Under the pieces are notes generated by a model. That model did not search any database. It saw nothing but the letters and a program-made list of their open reading frames with translations, and had not been told where the DNA came from. Both the position numbers and the translations under genes were made by a program. This document shows, piece after piece, positions 1 to 64,000 of a stretch of DNA of 64,000 nt. This stretch comes from Prochlorococcus sp. AG-409-L21 (GTDB lineage Bacteria; Cyanobacteriota; Cyanobacteriia; PCC-6307; Cyanobiaceae): positions 76,085 to 140,084 of the forward strand of contig QCKH01000001.1 of assembly GCA_003215475.1 (NCBI GenBank). The letters are read 5' to 3'. Each line of letters starts with the position of its first letter. Within the stretch, counting starts at the first letter, position 1.

Positions 1-1
1 C

Positions 2-1414
2 ATTCTTAGTGGAGGTCCTAGTTCGGTATATGAAAAAACAGCGCCAATGCCTGACCCAGCTATTTGGGATTTAGGCATTCCTATTTTGGGAGTTTGTTAT
101 GGGATGCAGGTCATGGTTAAGCAATTGGGAGGTAACGTAGAAGCAGCTATTGGTAAGGCTGAATATGGGAAAGCACATTTAGAAGTTGATGATCCAACTG
201 CATTGCTAACAAATGTAGATAGTGGTTCGACAATGTGGATGAGCCATGGTGACTCTGTAAAGCAACTTCCAGAAGGTTTTGTTCGATTAGCTCATACAAG
301 TAATACCCCTGACGCTGCAATAGCCTTGCATAGCCATCGCTTTTATGGAGTTCAGTTTCATCCAGAGGTTGTGCATTCGACGTTTGGGATGGTCATGATT
401 AGGAATTTTGTTTATACGATTTGCTCATGTCAGCCTGATTGGACTACTAATACTTTTATTGATGAAGCAATCAAAGATGTGAATTCAAAAGTTGGGAATA
501 AAAGAGTTTTGCTTGCATTATCTGGTGGAGTCGATTCATCAACGCTTGCATTTCTTTTAAAGAAAGCTATTGGTAATCAACTTACTTGTATGTTTATTGA
601 TCAAGGTTTTATGCGTAAAGGGGAACCAGAGTTTTTAATGGATTTCTTTGACAAGAAGTTTCATATTAATGTTGAATATATTAATGCTCGAGATCGCTTT
701 GTTAATAAATTAAAAGGGGTTACTGATCCTGAAATTAAGAGAAAGATTATAGGTACCGAATTTATTCGTGTTTTTGAAGAAGAAAGTGTTCGTTTAGGAC
801 CTTTTGATTATCTTGCACAAGGAACACTTTATCCTGATGTGATTGAAAGTGCTGGCACCAATATTGATCCAAAAACTGGTGAACGGGTCGCAGTTAAAAT
901 TAAGAGTCATCATAATGTTGGTGGATTACCTAAAGACTTGCAGTTTAAATTAGTTGAACCATTGAGGACTTTGTTTAAAGATGAGGTGAGAAAAGTTGGC
1001 CGATCTTTAGGTTTACCAGAGGAAATTGTTGGGCGTCACCCTTTTCCTGGTCCTGGTTTAGCTATTCGTATTTTAGGTGAAGTGACTAATGAAAAATTGA
1101 ATTGTCTTCGTGATGCAGATTTAATTGTTAGACAAGAAATAGCTCGTGCTGATTTATATCATGAAGTTTGGCAAGCTTTTGCTGTTTTATTACCAGTTCG
1201 TTCAGTAGGTGTAATGGGAGATCAACGTACCTATGCATGGCCAATTGTTCTAAGATGTGTTTCTAGTGAAGATGGTATGACAGCTGATTGGTCGCGTTTG
1301 CCATATTCTTTATTAGAAAAAATCTCAAACCGAATAGTGAATGAGGTCGCAGGGGTTAATAGGGTTGTCTTAGATATCACTAGCAAACCTCCGGGAACTA
1401 TAGAGTGGGAATAA
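2..1414 (+). CDS. guaA: GMP synthase (glutamine-hydrolysing), 5'-truncated by window edge
   Basis: Frame open from position 2 ([10 protein letters not shown]...); GATase motifs GVCYGMQ and QFHPEV, ATP-PPase LSGGVDSS, C-terminal KPPGTIEWE. Confidence 0.98.
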
Positions 1415-1514
1415 TTCAGAATTCTTTTTACTGCTGTTAGGCACTATGTAATTCATTTGTGACTGGAAAATAGCTTTAAAATAGCTATTTTAGATTAGTT
1501 GCTTATAAATAACA

Positions 1515-2126
1515 TTGACTGTTGCTAATCAATCTGAATTGACTGTTGACCGTAGGCTGCAAAATGACAGCATAAAATTATCTGGAAAAACAATTTTCCT
1601 CAACCCTTTTTTGTATTGGCGTAGATTTGATACCAATACGGATCGTTGGTTGAGAGAACCAGGTCAAATTGGAGAAGAACAGATTGTTCTTAATCGAGCA
1701 AGGTTCTACCCTGAATTAGATTGGAATTTATTAGAAGAAGCTCAACGTCAGATTAAAGATGCTGCCGTTGAAATGTTTTTAAAAAGTCTGGAGTTGATCA
1801 GCACTTTTCATCCTGATTTAACAGCTGGGCAGTTGCTTGAGGTAGAGCGCAAAATGGCAGTTACGAAAAAGCGTGCTTTTGAAAAATGGGTTGAGAAGTC
1901 TTTTAGGCATCGTTTAAATCTAGAATCACAAGAAAGAAAACGTTTTGCCAGGGAACGTTTTTGGAGGGAATGGAGTGAATGGGTTAATCTTGAGACAACA
2001 CAAAAGGCTTTCCTTCCATTTGTCGCAGTTTGCTGTATTTCGGTATTTGGTGGATGGTCATTAGGTTTTGCTAGCAATAGTTGCACTCCCTATTTTTCCT
2101 CTACAAATAGCCCTGGAATGAATTAA
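1515..2126 (+). CDS. Conserved hypothetical protein with C-terminal hydrophobic segment
   Basis: 203-aa ORF, TTG start, co-oriented with guaA and mrdA; C-terminal TM-like stretch. Confidence 0.8.
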   Translation: MTVANQSELTVDRRLQNDSIKLSGKTIFLNPFLYWRRFDTNTDRWLREPGQIGEEQIVLNRARFYPELDWNLLEEAQRQIKDAAVEMFLKSLELISTFHPDLTAGQLLEVERKMAVTKKRAFEKWVEKSFRHRLNLESQERKRFARERFWREWSEWVNLETTQKAFLPFVAVCCISVFGGWSLGFASNSCTPYFSSTNSPGMN

Positions 2127-2135
2127 CCTTAAAAA

Positions 2136-2504
2136 ATGGTGTCTAATTCTCAAGTAGATAATTTTCATCTTTCCTTCATGGAAGATTTTCTGCCTGTAGG
2201 AATGGCAATTTTAGATAGAGCAAAGAAAGGTGGGGCTAGCAAAGTCTTTGAAGGTTTATCATCTGATAACCCTATGGCTAAACTGAGAGGGGAAGGCTCA
2301 GCATCGGCAAAATTAATTAGACAAAAATTAGATGAAATTAGTCCTGGGTTAGGTAATCCAGCTTTTGAGGTTGAAGTATCAGAAACACCTCCAGAAACCA
2401 ATTACTATTACTCATCAGATTATGATACATTAGCTCCCATTTTAAGAAGAATTGATGATAGATTGAATTTAATTAAATCTCATTTAGATGATCCAATAGA
2501 TTAA
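2136..2504 (+). CDS. Hypothetical protein
   Basis: 122-aa ORF in operon-like spacing between neighbours. Confidence 0.75.
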   Translation: MVSNSQVDNFHLSFMEDFLPVGMAILDRAKKGGASKVFEGLSSDNPMAKLRGEGSASAKLIRQKLDEISPGLGNPAFEVEVSETPPETNYYYSSDYDTLAPILRRIDDRLNLIKSHLDDPID

Positions 2505-2537
2505 GACTATGGACTTTATTTGAACTAGATTAGTGTT

Positions 2538-4328
2538 GTGAATAATCAATCTAATAAGAATTTTTCTATAACGATTCAGAGCAATATAATTTTCTTTTTA
2601 GTGCTAATATTATTTTCTTTGATTTCAGGCCGACTTTTTTGGTTGCAAGTCATCCAAGGGTCTTTTTATAAGAGGCTTGCTAATGAAAATCGTATTCGCT
2701 TAATCTCGAATCCTCCAATTAGAGGAAGGATTTTAGATTCTAATGGTAATTTATTAGCAGATAATAAACTGAGATTTTCTTTAATACTTCAGCCCCATTT
2801 AATTAGTAAAAATGACTGGCCTAAATTATCCAGAAGATTATCAGAATTGCTTGATATCAATTTTCAATCTCTTAGGGATTCGTTTGAACGTGGATTGGAA
2901 GGAAATCAATTTAGTATTGTTTTAATTGAGAATATGTCACAAAAACAGGTATTACGTTTTCAAGAGCAAGAAAGAGTTTTTAAGGGTCTGCAAATTAATA
3001 TTCAATCCATTCGCAATTATCCATACAAAAATCGAGCTTCACATGTTCTTGGTTATACGCAATTAATCACTAGAAAGGAATATAAAAAACTTTCAAAACA
3101 TGGTTATAAGATGAAGGATTTAATTGGTCGCAGTGGAATTGAAGCTGCTTTTGAAGGTCATTTACGTGGAGAATGGGGAGGTGAAATGTTGGAAGTTGAT
3201 TCTATAGGAAATATTCAACGTAGCCTTGGTTATCGCTCTCCAAAAGCAGGTAAGGATCTTGTATTAACACTAGACTTTGAATTACAAAATGCTGCCGAGA
3301 AGGCGCTAGAAGAGAAATCAGCTGGAGCAATAGTTGCGTTAGATCCAAAGACAGGGGCTATTAAAGCAATGGCTAGTAAACCAAACTTTGATCCTAATTT
3401 TTTTACGAAACAAGTTAGAACAGAAAAAGAGTATGAAACTATTTTTTTATCTGCTCAAAGACCTTTATTCAGTCGAGCTGTAAATGCTTATGACCCTGGA
3501 AGTACATGGAAGATTGTAACTGGTATGGCTGGCATGGAAACAGGTAAATTTAAATCTGATGTACGTTTGAAAACCGAGGCTTGTATTCAATATGGTGGCC
3601 ATTGTTTTCCGGAACATAATCGTCAAGGATGGGGCACAATAGGTTATGAAGATGCGTTTCGAGTTTCTAGCAATACTTTTTTTTATCAAGTAGGTGTTGG
3701 TGTTGGGATTAAAAACTTATATGCTACTGCTCTAAAATTAGGCTTTAATAATCTCACTGGTATTGAAATTGCACAGGAAGAAAGCAAAGGTTTTGTTGGT
3801 AATGCAGAGTGGGCTGCTAGGGGAAGGGGTTGGGCACGACCTGGAACAACACCTTGGATACCAGAAGATATTGCTAGTGCATCAATAGGTCAAGCTGTTG
3901 TGCAAGTCACACCACTGCAGCTTGCACGAGCATATGCAGTGTTTGCAAATGGTGGTTATTTAATTACTCCTCATTTAGTTGATGGAGATATTGATTGGCT
4001 ATCTTCTAAATATCGACAAAAAGTAGATATTCAAGCGAGCACATTAAATACAATTAGAGAGGGCTTACGTAAGGTGATTGAATCGGGTACTGGGAGAAGT
4101 TTAAAATGGGATTTGCCTAACTTTCCTCCTCTAGCAGGAAAAACAGGGACAGCTGAAGATAGTACTGGTGGAAAGGATCACGCATGGTTTGCATGTTTTG
4201 CTCCTTATCAAGATCCTGAAATTGTTATTGTTGCTTTCGCTCAGAATACCCCTGGAGGAGGTTCTGTACATGCATTACCTATGGCTCAGCAAATTCTTCA
4301 AGCATGGCAACTTAATGATCAAAAATAG
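2538..4328 (+). CDS. mrdA: Penicillin-binding protein 2 (class B transpeptidase)
   Basis: N-terminal TM anchor, RGRILD, GRSGIE; transpeptidase motifs PGSTWK (SxxK), SSN, KTGTAE. Confidence 0.93.
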   Translation: MNNQSNKNFSITIQSNIIFFLVLILFSLISGRLFWLQVIQGSFYKRLANENRIRLISNPPIRGRILDSNGNLLADNKLRFSLILQPHLISKNDWPKLSRRLSELLDINFQSLRDSFERGLEGNQFSIVLIENMSQKQVLRFQEQERVFKGLQINIQSIRNYPYKNRASHVLGYTQLITRKEYKKLSKHGYKMKDLIGRSGIEAAFEGHLRGEWGGEMLEVDSIGNIQRSLGYRSPKAGKDLVLTLDFELQNAAEKALEEKSAGAIVALDPKTGAIKAMASKPNFDPNFFTKQVRTEKEYETIFLSAQRPLFSRAVNAYDPGSTWKIVTGMAGMETGKFKSDVRLKTEACIQYGGHCFPEHNRQGWGTIGYEDAFRVSSNTFFYQVGVGVGIKNLYATALKLGFNNLTGIEIAQEESKGFVGNAEWAARGRGWARPGTTPWIPEDIASASIGQAVVQVTPLQLARAYAVFANGGYLITPHLVDGDIDWLSSKYRQKVDIQASTLNTIREGLRKVIESGTGRSLKWDLPNFPPLAGKTGTAEDSTGGKDHAWFACFAPYQDPEIVIVAFAQNTPGGGSVHALPMAQQILQAWQLNDQK

Positions 4329-4385
4329 AAAATGAACTTTCAATATTTGGATGAGCTTTAATTTAGCTATTTAACCCCTCTCAAC

Positions 4386-4667
4386 TTAAGCAGCTTCTAA
4401 ATGATCTTGAGATTTGAGAAGTTTGGCATCTAATATTTGCTTTGCCTCTTTTAAAGAACAAATTTTTGTTCTAAATGGGAGCAAAATAAGAGGACTTTGT
4501 TCTTGCCTGATTAACCAACTTTGATTGTGTTGTTCTATTAGAAGGAATCCTTTGTACCGAATTATTGAGGGAGAATGAAAAAAAAAGTTGTTTTGATTAG
4601 GAATGGATTGATCAACCATGCCTAGCTTTATAGTATTGAACAATATATGTAGTGTAGCATTAATCAA
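4386..4667 (-). CDS. Small hypothetical protein (true start possibly ATG near 4619)
   Basis: 93-aa ORF filling the gap between mrdA and the FMN reductase gene. Confidence 0.6.
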   Translation of the reverse strand: MINATLHILFNTIKLGMVDQSIPNQNNFFFHSPSIIRYKGFLLIEQHNQSWLIRQEQSPLILLPFRTKICSLKEAKQILDAKLLKSQDHLEAA

Positions 4668-4838
4668 TGCAAATTTTAAAGTGTTGATGAAATTGGCGTC
4701 ACTTTTATTGCTTCAAGACCTAATTTTATGTTATAGCAATACTTCTGTAGCTGGATTTCTTTGAAAATTCAATTTTTTGATCAGGTCAGTTGATTTTTTG
4801 TAAACCTATATGTGGTGTAGATGGCTAAGAAATAATGT

Positions 4839-5363
4839 TCAAACATTTAAGTGTTTTGTTTGAATTAATCTGTTTAAGATGTCTTCTATAGATTCATCTT
4901 TTGGGAGGTTTTGCGCATTGCAAGCTAAATGTCTTCCAACAACTTGAGCACCGAGATGCGTCAGTTGTATACGCATAGATATGAGTAATTCCATGCAACC
5001 ACCTCCTGAGAAACTTGCCATTGCAATAGGTCTACCGTTAAATAATTTTCTAAAATCTTGTTCTTGTACAGAAAGCCAGGCAATTGCATTGGTTAAAACA
5101 GGTGGAATTGATCCGTTATACTCTGGTGCACAAATCACCCAATGTGAATGAGAGCCCATTTTAGCTTGTAGATTTTCTATCGATGCCGGAATTCCTAGTT
5201 CCGCGTGTTTTTTGGGACTAAAAAGAGGAAGGTCAACCTTGGTTAAGTCAAGTAATTCAGTGGTTTTTCCTAGTTGTTTTCCCATTGAAGAGAATCTTTT
5301 GGCAAGCTTTAGATTTTCTCCATCACTAGCAGTAATGATTAGTAGGTTTTGTGCAGAATCCAT
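4839..5363 (-). CDS. NADPH-dependent FMN reductase family flavoprotein
   Basis: APEYNGSIPPVLTNAIAW and SFSGGG motifs; downstream of the flavodiiron pair. Confidence 0.9.
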   Translation of the reverse strand: MDSAQNLLIITASDGENLKLAKRFSSMGKQLGKTTELLDLTKVDLPLFSPKKHAELGIPASIENLQAKMGSHSHWVICAPEYNGSIPPVLTNAIAWLSVQEQDFRKLFNGRPIAMASFSGGGCMELLISMRIQLTHLGAQVVGRHLACNAQNLPKDESIEDILNRLIQTKHLNV

Positions 5364-5411
5364 TTCTTAGTTGTAAATCAGTTATTTAGGTAGGTTTATC
5401 AGATTTTATGA

Positions 5412-7298
5412 TTAATAATTTGCTCCTGTGCGACGATGGTGTATAGCTGTAATGCCATTTTGATCAAGGACTTTGCCATGTAGCACTTCCGCATAAATAA
5501 GCCAATGGTCCCCACATTCCATCCTTTGCTTAACACAACCTTCTATCCATGCTAATGCTTCTGGAAGAATAGGTTGTTCTCCTGGACTGGTTATCAGATT
5601 AAGTCCCTTTAATCGATCTGCTCCTGGTGAAAAAGGTTGAAGAAATTGTTTTAATAGTTTTTGGTAGTTTTTCTCGTTGAGAAGATTTAAGGCAAACAGA
5701 TCCCCATTATGGAGCAGAGTTTCGACGGCTCTATCTTTGGCTACAGCAATTGTGATCCCAGGAGGAGTAAAACTAGCTTGGCTAATCCAACTAGCTATCA
5801 TTGCACCATTTATATTACTGTCGTCTTCTTGTTTCTGGGCGGTCAAAACAGATAAGGAGCCAACTATTTTTCCTAGCGCTAATAATGCAGGATCGCTTTT
5901 TGTAATACTTATACCTCCAGTAAGTTGACGTTTTTGACGATTCTCTGCCTGAATTAGTTTACGACCAAACTTTGTACCAGTTTCCTCTAAGATTTTTAAC
6001 ATTTCAACATTGGGACTAAATTTTATTTTTATAGGTTCGAAACCAAATTCAAAGCCCCCATCACGTAACTTATTTTCTAAAAGATCTATTGCTTCCCCAC
6101 TCCACCCATAACTACCGAAGATACCGACAGGCTTTTGTTTATTTCCTTCTGCTAGTAGAATACCTAATGCTGAAATAATTGGCGTTGGCGCATGTCCACC
6201 GAGAGTTGGTGATCCAATTAAATAAGCATCTGCTGTTTTTATTGCAACTAATAATTCCTCGGAAGAAGTAAATTCACAATTGAGACTTTTTACATTAATT
6301 CCTGTGGAACTAATTCCTTTTGCGAGAGTATCAGCAATAGCTGCAGTATTTCCATACGCACTGGCAAAGAGAAGAACAATATTTATAGAAGCTTTGCTTT
6401 GTTGATCGCCCCATCTTTGATAATCATTCATTAAACTACGCCAACTACTATCAATTGCTGGTCCATGGCTCGGTGCAATTGAAGTAATATCAAGTGATTC
6501 AAGTTTTTCTATAATTCTGATTACTTGGCTAACTATCGGAGTCATAAGACAGTCGAAATAATGTCGACGCTCATCGTCTGTGCTACTTCGATTTTTTTCA
6601 GACCACTCTGCTGTACAAATATGAGCACCAAAAAGTTTGTCACTCATAAGTAAACCTGTTTTTTCTTCAAAGGCGATTAGCCCACCAGGCCAACGGGCTG
6701 TTGGCGCAGGTATCAATGTTAATTTATAGTTATTTAGGATTGAAATAGACTGCTCTTGCTTGATGAGTTGGAGTTCTGGTATTAATGGAATTGGTATATT
6801 CACTTTATTTTTTGGACGTATGAGGCTTTTCCAAAGCGCTTGAAAAACTAACTTTTTTGATTTTTTCTTGTTGTTAATAGTTGGTTTTGAAGGTTTGACT
6901 TGATTCCACAGTTCTTTAAGTAATTTTGCACCTGGATTTGAGCAAATAATTTTTAGATTCTTAAACTCTATTGCTAGTTCTCTAAGAAGGCTAACTCGGT
7001 TTGGGTTGATATGACCCGTAACAACTAATAGCTCTGTAATCTCTGTAGATACAATTTCTTTTAAGGCAGGTAAGAAAATTTCTTTGAAATTTTCTCCAGG
7101 AGGATTTACTAGAACAGCAGTCGATTCATTGCTTTCAAAAAATAAAAACGTATTAGACGTTGTTCCTTTTCCTAAGGAATATTCAATTTCGAATCTTAAT
7201 TTTTTTGGGCTTAAACATCTAATAGATGAGAATCCGTCTGCAATAGGTAAACATATAAGTTGTTTTTCTGTTGTTTTCTTAGATGTACGCTGGTTCAT
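5412..7298 (-). CDS. flv1: Flavodiiron protein, Flv1-type (non-canonical iron ligands)
   Basis: Metallo-beta-lactamase + flavodoxin (SAYGNT) + flavin reductase domains; GHINPNR replaces HxExDH. Confidence 0.88.
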   Translation of the reverse strand: MNQRTSKKTTEKQLICLPIADGFSSIRCLSPKKLRFEIEYSLGKGTTSNTFLFFESNESTAVLVNPPGENFKEIFLPALKEIVSTEITELLVVTGHINPNRVSLLRELAIEFKNLKIICSNPGAKLLKELWNQVKPSKPTINNKKKSKKLVFQALWKSLIRPKNKVNIPIPLIPELQLIKQEQSISILNNYKLTLIPAPTARWPGGLIAFEEKTGLLMSDKLFGAHICTAEWSEKNRSSTDDERRHYFDCLMTPIVSQVIRIIEKLESLDITSIAPSHGPAIDSSWRSLMNDYQRWGDQQSKASINIVLLFASAYGNTAAIADTLAKGISSTGINVKSLNCEFTSSEELLVAIKTADAYLIGSPTLGGHAPTPIISALGILLAEGNKQKPVGIFGSYGWSGEAIDLLENKLRDGGFEFGFEPIKIKFSPNVEMLKILEETGTKFGRKLIQAENRQKRQLTGGISITKSDPALLALGKIVGSLSVLTAQKQEDDSNINGAMIASWISQASFTPPGITIAVAKDRAVETLLHNGDLFALNLLNEKNYQKLLKQFLQPFSPGADRLKGLNLITSPGEQPILPEALAWIEGCVKQRMECGDHWLIYAEVLHGKVLDQNGITAIHHRRTGANY

Positions 7299-7299
7299 G

Positions 7300-9072
7300 T
7301 TAATAATATGTTCCTACTTTGCGATGATGTACAGCTGTCTTTGCGTCTGGATTAGAAATATTACCTTTTTCAACTTGTGCATAGATGATCCAGTGGTCCG
7401 TAGTTTCTAGACGTTGTTTTACAAAACAATCTAAATAAGCAAGTGCATCTTGTAAGACAGGACCACCTTTAGCGGCATTTTCTATGATAGAAATATTTTT
7501 AAAACGATCAGCACCTGGAGGAAATCTTTTGAGAAATTGCTTAAATAATTGCTGATAATTATTTTCTTCTAACACATTTAAAACAAAATAATCACCTACT
7601 TGCATGAGTGTTTCGATTGCACGATCCTTTGCAACTGCAACTGTTAAACCAGGAGGTTTAAAACTTGCTTGACTAACCCAGCTTGCAACCATAGCACCTT
7701 GACGTTGATTTGGGCCATCACCTTGACTGGCAGTAACGACATATAATCCTCCGCTGATTCGCCCCATTGCTTTCATTAGATCTCCATCTATGCTTTTAAT
7801 AGATGCAATATTTTTTTTAAGATTTAGTAATTGTCCAAGATCTGTACCAGCTTCCTCAAATTGTTGCAAAGTTTTAGCATCAGGTGCTTGCTTAACTCTT
7901 AAAGGTGAGAAAGCTTCTTTTTGTCCAAGATCTCTTAATTTCTTGGCAATAACATCAATTGGCTCATCATTTTTCCCATAACTTTCATATACGGCTACCC
8001 ATTGAGTTGTTTTTATAGCGGCTAGTAAAGTTCCTATTGCATTTTGAAGCTCTGTATCTATTTGGTTGCCCCATGTAGGAACAATGACTGCTTTTGCCTC
8101 TCCAATGAGAGCACTTAGTTCCTGAGCATCAGTTGCTCTTATGTCAATTAGCTGGATTTCTGCGTTTGCTTTACTTGCTCCTAGGGCAATAGCCTGACTA
8201 AGTTGATCACAGGATCCGTATTGACTGATATAGCAAATCGCAGCATATCCTTCTCCTTTATTTCTTTGACTACTCCATTCCTGATAGTTGTTGAGCCACA
8301 GTTCGATATTGTGACGTAATAATGGGCCATGTCCTACAGCAATTGTATTGATAGTTGGTAACTTTTTAATTCGTTTTAGAGCTTGGATAACACTTCGTGC
8401 ATTTGGTCCCATTAAGCAATCGTAGTAGTAACGAAAATCCGGTAGGATAAGATCCGCATTGAGATCGAACAGTTCATCTGTGCAGAAATGAAGTCCAAAA
8501 GCATCACATGTGTATAAAACGCTTGTCGCATGATCAAATGAGAAAATTGTATCTGGCCAATGCAGATTGGGAGCACTGAAAAATTCAATTTGGTGATGGA
8601 TAGAATTCGATGGATTAATTCCTAAATCAAGATTGTCGCCTGTTTTTATCGTTGTTGATTTAAATGGCTTATGAACTTGGTTTTCTAAAAACTGGATCGC
8701 TACTTTTGATCCAACAATTTCAATGTTGTTATTTAAATCAAGAATATCGCTAATTAAGCCTGAATGATCTGGCTCTGTATGGCTGACTATTAGATAATCA
8801 ATTGTTTGAGGATCAACTTGCTCTTTTAGGGTCTTCAACCAAGTTTCTTTAAATTTTGCATGACTGGTATCAATTAAGGCTTTCTTTTTTCCTTCAATAA
8901 TAAAACTGTTATATGTTGTTCCATTTCTTAAACCAAATTCAATATCAAAACGACTGCGCTCCCAATCGAGAGAACGAATTGTTGTGGTATTAGGTGCGAT
9001 AGATTCGCATTGGAGAGATAGCCTAGTGCTTACTGTTGCTTCATCGATAACGTTTTTTGATTTGGGCTCCAT
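7300..9072 (-). CDS. flv3: Flavodiiron protein, Flv3-type
   Basis: GTTYNSF, SHTEPDH, HWPD, DAFG, GHGP di-iron motifs; C-terminal flavin reductase domain. Confidence 0.88.
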   Translation of the reverse strand: MEPKSKNVIDEATVSTRLSLQCESIAPNTTTIRSLDWERSRFDIEFGLRNGTTYNSFIIEGKKKALIDTSHAKFKETWLKTLKEQVDPQTIDYLIVSHTEPDHSGLISDILDLNNNIEIVGSKVAIQFLENQVHKPFKSTTIKTGDNLDLGINPSNSIHHQIEFFSAPNLHWPDTIFSFDHATSVLYTCDAFGLHFCTDELFDLNADLILPDFRYYYDCLMGPNARSVIQALKRIKKLPTINTIAVGHGPLLRHNIELWLNNYQEWSSQRNKGEGYAAICYISQYGSCDQLSQAIALGASKANAEIQLIDIRATDAQELSALIGEAKAVIVPTWGNQIDTELQNAIGTLLAAIKTTQWVAVYESYGKNDEPIDVIAKKLRDLGQKEAFSPLRVKQAPDAKTLQQFEEAGTDLGQLLNLKKNIASIKSIDGDLMKAMGRISGGLYVVTASQGDGPNQRQGAMVASWVSQASFKPPGLTVAVAKDRAIETLMQVGDYFVLNVLEENNYQQLFKQFLKRFPPGADRFKNISIIENAAKGGPVLQDALAYLDCFVKQRLETTDHWIIYAQVEKGNISNPDAKTAVHHRKVGTYY

Positions 9073-9203
9073 AAATTAAATTCTCCCATCTTGACTAATA
9101 TTGTAAGTAGGTCAAGTCAGCATATGAGAGTTGTTTAAATCAAAGATACTATTAGAAACTCTTCAATACTGGTTAATTTTATTTCCTAATCAGTAGTTAT
9201 TTC

Positions 9204-10076
9204 TTACCTTTTGATTGACATTGCATGCAACATAGCTTGTTGAGCTTGAATGTCCCGATGTGATATTAAATTTGCAATAAATGTATTATGCGATTCAGGA
9301 CATTTCGGGTCTTTTGCTAATGGTAACTCTCCTGCCAGCAAAACATCTGAACTTTTGTCTGTTGATGGTGTAATTACTACTAAATCATCATCTAAGGTTT
9401 TTTCGTATGACCACCAAAAATTGGGTTTATATTTGATTGCAATTCTTTCAGATTGCTTATTAATTATATTAGATGGAAGAATTGACTTAGTATCTTTTAC
9501 TTTCTTTTCCTTATGTATAATACTTCTCTGGTGAATAATATCGGATAACAGACTGCTTTTATCTCTTCCACGTAATTGAAAGAGAATAAAAGGATCTTCT
9601 TTAAATTGATCTCCCATTAAGAAATAAATAGCACTGATATGTTTGCATGGATTTGCTTGATCTGGACAGCTACACTCACTTTTCACTTCTTGAAGATTGA
9701 AAGGAAAGAGCCTTTTCCCAGTAGTAGCAAATGCCTTTTCAATATCCTTTGGCATCACTCCTGCTAATAATTGTGCAGACCATTTTGCCTTTTTCGCTAA
9801 TGCTTCGATTACATATCTCCAATCTTCTTCCTCGAGAATATCTAACCAAAGCTTTATTTTATAGGGCTGTTTTTCAGTGCCTTGTACTCTTGCATGAACC
9901 CTACGACCTTCAAAACGTATTGAAGTGACATTGCCTTCTCTCGCATAGTTCCAGGCTCGTGCTAGGCGCTTTTTGTAGCGATAAGTATTTATCAGTTCCA
10001 TCCATTGTTCGACCCACCATGATTGCTCTCCGAGCCCTTCTGTTCCTAATTCTGTTGTTATTTCAGAATCGGTCAT
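9204..10076 (-). CDS. SWIM zinc-finger protein
   Basis: CSCPD-x4-CKH SWIM motif, DPFILFQLRG; directly downstream of the SNF2 gene. Confidence 0.9.
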   Translation of the reverse strand: MTDSEITTELGTEGLGEQSWWVEQWMELINTYRYKKRLARAWNYAREGNVTSIRFEGRRVHARVQGTEKQPYKIKLWLDILEEEDWRYVIEALAKKAKWSAQLLAGVMPKDIEKAFATTGKRLFPFNLQEVKSECSCPDQANPCKHISAIYFLMGDQFKEDPFILFQLRGRDKSSLLSDIIHQRSIIHKEKKVKDTKSILPSNIINKQSERIAIKYKPNFWWSYEKTLDDDLVVITPSTDKSSDVLLAGELPLAKDPKCPESHNTFIANLISHRDIQAQQAMLHAMSIKR

Positions 10077-10082
10077 CGTTGC

Positions 10083-13000
10083 TTAAAATTCAGGATTTTG
10101 CTTATCCAAAGCAACTAAGTCATTTAATTCTTCAATACTAAGCTTTTTCAACCAGTTTTCTCCTGAACCGACAATATCTTCAGCTAGTTGAGATTTTTGA
10201 AGAATCATTTGATCGATTTTCTCCTCAATTGAACCTGTGGTAATAAATTTATGGACGACAACACTTTTAGTTTGTCCAATTCTGTATGCGCGATCTGTAG
10301 CTTGGTTTTCTACTGCTGGATTCCACCATCGATCTATATGAAATACATGATTTGCTCTAGTGAGATTTATACCCAATCCTCCTGCTTTTAATGAAAGAAT
10401 AAAGGTGTTTGGTCCGCGTGGGTCTTCCTGAAAACGATCGACCATGGCTTGTCGATTTATTTTAGATGTTCCTCCATGTAGGAATGGGACTTCAGATTCC
10501 CATCTTTTTTCTAAGTATTGTTGAAGTAAGTGTCCCCATTCAGCAAATTGAGTAAACAGTATTGCTCGGTCATTGGATTCAATAATTTCATCAAGTATTT
10601 CTTCTAGTCTTTGTAGTTTGGTTGATCGATTGAGAAAGTTTTTATCAATATTTCTTTCCTTTAAAGCAAGGGCTGGGTGATTGCATATTTGTTTGAGGCG
10701 TGTGAGGAGTCCTAGAGTCTTGCCATGACGTTGACCTAGAGGTGTTGAGGCAATTTCATTAATACTTTGTTCAACAGTGTTGTTATATAAGTGTTCTTGC
10801 TCTTGGCTGAGATGTATCCATTCATTTAATTCAATCTTGCTTGGTAAGTCGGAGATAATTGATTGGTCTGTTTTAAGTCTTCTCAGAATAAAAGGACTTA
10901 CGCGTGCTTTTAAATCTTTCAGAGAAGAAATGTCCCCATAGTGTTCAATGGGTAACTTGTACCTTTGATTAAAAAACTCTTCTTCTCCCAGTACTTTGGG
11001 ATTAAGAAAATCCATTAGTGCCCACAATTCACTAATACGGTTTTCGACTGGGGTACCGGTTAAAGCGATTCTTATTGGGTTGTTTTGGAGATTTTTAGTA
11101 ACTTCTCGAATTGCAATACTTTGCTTTGCTTTGGGATTTTTAATAGCTTGAGCTTCATCAATCACAACTCCTTGCCAGTCGATTATTTTTAATAATTCTC
11201 TATCTCTAAACAGCAACCCATAACTTGTAATGAAGATATCGATTCCATTCAGTGATTTGCGTAAATTCTCTTTGTTAGAACACCGCTTAGGACCATAGTG
11301 TTCAAGCAGTGATAATTTTGGAGTAAATGTTAAAGCTTCTCTTTTCCAATTAGTAAGAACAGATGTAGGGGCTATTAGTAAAATTGGTTTGGAGAGTTTG
11401 TGTTGATTTTTTAGGTGTTGAATAAAAGCTAATAATTGAATAGTTTTTCCAAGGCCCATATCATCGGCTAAACATGCTCCTTGGTTAAACTGATAGAGAA
11501 ATGAAAGCCATCCCAAACCTCTTTCTTGGTAGGGCCGTAATTGTCCAAGGAATCCATTAGGTGCTTTTATAGCTTCTGGTTCTTTTTTATGATGGTATTT
11601 TGCCAAAACTGCTTGAAGTCTGGGCCCGGCTTCAAAGTGATGAACAGGCAGTTTGTTCAGGGTGTTTCCATCAGTGGCCGTAAGATTTAAGGCTTCATTG
11701 AGATTGAGTAATGGTGGATTAGAAAAGAATTTTTCAGCATTTTTTAAATCATTAGGACGTAATTCAATCCAAGTTCCTTTGTGGTTTAAAAGAGGGCTCT
11801 TTTTTTGTGCAAGTTCTTCTAGTTCGTGCATGGTTAAATTTGTGCCCCCAATCATTAACTTCCAATTCCAGCTAAGACTCTCGTCAAGCATTGCTCCTTT
11901 TGAGCTTTCTTTCAGCTCTGCTTTGATTGTTATTCCAAGACGATTTGCTAATCCTTTTGAAAGGCTTGTGGGCAGAAGAACGCTAATACCAAGATCTCGA
12001 AGTTTTTTTGCTTCTGTTCTAATTAAGAGAAATGCTTCAGCAGAAGATAGTTCTGTTTCATTAGGCATTGGGCTCTCTAAGCCTCTTTCTATTGCAGGAA
12101 AAATGGTGAGAGTTCTTCCAAGACCTTCTAGAAGAAGTTCACTTGGCTTTTCAATTTTTATACCATCAATTTCTATTGTTTCTGAGCCTGCGTCCCAAAC
12201 TTGAGCTGCAGGAATTTTAACTTGAGGGTTAGATTCTGCTTGCAAGAAGAATTTCAATCTCCATGGTTGCGTATCATTAGAGGGTGCTTTGAGCTCAAGA
12301 CATGTTTTTGCGGAACTAAGGTTAGGAGACAACCCACTCTTCCAATTCTTTGTAGCATTTGCTAATCGCTTTACAGCTTCATTGGATAGATCAATGTATC
12401 CATTATCCGATCCAAGCGCTTTTTGCCATGCATTCAGTAGTGGGTCAAGATTGTTAGTACTTGGCTGAAAATTTTCTCGTAATTGCGCATCAATAATTTC
12501 TTCAAGAAGACTAATGACTTCGAAATGTTGATTGTGTGGACGCCATGAAGCAAGTGGATTTAGATATCTGTGTGTCTTAAATGTTGAGGATGCTTTGTTG
12601 CTTATATTTTCCTCTTCTTTGTTTTTCCATGGAAGGGACGAAAGAACAACTAAAGGCATTGTTTCGACAAATGTTTCTAATCGTTTTCGCTCATTTTCTT
12701 GATTTAGTAATGGAACCCAGCGAGCCCTATGGTGTGATGTTTCTTCTTTGTTTAATTCCACTTGGGGGAGCCACAAACCATTGGCTATAAGTTTTAAAGC
12801 CCATCGTTGTAAATGTGTCCACCACAGTATTTCTTCGCTTAGATTTGTATTTTTTATAGATAAAGGTAACTTAGAGAGCCATCTTGAGGCTTCCAAAGGG
12901 CTTAAGGTGAGTCCATTTATTTTCCATGGCCACCATTCATATTTTGTTGGGATTGTTTCCTCAGCTTGTAGTGGTAGGACACTAAAAATTGCTTCAGATT

Positions 13001-13259
13001 TGTTTGTTTTATTATCAATATGCTTACTAGGTAATGTCAGAGATGCTGATGAATCAGTTGTGTTGTTAGGTAATAATTGTTGCTCAGTCAGCCAATCTTT
13101 TAATTCTTTTGATGATAGGGAAAATGGATGCAAAGCTGGTTCATCTCTTGGTTGTTCAGGGTTTGCTATTCGCCATGTATCTGCCCATAGAAATATAGCT
13201 GGTTTGATCTCCGACAAACCTCTGGGATTTCGCAACCAAGTTGCGTGAAGCAAGCTCAT
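10083..13259 (-). CDS. SNF2-family (SF2) helicase/ATPase
   Basis: LRPYQ, LADDMGLGKT, DEAQ, LTGTPVEN, GGLGINLT, WWNPAVENQATDRAYRIGQ. Confidence 0.96.
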   Translation of the reverse strand: MSLLHATWLRNPRGLSEIKPAIFLWADTWRIANPEQPRDEPALHPFSLSSKELKDWLTEQQLLPNNTTDSSASLTLPSKHIDNKTNKSEAIFSVLPLQAEETIPTKYEWWPWKINGLTLSPLEASRWLSKLPLSIKNTNLSEEILWWTHLQRWALKLIANGLWLPQVELNKEETSHHRARWVPLLNQENERKRLETFVETMPLVVLSSLPWKNKEEENISNKASSTFKTHRYLNPLASWRPHNQHFEVISLLEEIIDAQLRENFQPSTNNLDPLLNAWQKALGSDNGYIDLSNEAVKRLANATKNWKSGLSPNLSSAKTCLELKAPSNDTQPWRLKFFLQAESNPQVKIPAAQVWDAGSETIEIDGIKIEKPSELLLEGLGRTLTIFPAIERGLESPMPNETELSSAEAFLLIRTEAKKLRDLGISVLLPTSLSKGLANRLGITIKAELKESSKGAMLDESLSWNWKLMIGGTNLTMHELEELAQKKSPLLNHKGTWIELRPNDLKNAEKFFSNPPLLNLNEALNLTATDGNTLNKLPVHHFEAGPRLQAVLAKYHHKKEPEAIKAPNGFLGQLRPYQERGLGWLSFLYQFNQGACLADDMGLGKTIQLLAFIQHLKNQHKLSKPILLIAPTSVLTNWKREALTFTPKLSLLEHYGPKRCSNKENLRKSLNGIDIFITSYGLLFRDRELLKIIDWQGVVIDEAQAIKNPKAKQSIAIREVTKNLQNNPIRIALTGTPVENRISELWALMDFLNPKVLGEEEFFNQRYKLPIEHYGDISSLKDLKARVSPFILRRLKTDQSIISDLPSKIELNEWIHLSQEQEHLYNNTVEQSINEIASTPLGQRHGKTLGLLTRLKQICNHPALALKERNIDKNFLNRSTKLQRLEEILDEIIESNDRAILFTQFAEWGHLLQQYLEKRWESEVPFLHGGTSKINRQAMVDRFQEDPRGPNTFILSLKAGGLGINLTRANHVFHIDRWWNPAVENQATDRAYRIGQTKSVVVHKFITTGSIEEKIDQMILQKSQLAEDIVGSGENWLKKLSIEELNDLVALDKQNPEF

Positions 13260-13453
13260 AGAATGGATGTATGAAACATTAATCTTTTTGTTTGTAATCC
13301 CTTAGTAGCAAGCAATAAAAAAAATGATTTTTAGAAATCTCATAGCTAATAATGGCAGTTCTTTAGCTAGATTTTATGAGAAGCTAGTTAGTTGTTGTCG
13401 TTTATGAACTTGCATCATGTTTGGTGCTTGTTTTGCAAACTCCTAAATTTGTT

Positions 13454-16129
13454 ATGGCAGTTGGACGATTGTTGTCAGAATCTAAGATGAAACCTCTTAA
13501 AGGAGATGAGATAAGAGCTGCTTTTTTGAAATTTTTTGAAAAGCGTGGTCATCAAATTATACCTAGTGCATCTTTGATTCCCGAAGATCCAACAGTTTTA
13601 CTGACAATTGCAGGAATGCTACCTTTTAAACCTGTTTTTTTAGGACAACAAGAAAGGCCTGCTGCAAGAGCAACAACTAGTCAGAAATGTATAAGGACAA
13701 ATGATATAGAAAATGTTGGTCATACTGCAAGACACCATACTTTTTTTGAGATGTTGGGGAACTTTTCTTTCGGTGACTATTTTAAAAAGGAGGCAATTCA
13801 ATGGGCTTGGGAGTTAAGTACAAATGTTTTTGGTTTAGATCCAAAGAATATAGTAGTTAGTGTGTTTCGAGACGATGATGAAGCTGTAGATATTTGGAAG
13901 GATGTTGTTGGTATAAACCCTAGCCGAATTATTAGAATGGATGAAGAAGATAACTTTTGGTCCTCAGGAGTAACTGGACCATGTGGTCCTTGTTCAGAAC
14001 TTTATTATGATTTTCGACCAGAACTTGGTGATGACAATATTGACTTAGAAGATGATAGTCGATTTATAGAATTTTATAACTTAGTTTTTATGCAAAATAA
14101 TCGTGATGCTGATGGAGTTTTGACATCACTATCACATTGCAATATAGATACCGGTATGGGTTTAGAGAGAATGGCGCAGATTTTACAAGGGGTTCCTAAT
14201 AATTATGAAACGGATTTAATTTTGCCACTATTAGAAAAGGTTGCATCTTTAATTGGTGTTGACTATGCCGAGCTTGCCGAAAATGAAAAAATATCTTTTA
14301 AGGTTATTGGTGACCATATGCGGGCATGTGTTCATTTGATTAGTGATGGAGTCTCTGCAAGTAATTTGGGTCGTGGTTATATCTTAAGACGACTACTTAG
14401 ACGGGTTATTAGACATGGTCGTTTACTTGGAATTAAAAAACTCTTTTTAAATGATATTGCTGAGGTGGCTATTCAGTTAATGCAGAACTCTTACCCTGAG
14501 TTGTTAGAAAGACGAGAAATAATTTTTTCAGAACTTCAGAGAGAAGAAATTCGTTTCCTTCAGACTTTGGAAAGAGGTGAAAAGTTATTAACTGATTTGC
14601 TTGCTAGCCGGCCAAAGGAAATTACAGGGGAGCAAGCATTTGAGTTGTATGACACATATGGATTCCCAGTTGAATTGACAGAAGAAATTGCTGAGGAAAA
14701 TTCTTTAAAAGTTGATTTACAGGGATTTCATGCAGCAATGGATAAGCAGCGTCAACGAGCGAAATCTTCTAGTACAACTATTGATTTGACCCTACAAGAT
14801 GCTATAGACAAGGTTGTTTGTGAACTTGGTGAAACGCATTTCTTGGGTTATGAAAAATTAGAGCAATTAGGCAAGGTACAAGCAATAGTTGTTAACGGAA
14901 TTACTTCTACACAATGTAAGGAAGGTGACCAAATAGATTTGGTTCTTGACAGCACTCCTTTCTATGGAGAAGGAGGTGGGCAAATAGGAGATAAAGGCAT
15001 TATTAGCTCTACTAATATGGACTTAAATTGTGTGATTGAAATTGATACAGTACGTCGTATCAAAGGCGTTTTTGTGCATTCTGGGATTGTTCAGTTTGGT
15101 CAGTTGAACTTGCAAGATGTTGTTCACAGTAGAGTTGATTATTTTGCACGTAGACGTGCTCAAGCAAACCATACATCTACTCATTTATTACAGTCTGCTT
15201 TAAAACAAGTAGTAGATCCAAATATCACCCAAGCAGGTTCTTTAGTAAGTTTTGATCGCTTACGTTTTGATTTTCATTCCCCACGATCAGTTGAATTACA
15301 TGAATTGGAAAAAGTTGAACAGCTAATAAATTCTTGGATATCCGAAGGACATTCTTTGATGGTCAGTGAAATGACTCTTGATGATGCCAAGCGTGCTGGA
15401 GCTGTAGCAATGTTTGGTGAAAAGTATGGTTCAACAGTTCGTGTAGTTGATGTCCCAGGAGTGTCTATGGAATTATGTGGTGGTACTCATGTTAATAATA
15501 CAGCTGAAATAGGATTATTTAAGATCGTTAGTGAAACAGGAATAGCTGCAGGTATTCGTAGAATTGAGGCTGTTGCAGGACAAGGTGTACTGAATTATTT
15601 AAATGATCGTGATGTAGTTGTTAAAACATTAAGTGAAAGATTTAAAGCACAATCTAATGAGATTGTAGATCGAGTAATTGCATTACAACATGAAGTAAAG
15701 TCTTTAAGTAAATCTCTCATCCAAGCTCAAGATGAAATTGTCTCTTATAAGGTCTTAGCATTAAAAAGCAAAGTAATAACTCAAGGGAAAAACCAATTTA
15801 TTGTGGAACGTTTAGATAGTATGACTGGAAATGAATTACAGTCTGCAGCCTTAAATTTAATTGATCAATTAGGGGATTATTCAGCAGTAGTATTTGCCGG
15901 AATACCTGATTTAACGGATAACACAAAAGTTCTTTTAGTAGCTGCTTTTGGATCAGAGATAGTCAATCAGGGCCTACATGCCGGTAAATTTCTTGCTCCA
16001 ATAGCTAAATTATGTGGCGGTGGTGGTGGCGGACGTCCAAACTTGGCACAAGCTGGTGGTAGAGACCCTAAAGAACTTGAGTCAGCTTTACTTGCTGCAA
16101 AAGAATTGTTGATTAAAAAATTAAATTGA
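13454..16129 (+). CDS. alaS: Alanine--tRNA ligase (start 13454 or 13487; ORF open from 13421)
   Basis: HHTFFEMLGNFSFGDYFK, DTGMGLER, ELCGGTH, GGGGG..AQAGG. Confidence 0.98.
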   Translation: MAVGRLLSESKMKPLKGDEIRAAFLKFFEKRGHQIIPSASLIPEDPTVLLTIAGMLPFKPVFLGQQERPAARATTSQKCIRTNDIENVGHTARHHTFFEMLGNFSFGDYFKKEAIQWAWELSTNVFGLDPKNIVVSVFRDDDEAVDIWKDVVGINPSRIIRMDEEDNFWSSGVTGPCGPCSELYYDFRPELGDDNIDLEDDSRFIEFYNLVFMQNNRDADGVLTSLSHCNIDTGMGLERMAQILQGVPNNYETDLILPLLEKVASLIGVDYAELAENEKISFKVIGDHMRACVHLISDGVSASNLGRGYILRRLLRRVIRHGRLLGIKKLFLNDIAEVAIQLMQNSYPELLERREIIFSELQREEIRFLQTLERGEKLLTDLLASRPKEITGEQAFELYDTYGFPVELTEEIAEENSLKVDLQGFHAAMDKQRQRAKSSSTTIDLTLQDAIDKVVCELGETHFLGYEKLEQLGKVQAIVVNGITSTQCKEGDQIDLVLDSTPFYGEGGGQIGDKGIISSTNMDLNCVIEIDTVRRIKGVFVHSGIVQFGQLNLQDVVHSRVDYFARRRAQANHTSTHLLQSALKQVVDPNITQAGSLVSFDRLRFDFHSPRSVELHELEKVEQLINSWISEGHSLMVSEMTLDDAKRAGAVAMFGEKYGSTVRVVDVPGVSMELCGGTHVNNTAEIGLFKIVSETGIAAGIRRIEAVAGQGVLNYLNDRDVVVKTLSERFKAQSNEIVDRVIALQHEVKSLSKSLIQAQDEIVSYKVLALKSKVITQGKNQFIVERLDSMTGNELQSAALNLIDQLGDYSAVVFAGIPDLTDNTKVLLVAAFGSEIVNQGLHAGKFLAPIAKLCGGGGGGRPNLAQAGGRDPKELESALLAAKELLIKKLN

Positions 16130-16131
16130 CC

Positions 16132-18120
16132 TTACTCTTGTAGATATGTGCTTTTTCGTAGACTAACTTCTATATGCTCTATTAAACGTTGTGCATCATT
16201 GATTTTAAGGGTTCCTTTTTGTATTGCTAATTCGCTAGCCATTCTCAGCCTTTCCAATAATTGTTCAGAATCATATTCCACTGCATGAAGTACATCGCCT
16301 TTGGTATTTCCTTTAACTACATGGTCAAGTTTATATTTCCCATCTTTAGTTAAACGAATATGTACAGCATTAGTGCTCCCAAATAAGTTATGAAGATTAC
16401 CCATGATTTCTTGATAGGCTCCTCCCAGAAACATTCCTATTAAATAATCCTCATTTGTTTTGAGGCTGTGTAATTCGAGTAAAGACTTTACTTTTCCATT
16501 ATCAATAAATCGTTCCAATTTTCCATCAGAATCGCATGTTAGGTCTGCAAAATGACCCAGCTGATTTGGCTTCTCGTTTAGTCGATGAATAGGCATCATA
16601 GGGAATAATTGCTCGATTGCCCAAGTGTCTGGTGCCGAACGAAAAATAGATATATTTGCATAATATGTCTCTCCAAGCGTGGCATTCAGCACTCGAAGAT
16701 CTTCTGGAATTAATGAATTATTTGGTATGTGCGCAATTATTTTTTTAGCACAAGCCCATGTGAGTTGTTCAGCTGTAGCTCTTGTAGTTAAATCTATAAA
16801 TCCTAGTCTAAATGCTGCGAGTGCGTCTTCTTTAAATTTGAGGGCATCATTCCATGCTTCTTGAAGCTTGGAAATATCAATGCTTGTATGATTACAAATG
16901 TCTTGGAGAGTGTTTAGGGTATCTCGCAGGTTTTTGACACTTAGACATTCATTACCATTGATAGGAGGTATTTCTGTAGATATGGATGTTGTGCCTAATA
17001 TGTTGAAAACTAGAACTGAAAAGTGACTGGAAAGAGCTCGCCCACTTTCACTGATTAATCTTGGTACTTTTACATTATTGGATTCACAACATTCTTGAAT
17101 CGTTGCGACTACATCATTGGCGTAGTTTTGCAATGAATAATTAGTAGAAGCAGGACTTGCTGTGCGACTACCATCGTAGTCTACGCCAAGTCCACCACCT
17201 ACATCTAAAAACCCCATTGGTGCACCAAGACGATTTAATTCAACATAAATTTGACTAGCTTCTTGTAATGCATTTTTGAGTACGGCAATGTCATTAATTT
17301 GGCTGCCAATATGAAAATGCAACAAAGTTAACTCGTTTAGTAGGCCTTCTGAATTTAATTGGTTAACTGCTTGCAGAATTTCTGGTATTGATAATCCAAA
17401 TTTAGACTTCTCTCCTATTGACGTTCCCCACCTTCCACTACTTTGGCTGGAAAGTTTTGCTCGAATACCAATGAGTGGTGCAGCACCTAATATTTTATTA
17501 GCTTTAATAATACGTTGCACTTCATCAGGTTGCTCAATAACGATGATGGGTTGTCTTCCTAGTTGACGTGCAAGAATTGCAGTTTCTATATAGCGTTCAT
17601 CTTTGTAGCCATTACAAATAAGTAATGCTTTTGGATCATTTATTAGAGAAAGTGCGATTAGGAGCTCTGCTTTACTACCAGCTTCTAAGCCAAAATGCCA
17701 CTTTTGACCAATGGCTAATATCTTTTCGACAACATGACGCTGTTGATTACATTTGATAGGGAATACTCCTTGGTAAATGTTGTTATACTCATATTTTTTT
17801 AAAGCATCTTCAAAAGCTTTTTGTAATTTCTTCAGCCTGTCTTCAAGAATGTCATCAAACCTGAGTAATAAAGGTGGGGTAAGGTTTCTTCCTTTTAATT
17901 CATTTAGGAGATGTGTGAGATCAAGGCCTTCTTTATCTTTCCCTTGTGGACTAACGCAGATATTGCCAGCTTTATTAATTGAGAAATAATCGTTTCCCCA
18001 TCGTTCAAGTCCATACAATAATGAACTGTCTTGTACAGTCCATTCCGATTGATCAGTATTAGTCTTTGATTTAGTCAAGTGATAAGAAGAAAATAGATAT
18101 AAAAACTTGATTTGGTTCAA
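16132..18120 (-). CDS. speA: Biosynthetic arginine decarboxylase (likely start TTG at 18078)
   Basis: FPIKCNQ, GLEAGSKAEL, HFHIGSQI, DVGGGLGVDYDG, DLTCDSDG. Confidence 0.96.
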   Translation of the reverse strand: MNQIKFLYLFSSYHLTKSKTNTDQSEWTVQDSSLLYGLERWGNDYFSINKAGNICVSPQGKDKEGLDLTHLLNELKGRNLTPPLLLRFDDILEDRLKKLQKAFEDALKKYEYNNIYQGVFPIKCNQQRHVVEKILAIGQKWHFGLEAGSKAELLIALSLINDPKALLICNGYKDERYIETAILARQLGRQPIIVIEQPDEVQRIIKANKILGAAPLIGIRAKLSSQSSGRWGTSIGEKSKFGLSIPEILQAVNQLNSEGLLNELTLLHFHIGSQINDIAVLKNALQEASQIYVELNRLGAPMGFLDVGGGLGVDYDGSRTASPASTNYSLQNYANDVVATIQECCESNNVKVPRLISESGRALSSHFSVLVFNILGTTSISTEIPPINGNECLSVKNLRDTLNTLQDICNHTSIDISKLQEAWNDALKFKEDALAAFRLGFIDLTTRATAEQLTWACAKKIIAHIPNNSLIPEDLRVLNATLGETYYANISIFRSAPDTWAIEQLFPMMPIHRLNEKPNQLGHFADLTCDSDGKLERFIDNGKVKSLLELHSLKTNEDYLIGMFLGGAYQEIMGNLHNLFGSTNAVHIRLTKDGKYKLDHVVKGNTKGDVLHAVEYDSEQLLERLRMASELAIQKGTLKINDAQRLIEHIEVSLRKSTYLQE

Positions 18121-18225
18121 GCTTTATTCATAAGTCTAAGAAAAGTTTTATTTAATCCTATTGTTTTACTTGCCAAGAGGGTACTTTCCAGAAGACGATA
18201 CTTCAATTATTAATTTTTTGTTTTT

Positions 18226-18681
18226 ATGGATGTTGAAAGAACTTTTCTTGCGATCAAGCCTGATGGAGTACAGAGGGGTTTGGTTGGTGAGATTTTGGCA
18301 CGATTTGAACGTAAGGGATTTAAGTTAGTTGCGTTAAAACAATTAATTCCAAGCAAGGAATTAGCTGAACAACATTATGGTGTTCATAAGGAACGCCCAT
18401 TTTTTGAAGGGTTGGTTCACTTCATAACAAGTGGCCCAGTAGTTGCAATGGTTTGGGAAGGTGAAGGCGTAATTGCAAGTGCTAGAAAAATAATAGGTTC
18501 GACAAAACCTCTTGAAGCAGACCCAGGAACTATTAGGGGTGATTTAGCTATCAATATTGGTCGAAATGTGATTCATGGATCGGATGGACCTGAAACCGCG
18601 GCTTTTGAAATTGGTTTGTGGTTTAGTTCTTCTGAATTAATTGATTGGAGACCATCTGATTACGCTTGGAGAGTTGAATGA
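18226..18681 (+). CDS. ndk: Nucleoside diphosphate kinase
   Basis: [30 protein letters not shown]. Confidence 0.98.
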
Positions 18682-18689
18682 ATTTAAGT

Positions 18690-19802
18690 TCATTGAGATT
18701 GAAATCGATTCCAATTGAATGCTTGAAGTAGAGAATTTTCTTCAGCGCTTAAACTTTCTTTGCAAATACTTTTGGCTAATAATTCAGCTGTGATAGCTGA
18801 TAGTAGAACCCCATTGCGGTGGTGGCCAGTTGCAAGCCAAAGACCTTTCAAAGAAGACTGACCAAGTATTGGCCCTTCATCGGGAGTGCATGGGCGAAAT
18901 CCCCACCATCGCTCCATTCTTGGCCATGAACTTGCAATCGGAAGTAAAGAATTCAATCCAGCCTGTAATTGACTTTGACCATATGGTGTTAAACCTTCTT
19001 CAAACCCTGCATGTTTTTCAGTTGTTGCACCTACTACTATTAGCCCATCTTCACGAGGAACTAAGTAAGTTCCAGGACCAAATAAGATTCTTTTGAGTAC
19101 ATCTTTAGGCCCCTGAATTGAAAACATTTGCCCTTTTACAGGGAAAACAGGCAGTGCATTTAATAGATAATTGCTCCAAGCTCCGCTGCATAAAATTGCT
19201 TCATTTGCAGGTAGTGATTGTATTTGGCCTTCAGCAGTTCTTATATATACCCCTTCAAACACTTTTTTATTGTTTAGGATTTCTAAAACTTCAATTCCTT
19301 CTTGAAATCTGACTCCTAATCCCACGCAAGCTTTTTCAAGAGCTCGCATTAGTCTCCTTCTATTGTCGATTTGTCCATCTTTTTTGAATAATATTCCACT
19401 TTGCCATTGAGAATGTATTCCGGGTATTTGCTCATTAAGTTCTTTGTGATTAAGACTTTCTCCTAATGATGAAGTGGGATATATATCTCTATCTTCGATA
19501 TTTAAAAAAGGAACAACTATTCCACATTGTCTAAGGCCACAGGAGATACCACTATCAGCTTCTATTTTTTCTACCCACTTTGGTATTTGTTTTAGGCTGA
19601 GTTGCCCTAAACGTAGAAGGTTGCCTTTCAAGCCTTCTGCATGGGGTGCAAGCATTCCTGCGGCTACAAATCCTGCCGCCTCATTTCTTCGTTTGCTTAA
19701 AACTTCTACAGAACGACCTTTATGGGCTAATGCATGAGCCAATGATAGCCCAATTAAGCCACCACCTAGGATTAGTAATGGTTTTTTGCTTGCATGAGCC
19801 AT
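18690..19802 (-). CDS. thiO: Glycine oxidase (thiamine biosynthesis)
   Basis: GGGLIG FAD motif, AAGMLAP, GFRPCTPD, GHHRNGVLL. Confidence 0.9.
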   Translation of the reverse strand: MAHASKKPLLILGGGLIGLSLAHALAHKGRSVEVLSKRRNEAAGFVAAGMLAPHAEGLKGNLLRLGQLSLKQIPKWVEKIEADSGISCGLRQCGIVVPFLNIEDRDIYPTSSLGESLNHKELNEQIPGIHSQWQSGILFKKDGQIDNRRRLMRALEKACVGLGVRFQEGIEVLEILNNKKVFEGVYIRTAEGQIQSLPANEAILCSGAWSNYLLNALPVFPVKGQMFSIQGPKDVLKRILFGPGTYLVPREDGLIVVGATTEKHAGFEEGLTPYGQSQLQAGLNSLLPIASSWPRMERWWGFRPCTPDEGPILGQSSLKGLWLATGHHRNGVLLSAITAELLAKSICKESLSAEENSLLQAFNWNRFQSQ

Positions 19803-19906
19803 TGTTTAGGCTGGATTATTAGTGATTGTGGGTCTTCCAGATCAAGATGTCTATCCAATTTGATCTTCTTTTCCATAGGATACATGTATGAATTTTTTTC
19901 TGGGCA

Positions 19907-21382
19907 ATGTCTGAAGTTACAACTGATTGGGAAGCTGTTATTGGTTTAGAGACTCATGTCCAATTAGCAACTGAAAGCAAGATCTTCACATCTGCTTCTA
20001 CTTCTTTTGGAGATGAGCCTAATACTCATATTGATCCTGTTGTTTGCGGTCTCCCAGGCACTCTCCCAGTACTAAATAAAAAAGTTCTTGAATATGCTGT
20101 TAAAGCAGCGATGGCATTGAATTTGAAAATAGCCAAACATTGTAAGTTTGATAGAAAGCAATATTTTTACCCGGATCTTCCAAAGAATTATCAGATTTCA
20201 CAGTTTGATGAACCGATTGCAGAAGAAGGTTGGATAGAAGTAGAAATAGCAGAGAAAGGAAAAGAGACTTATTTAAAGAAGATTGGCATTGAAAGATTAC
20301 ATATGGAAGAAGATGCAGGAAAATTAGTTCATGCTGGCAGTGATCGATTAGCTGGTTCTAAGTATTCATTAGTTGATTACAATCGAGCTGGTGTTGCTTT
20401 GGCTGAGATAGTTAGTAAGCCCGATTTGCGAACAGGTAGAGAAGCATCTGAGTATGCTTCTGAAATAAGAAGGATAGTTAGATATTTAGGAGTGTCTGAT
20501 GGCAACATGCAAGAAGGTTCATTGAGATGTGATGTAAATATCTCAGTAAGGCAAGGACCTGAGGCTCCTTTTGGGACAAAAGTGGAAATCAAAAATATGA
20601 ATTCGTTTTCAGCGATTCAGAAGGCCTGTGATTATGAGATTGATCGTCAAATAAAAACTTACGAAAGTGGTGGCAAAGTACATCAGGAAACAAGACTGTG
20701 GGATGAGAGTAAGCAACTGACAAAAAGTATGAGATCTAAGGAGGGGAGTAGTGACTATCGTTATTTTCCAGATCCAGACTTAGGACCAATAGAAGTTAGT
20801 AGTGAACTTTGTGATAAATGGCGATCCGAATTACCTGAATTACCCGCTGCTAAGCGTCATAGATATGCTGATGAATTAGGTCTTTCTTCTTATGACGCAA
20901 GAGTATTAACAGATGACTTTCAAATGGCAAGATATTTTGAAGCTGTTGTTTCTTGTGGGGTAGAGGCGAAGCAAGCTGCAAATTGGATTACTGGAGATAT
21001 TGCAGCTTATGTTAATTCAAAGAAAATTAATTTTGATGATCTTTTATTTACTCCAGAACAATTATCGGAAATGATCCACTTGATAAAAGAAGGGAAGATT
21101 AGTGGAAAAATAGGAAAGGAAATTCTGCCAGAATTGTTAGAAAAAGGAGGATTTCCAAAGAAAATTGTAGATTCTAGAGGTCTTGGAATGATTAGTGACC
21201 CTAGCTTGATTGAAGACATCATAGAAGAAATATTATCTAGTCATCCAAAAGAAGTCGAAGCTTTTCGCTCAGGGAAGTCAAAACTTCAGGGTTTCTTTGT
21301 GGGTCAATTAATGAAAAAAACTAGTGGGAAAGCTGATCCAAAGCTTGCAAATCAGATTCTTGCCCGTAAACTTCAACATTAA
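19907..21382 (+). CDS. gatB: Asp/Glu-tRNA amidotransferase subunit B
   Basis: IGLETHVQL, FDRKQYFYPDLPK, GSLRCDVNIS, DYRYFPDPDL. Confidence 0.98.
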   Translation: MSEVTTDWEAVIGLETHVQLATESKIFTSASTSFGDEPNTHIDPVVCGLPGTLPVLNKKVLEYAVKAAMALNLKIAKHCKFDRKQYFYPDLPKNYQISQFDEPIAEEGWIEVEIAEKGKETYLKKIGIERLHMEEDAGKLVHAGSDRLAGSKYSLVDYNRAGVALAEIVSKPDLRTGREASEYASEIRRIVRYLGVSDGNMQEGSLRCDVNISVRQGPEAPFGTKVEIKNMNSFSAIQKACDYEIDRQIKTYESGGKVHQETRLWDESKQLTKSMRSKEGSSDYRYFPDPDLGPIEVSSELCDKWRSELPELPAAKRHRYADELGLSSYDARVLTDDFQMARYFEAVVSCGVEAKQAANWITGDIAAYVNSKKINFDDLLFTPEQLSEMIHLIKEGKISGKIGKEILPELLEKGGFPKKIVDSRGLGMISDPSLIEDIIEEILSSHPKEVEAFRSGKSKLQGFFVGQLMKKTSGKADPKLANQILARKLQH

Positions 21383-22020
21383 CTGATATTCAAAAGCAAT
21401 TTATCTATTTGTTTAAAACATAATTCAATATTGCCACAATTATCAATAATATTGTCAGCTAATTTCTTTTTCTTATCTAAAGATAATTGTGACTCAATTC
21501 TTACTTGTGCTTGTTTATGATTCAACCCATTTCGAAGCATTAGACGTTCATATTGTTGATTAGAGTTACAATATATTAACCAAGTTTCATTGCATAAATC
21601 AGTAAATTTTGCCTCAAATAATAATGGTATGATCATTGCTATAACAGGATAACTTTTATATTTTTTTATATCTTCTTTCAATCTTGTTTTAATAATTGGA
21701 TGCAAAATTTTTTCTAGCCATTCTTTTTCATTCTTTTTAGAAAATATTATCTCTGCCAGAGCATATCTATTAATCTTGTGGTTACCATTACTTTGACTGA
21801 TGATTGCCTTTCCATACCTATTAATAACCATTTTGGCTGCATCTTGATCAATATTTAGTGCTTCGTGTGAGTAAATATCTGCATCAAGAATGGGTATATT
21901 TTTTTCATCTGATAAATATTTGCCCACAACAGTCTTTCCACTAGCAATACCTCCAGTAATTGCTATGCGACGTTGAATTCCTTTCCAACGTTTTGGAAAT
22001 GTACTGTTTGAAACTTGGAC
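21379..22020 (-). CDS. coaE: Dephospho-CoA kinase; true start lies upstream of the ORF-track call and is uncertain
   Basis: In-frame extension upstream of 21927 reads ...RWKGIQRRIAITGGIASGKTVVGKY (P-loop); also DAD, LHP and IPLLFE motifs. Confidence 0.9.
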   Translation of the reverse strand, partial: VQVSNSTFPKRWKGIQRRIAITGGIASGKTVVGKYLSDEKNIPILDADIYSHEALNIDQDAAKMVINRYGKAIISQSNGNHKINRYALAEIIFSKKNEKEWLEKILHPIIKTRLKEDIKKYKSYPVIAMIIPLLFEAKFTDLCNETWLIYCNSNQQYERLMLRNGLNHKQAQVRIESQLSLDKKKKLADNIIDNCGNIELCFKQIDKLLLNIS

Positions 22021-22064
22021 GAAATAGCGGAGGATATATAAAGCTTACTTTCTCAGGCATTGTC

Positions 22065-23309
22065 TTGAGTAATTTTGAATCACCTAATACTTGGTCTTTT
22101 ATTTCAGGTGGGATAACCGCTCCCACTGGTTTTTATGCGTCCGGAGTTTCTGCTGGGCTTAAACCTTCAGAGAAATTAGATCTTGCAGTTATCCTTGCAC
22201 CTCCTGATGCAGTATGTGCAGGGACTTTTACTCAATCTTTAGTTCGAGCAAAGTGTATAGATCTTTGTATGGAACGTTTGTCTCATATGTCTGGGCATGT
22301 CAGAGCAGTCCTAATTAACTCAGGACAAGCTAATGCTTGTACTGGTTTGCGAAGTTTAAGTGACAGTATGACTGCAACAAAAGCTCTTGCTGAAGCATTA
22401 GGTCTTTCTGAAGAAGAAGTACTCATTTGTTCAACTGGTGTGATAGGTCAGTCAATTCCTATGAAAAATCTTCTTCAGGGGATTACTCCTCTTGTTAATG
22501 GTATTAGCCGGGACGGTGGTTCTGATGCTGCTCATGCAATTTTGACTACTGATTTGACAGATAAACAGATTGCTATTGAAGCTAATTTAGGAGGTAGACG
22601 TGTATGTATTGGAGGTATAGCGAAAGGCTCAGGGATGATTTATCCAAACATGGCTACTATGCTTGGATTTTTATCTTGTGATGTTGGCTTGCCTCATGAT
22701 GTATGGCAAGCAATGATCAAGCGAACTGTTGATTGTTCTTTTAATTCAATAAGTGTTGATGGAGATACAAGCACTAATGATTCTTTTCTGGCTTTTGCTG
22801 CGGGAAAATTATTAGATAAAAAGTATTTTGATGAGATTGAAAATGGTTTAAAGATAGTTGCTACTTTTCTTGCTAAATCAATAGCTAGAGATGGTGAAGG
22901 AGCTAATTGTTTGATTGAAGTAGAAGTTCAGGGAGCACACAAAAATACTGACGCAAATATTATTGCTCGCAATATATGTAATTCTTCATTAGTAAAAACT
23001 GCAATTCATGGCTGTGATCCTAATTGGGGTAGAATCCTAGCAGCTGCAGGTTGTGCTGGGATTAACTTTTCTTTAGAAGAAGTTTCTCTGTGGATTGGTC
23101 CTTTTAGATTGATGAAGAATGGAACCCCAGTTGAATATGATAATAATGTTGTAGTGACTTATATGAAGGAAACAATAAAAGCTAGTAATTTAAATGATAA
23201 TACAATCTCCATTAGATTATTAATTGGAAAGGGGAATCAATCTTCTATAGCTTGGGGTTGTGACCTATCATCTGAATATGTAAATATCAATAGTGAATAT
23301 ACTACATAA
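22065..23309 (+). CDS. argJ: Bifunctional ornithine acetyltransferase/N-acetylglutamate synthase (likely TTG start at 22065)
   Basis: NSGQANACTG, STGVIG, KGSGMIYPNMATML, DGDTSTND, DGEGA, C-terminal YVNINSEYTT. Confidence 0.97.
   Translation: MSNFESPNTWSFISGGITAPTGFYASGVSAGLKPSEKLDLAVILAPPDAVCAGTFTQSLVRAKCIDLCMERLSHMSGHVRAVLINSGQANACTGLRSLSDSMTATKALAEALGLSEEEVLICSTGVIGQSIPMKNLLQGITPLVNGISRDGGSDAAHAILTTDLTDKQIAIEANLGGRRVCIGGIAKGSGMIYPNMATMLGFLSCDVGLPHDVWQAMIKRTVDCSFNSISVDGDTSTNDSFLAFAAGKLLDKKYFDEIENGLKIVATFLAKSIARDGEGANCLIEVEVQGAHKNTDANIIARNICNSSLVKTAIHGCDPNWGRILAAAGCAGINFSLEEVSLWIGPFRLMKNGTPVEYDNNVVVTYMKETIKASNLNDNTISIRLLIGKGNQSSIAWGCDLSSEYVNINSEYTT
23289..23309 (+). repeat. attL-like copy (current argJ end, NSEYTT*)
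   Basis: 18/21 identical to 24514-24534. Confidence 0.85.
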
Positions 23310-23356
23310 ACTCAGACCTGTTGCGCTGCAACGAATTTGGGGATTTATTTTAATTC

Positions 23357-23375
23357 ATAAACCGCAAATAAACCG
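23357..23375 (+). repeat. Left arm-type repeat pair ATAAACCG x2, 11-bp period
   Basis: ataaaccg at 23357-23364 and 23368-23375. Confidence 0.75.
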
Positions 23376-23457
23376 GTTTAAAAATTATTCATTAATTCCT
23401 CGCAGAAAGTTTTAAGAACTTACATTAAAATTTATTCGTATATTCCAAAAAACTTAT

Positions 23458-24345
23458 ATGGAAATTTCATATGGACATATCGATGGAATTAAAATCGGAC
23501 AAATTTTTGAGACTCGTCAAGCGCTAATTGATGCGGGAATGCATCCACATAGAGAAGCAGGAATTTGGGGAAGTAGTAAACATGCAGCATGCTCAATTGT
23601 TTTATCAGGAGGATATGAAGATGATTTAGATGAATTAGATTTTGTTTTATATACGGGACATGGTGGACAGAAAAATAAAGTTCAAGTTGTTGATCAAGAT
23701 TTTTCTGCCAAAAGAGGTTGGGGAAATAAAGGTCTTGTAATTAGTTATGAGTCTAATTTGCCCGTTCGAGTTATCAGGGGTTATCAGATTGATAATGGAC
23801 CAACTTCAGGTTATAGATATGACGGATTATATTATGTTGAGAAATATGAGAGGGTAAGAGGAAAAAGTGGATATTTTGTTTGTCGCTTTTATTTAAGAAG
23901 TGAATTACAAATTCAACCTTTAGAAAATCAACTAAAATCCAATTTAAAAAAAACTTATAAGAGTGCACCTAGAGCAAAATCTATTGTTGATCGAACTGTA
24001 AGATCTCAAAGAAATGTAGATGCAATAAAAAAGATGTATTCATATAGATGCCAAGTTTGTGGTATCCAATTGGATGCTCCTGATAGATTACCTATTTGTA
24101 TTGGTGCACATATAAAAGGGATTGGTTTTCCAACTAGAGGTCCTGATGAAGTTGAAAATATGCTTTGCTTATGTCCTAATCATCATGACCAATTTGATGC
24201 TTTTGCTTTTACTATCAATCCTGAAAATTTTAAAATAATAGGTTTGAATGAATTTAATGATAAAAAGATTCAGTTAAATAAAAAACATAATATTGATCAG
24301 CAATTTCTTCAATATCATTTTGACGAATATGAAAAGCATTATTAA
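23458..24345 (+). CDS. SRA(YDG)-HNH modification-dependent (type IV-like) restriction endonuclease
   Basis: SRA motifs GHIDG..GQIF, AGIWG, SIVLSGGYEDD, YTGHGG, PVRVIRG, YRYDGLY; C-terminal zinc-HNH CQVC..GAHI..NMLCLCPNHH. Confidence 0.92.
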   Translation: MEISYGHIDGIKIGQIFETRQALIDAGMHPHREAGIWGSSKHAACSIVLSGGYEDDLDELDFVLYTGHGGQKNKVQVVDQDFSAKRGWGNKGLVISYESNLPVRVIRGYQIDNGPTSGYRYDGLYYVEKYERVRGKSGYFVCRFYLRSELQIQPLENQLKSNLKKTYKSAPRAKSIVDRTVRSQRNVDAIKKMYSYRCQVCGIQLDAPDRLPICIGAHIKGIGFPTRGPDEVENMLCLCPNHHDQFDAFAFTINPENFKIIGLNEFNDKKIQLNKKHNIDQQFLQYHFDEYEKHY

Positions 24346-24374
24346 TCAAAACTTTTAATCCAAATTTCGATTTG

Positions 24375-24457
24375 AATAAACCACTAATAAACCACCGCCC
24401 TAGTTATATCAATCGTTTTCAGATATTAAAATTCAAATAAACCACCAATAAACCACT
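24375..24457 (+). repeat. Right arm-type repeats AATAAACCAC(T/C) x4, in two tandem pairs
   Basis: Copies at 24375, 24386, 24436 and 24447; 11-bp period within each pair. Confidence 0.85.
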
Positions 24458-24501
24458 AACTCAATCCTTGAGATCTATTGGTATGACTCAATTTTATCCT
24501 G

Positions 24502-24534
24502 TATGTTTTTATGAATAGCGAGTATACTACTTAA
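24502..24534 (+). repeat. attR-like displaced copy of the argJ 3' end (YVFMNSEYTT*)
   Basis: tat gtt ttt atg aat agc gag tat act act taa versus argJ tat gta aat atc aat agt gaa tat act aca taa. Confidence 0.85.
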
Positions 24535-24836
24535 AGCCTAAATCGATGTAATGCGAATGCTTCCAGAGGATCCGTATTTCTTGCTCACAGCTCATTAAAA
24601 GAAATTAGGTTTTTACTGCATTTTTAAAAAGTAAAAATATATTGCTCACAGTACTGAACAACTGAGAAACTTTGAGATAATTGGATTTTTTTCAATTAAA
24701 TTAATTTGCTTAGTACGAAGACTTTAAAGATGTATAACTCATAGAGTTTTTTAAGTTAACTTGTTACCAATCTTTGATTATGCTGAAAAGAACTTAAAAT
24801 ATCTTTTGTAGGAGATTTTAGAATTAAATAGATGTT

Positions 24837-25964
24837 ATGAATAAACCAAAGAAAGCATTAATAACTGGAATCACAGGTCAAGATGGGAGTTATCTTGCTG
24901 AGCTACTTTTAGAAAAAGGTTATGAAGTTCATGGTATTAAAAGACGATCAAGTAGTTTCAATACAAGCCGTATTGATCATCTTTATCAAGATCCTCATGA
25001 GTTAAATGCACGTTTTATTCTTCATTATGGTGACTTAACTGATACACCGAATTTAATTAGTATTATTCAGCAAGTTGAACCTGATGAGATATATAACTTG
25101 GGAGCTCAAAGTCATGTTGCTGTTAGCTTTGAGACTCCCGAATATACTGCTAACTGTGATGGTATAGGCACCTTAAGAATTCTTGATGCAGTGCGCGTAT
25201 TAGGGTTTACAAAGAAAACCCGTCTTTATCAAGCAAGTACTAGTGAATTATATGGTCTTGTGCAAGAAATACCTCAATCAGAGAACACTAGATTTTATCC
25301 CCGGAGTCCTTATGCAGTAGCTAAATTATATGCTTATTGGATTACTGTAAATTATCGAGAAGCTTATGGCATGTATGCTTGTAACGGAATACTTTTTAAT
25401 CATGAATCGCCTAGAAGAGGGGAAACATTTGTTACACGTAAAATCACAAGAGGATTGTCGAGGATAGATACAGGTTTAGATCAAAGTCTTTATATAGGAA
25501 ATTTAGATTCTTTACGTGATTGGGGGCATGCTAAAGATTATGTAGAGATGCAATGGTTAATGCTTCAGCAAGATCATCCTGAAGATTTTGTTATAGCTAC
25601 TGGTCGACAAGAAAGTGTAAGAAGATTTATTGAACTTACTGCTATAGAGCTGGGATGGGGAGGGATCGACTGGCATGGGGAAGGTGTGAATGAAATTGGT
25701 CGTCGAAGTGATACTGGCCAAGATATTATTCGTATTGATTCTCGTTATTTCCGTCCAACTGAGGTTACAACTTTATTGGGTGATCCTACGAAAGCACATA
25801 TTAAGTTGGGTTGGAAGCCTACTACTACTTTAGAAGAATTAGTTGCAGAAATGGTATCTGTAGATAAAGAAGAAGCAGCTAAGGAGGCGTTATTAAATAG
25901 TGAGGGATTTTCAGTAATTAGTCCGATCGAATCTCCACCTTCTAATTCAAACTTAAAAAAGTAA
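24837..25964 (+). CDS. gmd: GDP-mannose 4,6-dehydratase
   Basis: [51 protein letters not shown]. Confidence 0.97.
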
Positions 25965-25968
25965 AACT

Positions 25969-26973
25969 TTGAATTCAAAAATATTATTAAATTTCAAAGA
26001 AAAAATTTTTATTGCCGGTCATTCTGGGATGGTTGGTTCATCAATTGTTAGGGCTTTAAGAAAACAAGGATATAATAATCTCCTAACTATTAACCGTAAA
26101 AGATTAGATTTATTAGATTCAGGATCAGTAGAATCTTTTTTTAAAATTAATCAGCCTAAAATAGTTATTATTGCAGCTGCTAAAGTAGGTGGGATCATCG
26201 CTAATAATACTTATCCAGTAGAGTTCCTTCTTGAAAACATAAAAATACAAAATAATCTAATAGAAAATGCATGGAAATATGGATGTAAGCGTTTATTATT
26301 TTTAGGAAGTAGTTGCATTTATCCAAAACTTGCCTCTCAGCCTATAAGCGAAGAATCTCTTCTCACAGGTTCTCTTGAACCTACAAATGAATATTATGCA
26401 ATAGCTAAAATAGCAGGATTGAAGCTTTGTCAGGCTTTGCGAATCCAGTATGGATTTGATGCAATTACATTAATGCCGACAAATCTTTATGGGCCAGGTG
26501 ATAATTACCATGAACAAAATAGTCATGTTTTACCAGCAATGATAAGAAGATTTTCTGATGCGTTGAACCAAGGAGATAAGAGTGTGACTTGCTGGGGTTC
26601 TGGTTTACCTTATCGAGAGTTTTTACATGTTGATGATTTAGCGGATGCTTGCTTATTCGCACTTAAGTATTGGGATCCAACTTCCAAAAGTGCTCCTAAA
26701 AATTTGGATGGTTCATCATTGAATTTGCTTAATGTTGGGACTGGCTCTGAAATACAAATTAAAAATCTTGCACATCTCATTGCAAAAATGATTGGTTTTG
26801 AAGGTCGCATTGAATGGGATTTAACTAAGCCTGATGGAACTCCAAGAAAGCAATTAGATATTTCAAATATAAGTGATTTAGGGTGGTCTCCTAGTATTTC
26901 CTTAGAACAGGGGTTAATGAATACTATTAATGATTACTATCATCAATTAAAAACCAATAATATTCGCGCTTAA
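25969..26973 (+). CDS. fcl: GDP-L-fucose synthase
   Basis: AGHSGMVGS, AAAKVGGI, LGSSCIYPK, YAIAK, PTNLYGPGDN, KPDGTPRK. Confidence 0.95.
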   Translation: MNSKILLNFKEKIFIAGHSGMVGSSIVRALRKQGYNNLLTINRKRLDLLDSGSVESFFKINQPKIVIIAAAKVGGIIANNTYPVEFLLENIKIQNNLIENAWKYGCKRLLFLGSSCIYPKLASQPISEESLLTGSLEPTNEYYAIAKIAGLKLCQALRIQYGFDAITLMPTNLYGPGDNYHEQNSHVLPAMIRRFSDALNQGDKSVTCWGSGLPYREFLHVDDLADACLFALKYWDPTSKSAPKNLDGSSLNLLNVGTGSEIQIKNLAHLIAKMIGFEGRIEWDLTKPDGTPRKQLDISNISDLGWSPSISLEQGLMNTINDYYHQLKTNNIRA

Positions 26974-27007
26974 TTAATTACTCTAACTAACAAATTTTTT
27001 AAATTAA

Positions 27008-27280
27008 TTGTGAGAGGGCCTTCCAGCCCTCAGGGATCATTTGGTTGATAAGGCTGTCCTCACCCCATCTCCCTTATAGGGTCAAGCAGCAACAGGGGCT
27101 GTTTGACGGGAGAAACTAACGATTTTGTTAGCAGTTATGGTTTTGCTCTAACCGAGCCGGCTTCAGTCAGACTCCTTGAACCCCGTCGAAGCCATTGCAG
27201 CCCCCAAAAATGGAGCTGAGCGGAATCGAACCGCTGTCCGAGATACTGGTGTGAATCACCTAGTCCATTAAAAATGGACA
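27008..27280 (-). ncRNA. ssrA: Two-piece (circularly permuted) tmRNA; outer ends approximate
   Basis: Minus strand: T-arm and acceptor 3' half ggttcgattccgctcagctcca ends at 27211, then GGGGCTG 5' half starts at 27204 (G3.U70 Ala determinant); tag frame 27132-27082 encodes ANKIVSFSRQTAPVAA*. Confidence 0.95.
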
Positions 27281-27366
27281 AATATATTCTGACAGATTCT
27301 TAGAACACTATTAATTTAATGCAAACAAATTCTCAAAATCTTCGTCTTTCTTTTTAAATTAAAGAC

Positions 27367-28491
27367 ATGAAAATTGTTGCTGTTTTGCCTGAAGGTCTAG
27401 AAGAAGAAGGGGTTTTGGAATTGAATAGCCTTGGAGCAGAATCGATTAACAAATCTAGAGGAATTGTTAAGTTTGAGGCTGACTTAGCTTGTTTTTATCG
27501 TCTTCATTTCCAAGCAAGGTTGCCATTTCGCTTTTTGCGAGAAGTGAGCCAATTTACTCTTAAAGGAAAAGAATCACTTTATGATTCAATTCAAAATGCA
27601 TTTGATTGGAAAAATTGGCTAAATCCTTCTAAAAGTTTTCGTGTAGATGTTTCTGGAGTTAGTGAACAACTAAGGCATACTCATTTCACTGCATTGCAAG
27701 TTAAAAATGCTTTGGTTGATTTACAAAGAAGTATCTGGGGGAAACGCTCTAATATTGATTTAATTAGTCCAGATATCTGCATTCATTTACATTTGCATTA
27801 TAATAATGCAATTTTAAGCTTAGATAGTTCTTCGAATAGTTTACATAGAAGAGGCTATCGATCTGCAATGGGAATTGCTCCCCTTAAGGAGAATATTGCT
27901 TCTGGATTATTAATGCTTTCAAATTGGGATGATTCATTATCTTTAGTAGATCCACTATGTGGATCGGCAACATTTCTTATAGAAGCAGTTTCTATTGCTA
28001 GATATAAATCCCCAGGCTTAAATAGATCATTTCTATTTGAGAATTGGCCAGACTTTGATAAGAAAATATTCTCAGAAGAGATGCTTAGAGCAAGACATCT
28101 TTTTTCACCTAATAAAAAACTACCTCGGATTGTTGGATTTGAGGTAAATAGTGATATAGCAAATCAAGCAATTCATAATATAAATCAAGCAGGATTTGAT
28201 AAGGACATTGAAATAAATATCGGACACTTTAGTGAAGTTAAATTTCCACAATCACCAGGGATTATTGTTTGCAATCCACCTTATGGAAAACGAGTTGGAA
28301 AATCTAAAGACTTACAGGCTATGTATAAGGAATTTGGTGCTTTTCTAAAAAATAATGCTTCTGGATGGGATTTATGGTTGTTAAATGGCAATCCTACACT
28401 AAGTAGTTTTCTTGGCATGAAGTGTTCTAAGCGTATTCCAATAAGTAATGGAGGTATTGATTGTAGATGGTTACATTATCAAATTCATTGA
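27367..28491 (+). CDS. THUMP-domain RNA methyltransferase (RlmL-like)
   Basis: SLHRRGYR, APLKENIA, DPLCGSATF, NPPYG. Confidence 0.9.
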   Translation: MKIVAVLPEGLEEEGVLELNSLGAESINKSRGIVKFEADLACFYRLHFQARLPFRFLREVSQFTLKGKESLYDSIQNAFDWKNWLNPSKSFRVDVSGVSEQLRHTHFTALQVKNALVDLQRSIWGKRSNIDLISPDICIHLHLHYNNAILSLDSSSNSLHRRGYRSAMGIAPLKENIASGLLMLSNWDDSLSLVDPLCGSATFLIEAVSIARYKSPGLNRSFLFENWPDFDKKIFSEEMLRARHLFSPNKKLPRIVGFEVNSDIANQAIHNINQAGFDKDIEINIGHFSEVKFPQSPGIIVCNPPYGKRVGKSKDLQAMYKEFGAFLKNNASGWDLWLLNGNPTLSSFLGMKCSKRIPISNGGIDCRWLHYQIH

Positions 28492-28874
28492 GGCTTGCCG
28501 AAAACCGCTTTTGTACTTTTTGAGAGTCCTTCTAATGTTTCTGGTAAATATGGTCCTTTTGTTAGATATCCTCCTAATCGCAAGCTTATTCCAGCCAAAG
28601 TTATATCTATTAAAGACAAAATAAGTAATGAAGTTTCTATATTTAAATTGAAGGTTCTTTGCATCCATATAAGTAAAATTATTTGCAAAGCTAACAATGT
28701 AAATAACATAAGAATTCCTCCCATTGCTAGAAAGATACCACCGCTGATTAATCGTCTTTTTTCACGGTCAACTTCCTTTAGTGCAATTCGAACATGAAGA
28801 TCCATAATCGAACTGGCTAGTGCTGTAACTCTTGCAGCTGCTCCTATGCTTTGAGACTTTTGAGCATCTTTCAT
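28485..28874 (-). CDS. Two-TM membrane protein, YqjE/phage-holin-like family
   Basis: HVRIALKEV..EK followed by two hydrophobic helices and a PET motif; abuts the upstream YqjD-like gene. Confidence 0.7.
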   Translation of the reverse strand: MKDAQKSQSIGAAARVTALASSIMDLHVRIALKEVDREKRRLISGGIFLAMGGILMLFTLLALQIILLIWMQRTFNLNIETSLLILSLIDITLAGISLRLGGYLTKGPYLPETLEGLSKSTKAVFGKPQ

Positions 28875-29339
28875 TTAAGGTCTTCTCCCTCCGGACATAA
28901 GAATTCCTAATATGACACCGAACGCTGTTGCTATGCCAATTGCAATTAATGGTCTTTTACGGACTGGTTGCTCTATTCGAGGTCTAAGAGTTGTATTCAA
29001 TTCATCTAATAAATCTTCCAATTGCTTTTCTAATGGTTCCAAGCTTTCTGCAAGACTTTTTGTGCGATCACTAGCTGTATTTAAAAGATCTTCTAATTGT
29101 TCAATAACACCACTAGATGTTTTTCCGGAATGAATTGAAATGACTTTTACTAATTCATCGAGGCTACCTCTAGTTGCCTCTATTGTTTGTTTTGCGAGGT
29201 CAGGCCATTCTTCTTGGATCTTTGGCAGCAAGTCATCGAATTGCTCGTTAAACCATTGGCTGGAAAGACTTTTACCCTCAGAGGTTGGAGTTTCAACTGA
29301 TGCCTGGGCTTCGCATGACGGGGAATTCTCGGATTCCAT
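28875..29339 (-). CDS. DUF883/YqjD/ElaB-like protein with C-terminal membrane anchor
   Basis: Helical acidic body ending VRKRPLIAIGIATAFGVILGILMSGGRRP. Confidence 0.75.
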   Translation of the reverse strand: MESENSPSCEAQASVETPTSEGKSLSSQWFNEQFDDLLPKIQEEWPDLAKQTIEATRGSLDELVKVISIHSGKTSSGVIEQLEDLLNTASDRTKSLAESLEPLEKQLEDLLDELNTTLRPRIEQPVRKRPLIAIGIATAFGVILGILMSGGRRP

Positions 29340-29581
29340 AATTTCCAGACTGTTTGTTTAAGCCTAGTGAGCTATTGAGTTACAGGGAACCCTAATACAA
29401 GTTCATTCTTTCAAATCGCAGCAAAGAGTCAAGTCACCAAATACTTTAAAATGCAGGCATATTCTTTGATTATCTTGCTTTTGCTTCTGATTTAATAACA
29501 TTCATACGTCGTCTTTGCTTACATTTATTGCTATTTGAAGCCTTCTAGTGCTAAAGATCTTGTGTATTTAATTTTGTAATC

Positions 29582-29713
29582 ATGGACGTTGGGTTTTCTG
29601 CAATGTTTTTTGCGTCCAATACCATTCCTACAGATTTTGGTTTAGTTCTCGCTGCTATAGCAGGTGCTGGAAGCTTGCTTCTAATTGCCTTGAGATTTGT
29701 TCCCAGTGATTAA
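29582..29713 (+). CDS. Small 43-aa single-TM protein (not in ORF track)
   Basis: MDVGFSAMFFASNTIPTDFGLVLAAIAGAGSLLLIALRFVPSD*; GC-richer than its flanks, clean TM helix. Confidence 0.65.
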   Translation: MDVGFSAMFFASNTIPTDFGLVLAAIAGAGSLLLIALRFVPSD

Positions 29714-30045
29714 CCTGTCACTTTAAAGTCAAGCTTTTCATCATTAAATCCATTCTTTCAAGGGTTTATGGTGTTATTTTGTCTTTTTGAATTTTTTAGG
29801 TTGTCAATGTCATCATTTGAACTTATAAAACTTAAGTTCTTCATTGTAAGTTGAAGGAAAACTATAAAGAATCATTCAATAATGTATGAGTATTGCTTGA
29901 TATGGAAAATTTTTTATTGCATCAATAAAGTAAAAAATAGTTATAGCTATGCCTTACTTTTGGTCAATTGATTATATTTTTGATGCTAAATAGATAAAAG
30001 ACACTACCAAGAAATTATATAATTGGTGAAATATGAATTGGTTTT

Positions 30046-30432
30046 TTGAGTAATCACTCAGAAGTGTTGATTAAGCGATGGATTTTGCTTCAGCATACTC
30101 TTTCAAAAGAGTCACTTCAGGATTTGCATTTTGACTTGTTATTAGAAGACAGAGAATTTTGTAGGACCTGGCGCCTTCCTAGCATTCCATTGGTTAATGG
30201 TCCAAAGGTAGAAGCCATTCCTTTACCTCCACATAAGCTGCATTGGTTGGAGCGCAATGAATCGGCTGTTTCTGGTGATAGAGGATGGGCTAAAAGAATA
30301 TTTTCTGGGAAATTTTATGGTTCTCTACCTCAGGACAAGTATGCTTTTATATCTATAGAAATCAGTAGCAGTAATCTTTCTGGAAGATTACAATTGGGTA
30401 ATAATCTTTGCCAAATAATTGATCTGCTTTAA
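30046..30432 (+). CDS. Hypothetical protein resembling the LigD phosphoesterase (PE) domain
   Basis: LLQH...HFDLLLE...TWRL...PH pattern recalls PE-domain QKH..HYDFRLE..SW..DH. Confidence 0.65.
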   Translation: MSNHSEVLIKRWILLQHTLSKESLQDLHFDLLLEDREFCRTWRLPSIPLVNGPKVEAIPLPPHKLHWLERNESAVSGDRGWAKRIFSGKFYGSLPQDKYAFISIEISSSNLSGRLQLGNNLCQIIDLL

Positions 30433-30511
30433 TTACGATTTCATTTAAATACTTAAGACTTGAGCTTCCTTGAGGTTTCGCTAATCTTTGCATTCAAGAC
30501 CTTGAGCTCTG

Positions 30512-33500
30512 TTGGTTTACATCAATCAAGTAAACCTAACTAATTTTAAGTCCTTTGGGGGATCGATGAGTATCCCAATGGAGGAAGGATTTACTGTAGT
30601 TACTGGTCCTAATGGTTCTGGGAAAAGCAATATTCTTGATGGGGTACTTTTTTGTCTAGGCCTGGCTACTAGTAGAGGTATGCGAGCGGAACGCTTGACT
30701 GATTTAGTAAATAGTTCAGTGTTGCGCGATGGTAAATCTGCTGAAACAGTAGTAAGCGTTAAATTTGATTTGACAGATTGGCATCCTGATTCAGCAGAAG
30801 AAGGTCTTGAGATTCCTGAGGAAGGTCCATGGATTAAGTCTGATCAGAAAGAATGGTTAGTGACCAGACGATTGCGAGTAATGCCTGGAGGTTCTTATAG
30901 CTCTTCTTATAGTGCTGATGGAGAGGCATGCAATTTACAGCAACTTCAGACTCAATTAAGACGGCTAAGGATTGATCCTGAAGGTAGCAATGTTGTTATG
31001 CAAGGAGATGTAACCAGGGTAGTTTCAATGAGTAATAAAGATCGCAGAGGATTAATTGATGAGTTAGCTGGAGTTGCATTGTTCGATAATCGAATTGATC
31101 AAGCTCGTATCAAATTAGATGATGTTTTTGATCGACAAGAGCGATGTCGCATTGTCGAACAAGAGCTTCACTCTTCCAAACAAAAATTAGAGAAGGATTG
31201 TGAAAAGGCCCGTCTTTATAAGGATTTAAAAGATCAGATGCAATTAGGACGCAAACAAGAATCTGTATTGGTTTTTGAATCAGCTAGGGCAGATCACAAG
31301 AATTTAGAATTGCGCAAAAAGGATTTGATTGAAAAACAAGCTATAAATGAAGAACTTCGTTTAAAAGCTCAAAAAAAGGTAAAAGAAGCAGAGGAAATAT
31401 TAAATACTCTTCAACAAGAAGTAAAAGCTTTAGGAGAAGATAAATTAATTTCGATACAAGGTGAAATTGCTGCAATAGAAAGTCAGACTAGGGAGTTAGA
31501 TCGTCAGGCTATTCAGCATAAAAATGAGGGAGAAATATTACAAGAAAAAAGAAGAAATTTAAAAATTCAACAACAGGACTTAAAGGAAGAAAAGCTAAGG
31601 AAATCTGAGAATATATCATTAAATGAAATTCAATCTTCTGAGAAAGATTTTGAAGATGCTCAAGCTGCAGTAGAAGTATCAAGAAGAAGACTTACTGATG
31701 TTGCTGGACAATCTGGTGCTTTGGTAGAAGAATACAAAGAACGTAGTATTTTGAAAGAAAATATTCAATTAAACTTGCAACCTTTTCAAGAGGAAAAGCA
31801 AAAATTACAAGAGAGGTTAATTCAAATTGAAGAAAGGTTGAAAGATTTAAAAGTTGATCAAGAGAGGGATTTATTAGAAAATAAAAAACTAAACAATGAT
31901 TTAGAAACTCTTGATAATGAATGGAAATTATTACAGGAAATTATAGATAGTCAGCAATCTGAGATTGATCGAAATGAAGAAAAGTTATCAGTACAACAAA
32001 GAACTAGAATTCGCTTGGAAAATGATCAAACTAAGCTAGAGAAAGATATTGCTCGTCTTGAAAGTCGTCGTGAAACTTTGCATGAAAGTAGAGGTACTGG
32101 TGCTTTAAGACTTCTTTTAGAATCAGGTTTATCGGGTATTCATGGCCCTGTCGCTTATTTGGCTGAAGTAGATAAAAAGTATAAATTAGCTCTTGAAGTT
32201 GCTGCTGGATCAAGGATTGGTCATATTGTTGTTGATGATGATTTAATAGCTTCTAAAGCTATTGAGATCTTGAAAAAGCGTAAAGCAGGCAGGCTTACAT
32301 TTTTACCATTAAATAAAATTAAAAATAAAAATAAAAATTTGAATAATAGAAATACTTTTGATAGGTCTGGATTGTCAACAAACAATAATGGATTTATTGC
32401 GAAAGCCAATGAGTTAATTAATTATGAAGAGATTTATAGAGATGTTTTTAAACATGTGTTTGGGGAGACCCTTGTTTTTCAGACTTTAGATTCAGCAAGA
32501 ACTCAATTAGGTGTATTTAGATCGGTGACATTAGCGGGTGAATTAATAGAAAAGAGTGGTGCAATGACTGGAGGTAGCTTCTTAGGTAGAAGTAGTGTTT
32601 TAAGTTTTGGGAATACCAGTGAAAATGATGATATTGAACCTTTGAAAAATAGGCTTCTTGAACTTGGTGAAACTCTTTTAGTTTGTCGAAGTGAGGAGTC
32701 TAGATTAATTAATTTCCTTGATAGTTCCAAGCCTAAACTTAAGATATTGGAGAAGAAGCAGGCTTCTTTAGATGCACAGAGGACTGCATTTAAGCGTGCT
32801 AATGGTCCCCTAATAACACGTCAGGATGAGCAAAAGGAGCGTTTAGATTCACTTACTAAATCTAGCGAAGAGTATCGATCCCGCTTAGATTTGCTCGAAG
32901 AAGAAATTAAACCTTTGCTGAAAGATTTAGAGAATTTAGATAAACAAGAGAAATCCCCTAATATTAAAGATTCTGATGGAAGTATTGCACAATTACAAAA
33001 AGATCTTCAATTAGCTGAAGAAACTCTTGGCAGGGCAAAAGATCAAAGAGATATTCTTATTAATCAACAGCGTCATCAAGATTTGCTGCTAGAAAGACTT
33101 GATGTTCAAGGGAAGGCTCTTTTTGCTGAAGAAGAAAGATTACAACAGTCAATTAATTTACTTGCAAAACAACATCAAGAATGGAGAGATGAAAATAAAA
33201 CATTAAAAGTCAAACAAGACAAACTTGACACTCTCAAGAAAGATTTAGAAACAAGATTTGGAGAACAAAGAAGAGCTAGAGATTCTGCAGAACTTTCATT
33301 GTCTAGTCTTAGACAAAAATCTCAAGATTTAGAATGGAAACTTGATAAATTAAAAGATGACTTGCAATCTATAGATGAAGAACTTCGTAGTGGAAATATT
33401 CGTATTTTAGAATTAGAAAAAGCTCTTCCAAAGCCCTTACCTGAAATTTCAGAAGAAATTAGGGAAAAAGGTTTAGATTCTCTACAAAATGATTTGAATC

Positions 33501-34117
33501 TATTACAAGAAAAGATTGAATCTTTAGAACCAGTCAACATGTTAGCTCTGGATGAATTAGAAAAACTTGATATTCGTCTTAAGGATCTTGAAGAGAGGCT
33601 GGAAGTTTTGACGGAAGAACGTTCTGAATTGCTTCTTAGAGTTGAAACTGTGGCTACTCTTCGTCAAGAAGCTTTTATGGAGGCTTTTCAAGCAGTAGAT
33701 CAACATTTTCGTGAGATTTTTGCAAGCCTTTCAGATGGAGATGGTCATCTTCAATTAGAAAACTTAGAAAATCCTTTGGAGGGTGGCTTAACACTAGTTG
33801 CTCATCCAAAAGGTAAGGCTGTTAGACGTTTAGCTGCGATGTCAGGAGGAGAAAAGTCATTAACTGCTTTAAGCTTTCTTTTTGCATTACAAAGGTTTAG
33901 GCCTTCGCCCTTTTACGCATTAGATGAAGTGGATAGTTTCCTGGATGGAGTGAACGTTGAAAGATTATCTGCTTTAATTGCGAAACAGTCAGAAAATGCT
34001 CAGTTCATGGTTGTTAGTCATCGACGTCCCATGATAGGAGCTGCGACTAGAACAATTGGTGTCACACAAGCTAGAGGTGCTAATACTCAGGTAGTTGGTT
34101 TACCTTTGGCAGCTTGA
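30512..34117 (+). CDS. smc: Chromosome segregation protein SMC
   Basis: NFKSF, GPNGSGKSN, hinge GRLTFLPL and GAMTGG, MSGGEKSL, LDEVD. Confidence 0.97.
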   Translation: MVYINQVNLTNFKSFGGSMSIPMEEGFTVVTGPNGSGKSNILDGVLFCLGLATSRGMRAERLTDLVNSSVLRDGKSAETVVSVKFDLTDWHPDSAEEGLEIPEEGPWIKSDQKEWLVTRRLRVMPGGSYSSSYSADGEACNLQQLQTQLRRLRIDPEGSNVVMQGDVTRVVSMSNKDRRGLIDELAGVALFDNRIDQARIKLDDVFDRQERCRIVEQELHSSKQKLEKDCEKARLYKDLKDQMQLGRKQESVLVFESARADHKNLELRKKDLIEKQAINEELRLKAQKKVKEAEEILNTLQQEVKALGEDKLISIQGEIAAIESQTRELDRQAIQHKNEGEILQEKRRNLKIQQQDLKEEKLRKSENISLNEIQSSEKDFEDAQAAVEVSRRRLTDVAGQSGALVEEYKERSILKENIQLNLQPFQEEKQKLQERLIQIEERLKDLKVDQERDLLENKKLNNDLETLDNEWKLLQEIIDSQQSEIDRNEEKLSVQQRTRIRLENDQTKLEKDIARLESRRETLHESRGTGALRLLLESGLSGIHGPVAYLAEVDKKYKLALEVAAGSRIGHIVVDDDLIASKAIEILKKRKAGRLTFLPLNKIKNKNKNLNNRNTFDRSGLSTNNNGFIAKANELINYEEIYRDVFKHVFGETLVFQTLDSARTQLGVFRSVTLAGELIEKSGAMTGGSFLGRSSVLSFGNTSENDDIEPLKNRLLELGETLLVCRSEESRLINFLDSSKPKLKILEKKQASLDAQRTAFKRANGPLITRQDEQKERLDSLTKSSEEYRSRLDLLEEEIKPLLKDLENLDKQEKSPNIKDSDGSIAQLQKDLQLAEETLGRAKDQRDILINQQRHQDLLLERLDVQGKALFAEEERLQQSINLLAKQHQEWRDENKTLKVKQDKLDTLKKDLETRFGEQRRARDSAELSLSSLRQKSQDLEWKLDKLKDDLQSIDEELRSGNIRILELEKALPKPLPEISEEIREKGLDSLQNDLNLLQEKIESLEPVNMLALDELEKLDIRLKDLEERLEVLTEERSELLLRVETVATLRQEAFMEAFQAVDQHFREIFASLSDGDGHLQLENLENPLEGGLTLVAHPKGKAVRRLAAMSGGEKSLTALSFLFALQRFRPSPFYALDEVDSFLDGVNVERLSALIAKQSENAQFMVVSHRRPMIGAATRTIGVTQARGANTQVVGLPLAA

Positions 34118-34178
34118 TATGTATCTAGGCAGTTTATGCGTCACAATGATTTGAATAGTTCAAATATAAATCTTTAGC

Positions 34179-35234
34179 TTGACTAACACGCAATTCCCAA
34201 ACGATTTAGGTGAAATGGTGCCAAGTGAAAGACTCTGGCTTCGTTCGGAGTTAATGGGTACTCAGGTTATTACTCGAGATAGCGGTCGACGCTTAGGAGT
34301 AGTAGGAGAAGTGGTTGTGGATATTGATAGAAGAGAAATTGTTGCACTTGGTTTACGAGATAACCCTTTAACTCGATTTCTACCTGGTTTACCTAAGTGG
34401 ATGTTGCTTGACCGTATTCGTCAAGTTGGAGACGTTATTCTTGTTGATTCTATTGATTCATTAAGCGAGGAATTTACTCCAGATAGATATAGCAAAGTTA
34501 TTAATTGCCAGGTCATTACTGAATCCGGAGAACAATTAGGAAGAGTTCTTGGCTTTTCGTTTGATATTGAGACAGGAGAATTAATTAGTTTGGTTATGGG
34601 TGCAATGGGGGTTCCTCTGTTAGGAGAAGGAGTTCTTAGTACTTGGGAGATACCCGTTAATGAAATAGTTAGTAGTGGTGCTGATCGAATTATTGTTTAT
34701 GAAGGTGCTGAAGAAAAATTGAAGCAGTTAAGCAGTGGTTTGCTTGAAAAGATTGGGATTGGTAGTACCGCTTGGGATGAAAATGAAAGAGAGAGATATA
34801 AGGTAAATCTTGTTCCCGTAGAGAATCAATTAACTTCAGGTGAAGAGATCGCTCAAAGTCAAAAGACTCTTAGTGCCTCTTCAGAATCATCATTTAATGA
34901 AGAAGAACAAGAGTTAGAATATGTAGAATTAGAAGAACAAAACCAATATTCTGATAATCAATCACGATATTTAGAAGATGTTCAATCCTCCAGTTCTTCT
35001 ATTCAAGAGGATTCTTTTATTGAAGATAATAATAAATTTAAAGAAGCCGATTATTCTTCTAAAGAAATTTTAGAAAATAAATCTGATAGTAACTTAGTGA
35101 ATAGAGTTTCAAATAGAAAATCTCTTAGAAATAAAGAGGATCCTTTAGATATAGAACCAATTATAATTCAAAATTCTGACAGTCAAGAAAATGAGGATCT
35201 ATTTAAGTCTGAAGAGATAGAAGATCCATGGTGA
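34179..35234 (+). CDS. PRC-barrel domain protein with acidic tail
   Basis: Tandem PRC-like repeats (RSELMGTQVIT..G..LG; CQVITESGEQLG). Confidence 0.85.
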   Translation: MTNTQFPNDLGEMVPSERLWLRSELMGTQVITRDSGRRLGVVGEVVVDIDRREIVALGLRDNPLTRFLPGLPKWMLLDRIRQVGDVILVDSIDSLSEEFTPDRYSKVINCQVITESGEQLGRVLGFSFDIETGELISLVMGAMGVPLLGEGVLSTWEIPVNEIVSSGADRIIVYEGAEEKLKQLSSGLLEKIGIGSTAWDENERERYKVNLVPVENQLTSGEEIAQSQKTLSASSESSFNEEEQELEYVELEEQNQYSDNQSRYLEDVQSSSSSIQEDSFIEDNNKFKEADYSSKEILENKSDSNLVNRVSNRKSLRNKEDPLDIEPIIIQNSDSQENEDLFKSEEIEDPW

Positions 35235-35257
35235 ATACCCCTTTAAATAATTATTTT

Positions 35258-36559
35258 TTACTTATTTAAATATGCTTTAGGTAACATATTAATAATTTCT
35301 TTCGTCAGTAAATCTACAGCTCCAGGTTCCCCTCTTAATGCTCTTAAGTCATCTTTTTGACCTTGAAGTCTTGCTGAGGATTTCAGCCAATCATGAGCTT
35401 CTTTAGCTATCTCATAAGGTGTCACATTTCCAATTCTTTCAGGTACTATTATTTTCTTAGCTGTGATATTTGGCCAGGCCATAAATCGCCTTTTTCTAAG
35501 ACGCCATAACCCTAGTAAAAATCCTAAAAACAATTTGAAAAATGGTAATCTTGCAATAACTCCAATAAGACCATCCCAAGCTTGCATTACATTTAGATGC
35601 TGAGTTGGAAGTACAACAATCATTGGTATTCCTAAAGCCCCTAATTCTGCAGTATTAGCACCAACTGTTGTTAATGCTATATCACATTGGCTAATGAAAT
35701 TGTAGGCAGGGTAATTTTCAATTAAATGTATTTTTGTATTAGAAGTTGTCATTAGCTTTTTGCATGAGAATTCATCATTACTTGGCTCAATTTTCTTAAT
35801 TCCAGATTGATATTTGGCCGTAAGTGGATTTTTAGGACTACTGTAATATTCTATTTCTTCAATATTTGTTGTTGGTGCTATTGGTATTAAGAAGTTGTAT
35901 TCAGGAAAGATTTTTTTCATATGATCAGCTACTTCAAGAAAAAATGGAATTCCTACTAAAAGCTTTGCTTTTTTTGAGCCAGGGAATAGTGCTATCCATT
36001 TGCCTTTTGGAAGGGGAGTTTCGTCTTGAGCTTGTTCTTGGAGGTCTGCCATTAGATCACCAACTACTACACAACGTTTTTGAAACTTCTTAGGTAATAT
36101 TGTTTTTACTTCTTCAGACATTGCTGCAATTCGATCATTCCAGAAAGGCCATCTTGTAATCCATTCTGCATATGCAATATTTTTATATTTTAGTCTTGCA
36201 GCAAGAAGTACACTCCAAAATTGATCTCCACCTAAAAATATTACAATCCCTTTTGAGGGCCAAAAGAAAAATTTATCTGGGTTTATTAATAATCTCCAGA
36301 AATCTTTCGCTTGCGAAATGCATTCAAATTTGTTCCATTTCTCAGCAACTATTTTTTCATTACCAGTTGCATTTGGACATGGAACTAGAATCAATCTTAG
36401 GCTAATTAATACTGAGGATTTACTCCGTTGAGTGGAAAAATAATTTTCTAGTTTTTCAGCAAGAGGCTTGACCCAAGTAGTTAGTTCTCCAGGTCCATTC
36501 GAAACCATTACAACTACAAGATCAGGTTCTTGAGATTCAGTTTTGGTTCTTGAATTCAA
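35258..36559 (-). CDS. Lipid-A-disaccharide synthase-related glycosyltransferase
   Basis: SNGPGE, VVGDLM, LFPGSK, GANTAELGALGIP. Confidence 0.8.
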   Translation of the reverse strand: MNSRTKTESQEPDLVVVMVSNGPGELTTWVKPLAEKLENYFSTQRSKSSVLISLRLILVPCPNATGNEKIVAEKWNKFECISQAKDFWRLLINPDKFFFWPSKGIVIFLGGDQFWSVLLAARLKYKNIAYAEWITRWPFWNDRIAAMSEEVKTILPKKFQKRCVVVGDLMADLQEQAQDETPLPKGKWIALFPGSKKAKLLVGIPFFLEVADHMKKIFPEYNFLIPIAPTTNIEEIEYYSSPKNPLTAKYQSGIKKIEPSNDEFSCKKLMTTSNTKIHLIENYPAYNFISQCDIALTTVGANTAELGALGIPMIVVLPTQHLNVMQAWDGLIGVIARLPFFKLFLGFLLGLWRLRKRRFMAWPNITAKKIIVPERIGNVTPYEIAKEAHDWLKSSARLQGQKDDLRALRGEPGAVDLLTKEIINMLPKAYLNK

Positions 36560-36572
36560 GGTTCTTTAAAAA

Positions 36573-36654
36573 TGCGGATGGCGAGACTTGAACTCGCAAG
36601 GCCGAAGCCACACGCTCCTTAGACGTGCGTGTCTACCAATTCCACCACATCCGC
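36573..36654 (-). tRNA. tRNA-Leu, anticodon AAG
   Basis: GCGGATGTGGTGGAATTGGTAGACACG CACGT-CT-AAG-GA-GCGTG, long variable arm, GAGTTCAAGTCTC GCCATCCGCA; CCA not encoded. Confidence 0.95.
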
Positions 36655-36763
36655 AAATGAAACAAGTTTGATAACTACTTCAAAGATGATCATATACGGT
36701 ATACCTTTTCTAAGGATGGGTCGAAGCACTGATACGATCCTTTTATATCATTCAATATCTTGA

Positions 36764-38110
36764 GTGTCTCTAGGTAAAGTACTTATAGCGAATCGGGGCG
36801 AGATTGCCTTAAGAATCCTTCGAAGCTGTAGGGAGTTAGGCATTGCAACCGTTGCTGTTTATAGCACTACTGATCGTAATGCATTACATGTGCAACTTGC
36901 TGATGAGGCAGTATGTGTTGGGGATTCTCCTAGTAACAAGAGCTATTTAAATGTTCCGAATATACTTGCAGCGGCTACTTCAAGAGGAGTAGATGCTATC
37001 CATCCAGGCTATGGATTTTTGGCTGAGAATGATCGTTTTGCTGAGATTTGCAAAGATCATGGAATAGTTTTTGTCGGCCCTTCTCCTCATGCAATTAGAT
37101 CTATGGGGGATAAAGCGACTGCTAAGTCAACAATGCTGAAGGTAGGCGTTCCTACCGTCCCTGGAAGTCAAGGTTTATTGGCTAATTGGGAAGAAGCATC
37201 TTCATTAGCAAATGAAATGGGATACCCAGTAATGATTAAGGCGACTGCTGGAGGTGGAGGTAGAGGTATGCGCCTAGTAAATAGTTCTGAATCTATTGAA
37301 GAGTTGTTTAAGGCAGCACAAGGTGAATCAGAAGCTGCTTTTGGAAATGGTGGTTTGTATATGGAGAAATTTATTGAAAAACCTAGACATGTTGAAGTTC
37401 AGATTCTTGCAGATAGCTTGGGAAATGTTGTTCATCTAGGAGAAAGAGATTGCTCAATTCAAAGGAGACATCAGAAATTATTAGAAGAATCACCTAGCCC
37501 TGCTTTAGACAATGAGTTAAGAGTGAGAATGGGTGAAGCAGCAGTTTCAGCAGCAAAAAGTATTAATTATGAGGGTGCAGGAACAGTTGAGTTTCTTCTT
37601 GATCGATCAGGGAATTTTTATTTTATGGAAATGAATACTCGTATTCAGGTTGAGCACCCCGTTACAGAAATGGTTACTGGGATTGATTTAGTTGCTGAAC
37701 AACTTCGAATAGCTGGGGGGGAGCCGATTTCTGTAAAACAAAATGAAATTCACCTAAGAGGGCATTCCATAGAATGCAGAATTAATGCTGAGGATGCAAC
37801 ACATAATTTTCGACCTTCTCCAGGAAGGATTACAGGTTGGCTTCCTCCAGGAGGGCCTGGAGTAAGAGTAGATAGTCACGTTTACACTGGTTACGATATT
37901 CCTCCTTTTTATGATTCTTTAATAGGGAAATTAATTGTCTGGGGTAATGATCGTGAAACAGCATTAAAACGAATGAAGAGAGCATTAAACGAATGTGCTG
38001 TTACTGGTATTCCAACCACAATTGACTTTCATTTAGAATTACTTGATCGAGATGAATTTTTACAAGGGGATGTTCATACCAAATTTGTAGAGCAGGAAAT
38101 GCTTCCTTAA
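36764..38110 (+). CDS. accC: Acetyl-CoA carboxylase biotin carboxylase subunit
   Basis: [49 protein letters not shown]. Confidence 0.98.
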
Positions 38111-38421
38111 ACAGCTTGTTGCATCAGTAGTTGTGAGATTATTCCTTGAGGACCTACTAATAATTCTCTTGCAAGGCTAATTAATCCAAACCATATCACT
38201 GGTGTGATATCTACCCCTCCAATTGGGGCAATAAATTTCCGCGTAATTGCTAAGAAAATCTCTGTAGGCAAGAAAAATAGAAGCCAAAAGCCACTTTTAA
38301 GATTGATTTGAGGATACCAGGTGAGAATGATTCTCATTAAAAATGTTAATGTCCAAGTTCCAAGAAGAAAACTTGTTAACAAATGTATTGTTGGGAGTGT
38401 TTTTACAAGGATTGGCGTCAC
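38107..38421 (-). CDS. YggT/Ycf19 family membrane protein
   Basis: [22 protein letters not shown]. Confidence 0.88.
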
Positions 38422-38506
38422 AAACCTCTAAGCATCTGTACATCTATCGTATAAAGTTCCATTTAATTCGTAAGATTATTGAGCTTTTGCTTTTAAAAGT
38501 GGTTTA

Positions 38507-38683
38507 ATGGCTTTTATGTTGTCAAATCTTCTTTTCGGCGTAGCTGTCTCAAGTGAGGTTGCTACGAATTCAGCTATTGGCATGATTGGTAGTTTTCTAG
38601 CTGCCGCAGCTTTAATAGTTGTCCCAGCAGCATCTTTTTTACTCTGGGTTTCACAAAAAGATGCTCTTCAACGAGGACGTTAG
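38507..38683 (+). CDS. psbX: Photosystem II protein PsbX (not in ORF track)
   Basis: 58 aa, ...[30 protein letters not shown]; VSQKD signature; lies between yggT and ycf66. Confidence 0.88.
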
Positions 38684-38768
38684 GACTAGGCAATTCCTGC
38701 TTATTTCTTAAACTAGATGTAAACGAGTTGGATTTCAATTCGTTTACTAACTTTCGTGGAGCTTTATT

Positions 38769-39740
38769 TTGGTCAATGCCAGTCTGAATTGGGCCAGCAT
38801 TGTAGGTATTGCCTTGGCCATATGTGGTGGAGGTCTTTATTTCTTGCGATCATTTAAGCCAGCTCTGGCTCGCGATTACGATGTATTCTTTGCTGCTATA
38901 GGACTTCTTTGTGGGGGAATACTTTTTTTTCAGGGATGGCGTTTAGATCCAATTTTGCAATTTGGTCAGTTTTTGCTTGCTGGAACAACCGTTTTCTTTG
39001 CATATGAAAGTGTTCGCCTTAGAGGAATTGCTACTGATCAAGCTAGACGCTCTTCATATTTTGATGATGAGTTGGAATCACCTCCTCGATCCAGTTCTGG
39101 ATTCCGCTCAAGGGAGCAAGAAGACTTTGATCAGTTTCAAACAACTGAGCCTATTCGCCGAAGGTTTGCACCCAGGGATAAGGATATTTCAGAATATGAT
39201 TCTGGGGAAGATGATTTTTATCGCTCTCGAAGAACAACAAGACCAGCTATTCCTGAAGAAGCAGCAAGTCGAAGAACTAGATCTCAGCGAGGTCCATTAA
39301 AAGATGATTCGATGAAAGCCAGAAGAATGGCTAGATTTGAAAATAATAGTGATTATGATAATCAACGAAGATCTAATTTTGGAGATAGAAGAAGTTTTCG
39401 CCAAGAAGAAAGACGAGGTAGTCGGCCTAGAGCTAATTCTCAGACTTCTAGAATTAAAAATGATGAAGGTGATAGGCGCTTAAATTTTGACCGACCTCAA
39501 AATAAATACCAATCAGCATCAAATAGATATTCATCTCCTCAAGGAACCCCAATTTCTGAAAATGTTGAGGATGCAGCATTCTCTTCACCAGGCAAGCAGA
39601 CTCGTCGGGAACGATTAACAAAACCAGAGTCTTCAGAAAGAACAAAGCCATCAGTTGATCTTAATAGTTCATCAAGAAATAGAAGATCTAATGCAACTAA
39701 TTTGCGTCCTCGAGACAATAGCTCTAGATTTGATGATTAA
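38769..39740 (+). CDS. ycf66: Ycf66 family protein with Arg/Ser-rich disordered tail
   Basis: LARDYDVFFAAIGLLCGGILFFQGWRLDPILQFGQ. Confidence 0.92.
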   Translation: MVNASLNWASIVGIALAICGGGLYFLRSFKPALARDYDVFFAAIGLLCGGILFFQGWRLDPILQFGQFLLAGTTVFFAYESVRLRGIATDQARRSSYFDDELESPPRSSSGFRSREQEDFDQFQTTEPIRRRFAPRDKDISEYDSGEDDFYRSRRTTRPAIPEEAASRRTRSQRGPLKDDSMKARRMARFENNSDYDNQRRSNFGDRRSFRQEERRGSRPRANSQTSRIKNDEGDRRLNFDRPQNKYQSASNRYSSPQGTPISENVEDAAFSSPGKQTRRERLTKPESSERTKPSVDLNSSSRNRRSNATNLRPRDNSSRFDD

Positions 39741-39763
39741 TTTAAATTCAGATAGAACTACTC

Positions 39764-40021
39764 CTAACGAACAAATCCAGCCCAATTTAGGAAACCTGTA
39801 TTAGTGAGAATTTCAATTAGCAAGATTGCGATAAAACCAATCATTGCAAAACGGCCATTGATTCTTTCTGCATAACCACTCCAACCAAAGGATGGTATGT
39901 CTGTTGTTGTTGCACTTGGTGTCATATCAACTTCATTGTCTTTTTCATTGTTTTCTTGAATGGTTTGGTTGGAAGATTCCACCTTAGATAATTGTGGATT
40001 GTTTGAGTTCATAAAATTCAA
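39764..40021 (-). CDS. hli: High-light-inducible protein (Hlip)
   Basis: AERINGRFAMIGF chlorophyll-binding motif. Confidence 0.92.
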   Translation of the reverse strand: MNFMNSNNPQLSKVESSNQTIQENNEKDNEVDMTPSATTTDIPSFGWSGYAERINGRFAMIGFIAILLIEILTNTGFLNWAGFVR

Positions 40022-42013
40022 TCAGGATTTTTCAAATTGATAGCTCGATGAAGGCTGAAGTTTCCAGGAACCATCTCCTCCAAGTTCTAATACAGATTCA
40101 TGGAAGTCTATAAGAGTTGGTCTATGACCAACACTAATGACTGCAAGATCCCTTTTTCTTAAAAGACTATATAAGTGCTCTTCTGTAGTTATATCTAAAG
40201 CGCTGGTTGCTTCATCTAAAACTGCAAATCTTGGAGCGTTTAGTAGTAATCTTCCAAAAGCAAGTCTTTGTTGCTCTCCTAAAGAAAGTATTCTTGGCCA
40301 ATCTTGTTTAATAGTTAAATCAGGGTATCGATCAATAAGTGATGCAAGATTGACCTCTGTTAGAACTGATCGAAGGTGGTCATCACTAAATTTATTCTCG
40401 TCAGTTGGATAGCACAATTGCTCTCTTAGAGAACCTAAAATAAGATAAGGTTTTTGTGGGATAAATAATAATTCTCCTTTTTTTGGTCTTTCAATATTGC
40501 CATTTTCTGGTTTCCATAAACCACTAATCATACGTAACAAAGATGTTTTACCACACCCCGAAGGACCTACGACTAACAAAGTATCTGCTTCATTGATACT
40601 TAAGCTGAGGTTTTTAATTATAGGAGAATTGCTACCAGGTGGGAAAAGGTTAGTGTTATTAATAAGTATAGATTTATCGTTGATTGAATATTCATCGTTC
40701 TGTTCAATAGTTAAACCTTGACTAACTTCTGCTATTTTTGATTGAAATCCAGCTAAACGATTAATACCTGCTGTAAATTTAGCAAGTTCTTCTATTTGAT
40801 TAACGACAAAGAATAAGGAACTTTCAACCATTCCAAAAGCAAAACTAGCTTGTATGAATCTTCCATAATCTATCTCTCCAGCAAAATATGGAATAGCCAT
40901 AATTAAATAAGGGAAGAAATTACCTGCATAGTTAATTGAACGTTTTATTGCAAAAATAATAGCTTTCCAAATAATTAGCAAATTAAAATTTCTGACGACT
41001 TCACCAAGTCTTCTTTGTGATTCAACTTTTTCAGGCCCTTCGCCCGAATAAAATGCTATTGATTCAGCATTATCTCTTATGTGAACTAATCCATATCTAA
41101 AGTCAGCTTCATATCTAAGTTGATCATAATTAATACTCACAAGCTTTTTACCTGCTATAACTAATACGCTAGTTGCAAAAGCTGCATACGCAAATAAAGA
41201 GAATGTTAATGTCTTACTTATGCTATATAGAATAATTATATTCAAAGCAAATGTAAGAAATGCATCAAAGATACCAAGTGTGAAGTTTAAACTTTGTTCG
41301 GTAAATGATTTCGTATCATCAGAGATTCTTTGGTCTGGATTATCTACATCTGTAGCTAATTCATCATTAGGATTTAGAGTGTAATAAGCTTGGTTCTTCA
41401 TATAATCAGAAATTAGACTTTTTGATAACCATTCTCTCCATATAATTCCCAGTTTAAATGTGATAAATATTTGAGACAATCTAATTGGAAGAGCAATTAC
41501 AAAGCAACAGGCATATATTCCAAGAATCTTATAAAATCCATCTTCCCGTTTTTCTACTAATGCATTTGTAAGATCTCTTGCTATAAAACCAATGCCTGCA
41601 TTAATTCCATTCACACCTAGCAGCATTAAAACAATAACCCCTAATAAAACCCAGTGAATCCATCGTTTACTTCTTAATTGATGCCTAACACTAAAGAAAC
41701 TTAGCCCACCAATGACAAAGCACCCACTTAACAACCATCCCCATAATGAGTTCCATATGTATTTAACAGTATTAACTACACCACCAAAATATTTCTCAAT
41801 AAGAATAGGCCAGAAATTTTCAGAGATTTCTATAACTCCAGTTAAAAGTATTAATACAATTCCTCCAACACAAAAAAGTAACGAGATTAGTAGCCATATA
41901 AATTGCAATCCGTTGCTTTGATCTAATGGTAGGAAAAATGGTTGAGCTAGTTTTCTTAGGCTATGTAACTGCTCTCTAGGAGATTTCTTATTAGAAAGGT
42001 TTTGATCTGTCAT
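40022..42013 (-). CDS. ABC transporter, fused permease/ATPase (ABCD/YddA-like)
   Basis: DNPDQRI, NAESIAFY, GPSGCGKTS, LSLGEQQR, LDEATSALD. Confidence 0.92.
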   Translation of the reverse strand: MTDQNLSNKKSPREQLHSLRKLAQPFFLPLDQSNGLQFIWLLISLLFCVGGIVLILLTGVIEISENFWPILIEKYFGGVVNTVKYIWNSLWGWLLSGCFVIGGLSFFSVRHQLRSKRWIHWVLLGVIVLMLLGVNGINAGIGFIARDLTNALVEKREDGFYKILGIYACCFVIALPIRLSQIFITFKLGIIWREWLSKSLISDYMKNQAYYTLNPNDELATDVDNPDQRISDDTKSFTEQSLNFTLGIFDAFLTFALNIIILYSISKTLTFSLFAYAAFATSVLVIAGKKLVSINYDQLRYEADFRYGLVHIRDNAESIAFYSGEGPEKVESQRRLGEVVRNFNLLIIWKAIIFAIKRSINYAGNFFPYLIMAIPYFAGEIDYGRFIQASFAFGMVESSLFFVVNQIEELAKFTAGINRLAGFQSKIAEVSQGLTIEQNDEYSINDKSILINNTNLFPPGSNSPIIKNLSLSINEADTLLVVGPSGCGKTSLLRMISGLWKPENGNIERPKKGELLFIPQKPYLILGSLREQLCYPTDENKFSDDHLRSVLTEVNLASLIDRYPDLTIKQDWPRILSLGEQQRLAFGRLLLNAPRFAVLDEATSALDITTEEHLYSLLRKRDLAVISVGHRPTLIDFHESVLELGGDGSWKLQPSSSYQFEKS

Positions 42014-42211
42014 GAGGATATCTTAAGTTTCTATTCTTGAAAAAAATTATATAATACAATTCTATTATTATTATGGGAGTATTGTTTACAGTAAAGCTTC
42101 AAACATAATTAAAACTTACTATTTTAATAATTCCCACTAGAATTCTATTAGCCTTTAAAAGGCTGGTTTGCACCTAAGCCAATTAGGAAATTATTTTAAT
42201 TTTTTGTATTA

Positions 42212-42553
42212 CTAACCTGGGGGCCAAAGTAATTTTCTTCCCCCAATAATATGAATATGAAGGTGGAAAACAGTTTGCCCTGCCTCTTCTCCAGTATTAA
42301 TTACAGTTCGCCAATTTTCTAGTTCTTGCTCTTTAGCGATTTTAGCGGATACAATCATTAAATGGCCTAGTAAATTCTTATCTGAAGTCTCTACTTCTTT
42401 AAGACTAGCAATAGTTTTTCTTGGAATTACTAAGATATGGACTGGAGCTTGAGGTTGAATATCACGAAACGCAATACAATGTTCATCACTATAGACTTCA
42501 TCACAGGGGATTTCCCTTTTTAAAATTTTACTGAAGATAGTTTCCTCAGTCAT
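42212..42553 (-). CDS. Histidine triad (HIT) nucleotide-binding protein
   Basis: FRDIQPQAPVHILVIP, HLHIHIIGGR, WPPG. Confidence 0.95.
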   Translation of the reverse strand: MTEETIFSKILKREIPCDEVYSDEHCIAFRDIQPQAPVHILVIPRKTIASLKEVETSDKNLLGHLMIVSAKIAKEQELENWRTVINTGEEAGQTVFHLHIHIIGGRKLLWPPG

Positions 42554-42681
42554 CTTAATCTCCGTAGAATTTGTTGTTTTAAGATAATTGGATCTTAGAT
42601 GGTATTAAGCATTTTGAGGCTATTCTAAATCCTACTAAGAATGATTTTGAATTTGATGTAATAAAAATAGTTTTGGGATTC

Positions 42682-43284
42682 TCAAATTGAAATTACGTCT
42701 TTTTTATTAAAACCATGCTCTTTTAACTCGTTTTTTAAATCTTTTTCATTAGTAACTCTATCAACAAAAAGTACACCTTTCAGATGATCCATCTCATGCT
42801 GAATGCAGCGTGCTAGTAGACCATCTGTACTCAGTTTTTTTGGTCTTCCCATTTCATCACGAAAGTTGACTTTAATAGATGATGGTCTAATAACATTTAG
42901 ATAGACTCCAGGAATACTTAAGCAGCCTTCTTCATAAGTATCTATGGAAGCACTAAATTCTGTAATTTCAGGATTAATTAGAATAATTGGAGGAGTAGTA
43001 GAGTTTTCAAAATCTAAATCAATTACTAAAAGTTCTTTATTCACTCCTACTTGGGGTGCTGCCAGTCCAATACCTTTAGCTGAATACATACTATGAAGCA
43101 TTTTTTTTACTAGCTCTCGAACAGAAGAATCAACCTTGCTAATTCTTTTAGCTGATTGACGTAAAGCTGAGCTTCCTAAAGTTTCAATTTTTAGTTCAGG
43201 TTCTTCTATAGGTTGTTTAGAAACAATAAGAGATGTTCTCTTTCTTTCTTCGTTTTTGGCAAGTTGAGAAAAACTTCGTGACAA
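42682..43284 (-). CDS. def: Peptide deformylase
   Basis: GIGLAAPQVG, EGCLS, QHEMDHL. Confidence 0.97.
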   Translation of the reverse strand: MSRSFSQLAKNEERKRTSLIVSKQPIEEPELKIETLGSSALRQSAKRISKVDSSVRELVKKMLHSMYSAKGIGLAAPQVGVNKELLVIDLDFENSTTPPIILINPEITEFSASIDTYEEGCLSIPGVYLNVIRPSSIKVNFRDEMGRPKKLSTDGLLARCIQHEMDHLKGVLFVDRVTNEKDLKNELKEHGFNKKDVISI

Positions 43285-43380
43285 GGATCATTTTTTCTAG
43301 CTCACCTTAATTTTATCTTTTTTGCTAATTAATTAAACGATTGCTCTATAAAATTCAAATATAGAGATTTCACGAGTTCT

Positions 43381-45312
43381 ATTATTTTTCAAAATTCTCT
43401 TGATGCAGAAAGTGTTTTTAGCTTTTCTCCTAAGCTAAAAGAACCTCGTTTAGTTGGTAACTGGATTTTATGGTTAGAGCAAAGACCAAATGAGGGGGGA
43501 AGATCAACTGTCTTAATTCGCCCCTGGAATCGACCGGAATTGTCTCCGCAGGAGCTTACACCAGCTCCATGTAATGTTAGAAGTCGAATTCATGGTTATG
43601 GGGGCGGTGCTTTAGCTGTTGCTACTTCTTTGGACCAACTTTTTTTAGTTTGGGTAGATGATTGTAACGGGTGTTTATGGACACAAACATGGGAAGGGAT
43701 ATTAAATTTATCCAATCGCAAAGAATTAATTTTAAAGAAACTAACTCAGCCTATTTGTATTTCTAAAAAAGATAGCTCTTTTTTGGGTGATGGTCTTATT
43801 GATATAAAAAGAATGCGATGGTTAGGCGTTATGGAGAAAGATAAAAAGGATTTTTTAACATCATTTTCTTTATTAGAAGAATTCCAAGACCCAAATATTG
43901 TTTATAGGGCTTTAGATTTTATTGGTTATGTTCAACTAAGTCCTGATAGTGCAAAATTAACATGGATTGAATGGAATCAACTTTCCATGCCTTGGGACCA
44001 AAGTCAGGTTTTTGTAGGCTATATGACTAATTCTGGAGAACTATCTGCTTCTTTTTCGATAACTGAAGGTTGCTTCAATAGTGAATTACCTACTTCTTTC
44101 TTTCAGCCAATTTGGTTAACTAATTATAATTTAATAGTCTCTGAAGATAGCAGTGGCTGGTGGAATTTAACGCTTTTTGAGATTAAGAAGGAAAATCCAT
44201 TAAAATTTAATTGTAAATCAATTTGTAAATTAAAGGAAGAAACAGCCATGCCTCAATGGGTTGCAGGTATGTCTACAATTTCAGTATCTAATAAACAAAT
44301 TGTCGCTTTATCCTGTGATAATTCAATTTGGAAACTGAATGTTATTAGTTTAGATGGGAATCTTGAAAGAATTGATTTACCTTTTGATGATTTGTCTTAT
44401 TTAGATGTAAGTAAAGACCGGGCAGTCATGATTGCAAGTAATCCATATAAGGAATCGACACTCTTGGAAGTAGATCTAAAAAAAAGAAGGTGGAGCAACG
44501 CAATTAAGAAAGAAACTTTTCTATTGGTTGATCAAGAAATTAGCGTTGGTGAAAGTCTATGGTTTTCAGGCTTTAATAATCTGAGAACTCATGCTTGGTA
44601 TTATCCTCCTATTCAGAGAAGAAAGAATAAAAGCCCTTTATTAGTGAAAATTCATAGTGGCCCAACAGGAATGGCTTCAAGAGGTTTCAATCGAGTTTTT
44701 CAGTTTTGGACTTCAAGAGGTTGGGGTGTGCTAGATGTGAATTACTCTGGATCTTCAGGATTTGGAAGAGAATATCGTCATCGGCTTAAGGGGAGATGGG
44801 GTCAGATTGATGTAATTGATTGTTATTCTGCTGTTTTGGAACTTGTGAGATTAGGTAAAGCCGATAAAGAATACATAGCTATTGAAGGTTCTAGCGCAGG
44901 TGGTTTTACTGCTTTAGGGTGTTTATGTTATTCAAATATTTTTAAAGTTGCTGCTTGTAAGTATCCCGTAACAGATTTGATTGCTATGCATAAGACAACA
45001 CATCGATTTGAGCAAGGCTATTTAGATTACTTAGTAGGTCCGTTCCCTGAGAATACAAATAAATATATTAATAATTCCCCTGTTAACAATCTTGATAAGA
45101 TAACTTCTCCAGTTATCTTTTTTCATGGCTTAAAAGATAACGTTGTTATGTTAAATCAAGTAAGTGAGATTTATTATCAACTTAAAAATAAACTTATACC
45201 AGTAGAGCTAAAGACTTTTAAGGATGAGGGCCATGGTTTCAGAGATTCAATTACTAATATTCAGGTATTAAATCTTACAGAGGAATTCTTTAAACATCAT
45301 TTAAGACTTTAA
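43381..45312 (+). CDS. S9 family (prolyl oligopeptidase/acylaminoacyl) peptidase; start uncertain, upstream of the ORF-track call
   Basis: HSGPT, NYSGSSGFG, GSSAGG nucleophile, HG..D, EGHGF; frame open from 43333 with WLEQRPNEGGR before 43540. Confidence 0.88.
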   Translation: MIFQNSLDAESVFSFSPKLKEPRLVGNWILWLEQRPNEGGRSTVLIRPWNRPELSPQELTPAPCNVRSRIHGYGGGALAVATSLDQLFLVWVDDCNGCLWTQTWEGILNLSNRKELILKKLTQPICISKKDSSFLGDGLIDIKRMRWLGVMEKDKKDFLTSFSLLEEFQDPNIVYRALDFIGYVQLSPDSAKLTWIEWNQLSMPWDQSQVFVGYMTNSGELSASFSITEGCFNSELPTSFFQPIWLTNYNLIVSEDSSGWWNLTLFEIKKENPLKFNCKSICKLKEETAMPQWVAGMSTISVSNKQIVALSCDNSIWKLNVISLDGNLERIDLPFDDLSYLDVSKDRAVMIASNPYKESTLLEVDLKKRRWSNAIKKETFLLVDQEISVGESLWFSGFNNLRTHAWYYPPIQRRKNKSPLLVKIHSGPTGMASRGFNRVFQFWTSRGWGVLDVNYSGSSGFGREYRHRLKGRWGQIDVIDCYSAVLELVRLGKADKEYIAIEGSSAGGFTALGCLCYSNIFKVAACKYPVTDLIAMHKTTHRFEQGYLDYLVGPFPENTNKYINNSPVNNLDKITSPVIFFHGLKDNVVMLNQVSEIYYQLKNKLIPVELKTFKDEGHGFRDSITNIQVLNLTEEFFKHHLRL

Positions 45313-46553
45313 GAATTTTTCTTTATAAATTGAATATTTGTATTAAGTGCTTCAATAAACAGATCTATTTCATCTTTGGTAGTTGTAAAGCTTAGACTCG
45401 CTCTTGCTGTTGAGTTTAAGCCATAATATTTATGAAGTGGTTGGCAACAATGATGTCCACTTCGAATACAAATATTATTAGAATCTAATAATTCAGAAAT
45501 ATCATTAGAGTGTATGCCATCTATATAAAAAGTAACTAATGCTCCTCGATCATTTATCTCAGTAGGTCTGGGCCCTAAAATATTTATACCTTCTATTTTT
45601 TCGAGTTTATGGAAAAGATATTTTGTTAGTTCTTTTTCATATTTTCTTATCTCATCTAAACCAATAGAATTGAGATAAGTAATCGCTGCTCCCATTCCAA
45701 TTGCTTCTCCAATAGAGGGCGTACCAGCTTCAAATTTAAAGGGTAAATCAGCCCAGCTACTTTCATATAATGATACATCTTGGATCATTTCCCCTCCACC
45801 TAGGAATGGAGGCATTGTCTCTAATATGCTTTCCTTTGCCCATAAGAATCCGCATCCAGTGGGACCGCATAGTTTGTGTGAAGAGCCTGCTAGAAAATCA
45901 ATATTTAATGAATTGACGTTTATGGGTAAATGAGCAAGACTTTGACATGCGTCTAACAGTACTAAGGCTCCAACATTACGGGCAATTCTGGATATCTCTT
46001 CAATTGGATTACAACTTCCTAAGGTATTACTGATGTGTAGAAGACTTATAAGTTTAGTCTTTTGATTTACTTTGCTACGTAAATCATTCATATCCAGTTC
46101 TCCATCCTTCGTGATTCCTACATAACGAATTTTAAAACCTTTACGTTTTGCAAGTAATTGCCATGGAACAACATTGCTATGGTGCTCCATCAATGTTAAA
46201 AGAATTTCATCTCTTTCTTGTAATTGAGAATCACCCCATGAGTTTGCAACTAGATTTATTGCTTCAGTTGCATTTCGAGTGAAAATAATCTCTCTACTGG
46301 AGTATGCATTAATGAATTTTCCCGTTATATTTCTGGCTTCTTCAAATGCTTCAGTTGCTTTTGTGCTTAATTGATGGGCACCTCTATGAACATTTGCATT
46401 CTGAAAACTATAATAGTGCACAAGTTTCTCAATGACTTGAGTAGGTTTTTGACTTGTTGCTGCATGATCTAAATAAATTAGATTGTTACTTTCATTTGAC
46501 TCTTCCGAGAAAAGAGGAAAATCTTTTCTTGTTTTTTCCGCAAGATTTTCCAT
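45309..46553 (-). CDS. sufS: Cysteine desulfurase SufS
   Basis: YLDHAATSQKP, SSHKLCGPTG, RSGHHCCQP. Confidence 0.96.
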   Translation of the reverse strand: MENLAEKTRKDFPLFSEESNESNNLIYLDHAATSQKPTQVIEKLVHYYSFQNANVHRGAHQLSTKATEAFEEARNITGKFINAYSSREIIFTRNATEAINLVANSWGDSQLQERDEILLTLMEHHSNVVPWQLLAKRKGFKIRYVGITKDGELDMNDLRSKVNQKTKLISLLHISNTLGSCNPIEEISRIARNVGALVLLDACQSLAHLPINVNSLNIDFLAGSSHKLCGPTGCGFLWAKESILETMPPFLGGGEMIQDVSLYESSWADLPFKFEAGTPSIGEAIGMGAAITYLNSIGLDEIRKYEKELTKYLFHKLEKIEGINILGPRPTEINDRGALVTFYIDGIHSNDISELLDSNNICIRSGHHCCQPLHKYYGLNSTARASLSFTTTKDEIDLFIEALNTNIQFIKKNS

Positions 46554-46555
46554 TA

Positions 46556-47743
46556 TTAATTAATGGGATTAAGATATTTTGAGAGATAAGACCATTTCTC
46601 TAGATTGCAAGGTAATAAATTAAGAATATCCTTGCAAAAGCCATTTAAAATTAAATTATTTGCTCTTTTCTTATCAATTCCTCGACTTTGTAAATAAAAG
46701 ATCTCTTCCTTTTCTAATTGGCTAATGGTTGCACCATGATTGCATTTAACATCATCGGCTACAATTTTCAATTGTGGACTGGTATCTACTTTTGCTTGAG
46801 AAGATAAGATAAGGTTTTTGCTTAATTGAGAAGCTTGAGTCTTTTGGGCAATTTTTGGGACTTCAATCGATCCAGAGAATATTGAATGTGATTGATCATC
46901 CGAGATTGACTTTTGTATTTGATTAAGGTTTCCTCCAGGTCCATCAAACCGAATCAATGAATGTGTTGCTAATTGATTTTGATTATTTGAAACTTGTAAA
47001 CCATTTATTTGTGTTGAAGCATTTCCATCTAATTGATTTACATATTGTTCTATACGACTAAGACTCCAGCCTTCTTGAAAACAAGTTAAAGAGTAATTAC
47101 TCTTTTCTTTCTGCCTAATAGAAATAGTTGTTAATAGTTTTGAGGATGATTCACCCACTGCTAATAAACCATGATTAACTGTTGAATCTCCTTCAATAAA
47201 AATATCTATTAAATGACTATGGGCTGAAAATTCTGATCCTTTGATGACTTCTAGAATTTCTAAGGAGGCACCTTCTTCAACTATTAAAATCACTCTAGAA
47301 GTGGATAATTCTTTCTTTGAATTAGGTATAACTATTTCTAAAGATTGTATTTCCTTACTTTTAAGTTTCAATGCGATTAGGTTATTATTTATTGCATTAT
47401 TTAGAGTTGCTAAAAAGTTTGATGACTGATTGATCAAATTATTATCTGATAGATACTTGATAACGTCATCATCATTAATTCTCTCAATTGTTTCATTTGA
47501 AATATCAGCTTTTACAATATCTTCAGAATTTAGGAAGATTTGGATAGAATTTTTTGTTGTATTTATAGGTAGTTTAAATACATCCCTTAATCTGCTCAGA
47601 TTACTCAATCGCCAACCTTCTGAAGATTTCTGGGGTAAGAGTTCTTCGCTTAAAAAGTTCCTAGCATCTTGTTGTATTTTTGAGAAGCTTCCATTAATTT
47701 TAGGTAGACTTTCTATCCATTCAGTGGTTAGTTTTTCTTTCAT
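46556..47743 (-). CDS. sufD: Fe-S assembly protein SufD
   Basis: E.WR..N near N-terminus, PQLKIVADDVKCNHGAT, FYLQSRGI. Confidence 0.92.
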   Translation of the reverse strand: MKEKLTTEWIESLPKINGSFSKIQQDARNFLSEELLPQKSSEGWRLSNLSRLRDVFKLPINTTKNSIQIFLNSEDIVKADISNETIERINDDDVIKYLSDNNLINQSSNFLATLNNAINNNLIALKLKSKEIQSLEIVIPNSKKELSTSRVILIVEEGASLEILEVIKGSEFSAHSHLIDIFIEGDSTVNHGLLAVGESSSKLLTTISIRQKEKSNYSLTCFQEGWSLSRIEQYVNQLDGNASTQINGLQVSNNQNQLATHSLIRFDGPGGNLNQIQKSISDDQSHSIFSGSIEVPKIAQKTQASQLSKNLILSSQAKVDTSPQLKIVADDVKCNHGATISQLEKEEIFYLQSRGIDKKRANNLILNGFCKDILNLLPCNLEKWSYLSKYLNPIN

Positions 47744-47746
47744 TGA

Positions 47747-48514
47747 TTATTTATTGATAGTTTCAAGCATTTCATAGCCTGATTCTTCTAGTTGAATTGC
47801 AAGTTCTTTATTACCTGTTTTGATGATTTTTCCATCTTTCATAACATGAACATAATCAGGCTTGATTTCATTTAATAAGCGTTGATAATGTGTAATTAAT
47901 ATAGTGGCTGTTTTATTTGAATGTAGCGTTTTGATTCCTTTAGCAACTATCCTGAGAGAATCTATATCTAAGCCAGAATCGGTTTCATCAAGTATTGAAA
48001 TGATTGGTTCTAGAAGAGCCATTTGAAGAATTTCATTGCGTTTTTTTTCACCACCAGAAAAACCTTCATTCACTCCTCTATCTAGGAAGTTTTTCTCCAT
48101 TTTCACGATATCTAGTTTTTCTTCAATCCATTCTTCAAATTCAAAACTATCTAGCTCAGCTTGATTTAATTCTTTTCTTCGAGCATTGACTGAAACTCTG
48201 AGAAAGTCAATATTTCTAACCCCTCCTATTTCTATTGGATATTGAAAGCCAAGAAAAATACCTTTTTGAGACCTTTCTTCCGGCTCTAATGAATTGATAT
48301 CTATATTTCTAAATAGAATTTTTCCAGAAATGATTTCATAAGAAGGATGACCAGCAATAATTTTTGAAAGTGTACTTTTTCCACTGCCATTGCGCCCCAT
48401 AATCGCATGAATTTCATTTTCATATATTTTTAAATTGACACCATTTAATATTCTTTCTCCTGGGATCCCTGCAACTAGATCCTTAACTTCTAGAATAATT
48501 TGTTTTGAAGACAT
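47747..48514 (-). CDS. sufC: Fe-S assembly ATPase SufC
   Basis: [31 protein letters not shown]. Confidence 0.97.
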
Positions 48515-48548
48515 TTTTTACTTAAGTTGACTATTCATAGAATGAAAT

Positions 48549-49991
48549 TTAACCAATTGTACCTTCTAGTTTTAACTCTAGTAGGCTATCCGCTTCAGAG
48601 GCAAATTCCATTGGTAATTTATTAAAGACATCACGACAGAAGCCACTAACCATCATAGAAACTGCTTCTTCACTACTAATACCTCTACTCTTTAAATAAA
48701 AGAGTTGATCTTCTGAAATTTTTGAGGTGCTTGCTTCATGTTCGATACTTGCATTCATTCGTTGCGAATGAATATATGGATATGTATTTGCTTCGGCATT
48801 ATCTCCTATTAATAACGAATCGCATTGACTATAATTTTTTGCACCTGATGATTCACTCCCTATATGAACTAAACCTCTATAACTATTCTTTGAGTGTCCA
48901 GCACTTATTCCTTTACTAATAATAGTGGATTTAGTATTTTTTCCTATATGAAGCATTTTCGTACCGGTATCTGCTATTTGCTTGTTATTTGTTAAGGCGA
49001 CTGAATAAAATTCTCCAATAGAGCTATCTCCTTTCAAAATACAACTTGGATATTTCCATGTTATTGACGAGCCAGTTTCCACTTGGGACCAACTAATTTT
49101 ACTTCTCTTGCCCTTGCATAGTCCTCTCTTGGTAACAAAGTTGTATATTCCTCCAATGCCATTCTTATCCCCTGAATACCAATTTTGGACAGTAGAATAT
49201 TTAATTGATGCATCATCTAGGGCTATTAATTCTACTACTGCAGCATGTAGCGTATTTGTATCAAACATTGGTGCTGTACAACCTTCCAAGTAGCTAACAG
49301 ATGATTTTTCTTCAGCTATAATTAATGTTCTTTCAAATTGCCCTGTATCACCCGAGTTAATTCTAAAATATGATGATAATTCCATCGGGCAGGTTACACC
49401 TTTAGGTATTAGAACAAATGATCCATCGCTAAAAACTGCAGAGTTCAGAGCTGCAAAGAAATTATCATTAATAGGAACTACTTTACCTAGATATTTTTTA
49501 ATTATCTCGGGGTACTTCTGCACTGCTTCACTAATAGAGCAAAATATCACTCCATCTTCTGCTAATTTCTCCTTAAATGTTGTTGCAACTGAAACACTAT
49601 CGAAAACAGCATCTACTGCTACATTGGACAATCTTTTTTGTTCATTTAATGGTATACCTAATTTATCAAAAGTTTTAAGTATTTCTGGATCTACTTCATC
49701 TAAACTATTTTTTTTATCAATATCTTTAGGAGCCGAATAATAAATTATATCTTGATAATTTATATCTGGATAACCTAAGTCTGCCCATTTAGGTTCTTTC
49801 ATATTTTTCCATTTACTATACGCTTTTAGTCTGAAATCTAATAGAAATTTAGGTTCTTTCTTTTTTGCTGAAATTAATTTGATAACGGATTCGTTGATAC
49901 CTTTTGGTATCTTTTCACTTTCAATTTCTGTAAGGAAGCCATATTCATAGGATTTCTCCAGTATTTGTGAGACAGCTGAATTTTGAGTCAT
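48549..49991 (-). CDS. sufB: Fe-S assembly protein SufB
   Basis: [41 protein letters not shown]. Confidence 0.97.
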
Positions 49992-50070
49992 GGCTATATC
50001 AAGCACTACCCAATATGGGTAAAAATGACATTTGTAATTAGGTTACATCCTATACAAACATTTTACGCTT

Positions 50071-50433
50071 ATGTACCCACAGTCGGATGGACAAATTAAT
50101 GGTCCACTGACCTTAGAGGAAGTTCAACGGATTGATGAAACGAATTTTTCTAGTATTGATAAGCATTCTCTAAGATTGTTAGCTCATTGTCTTGCATGCT
50201 TTAAAATCATTGCGAATCGTTCTAACAGAGGACCAGTGCCTAGTGAGTCTTCTTGTAAAGCTTGGTTGGATAATCAAAGTTTCTGTAAAGATGATGAGGG
50301 ATTTCGTAATGCTTTGCTTGAACAGTTTGCATCAGCTGGCAAGCAGTTAGAATTTTTAGCAAATCATTTCAGGATATCTCCTTTGGAATTAACTATTGAT
50401 CATTTAATTCTTTTTATCGAATCAAGGCGTTAG
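50071..50433 (+). CDS. Hypothetical protein divergent from sufB
   Basis: 120-aa ATG ORF containing HSLRLLAHCL. Confidence 0.75.
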   Translation: MYPQSDGQINGPLTLEEVQRIDETNFSSIDKHSLRLLAHCLACFKIIANRSNRGPVPSESSCKAWLDNQSFCKDDEGFRNALLEQFASAGKQLEFLANHFRISPLELTIDHLILFIESRR

Positions 50434-50745
50434 CTTGAAGAGAGCAATTAGCTTTCGACTGCAATTTTGGATCTACAGGTTGATCCCAAAGAAAAAATGG
50501 ACTCATTCACGTTTTAATTTATTGGAAAAATCTAATGATCCCCTGAGCTTTACCTTCAAAGAAAATCATTATTGTTTTAAATCCATTTTATTGATAACTC
50601 TTTGATAGCAATGCTTTTACCCTCTTCTTAGGCTTTTGATTCACTCTCTGGTAGTCAGTAGATGCTGACCACAGCCACGAAAAACTTCCAATAAGACGAA
50701 AATCAGAACATACTGAATCCCGAACAAAAAGGAGGTTATGAAGAC

Positions 50746-51864
50746 GTGGCCCAGGATAAAGAATCATTGTCACGTTTAACACTTCGTCAATTGCGTATCA
50801 AAGCGAGTGAATTAAATATTCCTCTTTATAGTCGACAATCAAAAGCTTCTTTAATTAAACAGATAGCTTTGCAAGAAGGTGGTAAAGACTCAGAAACGAA
50901 TACAGCCTCTTTGGATGGAATGAATAATTTAAAGGAACAGCTATCAGAATCCTTTAGTGCTTCTATCAAAGAAACAAAGGTGGTTTTTCTTCCTAGAGAT
51001 CCTGAATGGGCCTATGTATTTTGGGAAATTTCTGATGAAGATCGTAAGTTAGCTCAGTCCAAAGGAGCCAGTAGACTTTGCTTACGTTTATCAGATGCGA
51101 CTGGACAGAATAATGATGTTCAATATAAGGGCACTTTGCGTGAAGTTACTGTAGATAGTCATAGTACAGAATGGTATTTACCTATTCCAGTGGGAGATCG
51201 TGATTACAAGGTAGAACTTGGTTATAGATCTTCAGCTCAATGGATTTCATTAGCATTTTCTTCTGCTGCAAGAGTACCTTCATCTCGACCTAGTGAACAG
51301 GTTCTTGATCAATTTGTTCCTTTTAGTTTGGATTCATCATCTAGTACGAGTACTAGTGATGTAATTGAGACAGAAAATAATTTAATTTCTGATCACAGAG
51401 ATAGTGATCTTCATGAACGTCTATATCAAAAAGCAACTACCACTGTTCGTTCAAAACGTGTTGGATCTGAAGAGTTTCACGAACGAACATTATCAAATTA
51501 TTCCTTAAGTGAACTTAATGATTCAGGATCTGGCTTGTGGGCAAGTGGGATAAATGATTCTGGCATCGGTCGAGTTGAGTTGGCTGAGCAGCGATCTTTT
51601 TGGTTAATTGCTGATGCAGAATTAATAGTTTATGGCTCGACTGATCCTTCCGCTCAATTAAAGATAGGAGGTGAAGAGATACCTTTAGCTTCAGATGGGA
51701 CTTTTAGATTACAAGTTCCTTTTCGTGATGGAGTGCAGAATTACCCTATTGAGGCTATTGATGCAACTGGTAAGCAGAAAAGAAATATTAATATGAAGTT
51801 TGAACGTGTTACTCCTCAAGACAATACAAATCCATTAGATCAGGCAAAATCAGAATGGTTTTAA
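50746..51864 (+). CDS. DUF4912 protein with Rho-N-like N-terminal domain
   Basis: LTLRQLR..ASEL.I..YSR..K; LPRDPEWAYVFWEI; FWLIADAELIVYG; SD-like AGGAGG upstream. Confidence 0.85.
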   Translation: MAQDKESLSRLTLRQLRIKASELNIPLYSRQSKASLIKQIALQEGGKDSETNTASLDGMNNLKEQLSESFSASIKETKVVFLPRDPEWAYVFWEISDEDRKLAQSKGASRLCLRLSDATGQNNDVQYKGTLREVTVDSHSTEWYLPIPVGDRDYKVELGYRSSAQWISLAFSSAARVPSSRPSEQVLDQFVPFSLDSSSSTSTSDVIETENNLISDHRDSDLHERLYQKATTTVRSKRVGSEEFHERTLSNYSLSELNDSGSGLWASGINDSGIGRVELAEQRSFWLIADAELIVYGSTDPSAQLKIGGEEIPLASDGTFRLQVPFRDGVQNYPIEAIDATGKQKRNINMKFERVTPQDNTNPLDQAKSEWF

Positions 51865-51886
51865 TCTCTTTTGCAACTCACTTAAT

Positions 51887-52057
51887 ATGGCTCGTTGGTT
51901 TGTTGCATTAACTCCTCTTACAGGCGCGATACTGTTTCCTTTAGTGATCCCTATTACCATTCATAGGTTTGGTATAAGTTATGGAGTCTTTGCAGCTTTG
52001 ATTCTCAGCACAATATGGTTTGTCTTGATGTTAAGAACTTCAGAGATGCCTCACTGA
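51887..52057 (+). CDS. Small 56-aa two-TM protein (not in ORF track)
   Basis: MARWFVALTPLTGAILFPLVIPITIHRFGISYGVFAALILSTIWFVLMLRTSEMPH*; fills the gap before pgm. Confidence 0.75.
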   Translation: MARWFVALTPLTGAILFPLVIPITIHRFGISYGVFAALILSTIWFVLMLRTSEMPH

Positions 52058-52110
52058 AACCTGATTTAGTGAGAAGCTCTTTGATGGTTTTAAAGATGTT
52101 TTTTTAACTG

Positions 52111-53769
52111 ATGTCTCCTACAGAGCTTTTCCCCGCAAATAATAAGAGGATACCTATTGACAAACCTTTTATTGATCAAAAACCTGGTACTTCGGGTCTT
52201 CGAAAAAGTACAAGATATTTTCAACAACCTCATTACTTAGAAACGTTTATAGAAGCAATTTTGCAAACTCTGCCTGGAATTGATGGTGGAACATTGATTG
52301 TTGGAGGAGACGGGCGCTTTTGGAATAGAGATAGTATTGATGTCATCATAAAAATGGCCGCAGCTCATGGAGTCCAAAAAATAATTACAACTGTTGATGG
52401 GATTCTTTCAACACCGGCGGCTTCTCATTTAATTAGAACGAATAATGCAGTTGGAGGGATTATTCTTTCTGCGAGTCATAATTCTGGGGGAGTAGATGGT
52501 GATTTTGGAGTCAAAATTAATGGTTCTAATGGAGGACCTGCATCAGAATCTTTAACAAATCAAATTTATGCTGCGACAAAGACTCTGGATGGATATCAAA
52601 TCATTGAGACTGAGCAAATATCTCTGGATAAAACTGGTCAATATGCAATTGCTTCTATGAACATAGAGGTCATTGATGGTATTGAGGATTACATAGATTT
52701 AATGCAAAAGATTTTTGATTTTGACAGGATTTCTGCATTTATCAAAAATGACTTTTTAATCGCATTTGATGCTCTTCATGCCGTTACAGGTCCTTATGCA
52801 AAGCGATTATTCGAAGATTTATTAGGTGCACCTTTGGGGACTGTACGAAATGGAAAACCTTTAGAGGATTTTGGAGGAGGTCATCCTGACCCTAATTTGA
52901 CTTATGCCAAGGATTTAGCTGATTTACTCCTTCTTGGACAGGAATATGCTTTTGGGGCTGCTTGTGATGGTGATGGTGATCGTAATATGATTTTGGGTCG
53001 TAATTGTTTTGTTAATCCAAGTGATAGTCTTGCAGTTTTAACAGCTAATTCAGATTGTGTTCCTGCTTACTCGAAAGGTTTATTAGGCGTTGCTCGTTCA
53101 ATGCCAACAAGTTCGGCAGTTGATATTGTTGCTAAAAATATTGGTATACCTTGCTATGAGACTCCTACAGGGTGGAAATTTTTTGGGAATCTTTTAGATG
53201 CTGGTCAAATCACTTTATGTGGTGAAGAAAGCTTTGGAACTGGAAGTAATCATGTAAGGGAGAAAGATGGATTATGGGCTGTTCTTTTTTGGCTGCAAAT
53301 CTTGGCATCAAAGCAATGCTCTGTGAAAGATTTAATGAAACAGCATTGGACTAGTTTTGGTAGACATTATTATTCTCGTCATGATTATGAATCAATTTCT
53401 ACTGAAATTGCAAATGATTTGTATAAGACAGTTGAATCGAAGTTACCTTCATTAATTGGCCAATCATTTGGAGGTCGCCATGTTTCATTAGCAGATAACT
53501 TTGTTTATAAAGACCCGATTGATGGCTCAATTACTAGGAATCAAGGATTAAGGATTATATTGGACGATGGCAGTAGAATTGTTCTCAGGTTGTCTGGAAC
53601 AGGCACTAAAGGTGCAACCCTAAGAGTTTATTTGGAGAGTTACGTCTCACCTAAAGGTCATTTAGAACAAGATCCACAAATAGCTCTTAAGGAATTGATT
53701 GTTGCTATTGATTCTTTTGCAGAAATAACTAAAAGGACTGGAATGTTGAAGCCTACTGTAATAACTTAA
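52111..53769 (+). CDS. pgm: Phosphoglucomutase
   Basis: QKPGTSGLRK, SASHN, DGDGDRN, GEESFG. Confidence 0.96.
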   Translation: MSPTELFPANNKRIPIDKPFIDQKPGTSGLRKSTRYFQQPHYLETFIEAILQTLPGIDGGTLIVGGDGRFWNRDSIDVIIKMAAAHGVQKIITTVDGILSTPAASHLIRTNNAVGGIILSASHNSGGVDGDFGVKINGSNGGPASESLTNQIYAATKTLDGYQIIETEQISLDKTGQYAIASMNIEVIDGIEDYIDLMQKIFDFDRISAFIKNDFLIAFDALHAVTGPYAKRLFEDLLGAPLGTVRNGKPLEDFGGGHPDPNLTYAKDLADLLLLGQEYAFGAACDGDGDRNMILGRNCFVNPSDSLAVLTANSDCVPAYSKGLLGVARSMPTSSAVDIVAKNIGIPCYETPTGWKFFGNLLDAGQITLCGEESFGTGSNHVREKDGLWAVLFWLQILASKQCSVKDLMKQHWTSFGRHYYSRHDYESISTEIANDLYKTVESKLPSLIGQSFGGRHVSLADNFVYKDPIDGSITRNQGLRIILDDGSRIVLRLSGTGTKGATLRVYLESYVSPKGHLEQDPQIALKELIVAIDSFAEITKRTGMLKPTVIT

Positions 53770-53806
53770 GACTATGAATAAATGACGCAATTTTCTTTTC
53801 ATTATT

Positions 53807-55126
53807 TTGAGTCAAGATCTGTTTGCTTTTAATAGTGATCAAGTACTCGAGAGGAATGCCCCTCTTGCTGATAGATTACGCCCTACTACTATTGATGAAT
53901 TTGTTGGTCAGCATGCAATTCTCGCTGAAGGAAGATTACTAAGGAGAGCAATAGAGGCAGATCAAGTTGGCAATCTTTTACTACATGGCCCACCGGGTGT
54001 AGGTAAAACCACTTTGGCAAGGATCATTGCGCTGAATACTCGTTCACATTTCTCGAATTTGAATGCTGTTTCGTCTGGAGTTAAAGAGATTCGGAAAGAA
54101 GTTGAGGCTGCTAGAGAGAGGTTGGGCCGTTATGGACTGAAGACGATTCTTTTTCTTGATGAAGTTCATCGCTTTAATAGTGCTCAGCAAGATGCGTTAT
54201 TGCCATGGGTGGAAAACGGTACCTTGATTTTGATAGGTGCAACTACACAAAACCCATATTTTGAAGTAAATAAAGCATTGATAAGCCGCTTTAGAATTTT
54301 TCGCTTAACTTCGATAGAACCGAAAGAATTGCATAAACTTTTAGTTCGAGCATTAAAAGATTCCAAAAAAGGTTTTGGAGATAAAGATGTTTGCTTATCT
54401 AACGAAGCAGCTAATCATTTGGTTGATATTGCTAATGGAGATGCTCGGTGTTTATTAAATGCACTGGAATTCGCTGTGTTAACTACTCCTCAAAATGAAG
54501 AAGGTGTAATCAATATTGACTTGAATATTGCCGAAGAATCTATTCAAAGGAGAGCCGTTCGTTATGACAAACAAGGTGATGATCATTTTGACACAATTAG
54601 CGCATTTATTAAATCTTTGCGGGGTTCGGATCCAGATGCAGCTTTGTTTTGGATGGCTCGAATGATAGAGGCAGGTGAGAACCCTAGTTATATTTTTCGA
54701 CGCATGCTTATATCAGCAGCAGAAGATATAGGTCTTGCAGATCCTCAAGCGATTGTAGTTGTGCAATCTTGTGCTGCTGCTTTTGATCGTGTTGGCTTGC
54801 CAGAAGGAATATATTTTTTATCTGAGGCAGCTATTTATTTAGCATGTGCTGAAAAAAGTAATAGTATTTTAGCCATTCTTAAAGCACAACGTTCAGTTCG
54901 TGATTCGCAAAAACAAGATGTACCAAAACATTTGAGGGATTCACATAGAAGTCCTTTAGACTCAGGTGATGGAATAGGGTATCTTTACCCTCATGATTTT
55001 CCTGATAATTGGGTCTCTCAACAATACTTGCCGGATGATTTATCTAGGGAGAATTTCTGGCAACCTAGCTCTAATGGTTGGGAGGCTCAACGGATTAAGT
55101 TATTAAGTAAAAGAAAAAATATCTAA
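53807..55126 (+). CDS. rarA: Replication-associated recombination AAA+ ATPase RarA/MgsA
   Basis: PLADRLRP, GPPGVGKTT, DEVHRF, SAFIKSLRGSD, EDIGLADP, YLYPHD. Confidence 0.93.
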   Translation: MSQDLFAFNSDQVLERNAPLADRLRPTTIDEFVGQHAILAEGRLLRRAIEADQVGNLLLHGPPGVGKTTLARIIALNTRSHFSNLNAVSSGVKEIRKEVEAARERLGRYGLKTILFLDEVHRFNSAQQDALLPWVENGTLILIGATTQNPYFEVNKALISRFRIFRLTSIEPKELHKLLVRALKDSKKGFGDKDVCLSNEAANHLVDIANGDARCLLNALEFAVLTTPQNEEGVINIDLNIAEESIQRRAVRYDKQGDDHFDTISAFIKSLRGSDPDAALFWMARMIEAGENPSYIFRRMLISAAEDIGLADPQAIVVVQSCAAAFDRVGLPEGIYFLSEAAIYLACAEKSNSILAILKAQRSVRDSQKQDVPKHLRDSHRSPLDSGDGIGYLYPHDFPDNWVSQQYLPDDLSRENFWQPSSNGWEAQRIKLLSKRKNI

Positions 55127-55140
55127 ACTAAATAGGAAAA

Positions 55141-55164
55141 ATATATGAATTATATTTCATATAT
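55141..55164. terminator. AT-rich hairpin between convergent rarA and PPTase genes
   Basis: atatatgaa-ttatat-ttcatatat, perfect 9-bp stem. Confidence 0.4.
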
Positions 55165-55204
55165 AATAGTCTCTTGTTTTAGAAGAGCAATTCAAAAGAT
55201 GAAG

Positions 55205-55846
55205 TTATTCAGAACATACAATAAGATTATTTTCTTTCAAATCTTGGTTTGAAGCTATACCTATTGTCCAGCTTTGATAATGAATTGTATATATTTTAAC
55301 TTTATAATTTAATTCTGTATGAATCGCAAAATTTGATTTATGATTTATATTCCATTTTTTCAAATCTTTTGAAAGCTTGCCTTGTTGCCATTTTATAAGG
55401 GCTTCTTTGAGGATCCATTGGTTGAGAATTTTTTTGCGAAACTGTTCATTATTTTGATCTTGGCAATATTGCCTGTCTACTACATTAAAAAAACGATTGG
55501 CAATACGTTCTGCTGCAAAGCGCCTATCGGTTCTTTCAAGATCTATTCCTAATTGATTGGGTGACCAAGCTATTAGAAGTGCATCACTACAATGACTGAA
55601 ACTGACAAATCCAAGGTTATTTTCCAAAATAGGTGGTTGACCAGGAGAAGCAAGTAGTGGAATTTCAAGAGGATTAATATTTAATAAGGTTGACAATACA
55701 AACCGAGCATTACCACGAGCATGTTTATATTCCTTAGATCGTTTCTCAGAAAGTAAATTAGCTGCTTTTTCTTCTTCAGTTGAAATTTCTTTTAAAGGGG
55801 AATCTAGTGGAAATAGCCAAAGAGGCAGTACGCTTGTTACTTTCAT
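55205..55846 (-). CDS. 4'-phosphopantetheinyl transferase (Sfp/HetI-like)
   Basis: [19 protein letters not shown]. Confidence 0.88.
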
Positions 55847-55862
55847 TGCATCTCAGTTAGTA

Positions 55863-56327
55863 ATGTCTTTGCAAATTGGTGATCTAGCACCAGATTTCAC
55901 TCTTCCTGATCAAGATGGTGTATTAGTAAAACTTTCATCATTTCGAGGTAAGAGAGTTGTTATTTACTTTTATCCAAAAGATGACACTCCAGGGTGCACA
56001 AAGGAAGCTTGTAATTTTAGAGATCGTTGGCAATTTTTTGAAAATCATGAAATAAAAGTGTTGGGAATTAGTAAAGATCCTGCAAATACTCATCTAAAGT
56101 TTAGACAAAAATATCAGTTACCATTTACATTACTTACTGATTTTGAGCCTTGTCCTGTAGCTACTTCCTACGAAAGTTATGGGTTAAAAAAGTTTATGGG
56201 TCGAGAATATATGGGTATGAAGCGACAAACTTTTGTAATTGATGTGAATGGCAAACTTGAATTGATTTATTTCAAAGTTAAGGCTGCTAACATGGCTGAT
56301 CAGATTCTTGAAGATCTTGCTCTTTAG
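55863..56327 (+). CDS. bcp: Peroxiredoxin Q / bacterioferritin comigratory protein
   Basis: [16 protein letters not shown]. Confidence 0.95.
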
Positions 56328-57019
56328 TTCAGAGGTAGATTCATTTTTATCAGTGCTTCGAGTCCAAGGTCAGGTGCATTGAATACATTTTTATTGCTAT
56401 TTTTAAGTTGATCATAAATTAGTGTTGAATCACCACCACACAACCAAAGTGGCATCTTGGTAGTGCTTTGAGTTTCTTTAATAGTACTTAATAGAGATTC
56501 AAAACTCCCTTTTAACATTGCATCTTCTGTTGAGATAGGGAACAAAGTTTTTGGGATTGATTTATGTTGCACGGGATTGAGATTTTTAGTTCCTCTTGAC
56601 ATGGCAGTAAGTTGTAGCTGTAGACCAGCTATTAATTGCCCGCCCCCAAACTCACCATTCGCGGTAATATGTGTGATGCTAAGCACTGTTCCTGCATCTG
56701 CAATAAGGATACCTTGATTATGAAGGTTCTTGGTTTTGGCTATTGTGTATGCTTGCCAGCCTACTAAAGCTCTATCAATACCAACCCAAGTAGGAAGTTT
56801 TAATATTGGCACATCTGAGATCTTTATACATTTGGATGGATCTAAATGAATATCTTTGGGAATGGGCCCAACTGCTGCCCATTTCCACAATTTATGCATA
56901 ACTGCTTTTAGTTTCTTTGTATTAGGAGCTGTATGAAAAAAACGCCATAGACCGTTTTTTTGAATTGCCCAATGCCAGCGGGTGTTGCCTATTAAAAGAC
57001 AACATTTTTCTTCAGTCAC
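56324..57019 (-). CDS. coaX: Type III pantothenate kinase
   Basis: IGNTR, GIDR, DAGT, GG.L..GL, CGGD. Confidence 0.85.
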
Positions 57020-57786
57020 GTTTGTTTTCCTTTTTCATTGTTCTCTGAAAGATGTATTCCGCATTCTTGTTTTAAACCTCCAAATCTTGTTTCTCTTCCA
57101 GTCACATCGTTGCTATCGGGAGCACTAGAATGCCAATCTCCTATGGTTGAAAAGCCTTTTGAAAAAAGAGGGTGTTCAGGAAGATGATTTTTTTTCATAT
57201 AATAAAAAATATCTTTCTGTGACCACTCTAAGATTGGTCTGAGTGAGAAACGCTCCCTAATTTGATCTAAGACACTCATTGAACTTCTATTAGCTGTTTG
57301 ATTACTCCTAACGCCACTAGCCCAACAATGGATTTGCAAATTTTCTAGAATTTCTTCTAGAGGCTGGACTTTCCGAATAAAGTGATAAGTTTCAAGGTCT
57401 TTTACTGAATTATTTTCCCAAAGTTTTCCATGTAAAGCTTCCATCCTTGCTGGGGACATGCTGCTTTGCACCACAGTTACATCTAATTGAAGTTGACTTG
57501 TCAGTTTCTCTGCGTATTGATAAGTCTCTTTTGGGAGGTATCCAGTATCCACCCAGATTATTTTTATACTATTTGCAATATTGATTTGATGAATCATATG
57601 AAGTAAAACGGATGATTGAATTCCGAAGCTTGTCGTAATTGCAAGATTCTTCCCAAATTGTTGGAAAGCCCATTCCAAACGATTTTGTGGAGATAGTGGT
57701 CCAAGATGTTCGCGAGCTTCTCTTAGGCTGATGTTTAACAATGAAAGTTCCTTCACGATTTTATGAGGCATGCTTTTATCATCCAT
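57016..57786 (-). CDS. cysH: PAPS reductase
   Basis: TSFGIQS, DTGYL, SGVR..Q, C-terminal ECGIH. Confidence 0.94.
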   Translation of the reverse strand: MDDKSMPHKIVKELSLLNISLREAREHLGPLSPQNRLEWAFQQFGKNLAITTSFGIQSSVLLHMIHQINIANSIKIIWVDTGYLPKETYQYAEKLTSQLQLDVTVVQSSMSPARMEALHGKLWENNSVKDLETYHFIRKVQPLEEILENLQIHCWASGVRSNQTANRSSMSVLDQIRERFSLRPILEWSQKDIFYYMKKNHLPEHPLFSKGFSTIGDWHSSAPDSNDVTGRETRFGGLKQECGIHLSENNEKGKQT

Positions 57787-57841
57787 TGTCGCTTCTCATT
57801 AGCTTGTTTTATTTTTTTCAACCATTTCAACTATTTTTTAG

Positions 57842-59026
57842 ATGACTAATAATTCTTTAAAAAGTACTGCTGTTGTTGTGGTTGGGGGTGGCTTTGGAGG
57901 TTTAACAACGGCACTTTCTTTAAGTAGTTGTAAAGAACGGCCACCAATTATTTTGATAGAACCTCGCTCGAGGTTTGTTTTTTTGCCATTATTATATGAA
58001 TTGTTAAGCGGTGAGCTGCAATCTTGGGAAGTCGCACCTGATTATAGGACTTTGCTTTCTGCTCAAGGAATAGTTCTCATAGAACAATATGTTGAAAATA
58101 TAGATTTAATTAAAAAAGAGGTTTGTACTTCTAATGGCGAGAAAATTCCATATGGGCAATTGGTTCTTAGTACAGGCTCTAAACCAAATAGTATGGGAAT
58201 CCAAGGTGTTCATGAATATTCTTTGATGTTTAATAAATACGAAGATGTGTTCAAAATAAAAAAGTTAATTTCACGTTTAAATAATTCTAAAAAAAAAGCA
58301 CAAAACTTGTTAATTGTTGGAGCCGGCCCAACTGGGGTGGAACTTGCTTGTAAAATTTCAGATCTTTTAGAGGATCACATTACACTCCATTTAATTGAAC
58401 TTGGTGACAGAGTTTTACCTCTTGGAAAATCCTTTAATCAAGAACAGATAGAACAAGCATTACGAAGAAAATCTATATCACTTCATTTGAACACTCGTGT
58501 TGAAAAGATCTTTGAAAAAACCATAGAAATTATTAACTTGGCTTCAAATAAAGATAAGAACATTTCTTTGAGCCATCAAGGAGTGATATGGACTGCCGGC
58601 ATTTACCCTTCAATACCTAATGGTATTCCAAACAATTTATTTCAAGAAGGAAAAGTTTTAATTAATTCACAACTACAGGTTCTTGGATGCGAAAATATTT
58701 TTGCGATTGGTGATATTGCTTTGGATATAGAGAACCCCTATCCTTCTAATGCGCAAGTTGCAATGCAACAAGGTGAACATTTAGCTAAGAATTTAATTTA
58801 TTTACGTAAGCGTGAACCCTTAACTCAATTTGAGTTTATAGATCGCGGCGAAATGCTTAGCATGGGTGTTGGAGATGCAACTATTACAGCTATGGGCGTT
58901 ACAATTTCAGGTCCAATTGCTTTTCAAATGCGACGTATAGCTTATTTATCTAAATTCCCAAATTTATCTTTAAGTATTCGATCTGCAGGTGCTTGGTTAC
59001 TAAGTTATAGGAAGAAATTAATTTAA
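57842..59026 (+). CDS. Type II NADH dehydrogenase-like FAD oxidoreductase
   Basis: GGGFGG, FLPLLYELL, GAGPTGVELA, AQVAMQQG. Confidence 0.88.
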   Translation: MTNNSLKSTAVVVVGGGFGGLTTALSLSSCKERPPIILIEPRSRFVFLPLLYELLSGELQSWEVAPDYRTLLSAQGIVLIEQYVENIDLIKKEVCTSNGEKIPYGQLVLSTGSKPNSMGIQGVHEYSLMFNKYEDVFKIKKLISRLNNSKKKAQNLLIVGAGPTGVELACKISDLLEDHITLHLIELGDRVLPLGKSFNQEQIEQALRRKSISLHLNTRVEKIFEKTIEIINLASNKDKNISLSHQGVIWTAGIYPSIPNGIPNNLFQEGKVLINSQLQVLGCENIFAIGDIALDIENPYPSNAQVAMQQGEHLAKNLIYLRKREPLTQFEFIDRGEMLSMGVGDATITAMGVTISGPIAFQMRRIAYLSKFPNLSLSIRSAGAWLLSYRKKLI

Positions 59027-59116
59027 TGTAGAAAATAAAGCAATCAAGCTTAATTCTCTTACCATTGGCTTTAATTTAGTTTTATTGATTTATGAGGAAA
59101 AAACAAACGGACAAAC

Positions 59117-60931
59117 ATGGATGAATTAAGAGCAGTTTTAGAAAATCCTCATGCACTAATTACGCTAAGTGTTTTGTGTTTAGCTGTAGTTCTATTTATT
59201 GGTGGTTTTCTTGCGCCAGAGCTTACAGGACTTTTAAGTGTTTCATTGTTAATGGCTACGGGTGTCCTGGAACCGCAGAAAGCTTTGTCAGGGTTTGGTA
59301 GCCCTGCTTTGATAACTCTAATGGGTTTATTTGCGGTTTCTGCCGCTTTGTTTAAAAGTGGAGCCTTGGATCGTCTAAGAGAATTAATTGCTTTTGAAAG
59401 CATAAATACGCCTCGTCGTTTGATTGGGATATTAGGCTTAGTGGTTGCACCAATTTCTGGAATTGTTCCAAATACTCCAGTTGTTGCCTCTCTTTTACCT
59501 GTAATAGAGGCATGGTGTATCAAACGTAATCTTTCACCATCGAGAGTATTATTGCCCCTTTCTTTTGCGACATTATTGGGAGGGACACTTACCCTTTTAG
59601 GTAGTTCAGTCAACTTATTAGTTAGTGATATTAGTGCTCAATTAGGCTATGGTTCCTTGGAATTATTTAGTTTCACTGCCATAGGTATACCTATATGGTT
59701 GGTTGGAACCGCGTATTTATTATTAGCTCCCGAATGGCTTTTACCTGATAGAGGTAGAGAGAAAACTGATTTTGGTAGTAAGCCTGAACAAACGGGCTAC
59801 TTTACTGAGGTAACTATTCCCAGCAATTCAGAATTAGTAGGCAAATCACTACATAACAGTAGGCTTCAGCGTCGTTTTGATGTTGATGTTCTTGAGCTTC
59901 AAAGAGGTAAAGAGAGACTGCTTCCTCCTCTTGCTGATCGCACTATTGAACCTGGAGATAGATTGTTGCTTCGAGTGACGCGATCTGATCTTTTGCGGCT
60001 CCAACAAGAACATACAGTTCAACTTGCTCAGCGAAGTGTTGAAAATGATCGAACAAATCAATTTGAATCATTTTTTGCTGAAGGTCAAAAAACAGTTGAA
60101 GTGCTTCTTCCTGCTGGTTCAACTTTAGCTGGAGCTAGTTTAAGAGAATTAAGATTTAGACAGCGTCATAACGCTACTGTTTTAGCATTGCGACGAGGGC
60201 AACAAACAGTTCAGGAACGATTGGGACAGGCGATTTTACATGAAGGAGATGTATTGCTTTTGCAAGCACCTTTAGATTCCATACGTGGTCTGCAAGCTAG
60301 TAATGATTTATTGGTTCTAGATCAGCTAGAAAATGATTTGCCAACTCTTAAACGTAAACCCATTGCAATTGCAATTGCAATTGCAATGATACTTTTGCCT
60401 TCTTTAACTCAGTTACCTTTAGTTGCTTCTGTTTTAATTGCCGTTATTGCGATGGTGGTAGGTGGTTGTATTCGTCCGACAGAAGTACAACGATCTATCA
60501 GACTGGATGTGATCCTTTTATTAGGTTCACTTTCTAGTTTTAGCGTTGCTATGCAATCTACTGGTCTTGCAGATATGTTTGCCCAGGGTCTTGAATATTG
60601 GTTGGAGGGACTATCTACGTATTTTGCATTACTAGTTATTTTCTTTGCAACAACTATTTCGACACAAATTATTAGTAATGCTGCCTCTGTGGCTTTATTA
60701 GCTCCAGTTGCAGTCCAGCTTGCTCCAGGTATGAATCTTCCTCCATCTGCTCTCTTGATGACAGTTTTATTTGGTGCTAGTCAGTCTTTTCTTACTCCAA
60801 TGGGGTATCAGACCAATTTGATGGTATTTGGTCCTGGTCGGTATCGCTTTCTTGATGTCACACGTTATGGGGCAGGACTCACATTATTGATGACTTTATT
60901 AGTTCCTTTACTAATTCTTTGGCAATACTAA
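59117..60931 (+). CDS. SLC13/CitT-family permease with tandem TrkA-C domains
   Basis: LGGTLTLLGSSVN, two RCK-C repeats, SNAA, TPMGYQTN. Confidence 0.9.
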   Translation: MDELRAVLENPHALITLSVLCLAVVLFIGGFLAPELTGLLSVSLLMATGVLEPQKALSGFGSPALITLMGLFAVSAALFKSGALDRLRELIAFESINTPRRLIGILGLVVAPISGIVPNTPVVASLLPVIEAWCIKRNLSPSRVLLPLSFATLLGGTLTLLGSSVNLLVSDISAQLGYGSLELFSFTAIGIPIWLVGTAYLLLAPEWLLPDRGREKTDFGSKPEQTGYFTEVTIPSNSELVGKSLHNSRLQRRFDVDVLELQRGKERLLPPLADRTIEPGDRLLLRVTRSDLLRLQQEHTVQLAQRSVENDRTNQFESFFAEGQKTVEVLLPAGSTLAGASLRELRFRQRHNATVLALRRGQQTVQERLGQAILHEGDVLLLQAPLDSIRGLQASNDLLVLDQLENDLPTLKRKPIAIAIAIAMILLPSLTQLPLVASVLIAVIAMVVGGCIRPTEVQRSIRLDVILLLGSLSSFSVAMQSTGLADMFAQGLEYWLEGLSTYFALLVIFFATTISTQIISNAASVALLAPVAVQLAPGMNLPPSALLMTVLFGASQSFLTPMGYQTNLMVFGPGRYRFLDVTRYGAGLTLLMTLLVPLLILWQY

Positions 60932-60995
60932 AGTGATTGAACTAAAACCAATACTATTAATAGTTTTTGTTTAATTAAACGAAGGTTATTCCTCA

Positions 60996-62399
60996 GTGCC
61001 CTCTTCTAAATCAGTCAATCTCAAATCTGTTTGGTATCGAAGAATAACGGTCCCTCAATTCACTGTGCTCACAGGGTTGTTGGTTATTTTTTCTGGAACA
61101 CTTCTCCTCGTCAATCCTTTGTGCTCTTCAACCGAAGTTGGATTATGGGAATCTTTTTTTACTGCAACTTCAGCTGTAACCGTAACAGGCTTGACTGTAA
61201 TTGATATAGGGAAAGATTTAACGATTATTGGTCAGATTGTCCTTGCTGGCATGCTTCTTATTGGTGGCTTAGGATTGATGGCCATCACAACTTTTCTACA
61301 AGGTTTTGTTGTGCGAGGAACAGAATTGAAATGTCGTTTAGACCGAGGAAAAACTCTTGATGAATTTGGTGTTGGAGGAATAGGAAGAACATTTCGAGGT
61401 ATTGCTATTACGGCGACTTTTTTGATTTTGATTGGAGCATTCATTCTTTTTTACTTTGGATTTACTGATATTTCTGATCTAAAAGAACGATTTTGGGCTG
61501 CTCTTTTTCATAGTATCTCTGCTTATAACAATGCAGGTTTTGGACTTTGGTCTGAAAGTATGCAGGGTTATCGGCAAAATTGGGTAGTTAATATCGTTGT
61601 GATTTTACTTGTTTTCTTAGGGGGTTTGGGATGGCGAGTGACAAGCGATCTTTGGAGCAATCGGAAAAATATGAATTTTCGAAATTTAAGTCTGCATACG
61701 CGCTTGGTGATAAGAACTTCTTTTTTCTTAATTGGTTTAGGCAGTATTGGATTACTTATTACAGAGTCAATAGGGCAAGGGTCATTTTTTTCAAGTATAG
61801 ATTGGCATGAACGTTTCCTGACTTCTGTTTTTGAATCCGTAAGTGCAAGGACAGCTGGGTTTACAAGTATGCCTATATCTATGGAAAGTATTTCGGATTC
61901 CGGTCTTCTTTTGTTAATGACCTTGATGTTTATTGGTGCCAGTCCAGGAGGTACAGGTGGTGGTATTAAAACCACTACAATTGCTGCTTTAATGGCAGCA
62001 ACAAGATCAACGTTAAGAGGGCAGGATCATGTTGTTATTCGTCATAGAGAAATATCAGATAAGGTTGTGTTGAAGGCTGTTGGTATTACCGTTGGCTCCC
62101 TTCTTTTTATTTTACTTATGGCTTTATTAATCACAATGGTAAATAGTTTTGGAGGACAAGAAAATTTTTCATTTTTAGAAATTTTATTTACATGTATTTC
62201 AGCATTTGCAACAGTCGGCTTTGATATTGGAGTTACACAACATATCGCACCTTTAGGCCAACTTATTCTTGTTATTGGTATGTTTGTAGGCAGGCTTGGC
62301 ATACTTTTATTATTAAGTGCAATTTGGCAAGCATTTAACAAAGCGAGCCGTCCACATCAGAATCGTATTGGCTATCCACGTGAGGATTTTTATGTTTGA
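60996..62399 (+). CDS. ktrB: Ktr/Trk potassium uptake membrane subunit
   Basis: SAVTVTGL, NNAGF, RTAGF, FIGASPGGTGGGIK, FATVG pore loops. Confidence 0.9.
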   Translation: MPSSKSVNLKSVWYRRITVPQFTVLTGLLVIFSGTLLLVNPLCSSTEVGLWESFFTATSAVTVTGLTVIDIGKDLTIIGQIVLAGMLLIGGLGLMAITTFLQGFVVRGTELKCRLDRGKTLDEFGVGGIGRTFRGIAITATFLILIGAFILFYFGFTDISDLKERFWAALFHSISAYNNAGFGLWSESMQGYRQNWVVNIVVILLVFLGGLGWRVTSDLWSNRKNMNFRNLSLHTRLVIRTSFFLIGLGSIGLLITESIGQGSFFSSIDWHERFLTSVFESVSARTAGFTSMPISMESISDSGLLLLMTLMFIGASPGGTGGGIKTTTIAALMAATRSTLRGQDHVVIRHREISDKVVLKAVGITVGSLLFILLMALLITMVNSFGGQENFSFLEILFTCISAFATVGFDIGVTQHIAPLGQLILVIGMFVGRLGILLLLSAIWQAFNKASRPHQNRIGYPREDFYV

Positions 62400-62423
62400 A
62401 TTTTTAGTAGATGAGGCAAGACA

Positions 62424-63128
62424 ATGAGTCAATGGTTTAAATGGCTGCCTAAAAAAGAAGAAGAAGCATTAGGGTTTGCTGTCGTTGGTATTGGTCGTTT
62501 TGGGACAGCAGTTTGTCGAGAGCTGATTCGAAACGGAGCAGATGTACTTGCGGTGGATTCTTCGGATAGAGCTATTGAAGAATTACTGCAACTCGAACCT
62601 TCTATCGAAGCAAGAAAAGTTGACTCGACAGATGAAGAAGCAATGAGAGAAGCTGGTGTTCTTGAAATGGGTACGGTAGTAGTAGGTATTAGTGAGCCAA
62701 TTGAGGCAAGTATTACTACGACTCTGATTGCAAAAGATACAGAAGGTAGTCGAGTTCAAAATGTAATTGCCAGAGCAACAAGTGATTTACATGAAAAGAT
62801 GCTTAAACGGGTTGGTGCTGATAGGGTAATTTTCCCCTCTCGCATGCAAGGGGAGAGATTGGGGCTTGAATTAGTACGTCCGAATCTTATTGAGAGATTA
62901 GAGTTAGATGATCAAACAGGTATTGATGAAATCAAAGTTCCTGACATTTTTGTAGGACGTTCTTTGAGAGATCTAAATTTGCGTAAGAATTTCTTTGTGA
63001 ATGTATTAGCAGCGGGACCATCAAATCGTTTAACTGTAAATCCTCCAGCTAAATATATTTTGAAAAAAGATCATGTTTTGGTAGTTATGGGATTGATGGA
63101 AGATTTACAAAAACTGCCTGAGGTTTGA
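62424..63128 (+). CDS. ktrA: Ktr/Trk potassium uptake NAD-binding subunit
   Basis: VVGIGRFG RCK domain plus TrkA-C domain. Confidence 0.9.
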   Translation: MSQWFKWLPKKEEEALGFAVVGIGRFGTAVCRELIRNGADVLAVDSSDRAIEELLQLEPSIEARKVDSTDEEAMREAGVLEMGTVVVGISEPIEASITTTLIAKDTEGSRVQNVIARATSDLHEKMLKRVGADRVIFPSRMQGERLGLELVRPNLIERLELDDQTGIDEIKVPDIFVGRSLRDLNLRKNFFVNVLAAGPSNRLTVNPPAKYILKKDHVLVVMGLMEDLQKLPEV

Positions 63129-64000
63129 ATGTATGTTTTAGGTTTAATGAGTGGCACTAGTGCTGATGGTGTTGATGCTGCATTAGTTGACTTTAATGGC
63201 AATTTAAATAAACCAATATGGCAATTACTTAATTCGGTATCACTTGAATATCCTGGTGACTTAAAAAAAATAATTATTGAAGTTGGTCAGGGTAGAACAC
63301 TTAGCAGTGCTCAATGGCTTACTCTTTCTGAGGAGATTACAGAAGTTCATTTTTCTGCAGCTAAGAATTGTGACCCTAATGGTCTTGCACGTGTTATAGG
63401 TTGTCATGGACAGACTGTATTTCATAGGCCTCCTGAAATTTCATCACGAGGAGCAAGTATGCAGATTATTCAAGCTCCTTTATTAGCAACTCTTCTAGGA
63501 AAACCTGTTGTTTTTGATTTTAGATCCAAAGATCTTGCATTAGGGGGACATGGTGCACCTTTATCGCCTTTATTAGATCTTGCATTAATTGGTTCAGCTA
63601 ATGGGTGGAGAGGAGTGTTGAATCTTGGAGGTATTGCTAATCTCACATTAATTCCCCCTCTCTTTGGACCACATCGTCATTGGGCTGCATTGGGCTGGGA
63701 TTGTGGTCCAGCAAACACTTTGATAGATTTTGCTGTGCAAAGAGTCAGTGATGGTGAAAATTATTTTGATCGTGATGGGTTGCTGGCTTTAGAAGGTGCT
63801 CCAGATTTTAAGGCTATCAATAGATGGTTGAAAGAAGACTTTTTCCAAATCCCTCCACCAAAATCTACTGGGAGAGAACAATTTGGCTTGCAAGATTTGG
63901 ATAGAAGATTACTAGAAATAGCCTCGCAAAAGAAAACAGATTTGATTGCAACCATGACTGCTTTTTCTGCATCAATTATTGGACAGGATTTAAAGAATTT
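63129..64000 (+). CDS. anmK: Anhydro-N-acetylmuramic acid kinase, 3'-truncated by window edge
   Basis: [52 protein letters not shown]. Confidence 0.93.

Follow-up and report, generated by a model that had tools for sequence, protein, structure and literature searches.

A one-gene cassette without integrase at the 3' end of argJ in Prochlorococcus and its relation to a family of argJ arrays

In a stretch of 64,000 nucleotides from Prochlorococcus sp. AG-409-L21 (the window), the 3' end of argJ is followed by a single gene and then by a second copy of the same gene end. The locus raises the question of how a cassette that encodes no recombinase could be inserted into a housekeeping protein gene, and whether it is a lone element or one member of a larger family. 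We have approached this question by comparing the cassette with the argJ-downstream regions of its relatives, with metagenome contigs and with the integrases found at the same site.

The argJ end and the cassette of the window

The original prediction for this locus held that the last seven codons of argJ recur 1225 bp downstream. Both copies were located as 21-nt repeats at this spacing (Table 1), with three mismatches, every one of them synonymous; both read NSEYTT*, and the likeness reaches into the preceding residues (YVNI against YVFM), as had also been anticipated. No third copy of the core was found at up to four mismatches in the 1.34-Mb assembly. A second copy of the gene's own end (at most three mismatches, within 20 kb) occurs for 6 of the 832 long ORF ends of the genome, argJ included, and the case therefore rests on the arm motifs and the comparative data, which exclude a chance origin of the repeat.

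Table 1. Features of the argJ locus in window coordinates
Feature	Position	Strand	Basis or remark
argJ, target gene	21960..23309	+	PF01960, E 3e-131; ORF limits as listed, true start possibly further in
attL, left core copy, last six codons and stop of argJ	23289..23309	+	21-nt repeat
Left cassette end with arm-type doublet 23357-23374 (+47 from core)	23310..23374	+	Best + strand match of the left-end profile in the window
Cargo, 295-aa SRA-HNH protein, predicted type IV (modification-dependent) restriction endonuclease of the TagI kind	23458..24345	+	PF02182, E 9e-41; PF13391, E 7e-12
Right arm-type doublet 1, about -138 from core	24376..24393	+	ATAAACC-N4-ATAAACC
Right arm-type doublet 2, about -77 from core	24437..24454	+	Common to integrase-bearing contigs
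Right cassette end	24459..24513	+	Best match of the right-end profile; position profile of 82 right ends
attR, right core copy, in-frame synonymous argJ end	24514..24534	+	21-nt repeat
Decayed, empty second unit (likely), right limit uncertain	24535..24728	+	Second-best + strand matches of both end profiles, at 24536 and 24653

The mobile unit spans 23289-24534. As had been predicted, one gene and arm-like repeats lie between the core copies, with no integrase gene: the sole gene encodes an SRA-HNH protein, and the repeats are three doublets ATAAACC-N4-ATAAACC, which across the 1.34-Mb assembly begin at 23357, 24376 and 24437 only. The last 12 nt of the right cassette end are similar to the argJ codons that precede the core and are likely a core-type half-site. 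A promoter and terminator scan of the cassette gave signals below the shuffle expectation, and no strong inverted repeat was present at the cassette ends among the repeats listed.

The cargo protein matches TagI (6ghs) over residues 4-289 with an E value of 1e-51, in the same domain order and with an intact frame; PADLOC, which has no model for it, gave no match. TagI is described as cutting DNA that carries 5mC or 5hmC and as restricting T4gt (PMC6212794). By analogy, the cargo likely cuts incoming DNA modified in this way, and a defence role is predicted. It differs from TagI in being the only cargo of a mobile cassette.

The array is bordered directly by argJ. It fills an island that extends from argJ to tmRNA, an interval of about 0.1 to 15 kb among relatives; here the tmRNA lies 3.7 kb from the argJ site on the opposite strand. 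The island of the window is closed at 24837-27300, by the GDP-sugar genes gmd and fcl together with the convergent tmRNA, which lies at 26991-27300.

Directly 3' of the right core lies what is likely a decayed and empty second unit. Its left-end score of 15.5 is below the best reverse-strand background of 16.8; its arm motif is TGCTCAC, found at 24582 and 24643 (+47 and +108), and its spacing fits that of a 205-bp empty unit in another region (L050). Since this unit has another arm type and stands 3' of the right core, the window probably bears the marks of two arrivals. Empty units of 133-205 bp were also seen in L002, L006, L019 and L054 besides L050, apparently collapsed between arm repeats, and metagenome joints 23351-24437 and 23377-24428 represent the same collapse for the ATAAACC arm type.

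Arrays, empty sites and the point of exchange

A degenerate core pattern matches 343 of 401 sampled family genomes, 75 of which (counted by hand) have at least two copies; the reversed pattern, used as a control, gave no match in any of the 401. In the genus g18, which we infer to be the high-light group, the host of the window being presumably a low-light Prochlorococcus, the pattern is found in 228 of 285 genomes and at least twice in 86 (hand-counted). Most copies follow argJ as tandem repeats on its downstream side, with as many as five in succession. From 100 regions, which were fetched mainly for multiple copies so that unit counts are not a random sample, 96 yielded 128 distinct units; an integrase is lacking in 101 of these, complete in 21 and fragmentary in 6. 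The integrase-less units have a median length of 1668 bp and are mostly of 0.5-3 kb. All 21 full integrases are lambda-like tyrosine integrases, and they occur in 7 of 106 units of AT-rich hosts against 14 of 22 of GC-rich hosts.

Empty argJ sites were found at 13 of 55 distinct g18 loci, all 13 with one host-type ending followed by one host flank. The host-type core ending is present in 19 of 21 terminal copies before the host flank as opposed to 2 of 42 argJ copies before another flank, counts that come from related genomes in g18 and hence are no independent test. Comparison of 280 sites locates the exchange more closely. Core positions 11, 14, 17 and 20 agree in 94-99% of the pairs that share only the downstream flank (background 27-66%), and still in 74-93% of such pairs when the g18 host flank is left out; where the upstream flank alone is shared, positions 14 and 17 are at background, and positions 2-5 track neither side clearly. 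The right half of the core thus tracks the downstream flank, which makes it likely that the exchange falls in roughly the first 8 core nucleotides; the incoming unit would then supply the stop and the three to four codons before it. In the window the right half of attL is identical to that of two metagenome contigs with the same left end (L114 and L120), and it was likely supplied by the cassette.

Taken together, the sequences indicate that the argJ end is the site of a widespread array system of which the window cassette is one member and no lone element. The comparison of argJ-downstream regions that had been proposed for this locus gave empty sites, other cargo and integrase-bearing relatives alike, and none of the three refuting conditions attached to the prediction held; a close relative of the host with an empty argJ site was not found in the genomes compared. 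Inverted core copies were seen in L063 (G154), L055/L056 (G283) and L118 and suggest inversions or head-to-head insertions. Single core copies with element-like flanks also occur hundreds of kb from argJ in L072, L073 and L093 (G212, G012 and G243), possibly as secondary sites or relocated parts of arrays.

The claim that the cassette recodes the end of argJ must be divided. The change made by this insertion is synonymous, and in this sense there is no recoding; the NSE tail of the host, on the other hand, itself looks imported. In a FastTree tree of ArgJ, from which the last 12 residues were left out, the host protein groups with its own genus (support 0.97), of which all 11 other members end in NADYTT, while the host ends in NSEYTT like g18. 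With the body of its own genus and a g18-like tail, the host ArgJ likely received its tail earlier from such elements; convergence is the alternative. The hybrid tails NSD and NAE also occur.

Arm motifs, spread between hosts and candidate integrases

Doublets at +46/47, -77/78 and -138/139 are found in many units with or without integrase, the window cassette included, and other units have a second layout with TGTGAT-type repeats. The arm heptamer varies among units, and its left and right forms are the same in 32 of the 38 units compared; shuffling gave 4.7 on average and never more than 12. ATAAACC arms were found in eight further complete units, which keep all arms intact around short cargo; one carries the same gene, and the other seven provide different cargo between the same ends, a cation-efflux protein among it. 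Partial units with ATAAACC arms carry a C5 methylase with Vsr. The cargo of other regions (L036, L064, L057, L059, L063-L070, L116 and L118) includes restriction-modification-like genes, a C5 methylase with Vsr and EcoRII-C; a 147-aa protein that recurs as cargo in other argJ units is presumably a cyanase.

The contig L120 carries the same cassette (96% identical in nucleotides, 97% in amino acids) in a g18-type argJ and before a different downstream flank. The ArgJ proteins of the two hosts belong to distant clades, and the identity stops near the cores. In 8 of the 8 metagenomes compared, out of 19 listed, contigs of about 98% identity cover the cassette, starting at or near 23289 and leaving the adjacent host flanks uncovered; the lack of flank cover means only that the host strain is not assembled there. 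The loose ends before the cassette are a g18-type argJ or the right end of another unit, and those after it are other left ends. The arm doublet was not found in 14 other genomes of the host's own genus. A search of 400 family genomes for the whole cassette gave right-end matches only, in six genomes and best in g18, and did not find the cargo. A search for a circle junction of 1225 bp had been proposed as a check; neither such a junction nor a precise empty junction of the window cassette was present among the joints listed in eight metagenome contig runs. In the contig L113, a 62%-identical SRA-HNH homolog stands directly after the end of another gene, which we take to be glmS-like, and before an ATAAACC right end and a g18 host flank; this arrangement suggests capture of cargo from another host or an assembly chimera.

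A metagenome scan for the right end of the window cassette gave 15 contigs, 13 of them real; L115 and L122 have no core and were dropped. In four of these (L119, L123, L126 and L127) an integrase adjoins the ATAAACC arm, so that integrases sharing the ends of the window cassette do exist. All four read in the order right end, core, left end, which is found in none of the 10 integrase-less right ends. With the same arms on both sides, this order suggests an attP-like arrangement, as in an excised circle, and L126 and L127 have their genes in an order compatible with a circle; head-to-tail tandems would be an alternative reading of the four junctions. With regard to the hallmark replication genes shared by tycheposons, Pfam annotation of 12 ORFs on these four partial contigs recognised the integrase, plus a serine resolvase and a single match that was weak and unrelated.

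The ATAAACC integrases nest within the argJ integrases, which, in a FastTree tree that held no published tycheposon reference sequences, form their own clade (support 0.97), with the flv- and trmD-adjacent integrases as its neighbours. Members of the family, which comprises 57 clusters in the protein database, have weak PF00589 matches; residues R327 and Y488 are invariant and the H457 motif is near-invariant. In a structural model (pLDDT 83) the N-terminus forms a beta-sheet and a helix, and the closest structure is full-length lambda Int (E 7e-9). Thus, an integrase with an N-terminal arm-binding domain and the catalytic residues is predicted. In argJ units the integrase gene points inward in either of two placements, on the + strand at the argJ end or on the - strand at the far end of the unit.

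No close copy of the cognate integrase was found in the host genome, which is 70% complete, and the best match among 285 g18 genomes reaches only 29% identity, which indicates that helpers are very rare in chromosomes. A match to argJ-type integrases is present in 9 of 50 chosen genomes and absent from seven complete array-bearing ones (G091, G109, G127, G154, G212, G323 and G363). No relative of the integrase was found in the IMG/VR viral contigs, where one arm-pattern match turned out to be due to chance; with three scans of this collection giving no real match, there is no support in it for a phage or satellite as helper.

Outside the window, the host genome carries a 539-codon tyrosine recombinase that is a distant relative of the argJ integrases (E 6e-12; C10:37052-38668), on a contig in which no tRNA was found. 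Distant sister integrases occur in L205:7038-14400, L197 and L206 directly after the 3' end of a gene ending in HHRKVANHY, which we assume to be of the flavodiiron type (flv). L205 has a distal copy of that gene end, which makes a second protein-gene target likely. The two genes of this kind in the window (5412-9072) have no insert. Related integrases in L204:7568-9966 and L207:8658-12209 lie next to the end of another gene, presumably trmD-like, a possible third target.

Explanation of the cassette and known systems

The ends of the cassette are exact and are shared by other units, and empty sites, arrays, presence across clades and integrases with the same arms all exist. We propose, with good though not full confidence, that the integrase-less cassette was inserted by lambda-type site-specific recombination, and that a rare autonomous element whose arms match provided the integrase in trans. 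In this mechanism, a circular form of the cassette would recombine with argJ no further than about 8 nt into the core and bring the stop together with the three to four codons before it, so that ArgJ stays whole; the newest unit would land at argJ and shift the older ones outward, and the arm motif would decide which transient helper integrase moves which cassette. Excision could be hampered by the mismatch between the two cores at position 5, which falls within the presumed overlap. Against the proposal stand the lack of a circle of the window cassette among the joints listed and the absence of the helper from the host genome at its 70% completeness; homologous recombination in argJ and the downstream flanks could also spread cassettes within a clade. 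From the original prediction of a single-gene defence cassette that targets a protein gene and is mobilised in trans, the protein-gene target and the shared ends stand, while trans mobilisation and defence are what we infer.

The cassette might instead be an immobile relic, that is, an autonomous element that lost its integrase by internal deletion and now spreads by descent and homologous recombination. The integrase fragments in 6 of 128 units, the 133-205 bp empty units, which demonstrate that internal deletion occurs, and the same lack of a circle among the joints would agree with this. However, a 1225-bp unit is 96% identical in distant ArgJ clades with the identity ending near the cores, it has different neighbours on both sides elsewhere, and the eight further units keep every arm around their short cargo; we therefore hold a relic to be unlikely. 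Somewhat less likely still is that a resident recombinase of the host, such as the conserved core-gene tyrosine recombinase or an XerC/D-like activity, moves the cassettes as in an integron, with the visiting integrases being incidental. There are complete array genomes without an argJ-type integrase, and the genomes tested carry other tyrosine recombinases, but these fall outside the argJ integrase clade; moreover, one host enzyme would not need the many arm types that match within a unit, among which ATAAACC is tied to one integrase clade. Local duplication or chance likeness beside a horizontally acquired gene, for which only the comparable copies at 6 of 832 ORF ends within 20 kb would speak, is refuted by the family arrays, empty sites, fixed arm spacing, integrase-shared ends and cross-clade unit.

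Compared with known systems, the cassette has several features of a lambda-type element: direct core repeats at both borders, empty sites in relatives and arms at fixed distances. Tycheposons have seven tRNA or tmRNA targets, tmRNA among them (Hackl et al., bioRxiv 10.1101/2020.12.28.424599). The argJ elements resemble them, as that preprint describes them, in the inward site-specific tyrosine integrase at one end of the autonomous relatives, in tandem arrival at one site, in adaptive cargo and in their hosts. They are unlike tycheposons in that the target is the end of a protein gene, argJ, and no tRNA or tmRNA, and in that most units, the window cassette included, are integrase-less, the integrase being found only in relatives. 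The words 'argJ', 'arm' and 'non-autonomous' do not appear in the main text of the preprint, whose unplaced 'non-tRNA-associated' integrases may include the argJ enzymes.

Other elements with protein genes as targets are SGI1, which uses the 3' end of trmE, and the dusA islands (PMC8409611, PMC4482086). In these reports too, a dedicated tyrosine integrase uses the end of a housekeeping gene as attB and the gene is kept whole. These islands, as described there, encode their integrase, unlike 99 of the 106 argJ units of AT-rich hosts, which lack a full one; the several arm specificities that share one attB at argJ are a further difference. The additive island fGI-2 of Methylopumilus, marked by a repeated tRNA end (PMC10872708), and the tRNA-Phe insertions of marine Synechococcus with their tRNA-end repeats (PMC8995045) likewise have accessory genes stacked between copies of the target 3' end. 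Their targets are tRNA genes, and the parts of these accounts used here describe no arm architecture or matched-arm helper.

Integrons stack short, mostly one-gene units without a recombinase of their own in order of arrival at one site. The argJ arrays resemble integron cassette arrays in outcome; they differ in having no resident integrase beside most arrays, in direct core repeats with arm doublets and in a lambda-Int-like enzyme fold. Among the papers listed in literature searches none describes an argJ integration site; the tables of the tycheposon work could list argJ. The argJ cassettes are a form of integrative element that fits neither among tycheposons nor among integrons. Whether they amount to a distributed, integron-like capture system without resident enzyme is, in our judgement, evenly balanced; such a system would comprise one-gene cassettes of 1-2 kb at argJ, a 7-nt arm code, rare and mostly extrachromosomal helpers, traffic across clades, replacement of the NAD by the NSE tail in this host and sister integrases at the flv and trmD regions.

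According to the tycheposon preprint, active elements make up only 3.6% of the island DNA of Prochlorococcus, the rest being ascribed to imprecise excision (10.1101/2020.12.28.424599). One island can now be read in part as a set of cassettes that lack an integrase but have precise borders, a legible end code and a candidate helper, by which the gain of single genes in streamlined genomes becomes directly testable. In addition, argJ is a protein-gene target that surveys based on tRNA genes have missed, and adaptive and defence cargo can be mined by means of the cassette ends. Genetic work on picocyanobacteria might profit as well, from an integrase that is compact, comes in several arm specificities and would leave no scar at its site in a conserved gene.
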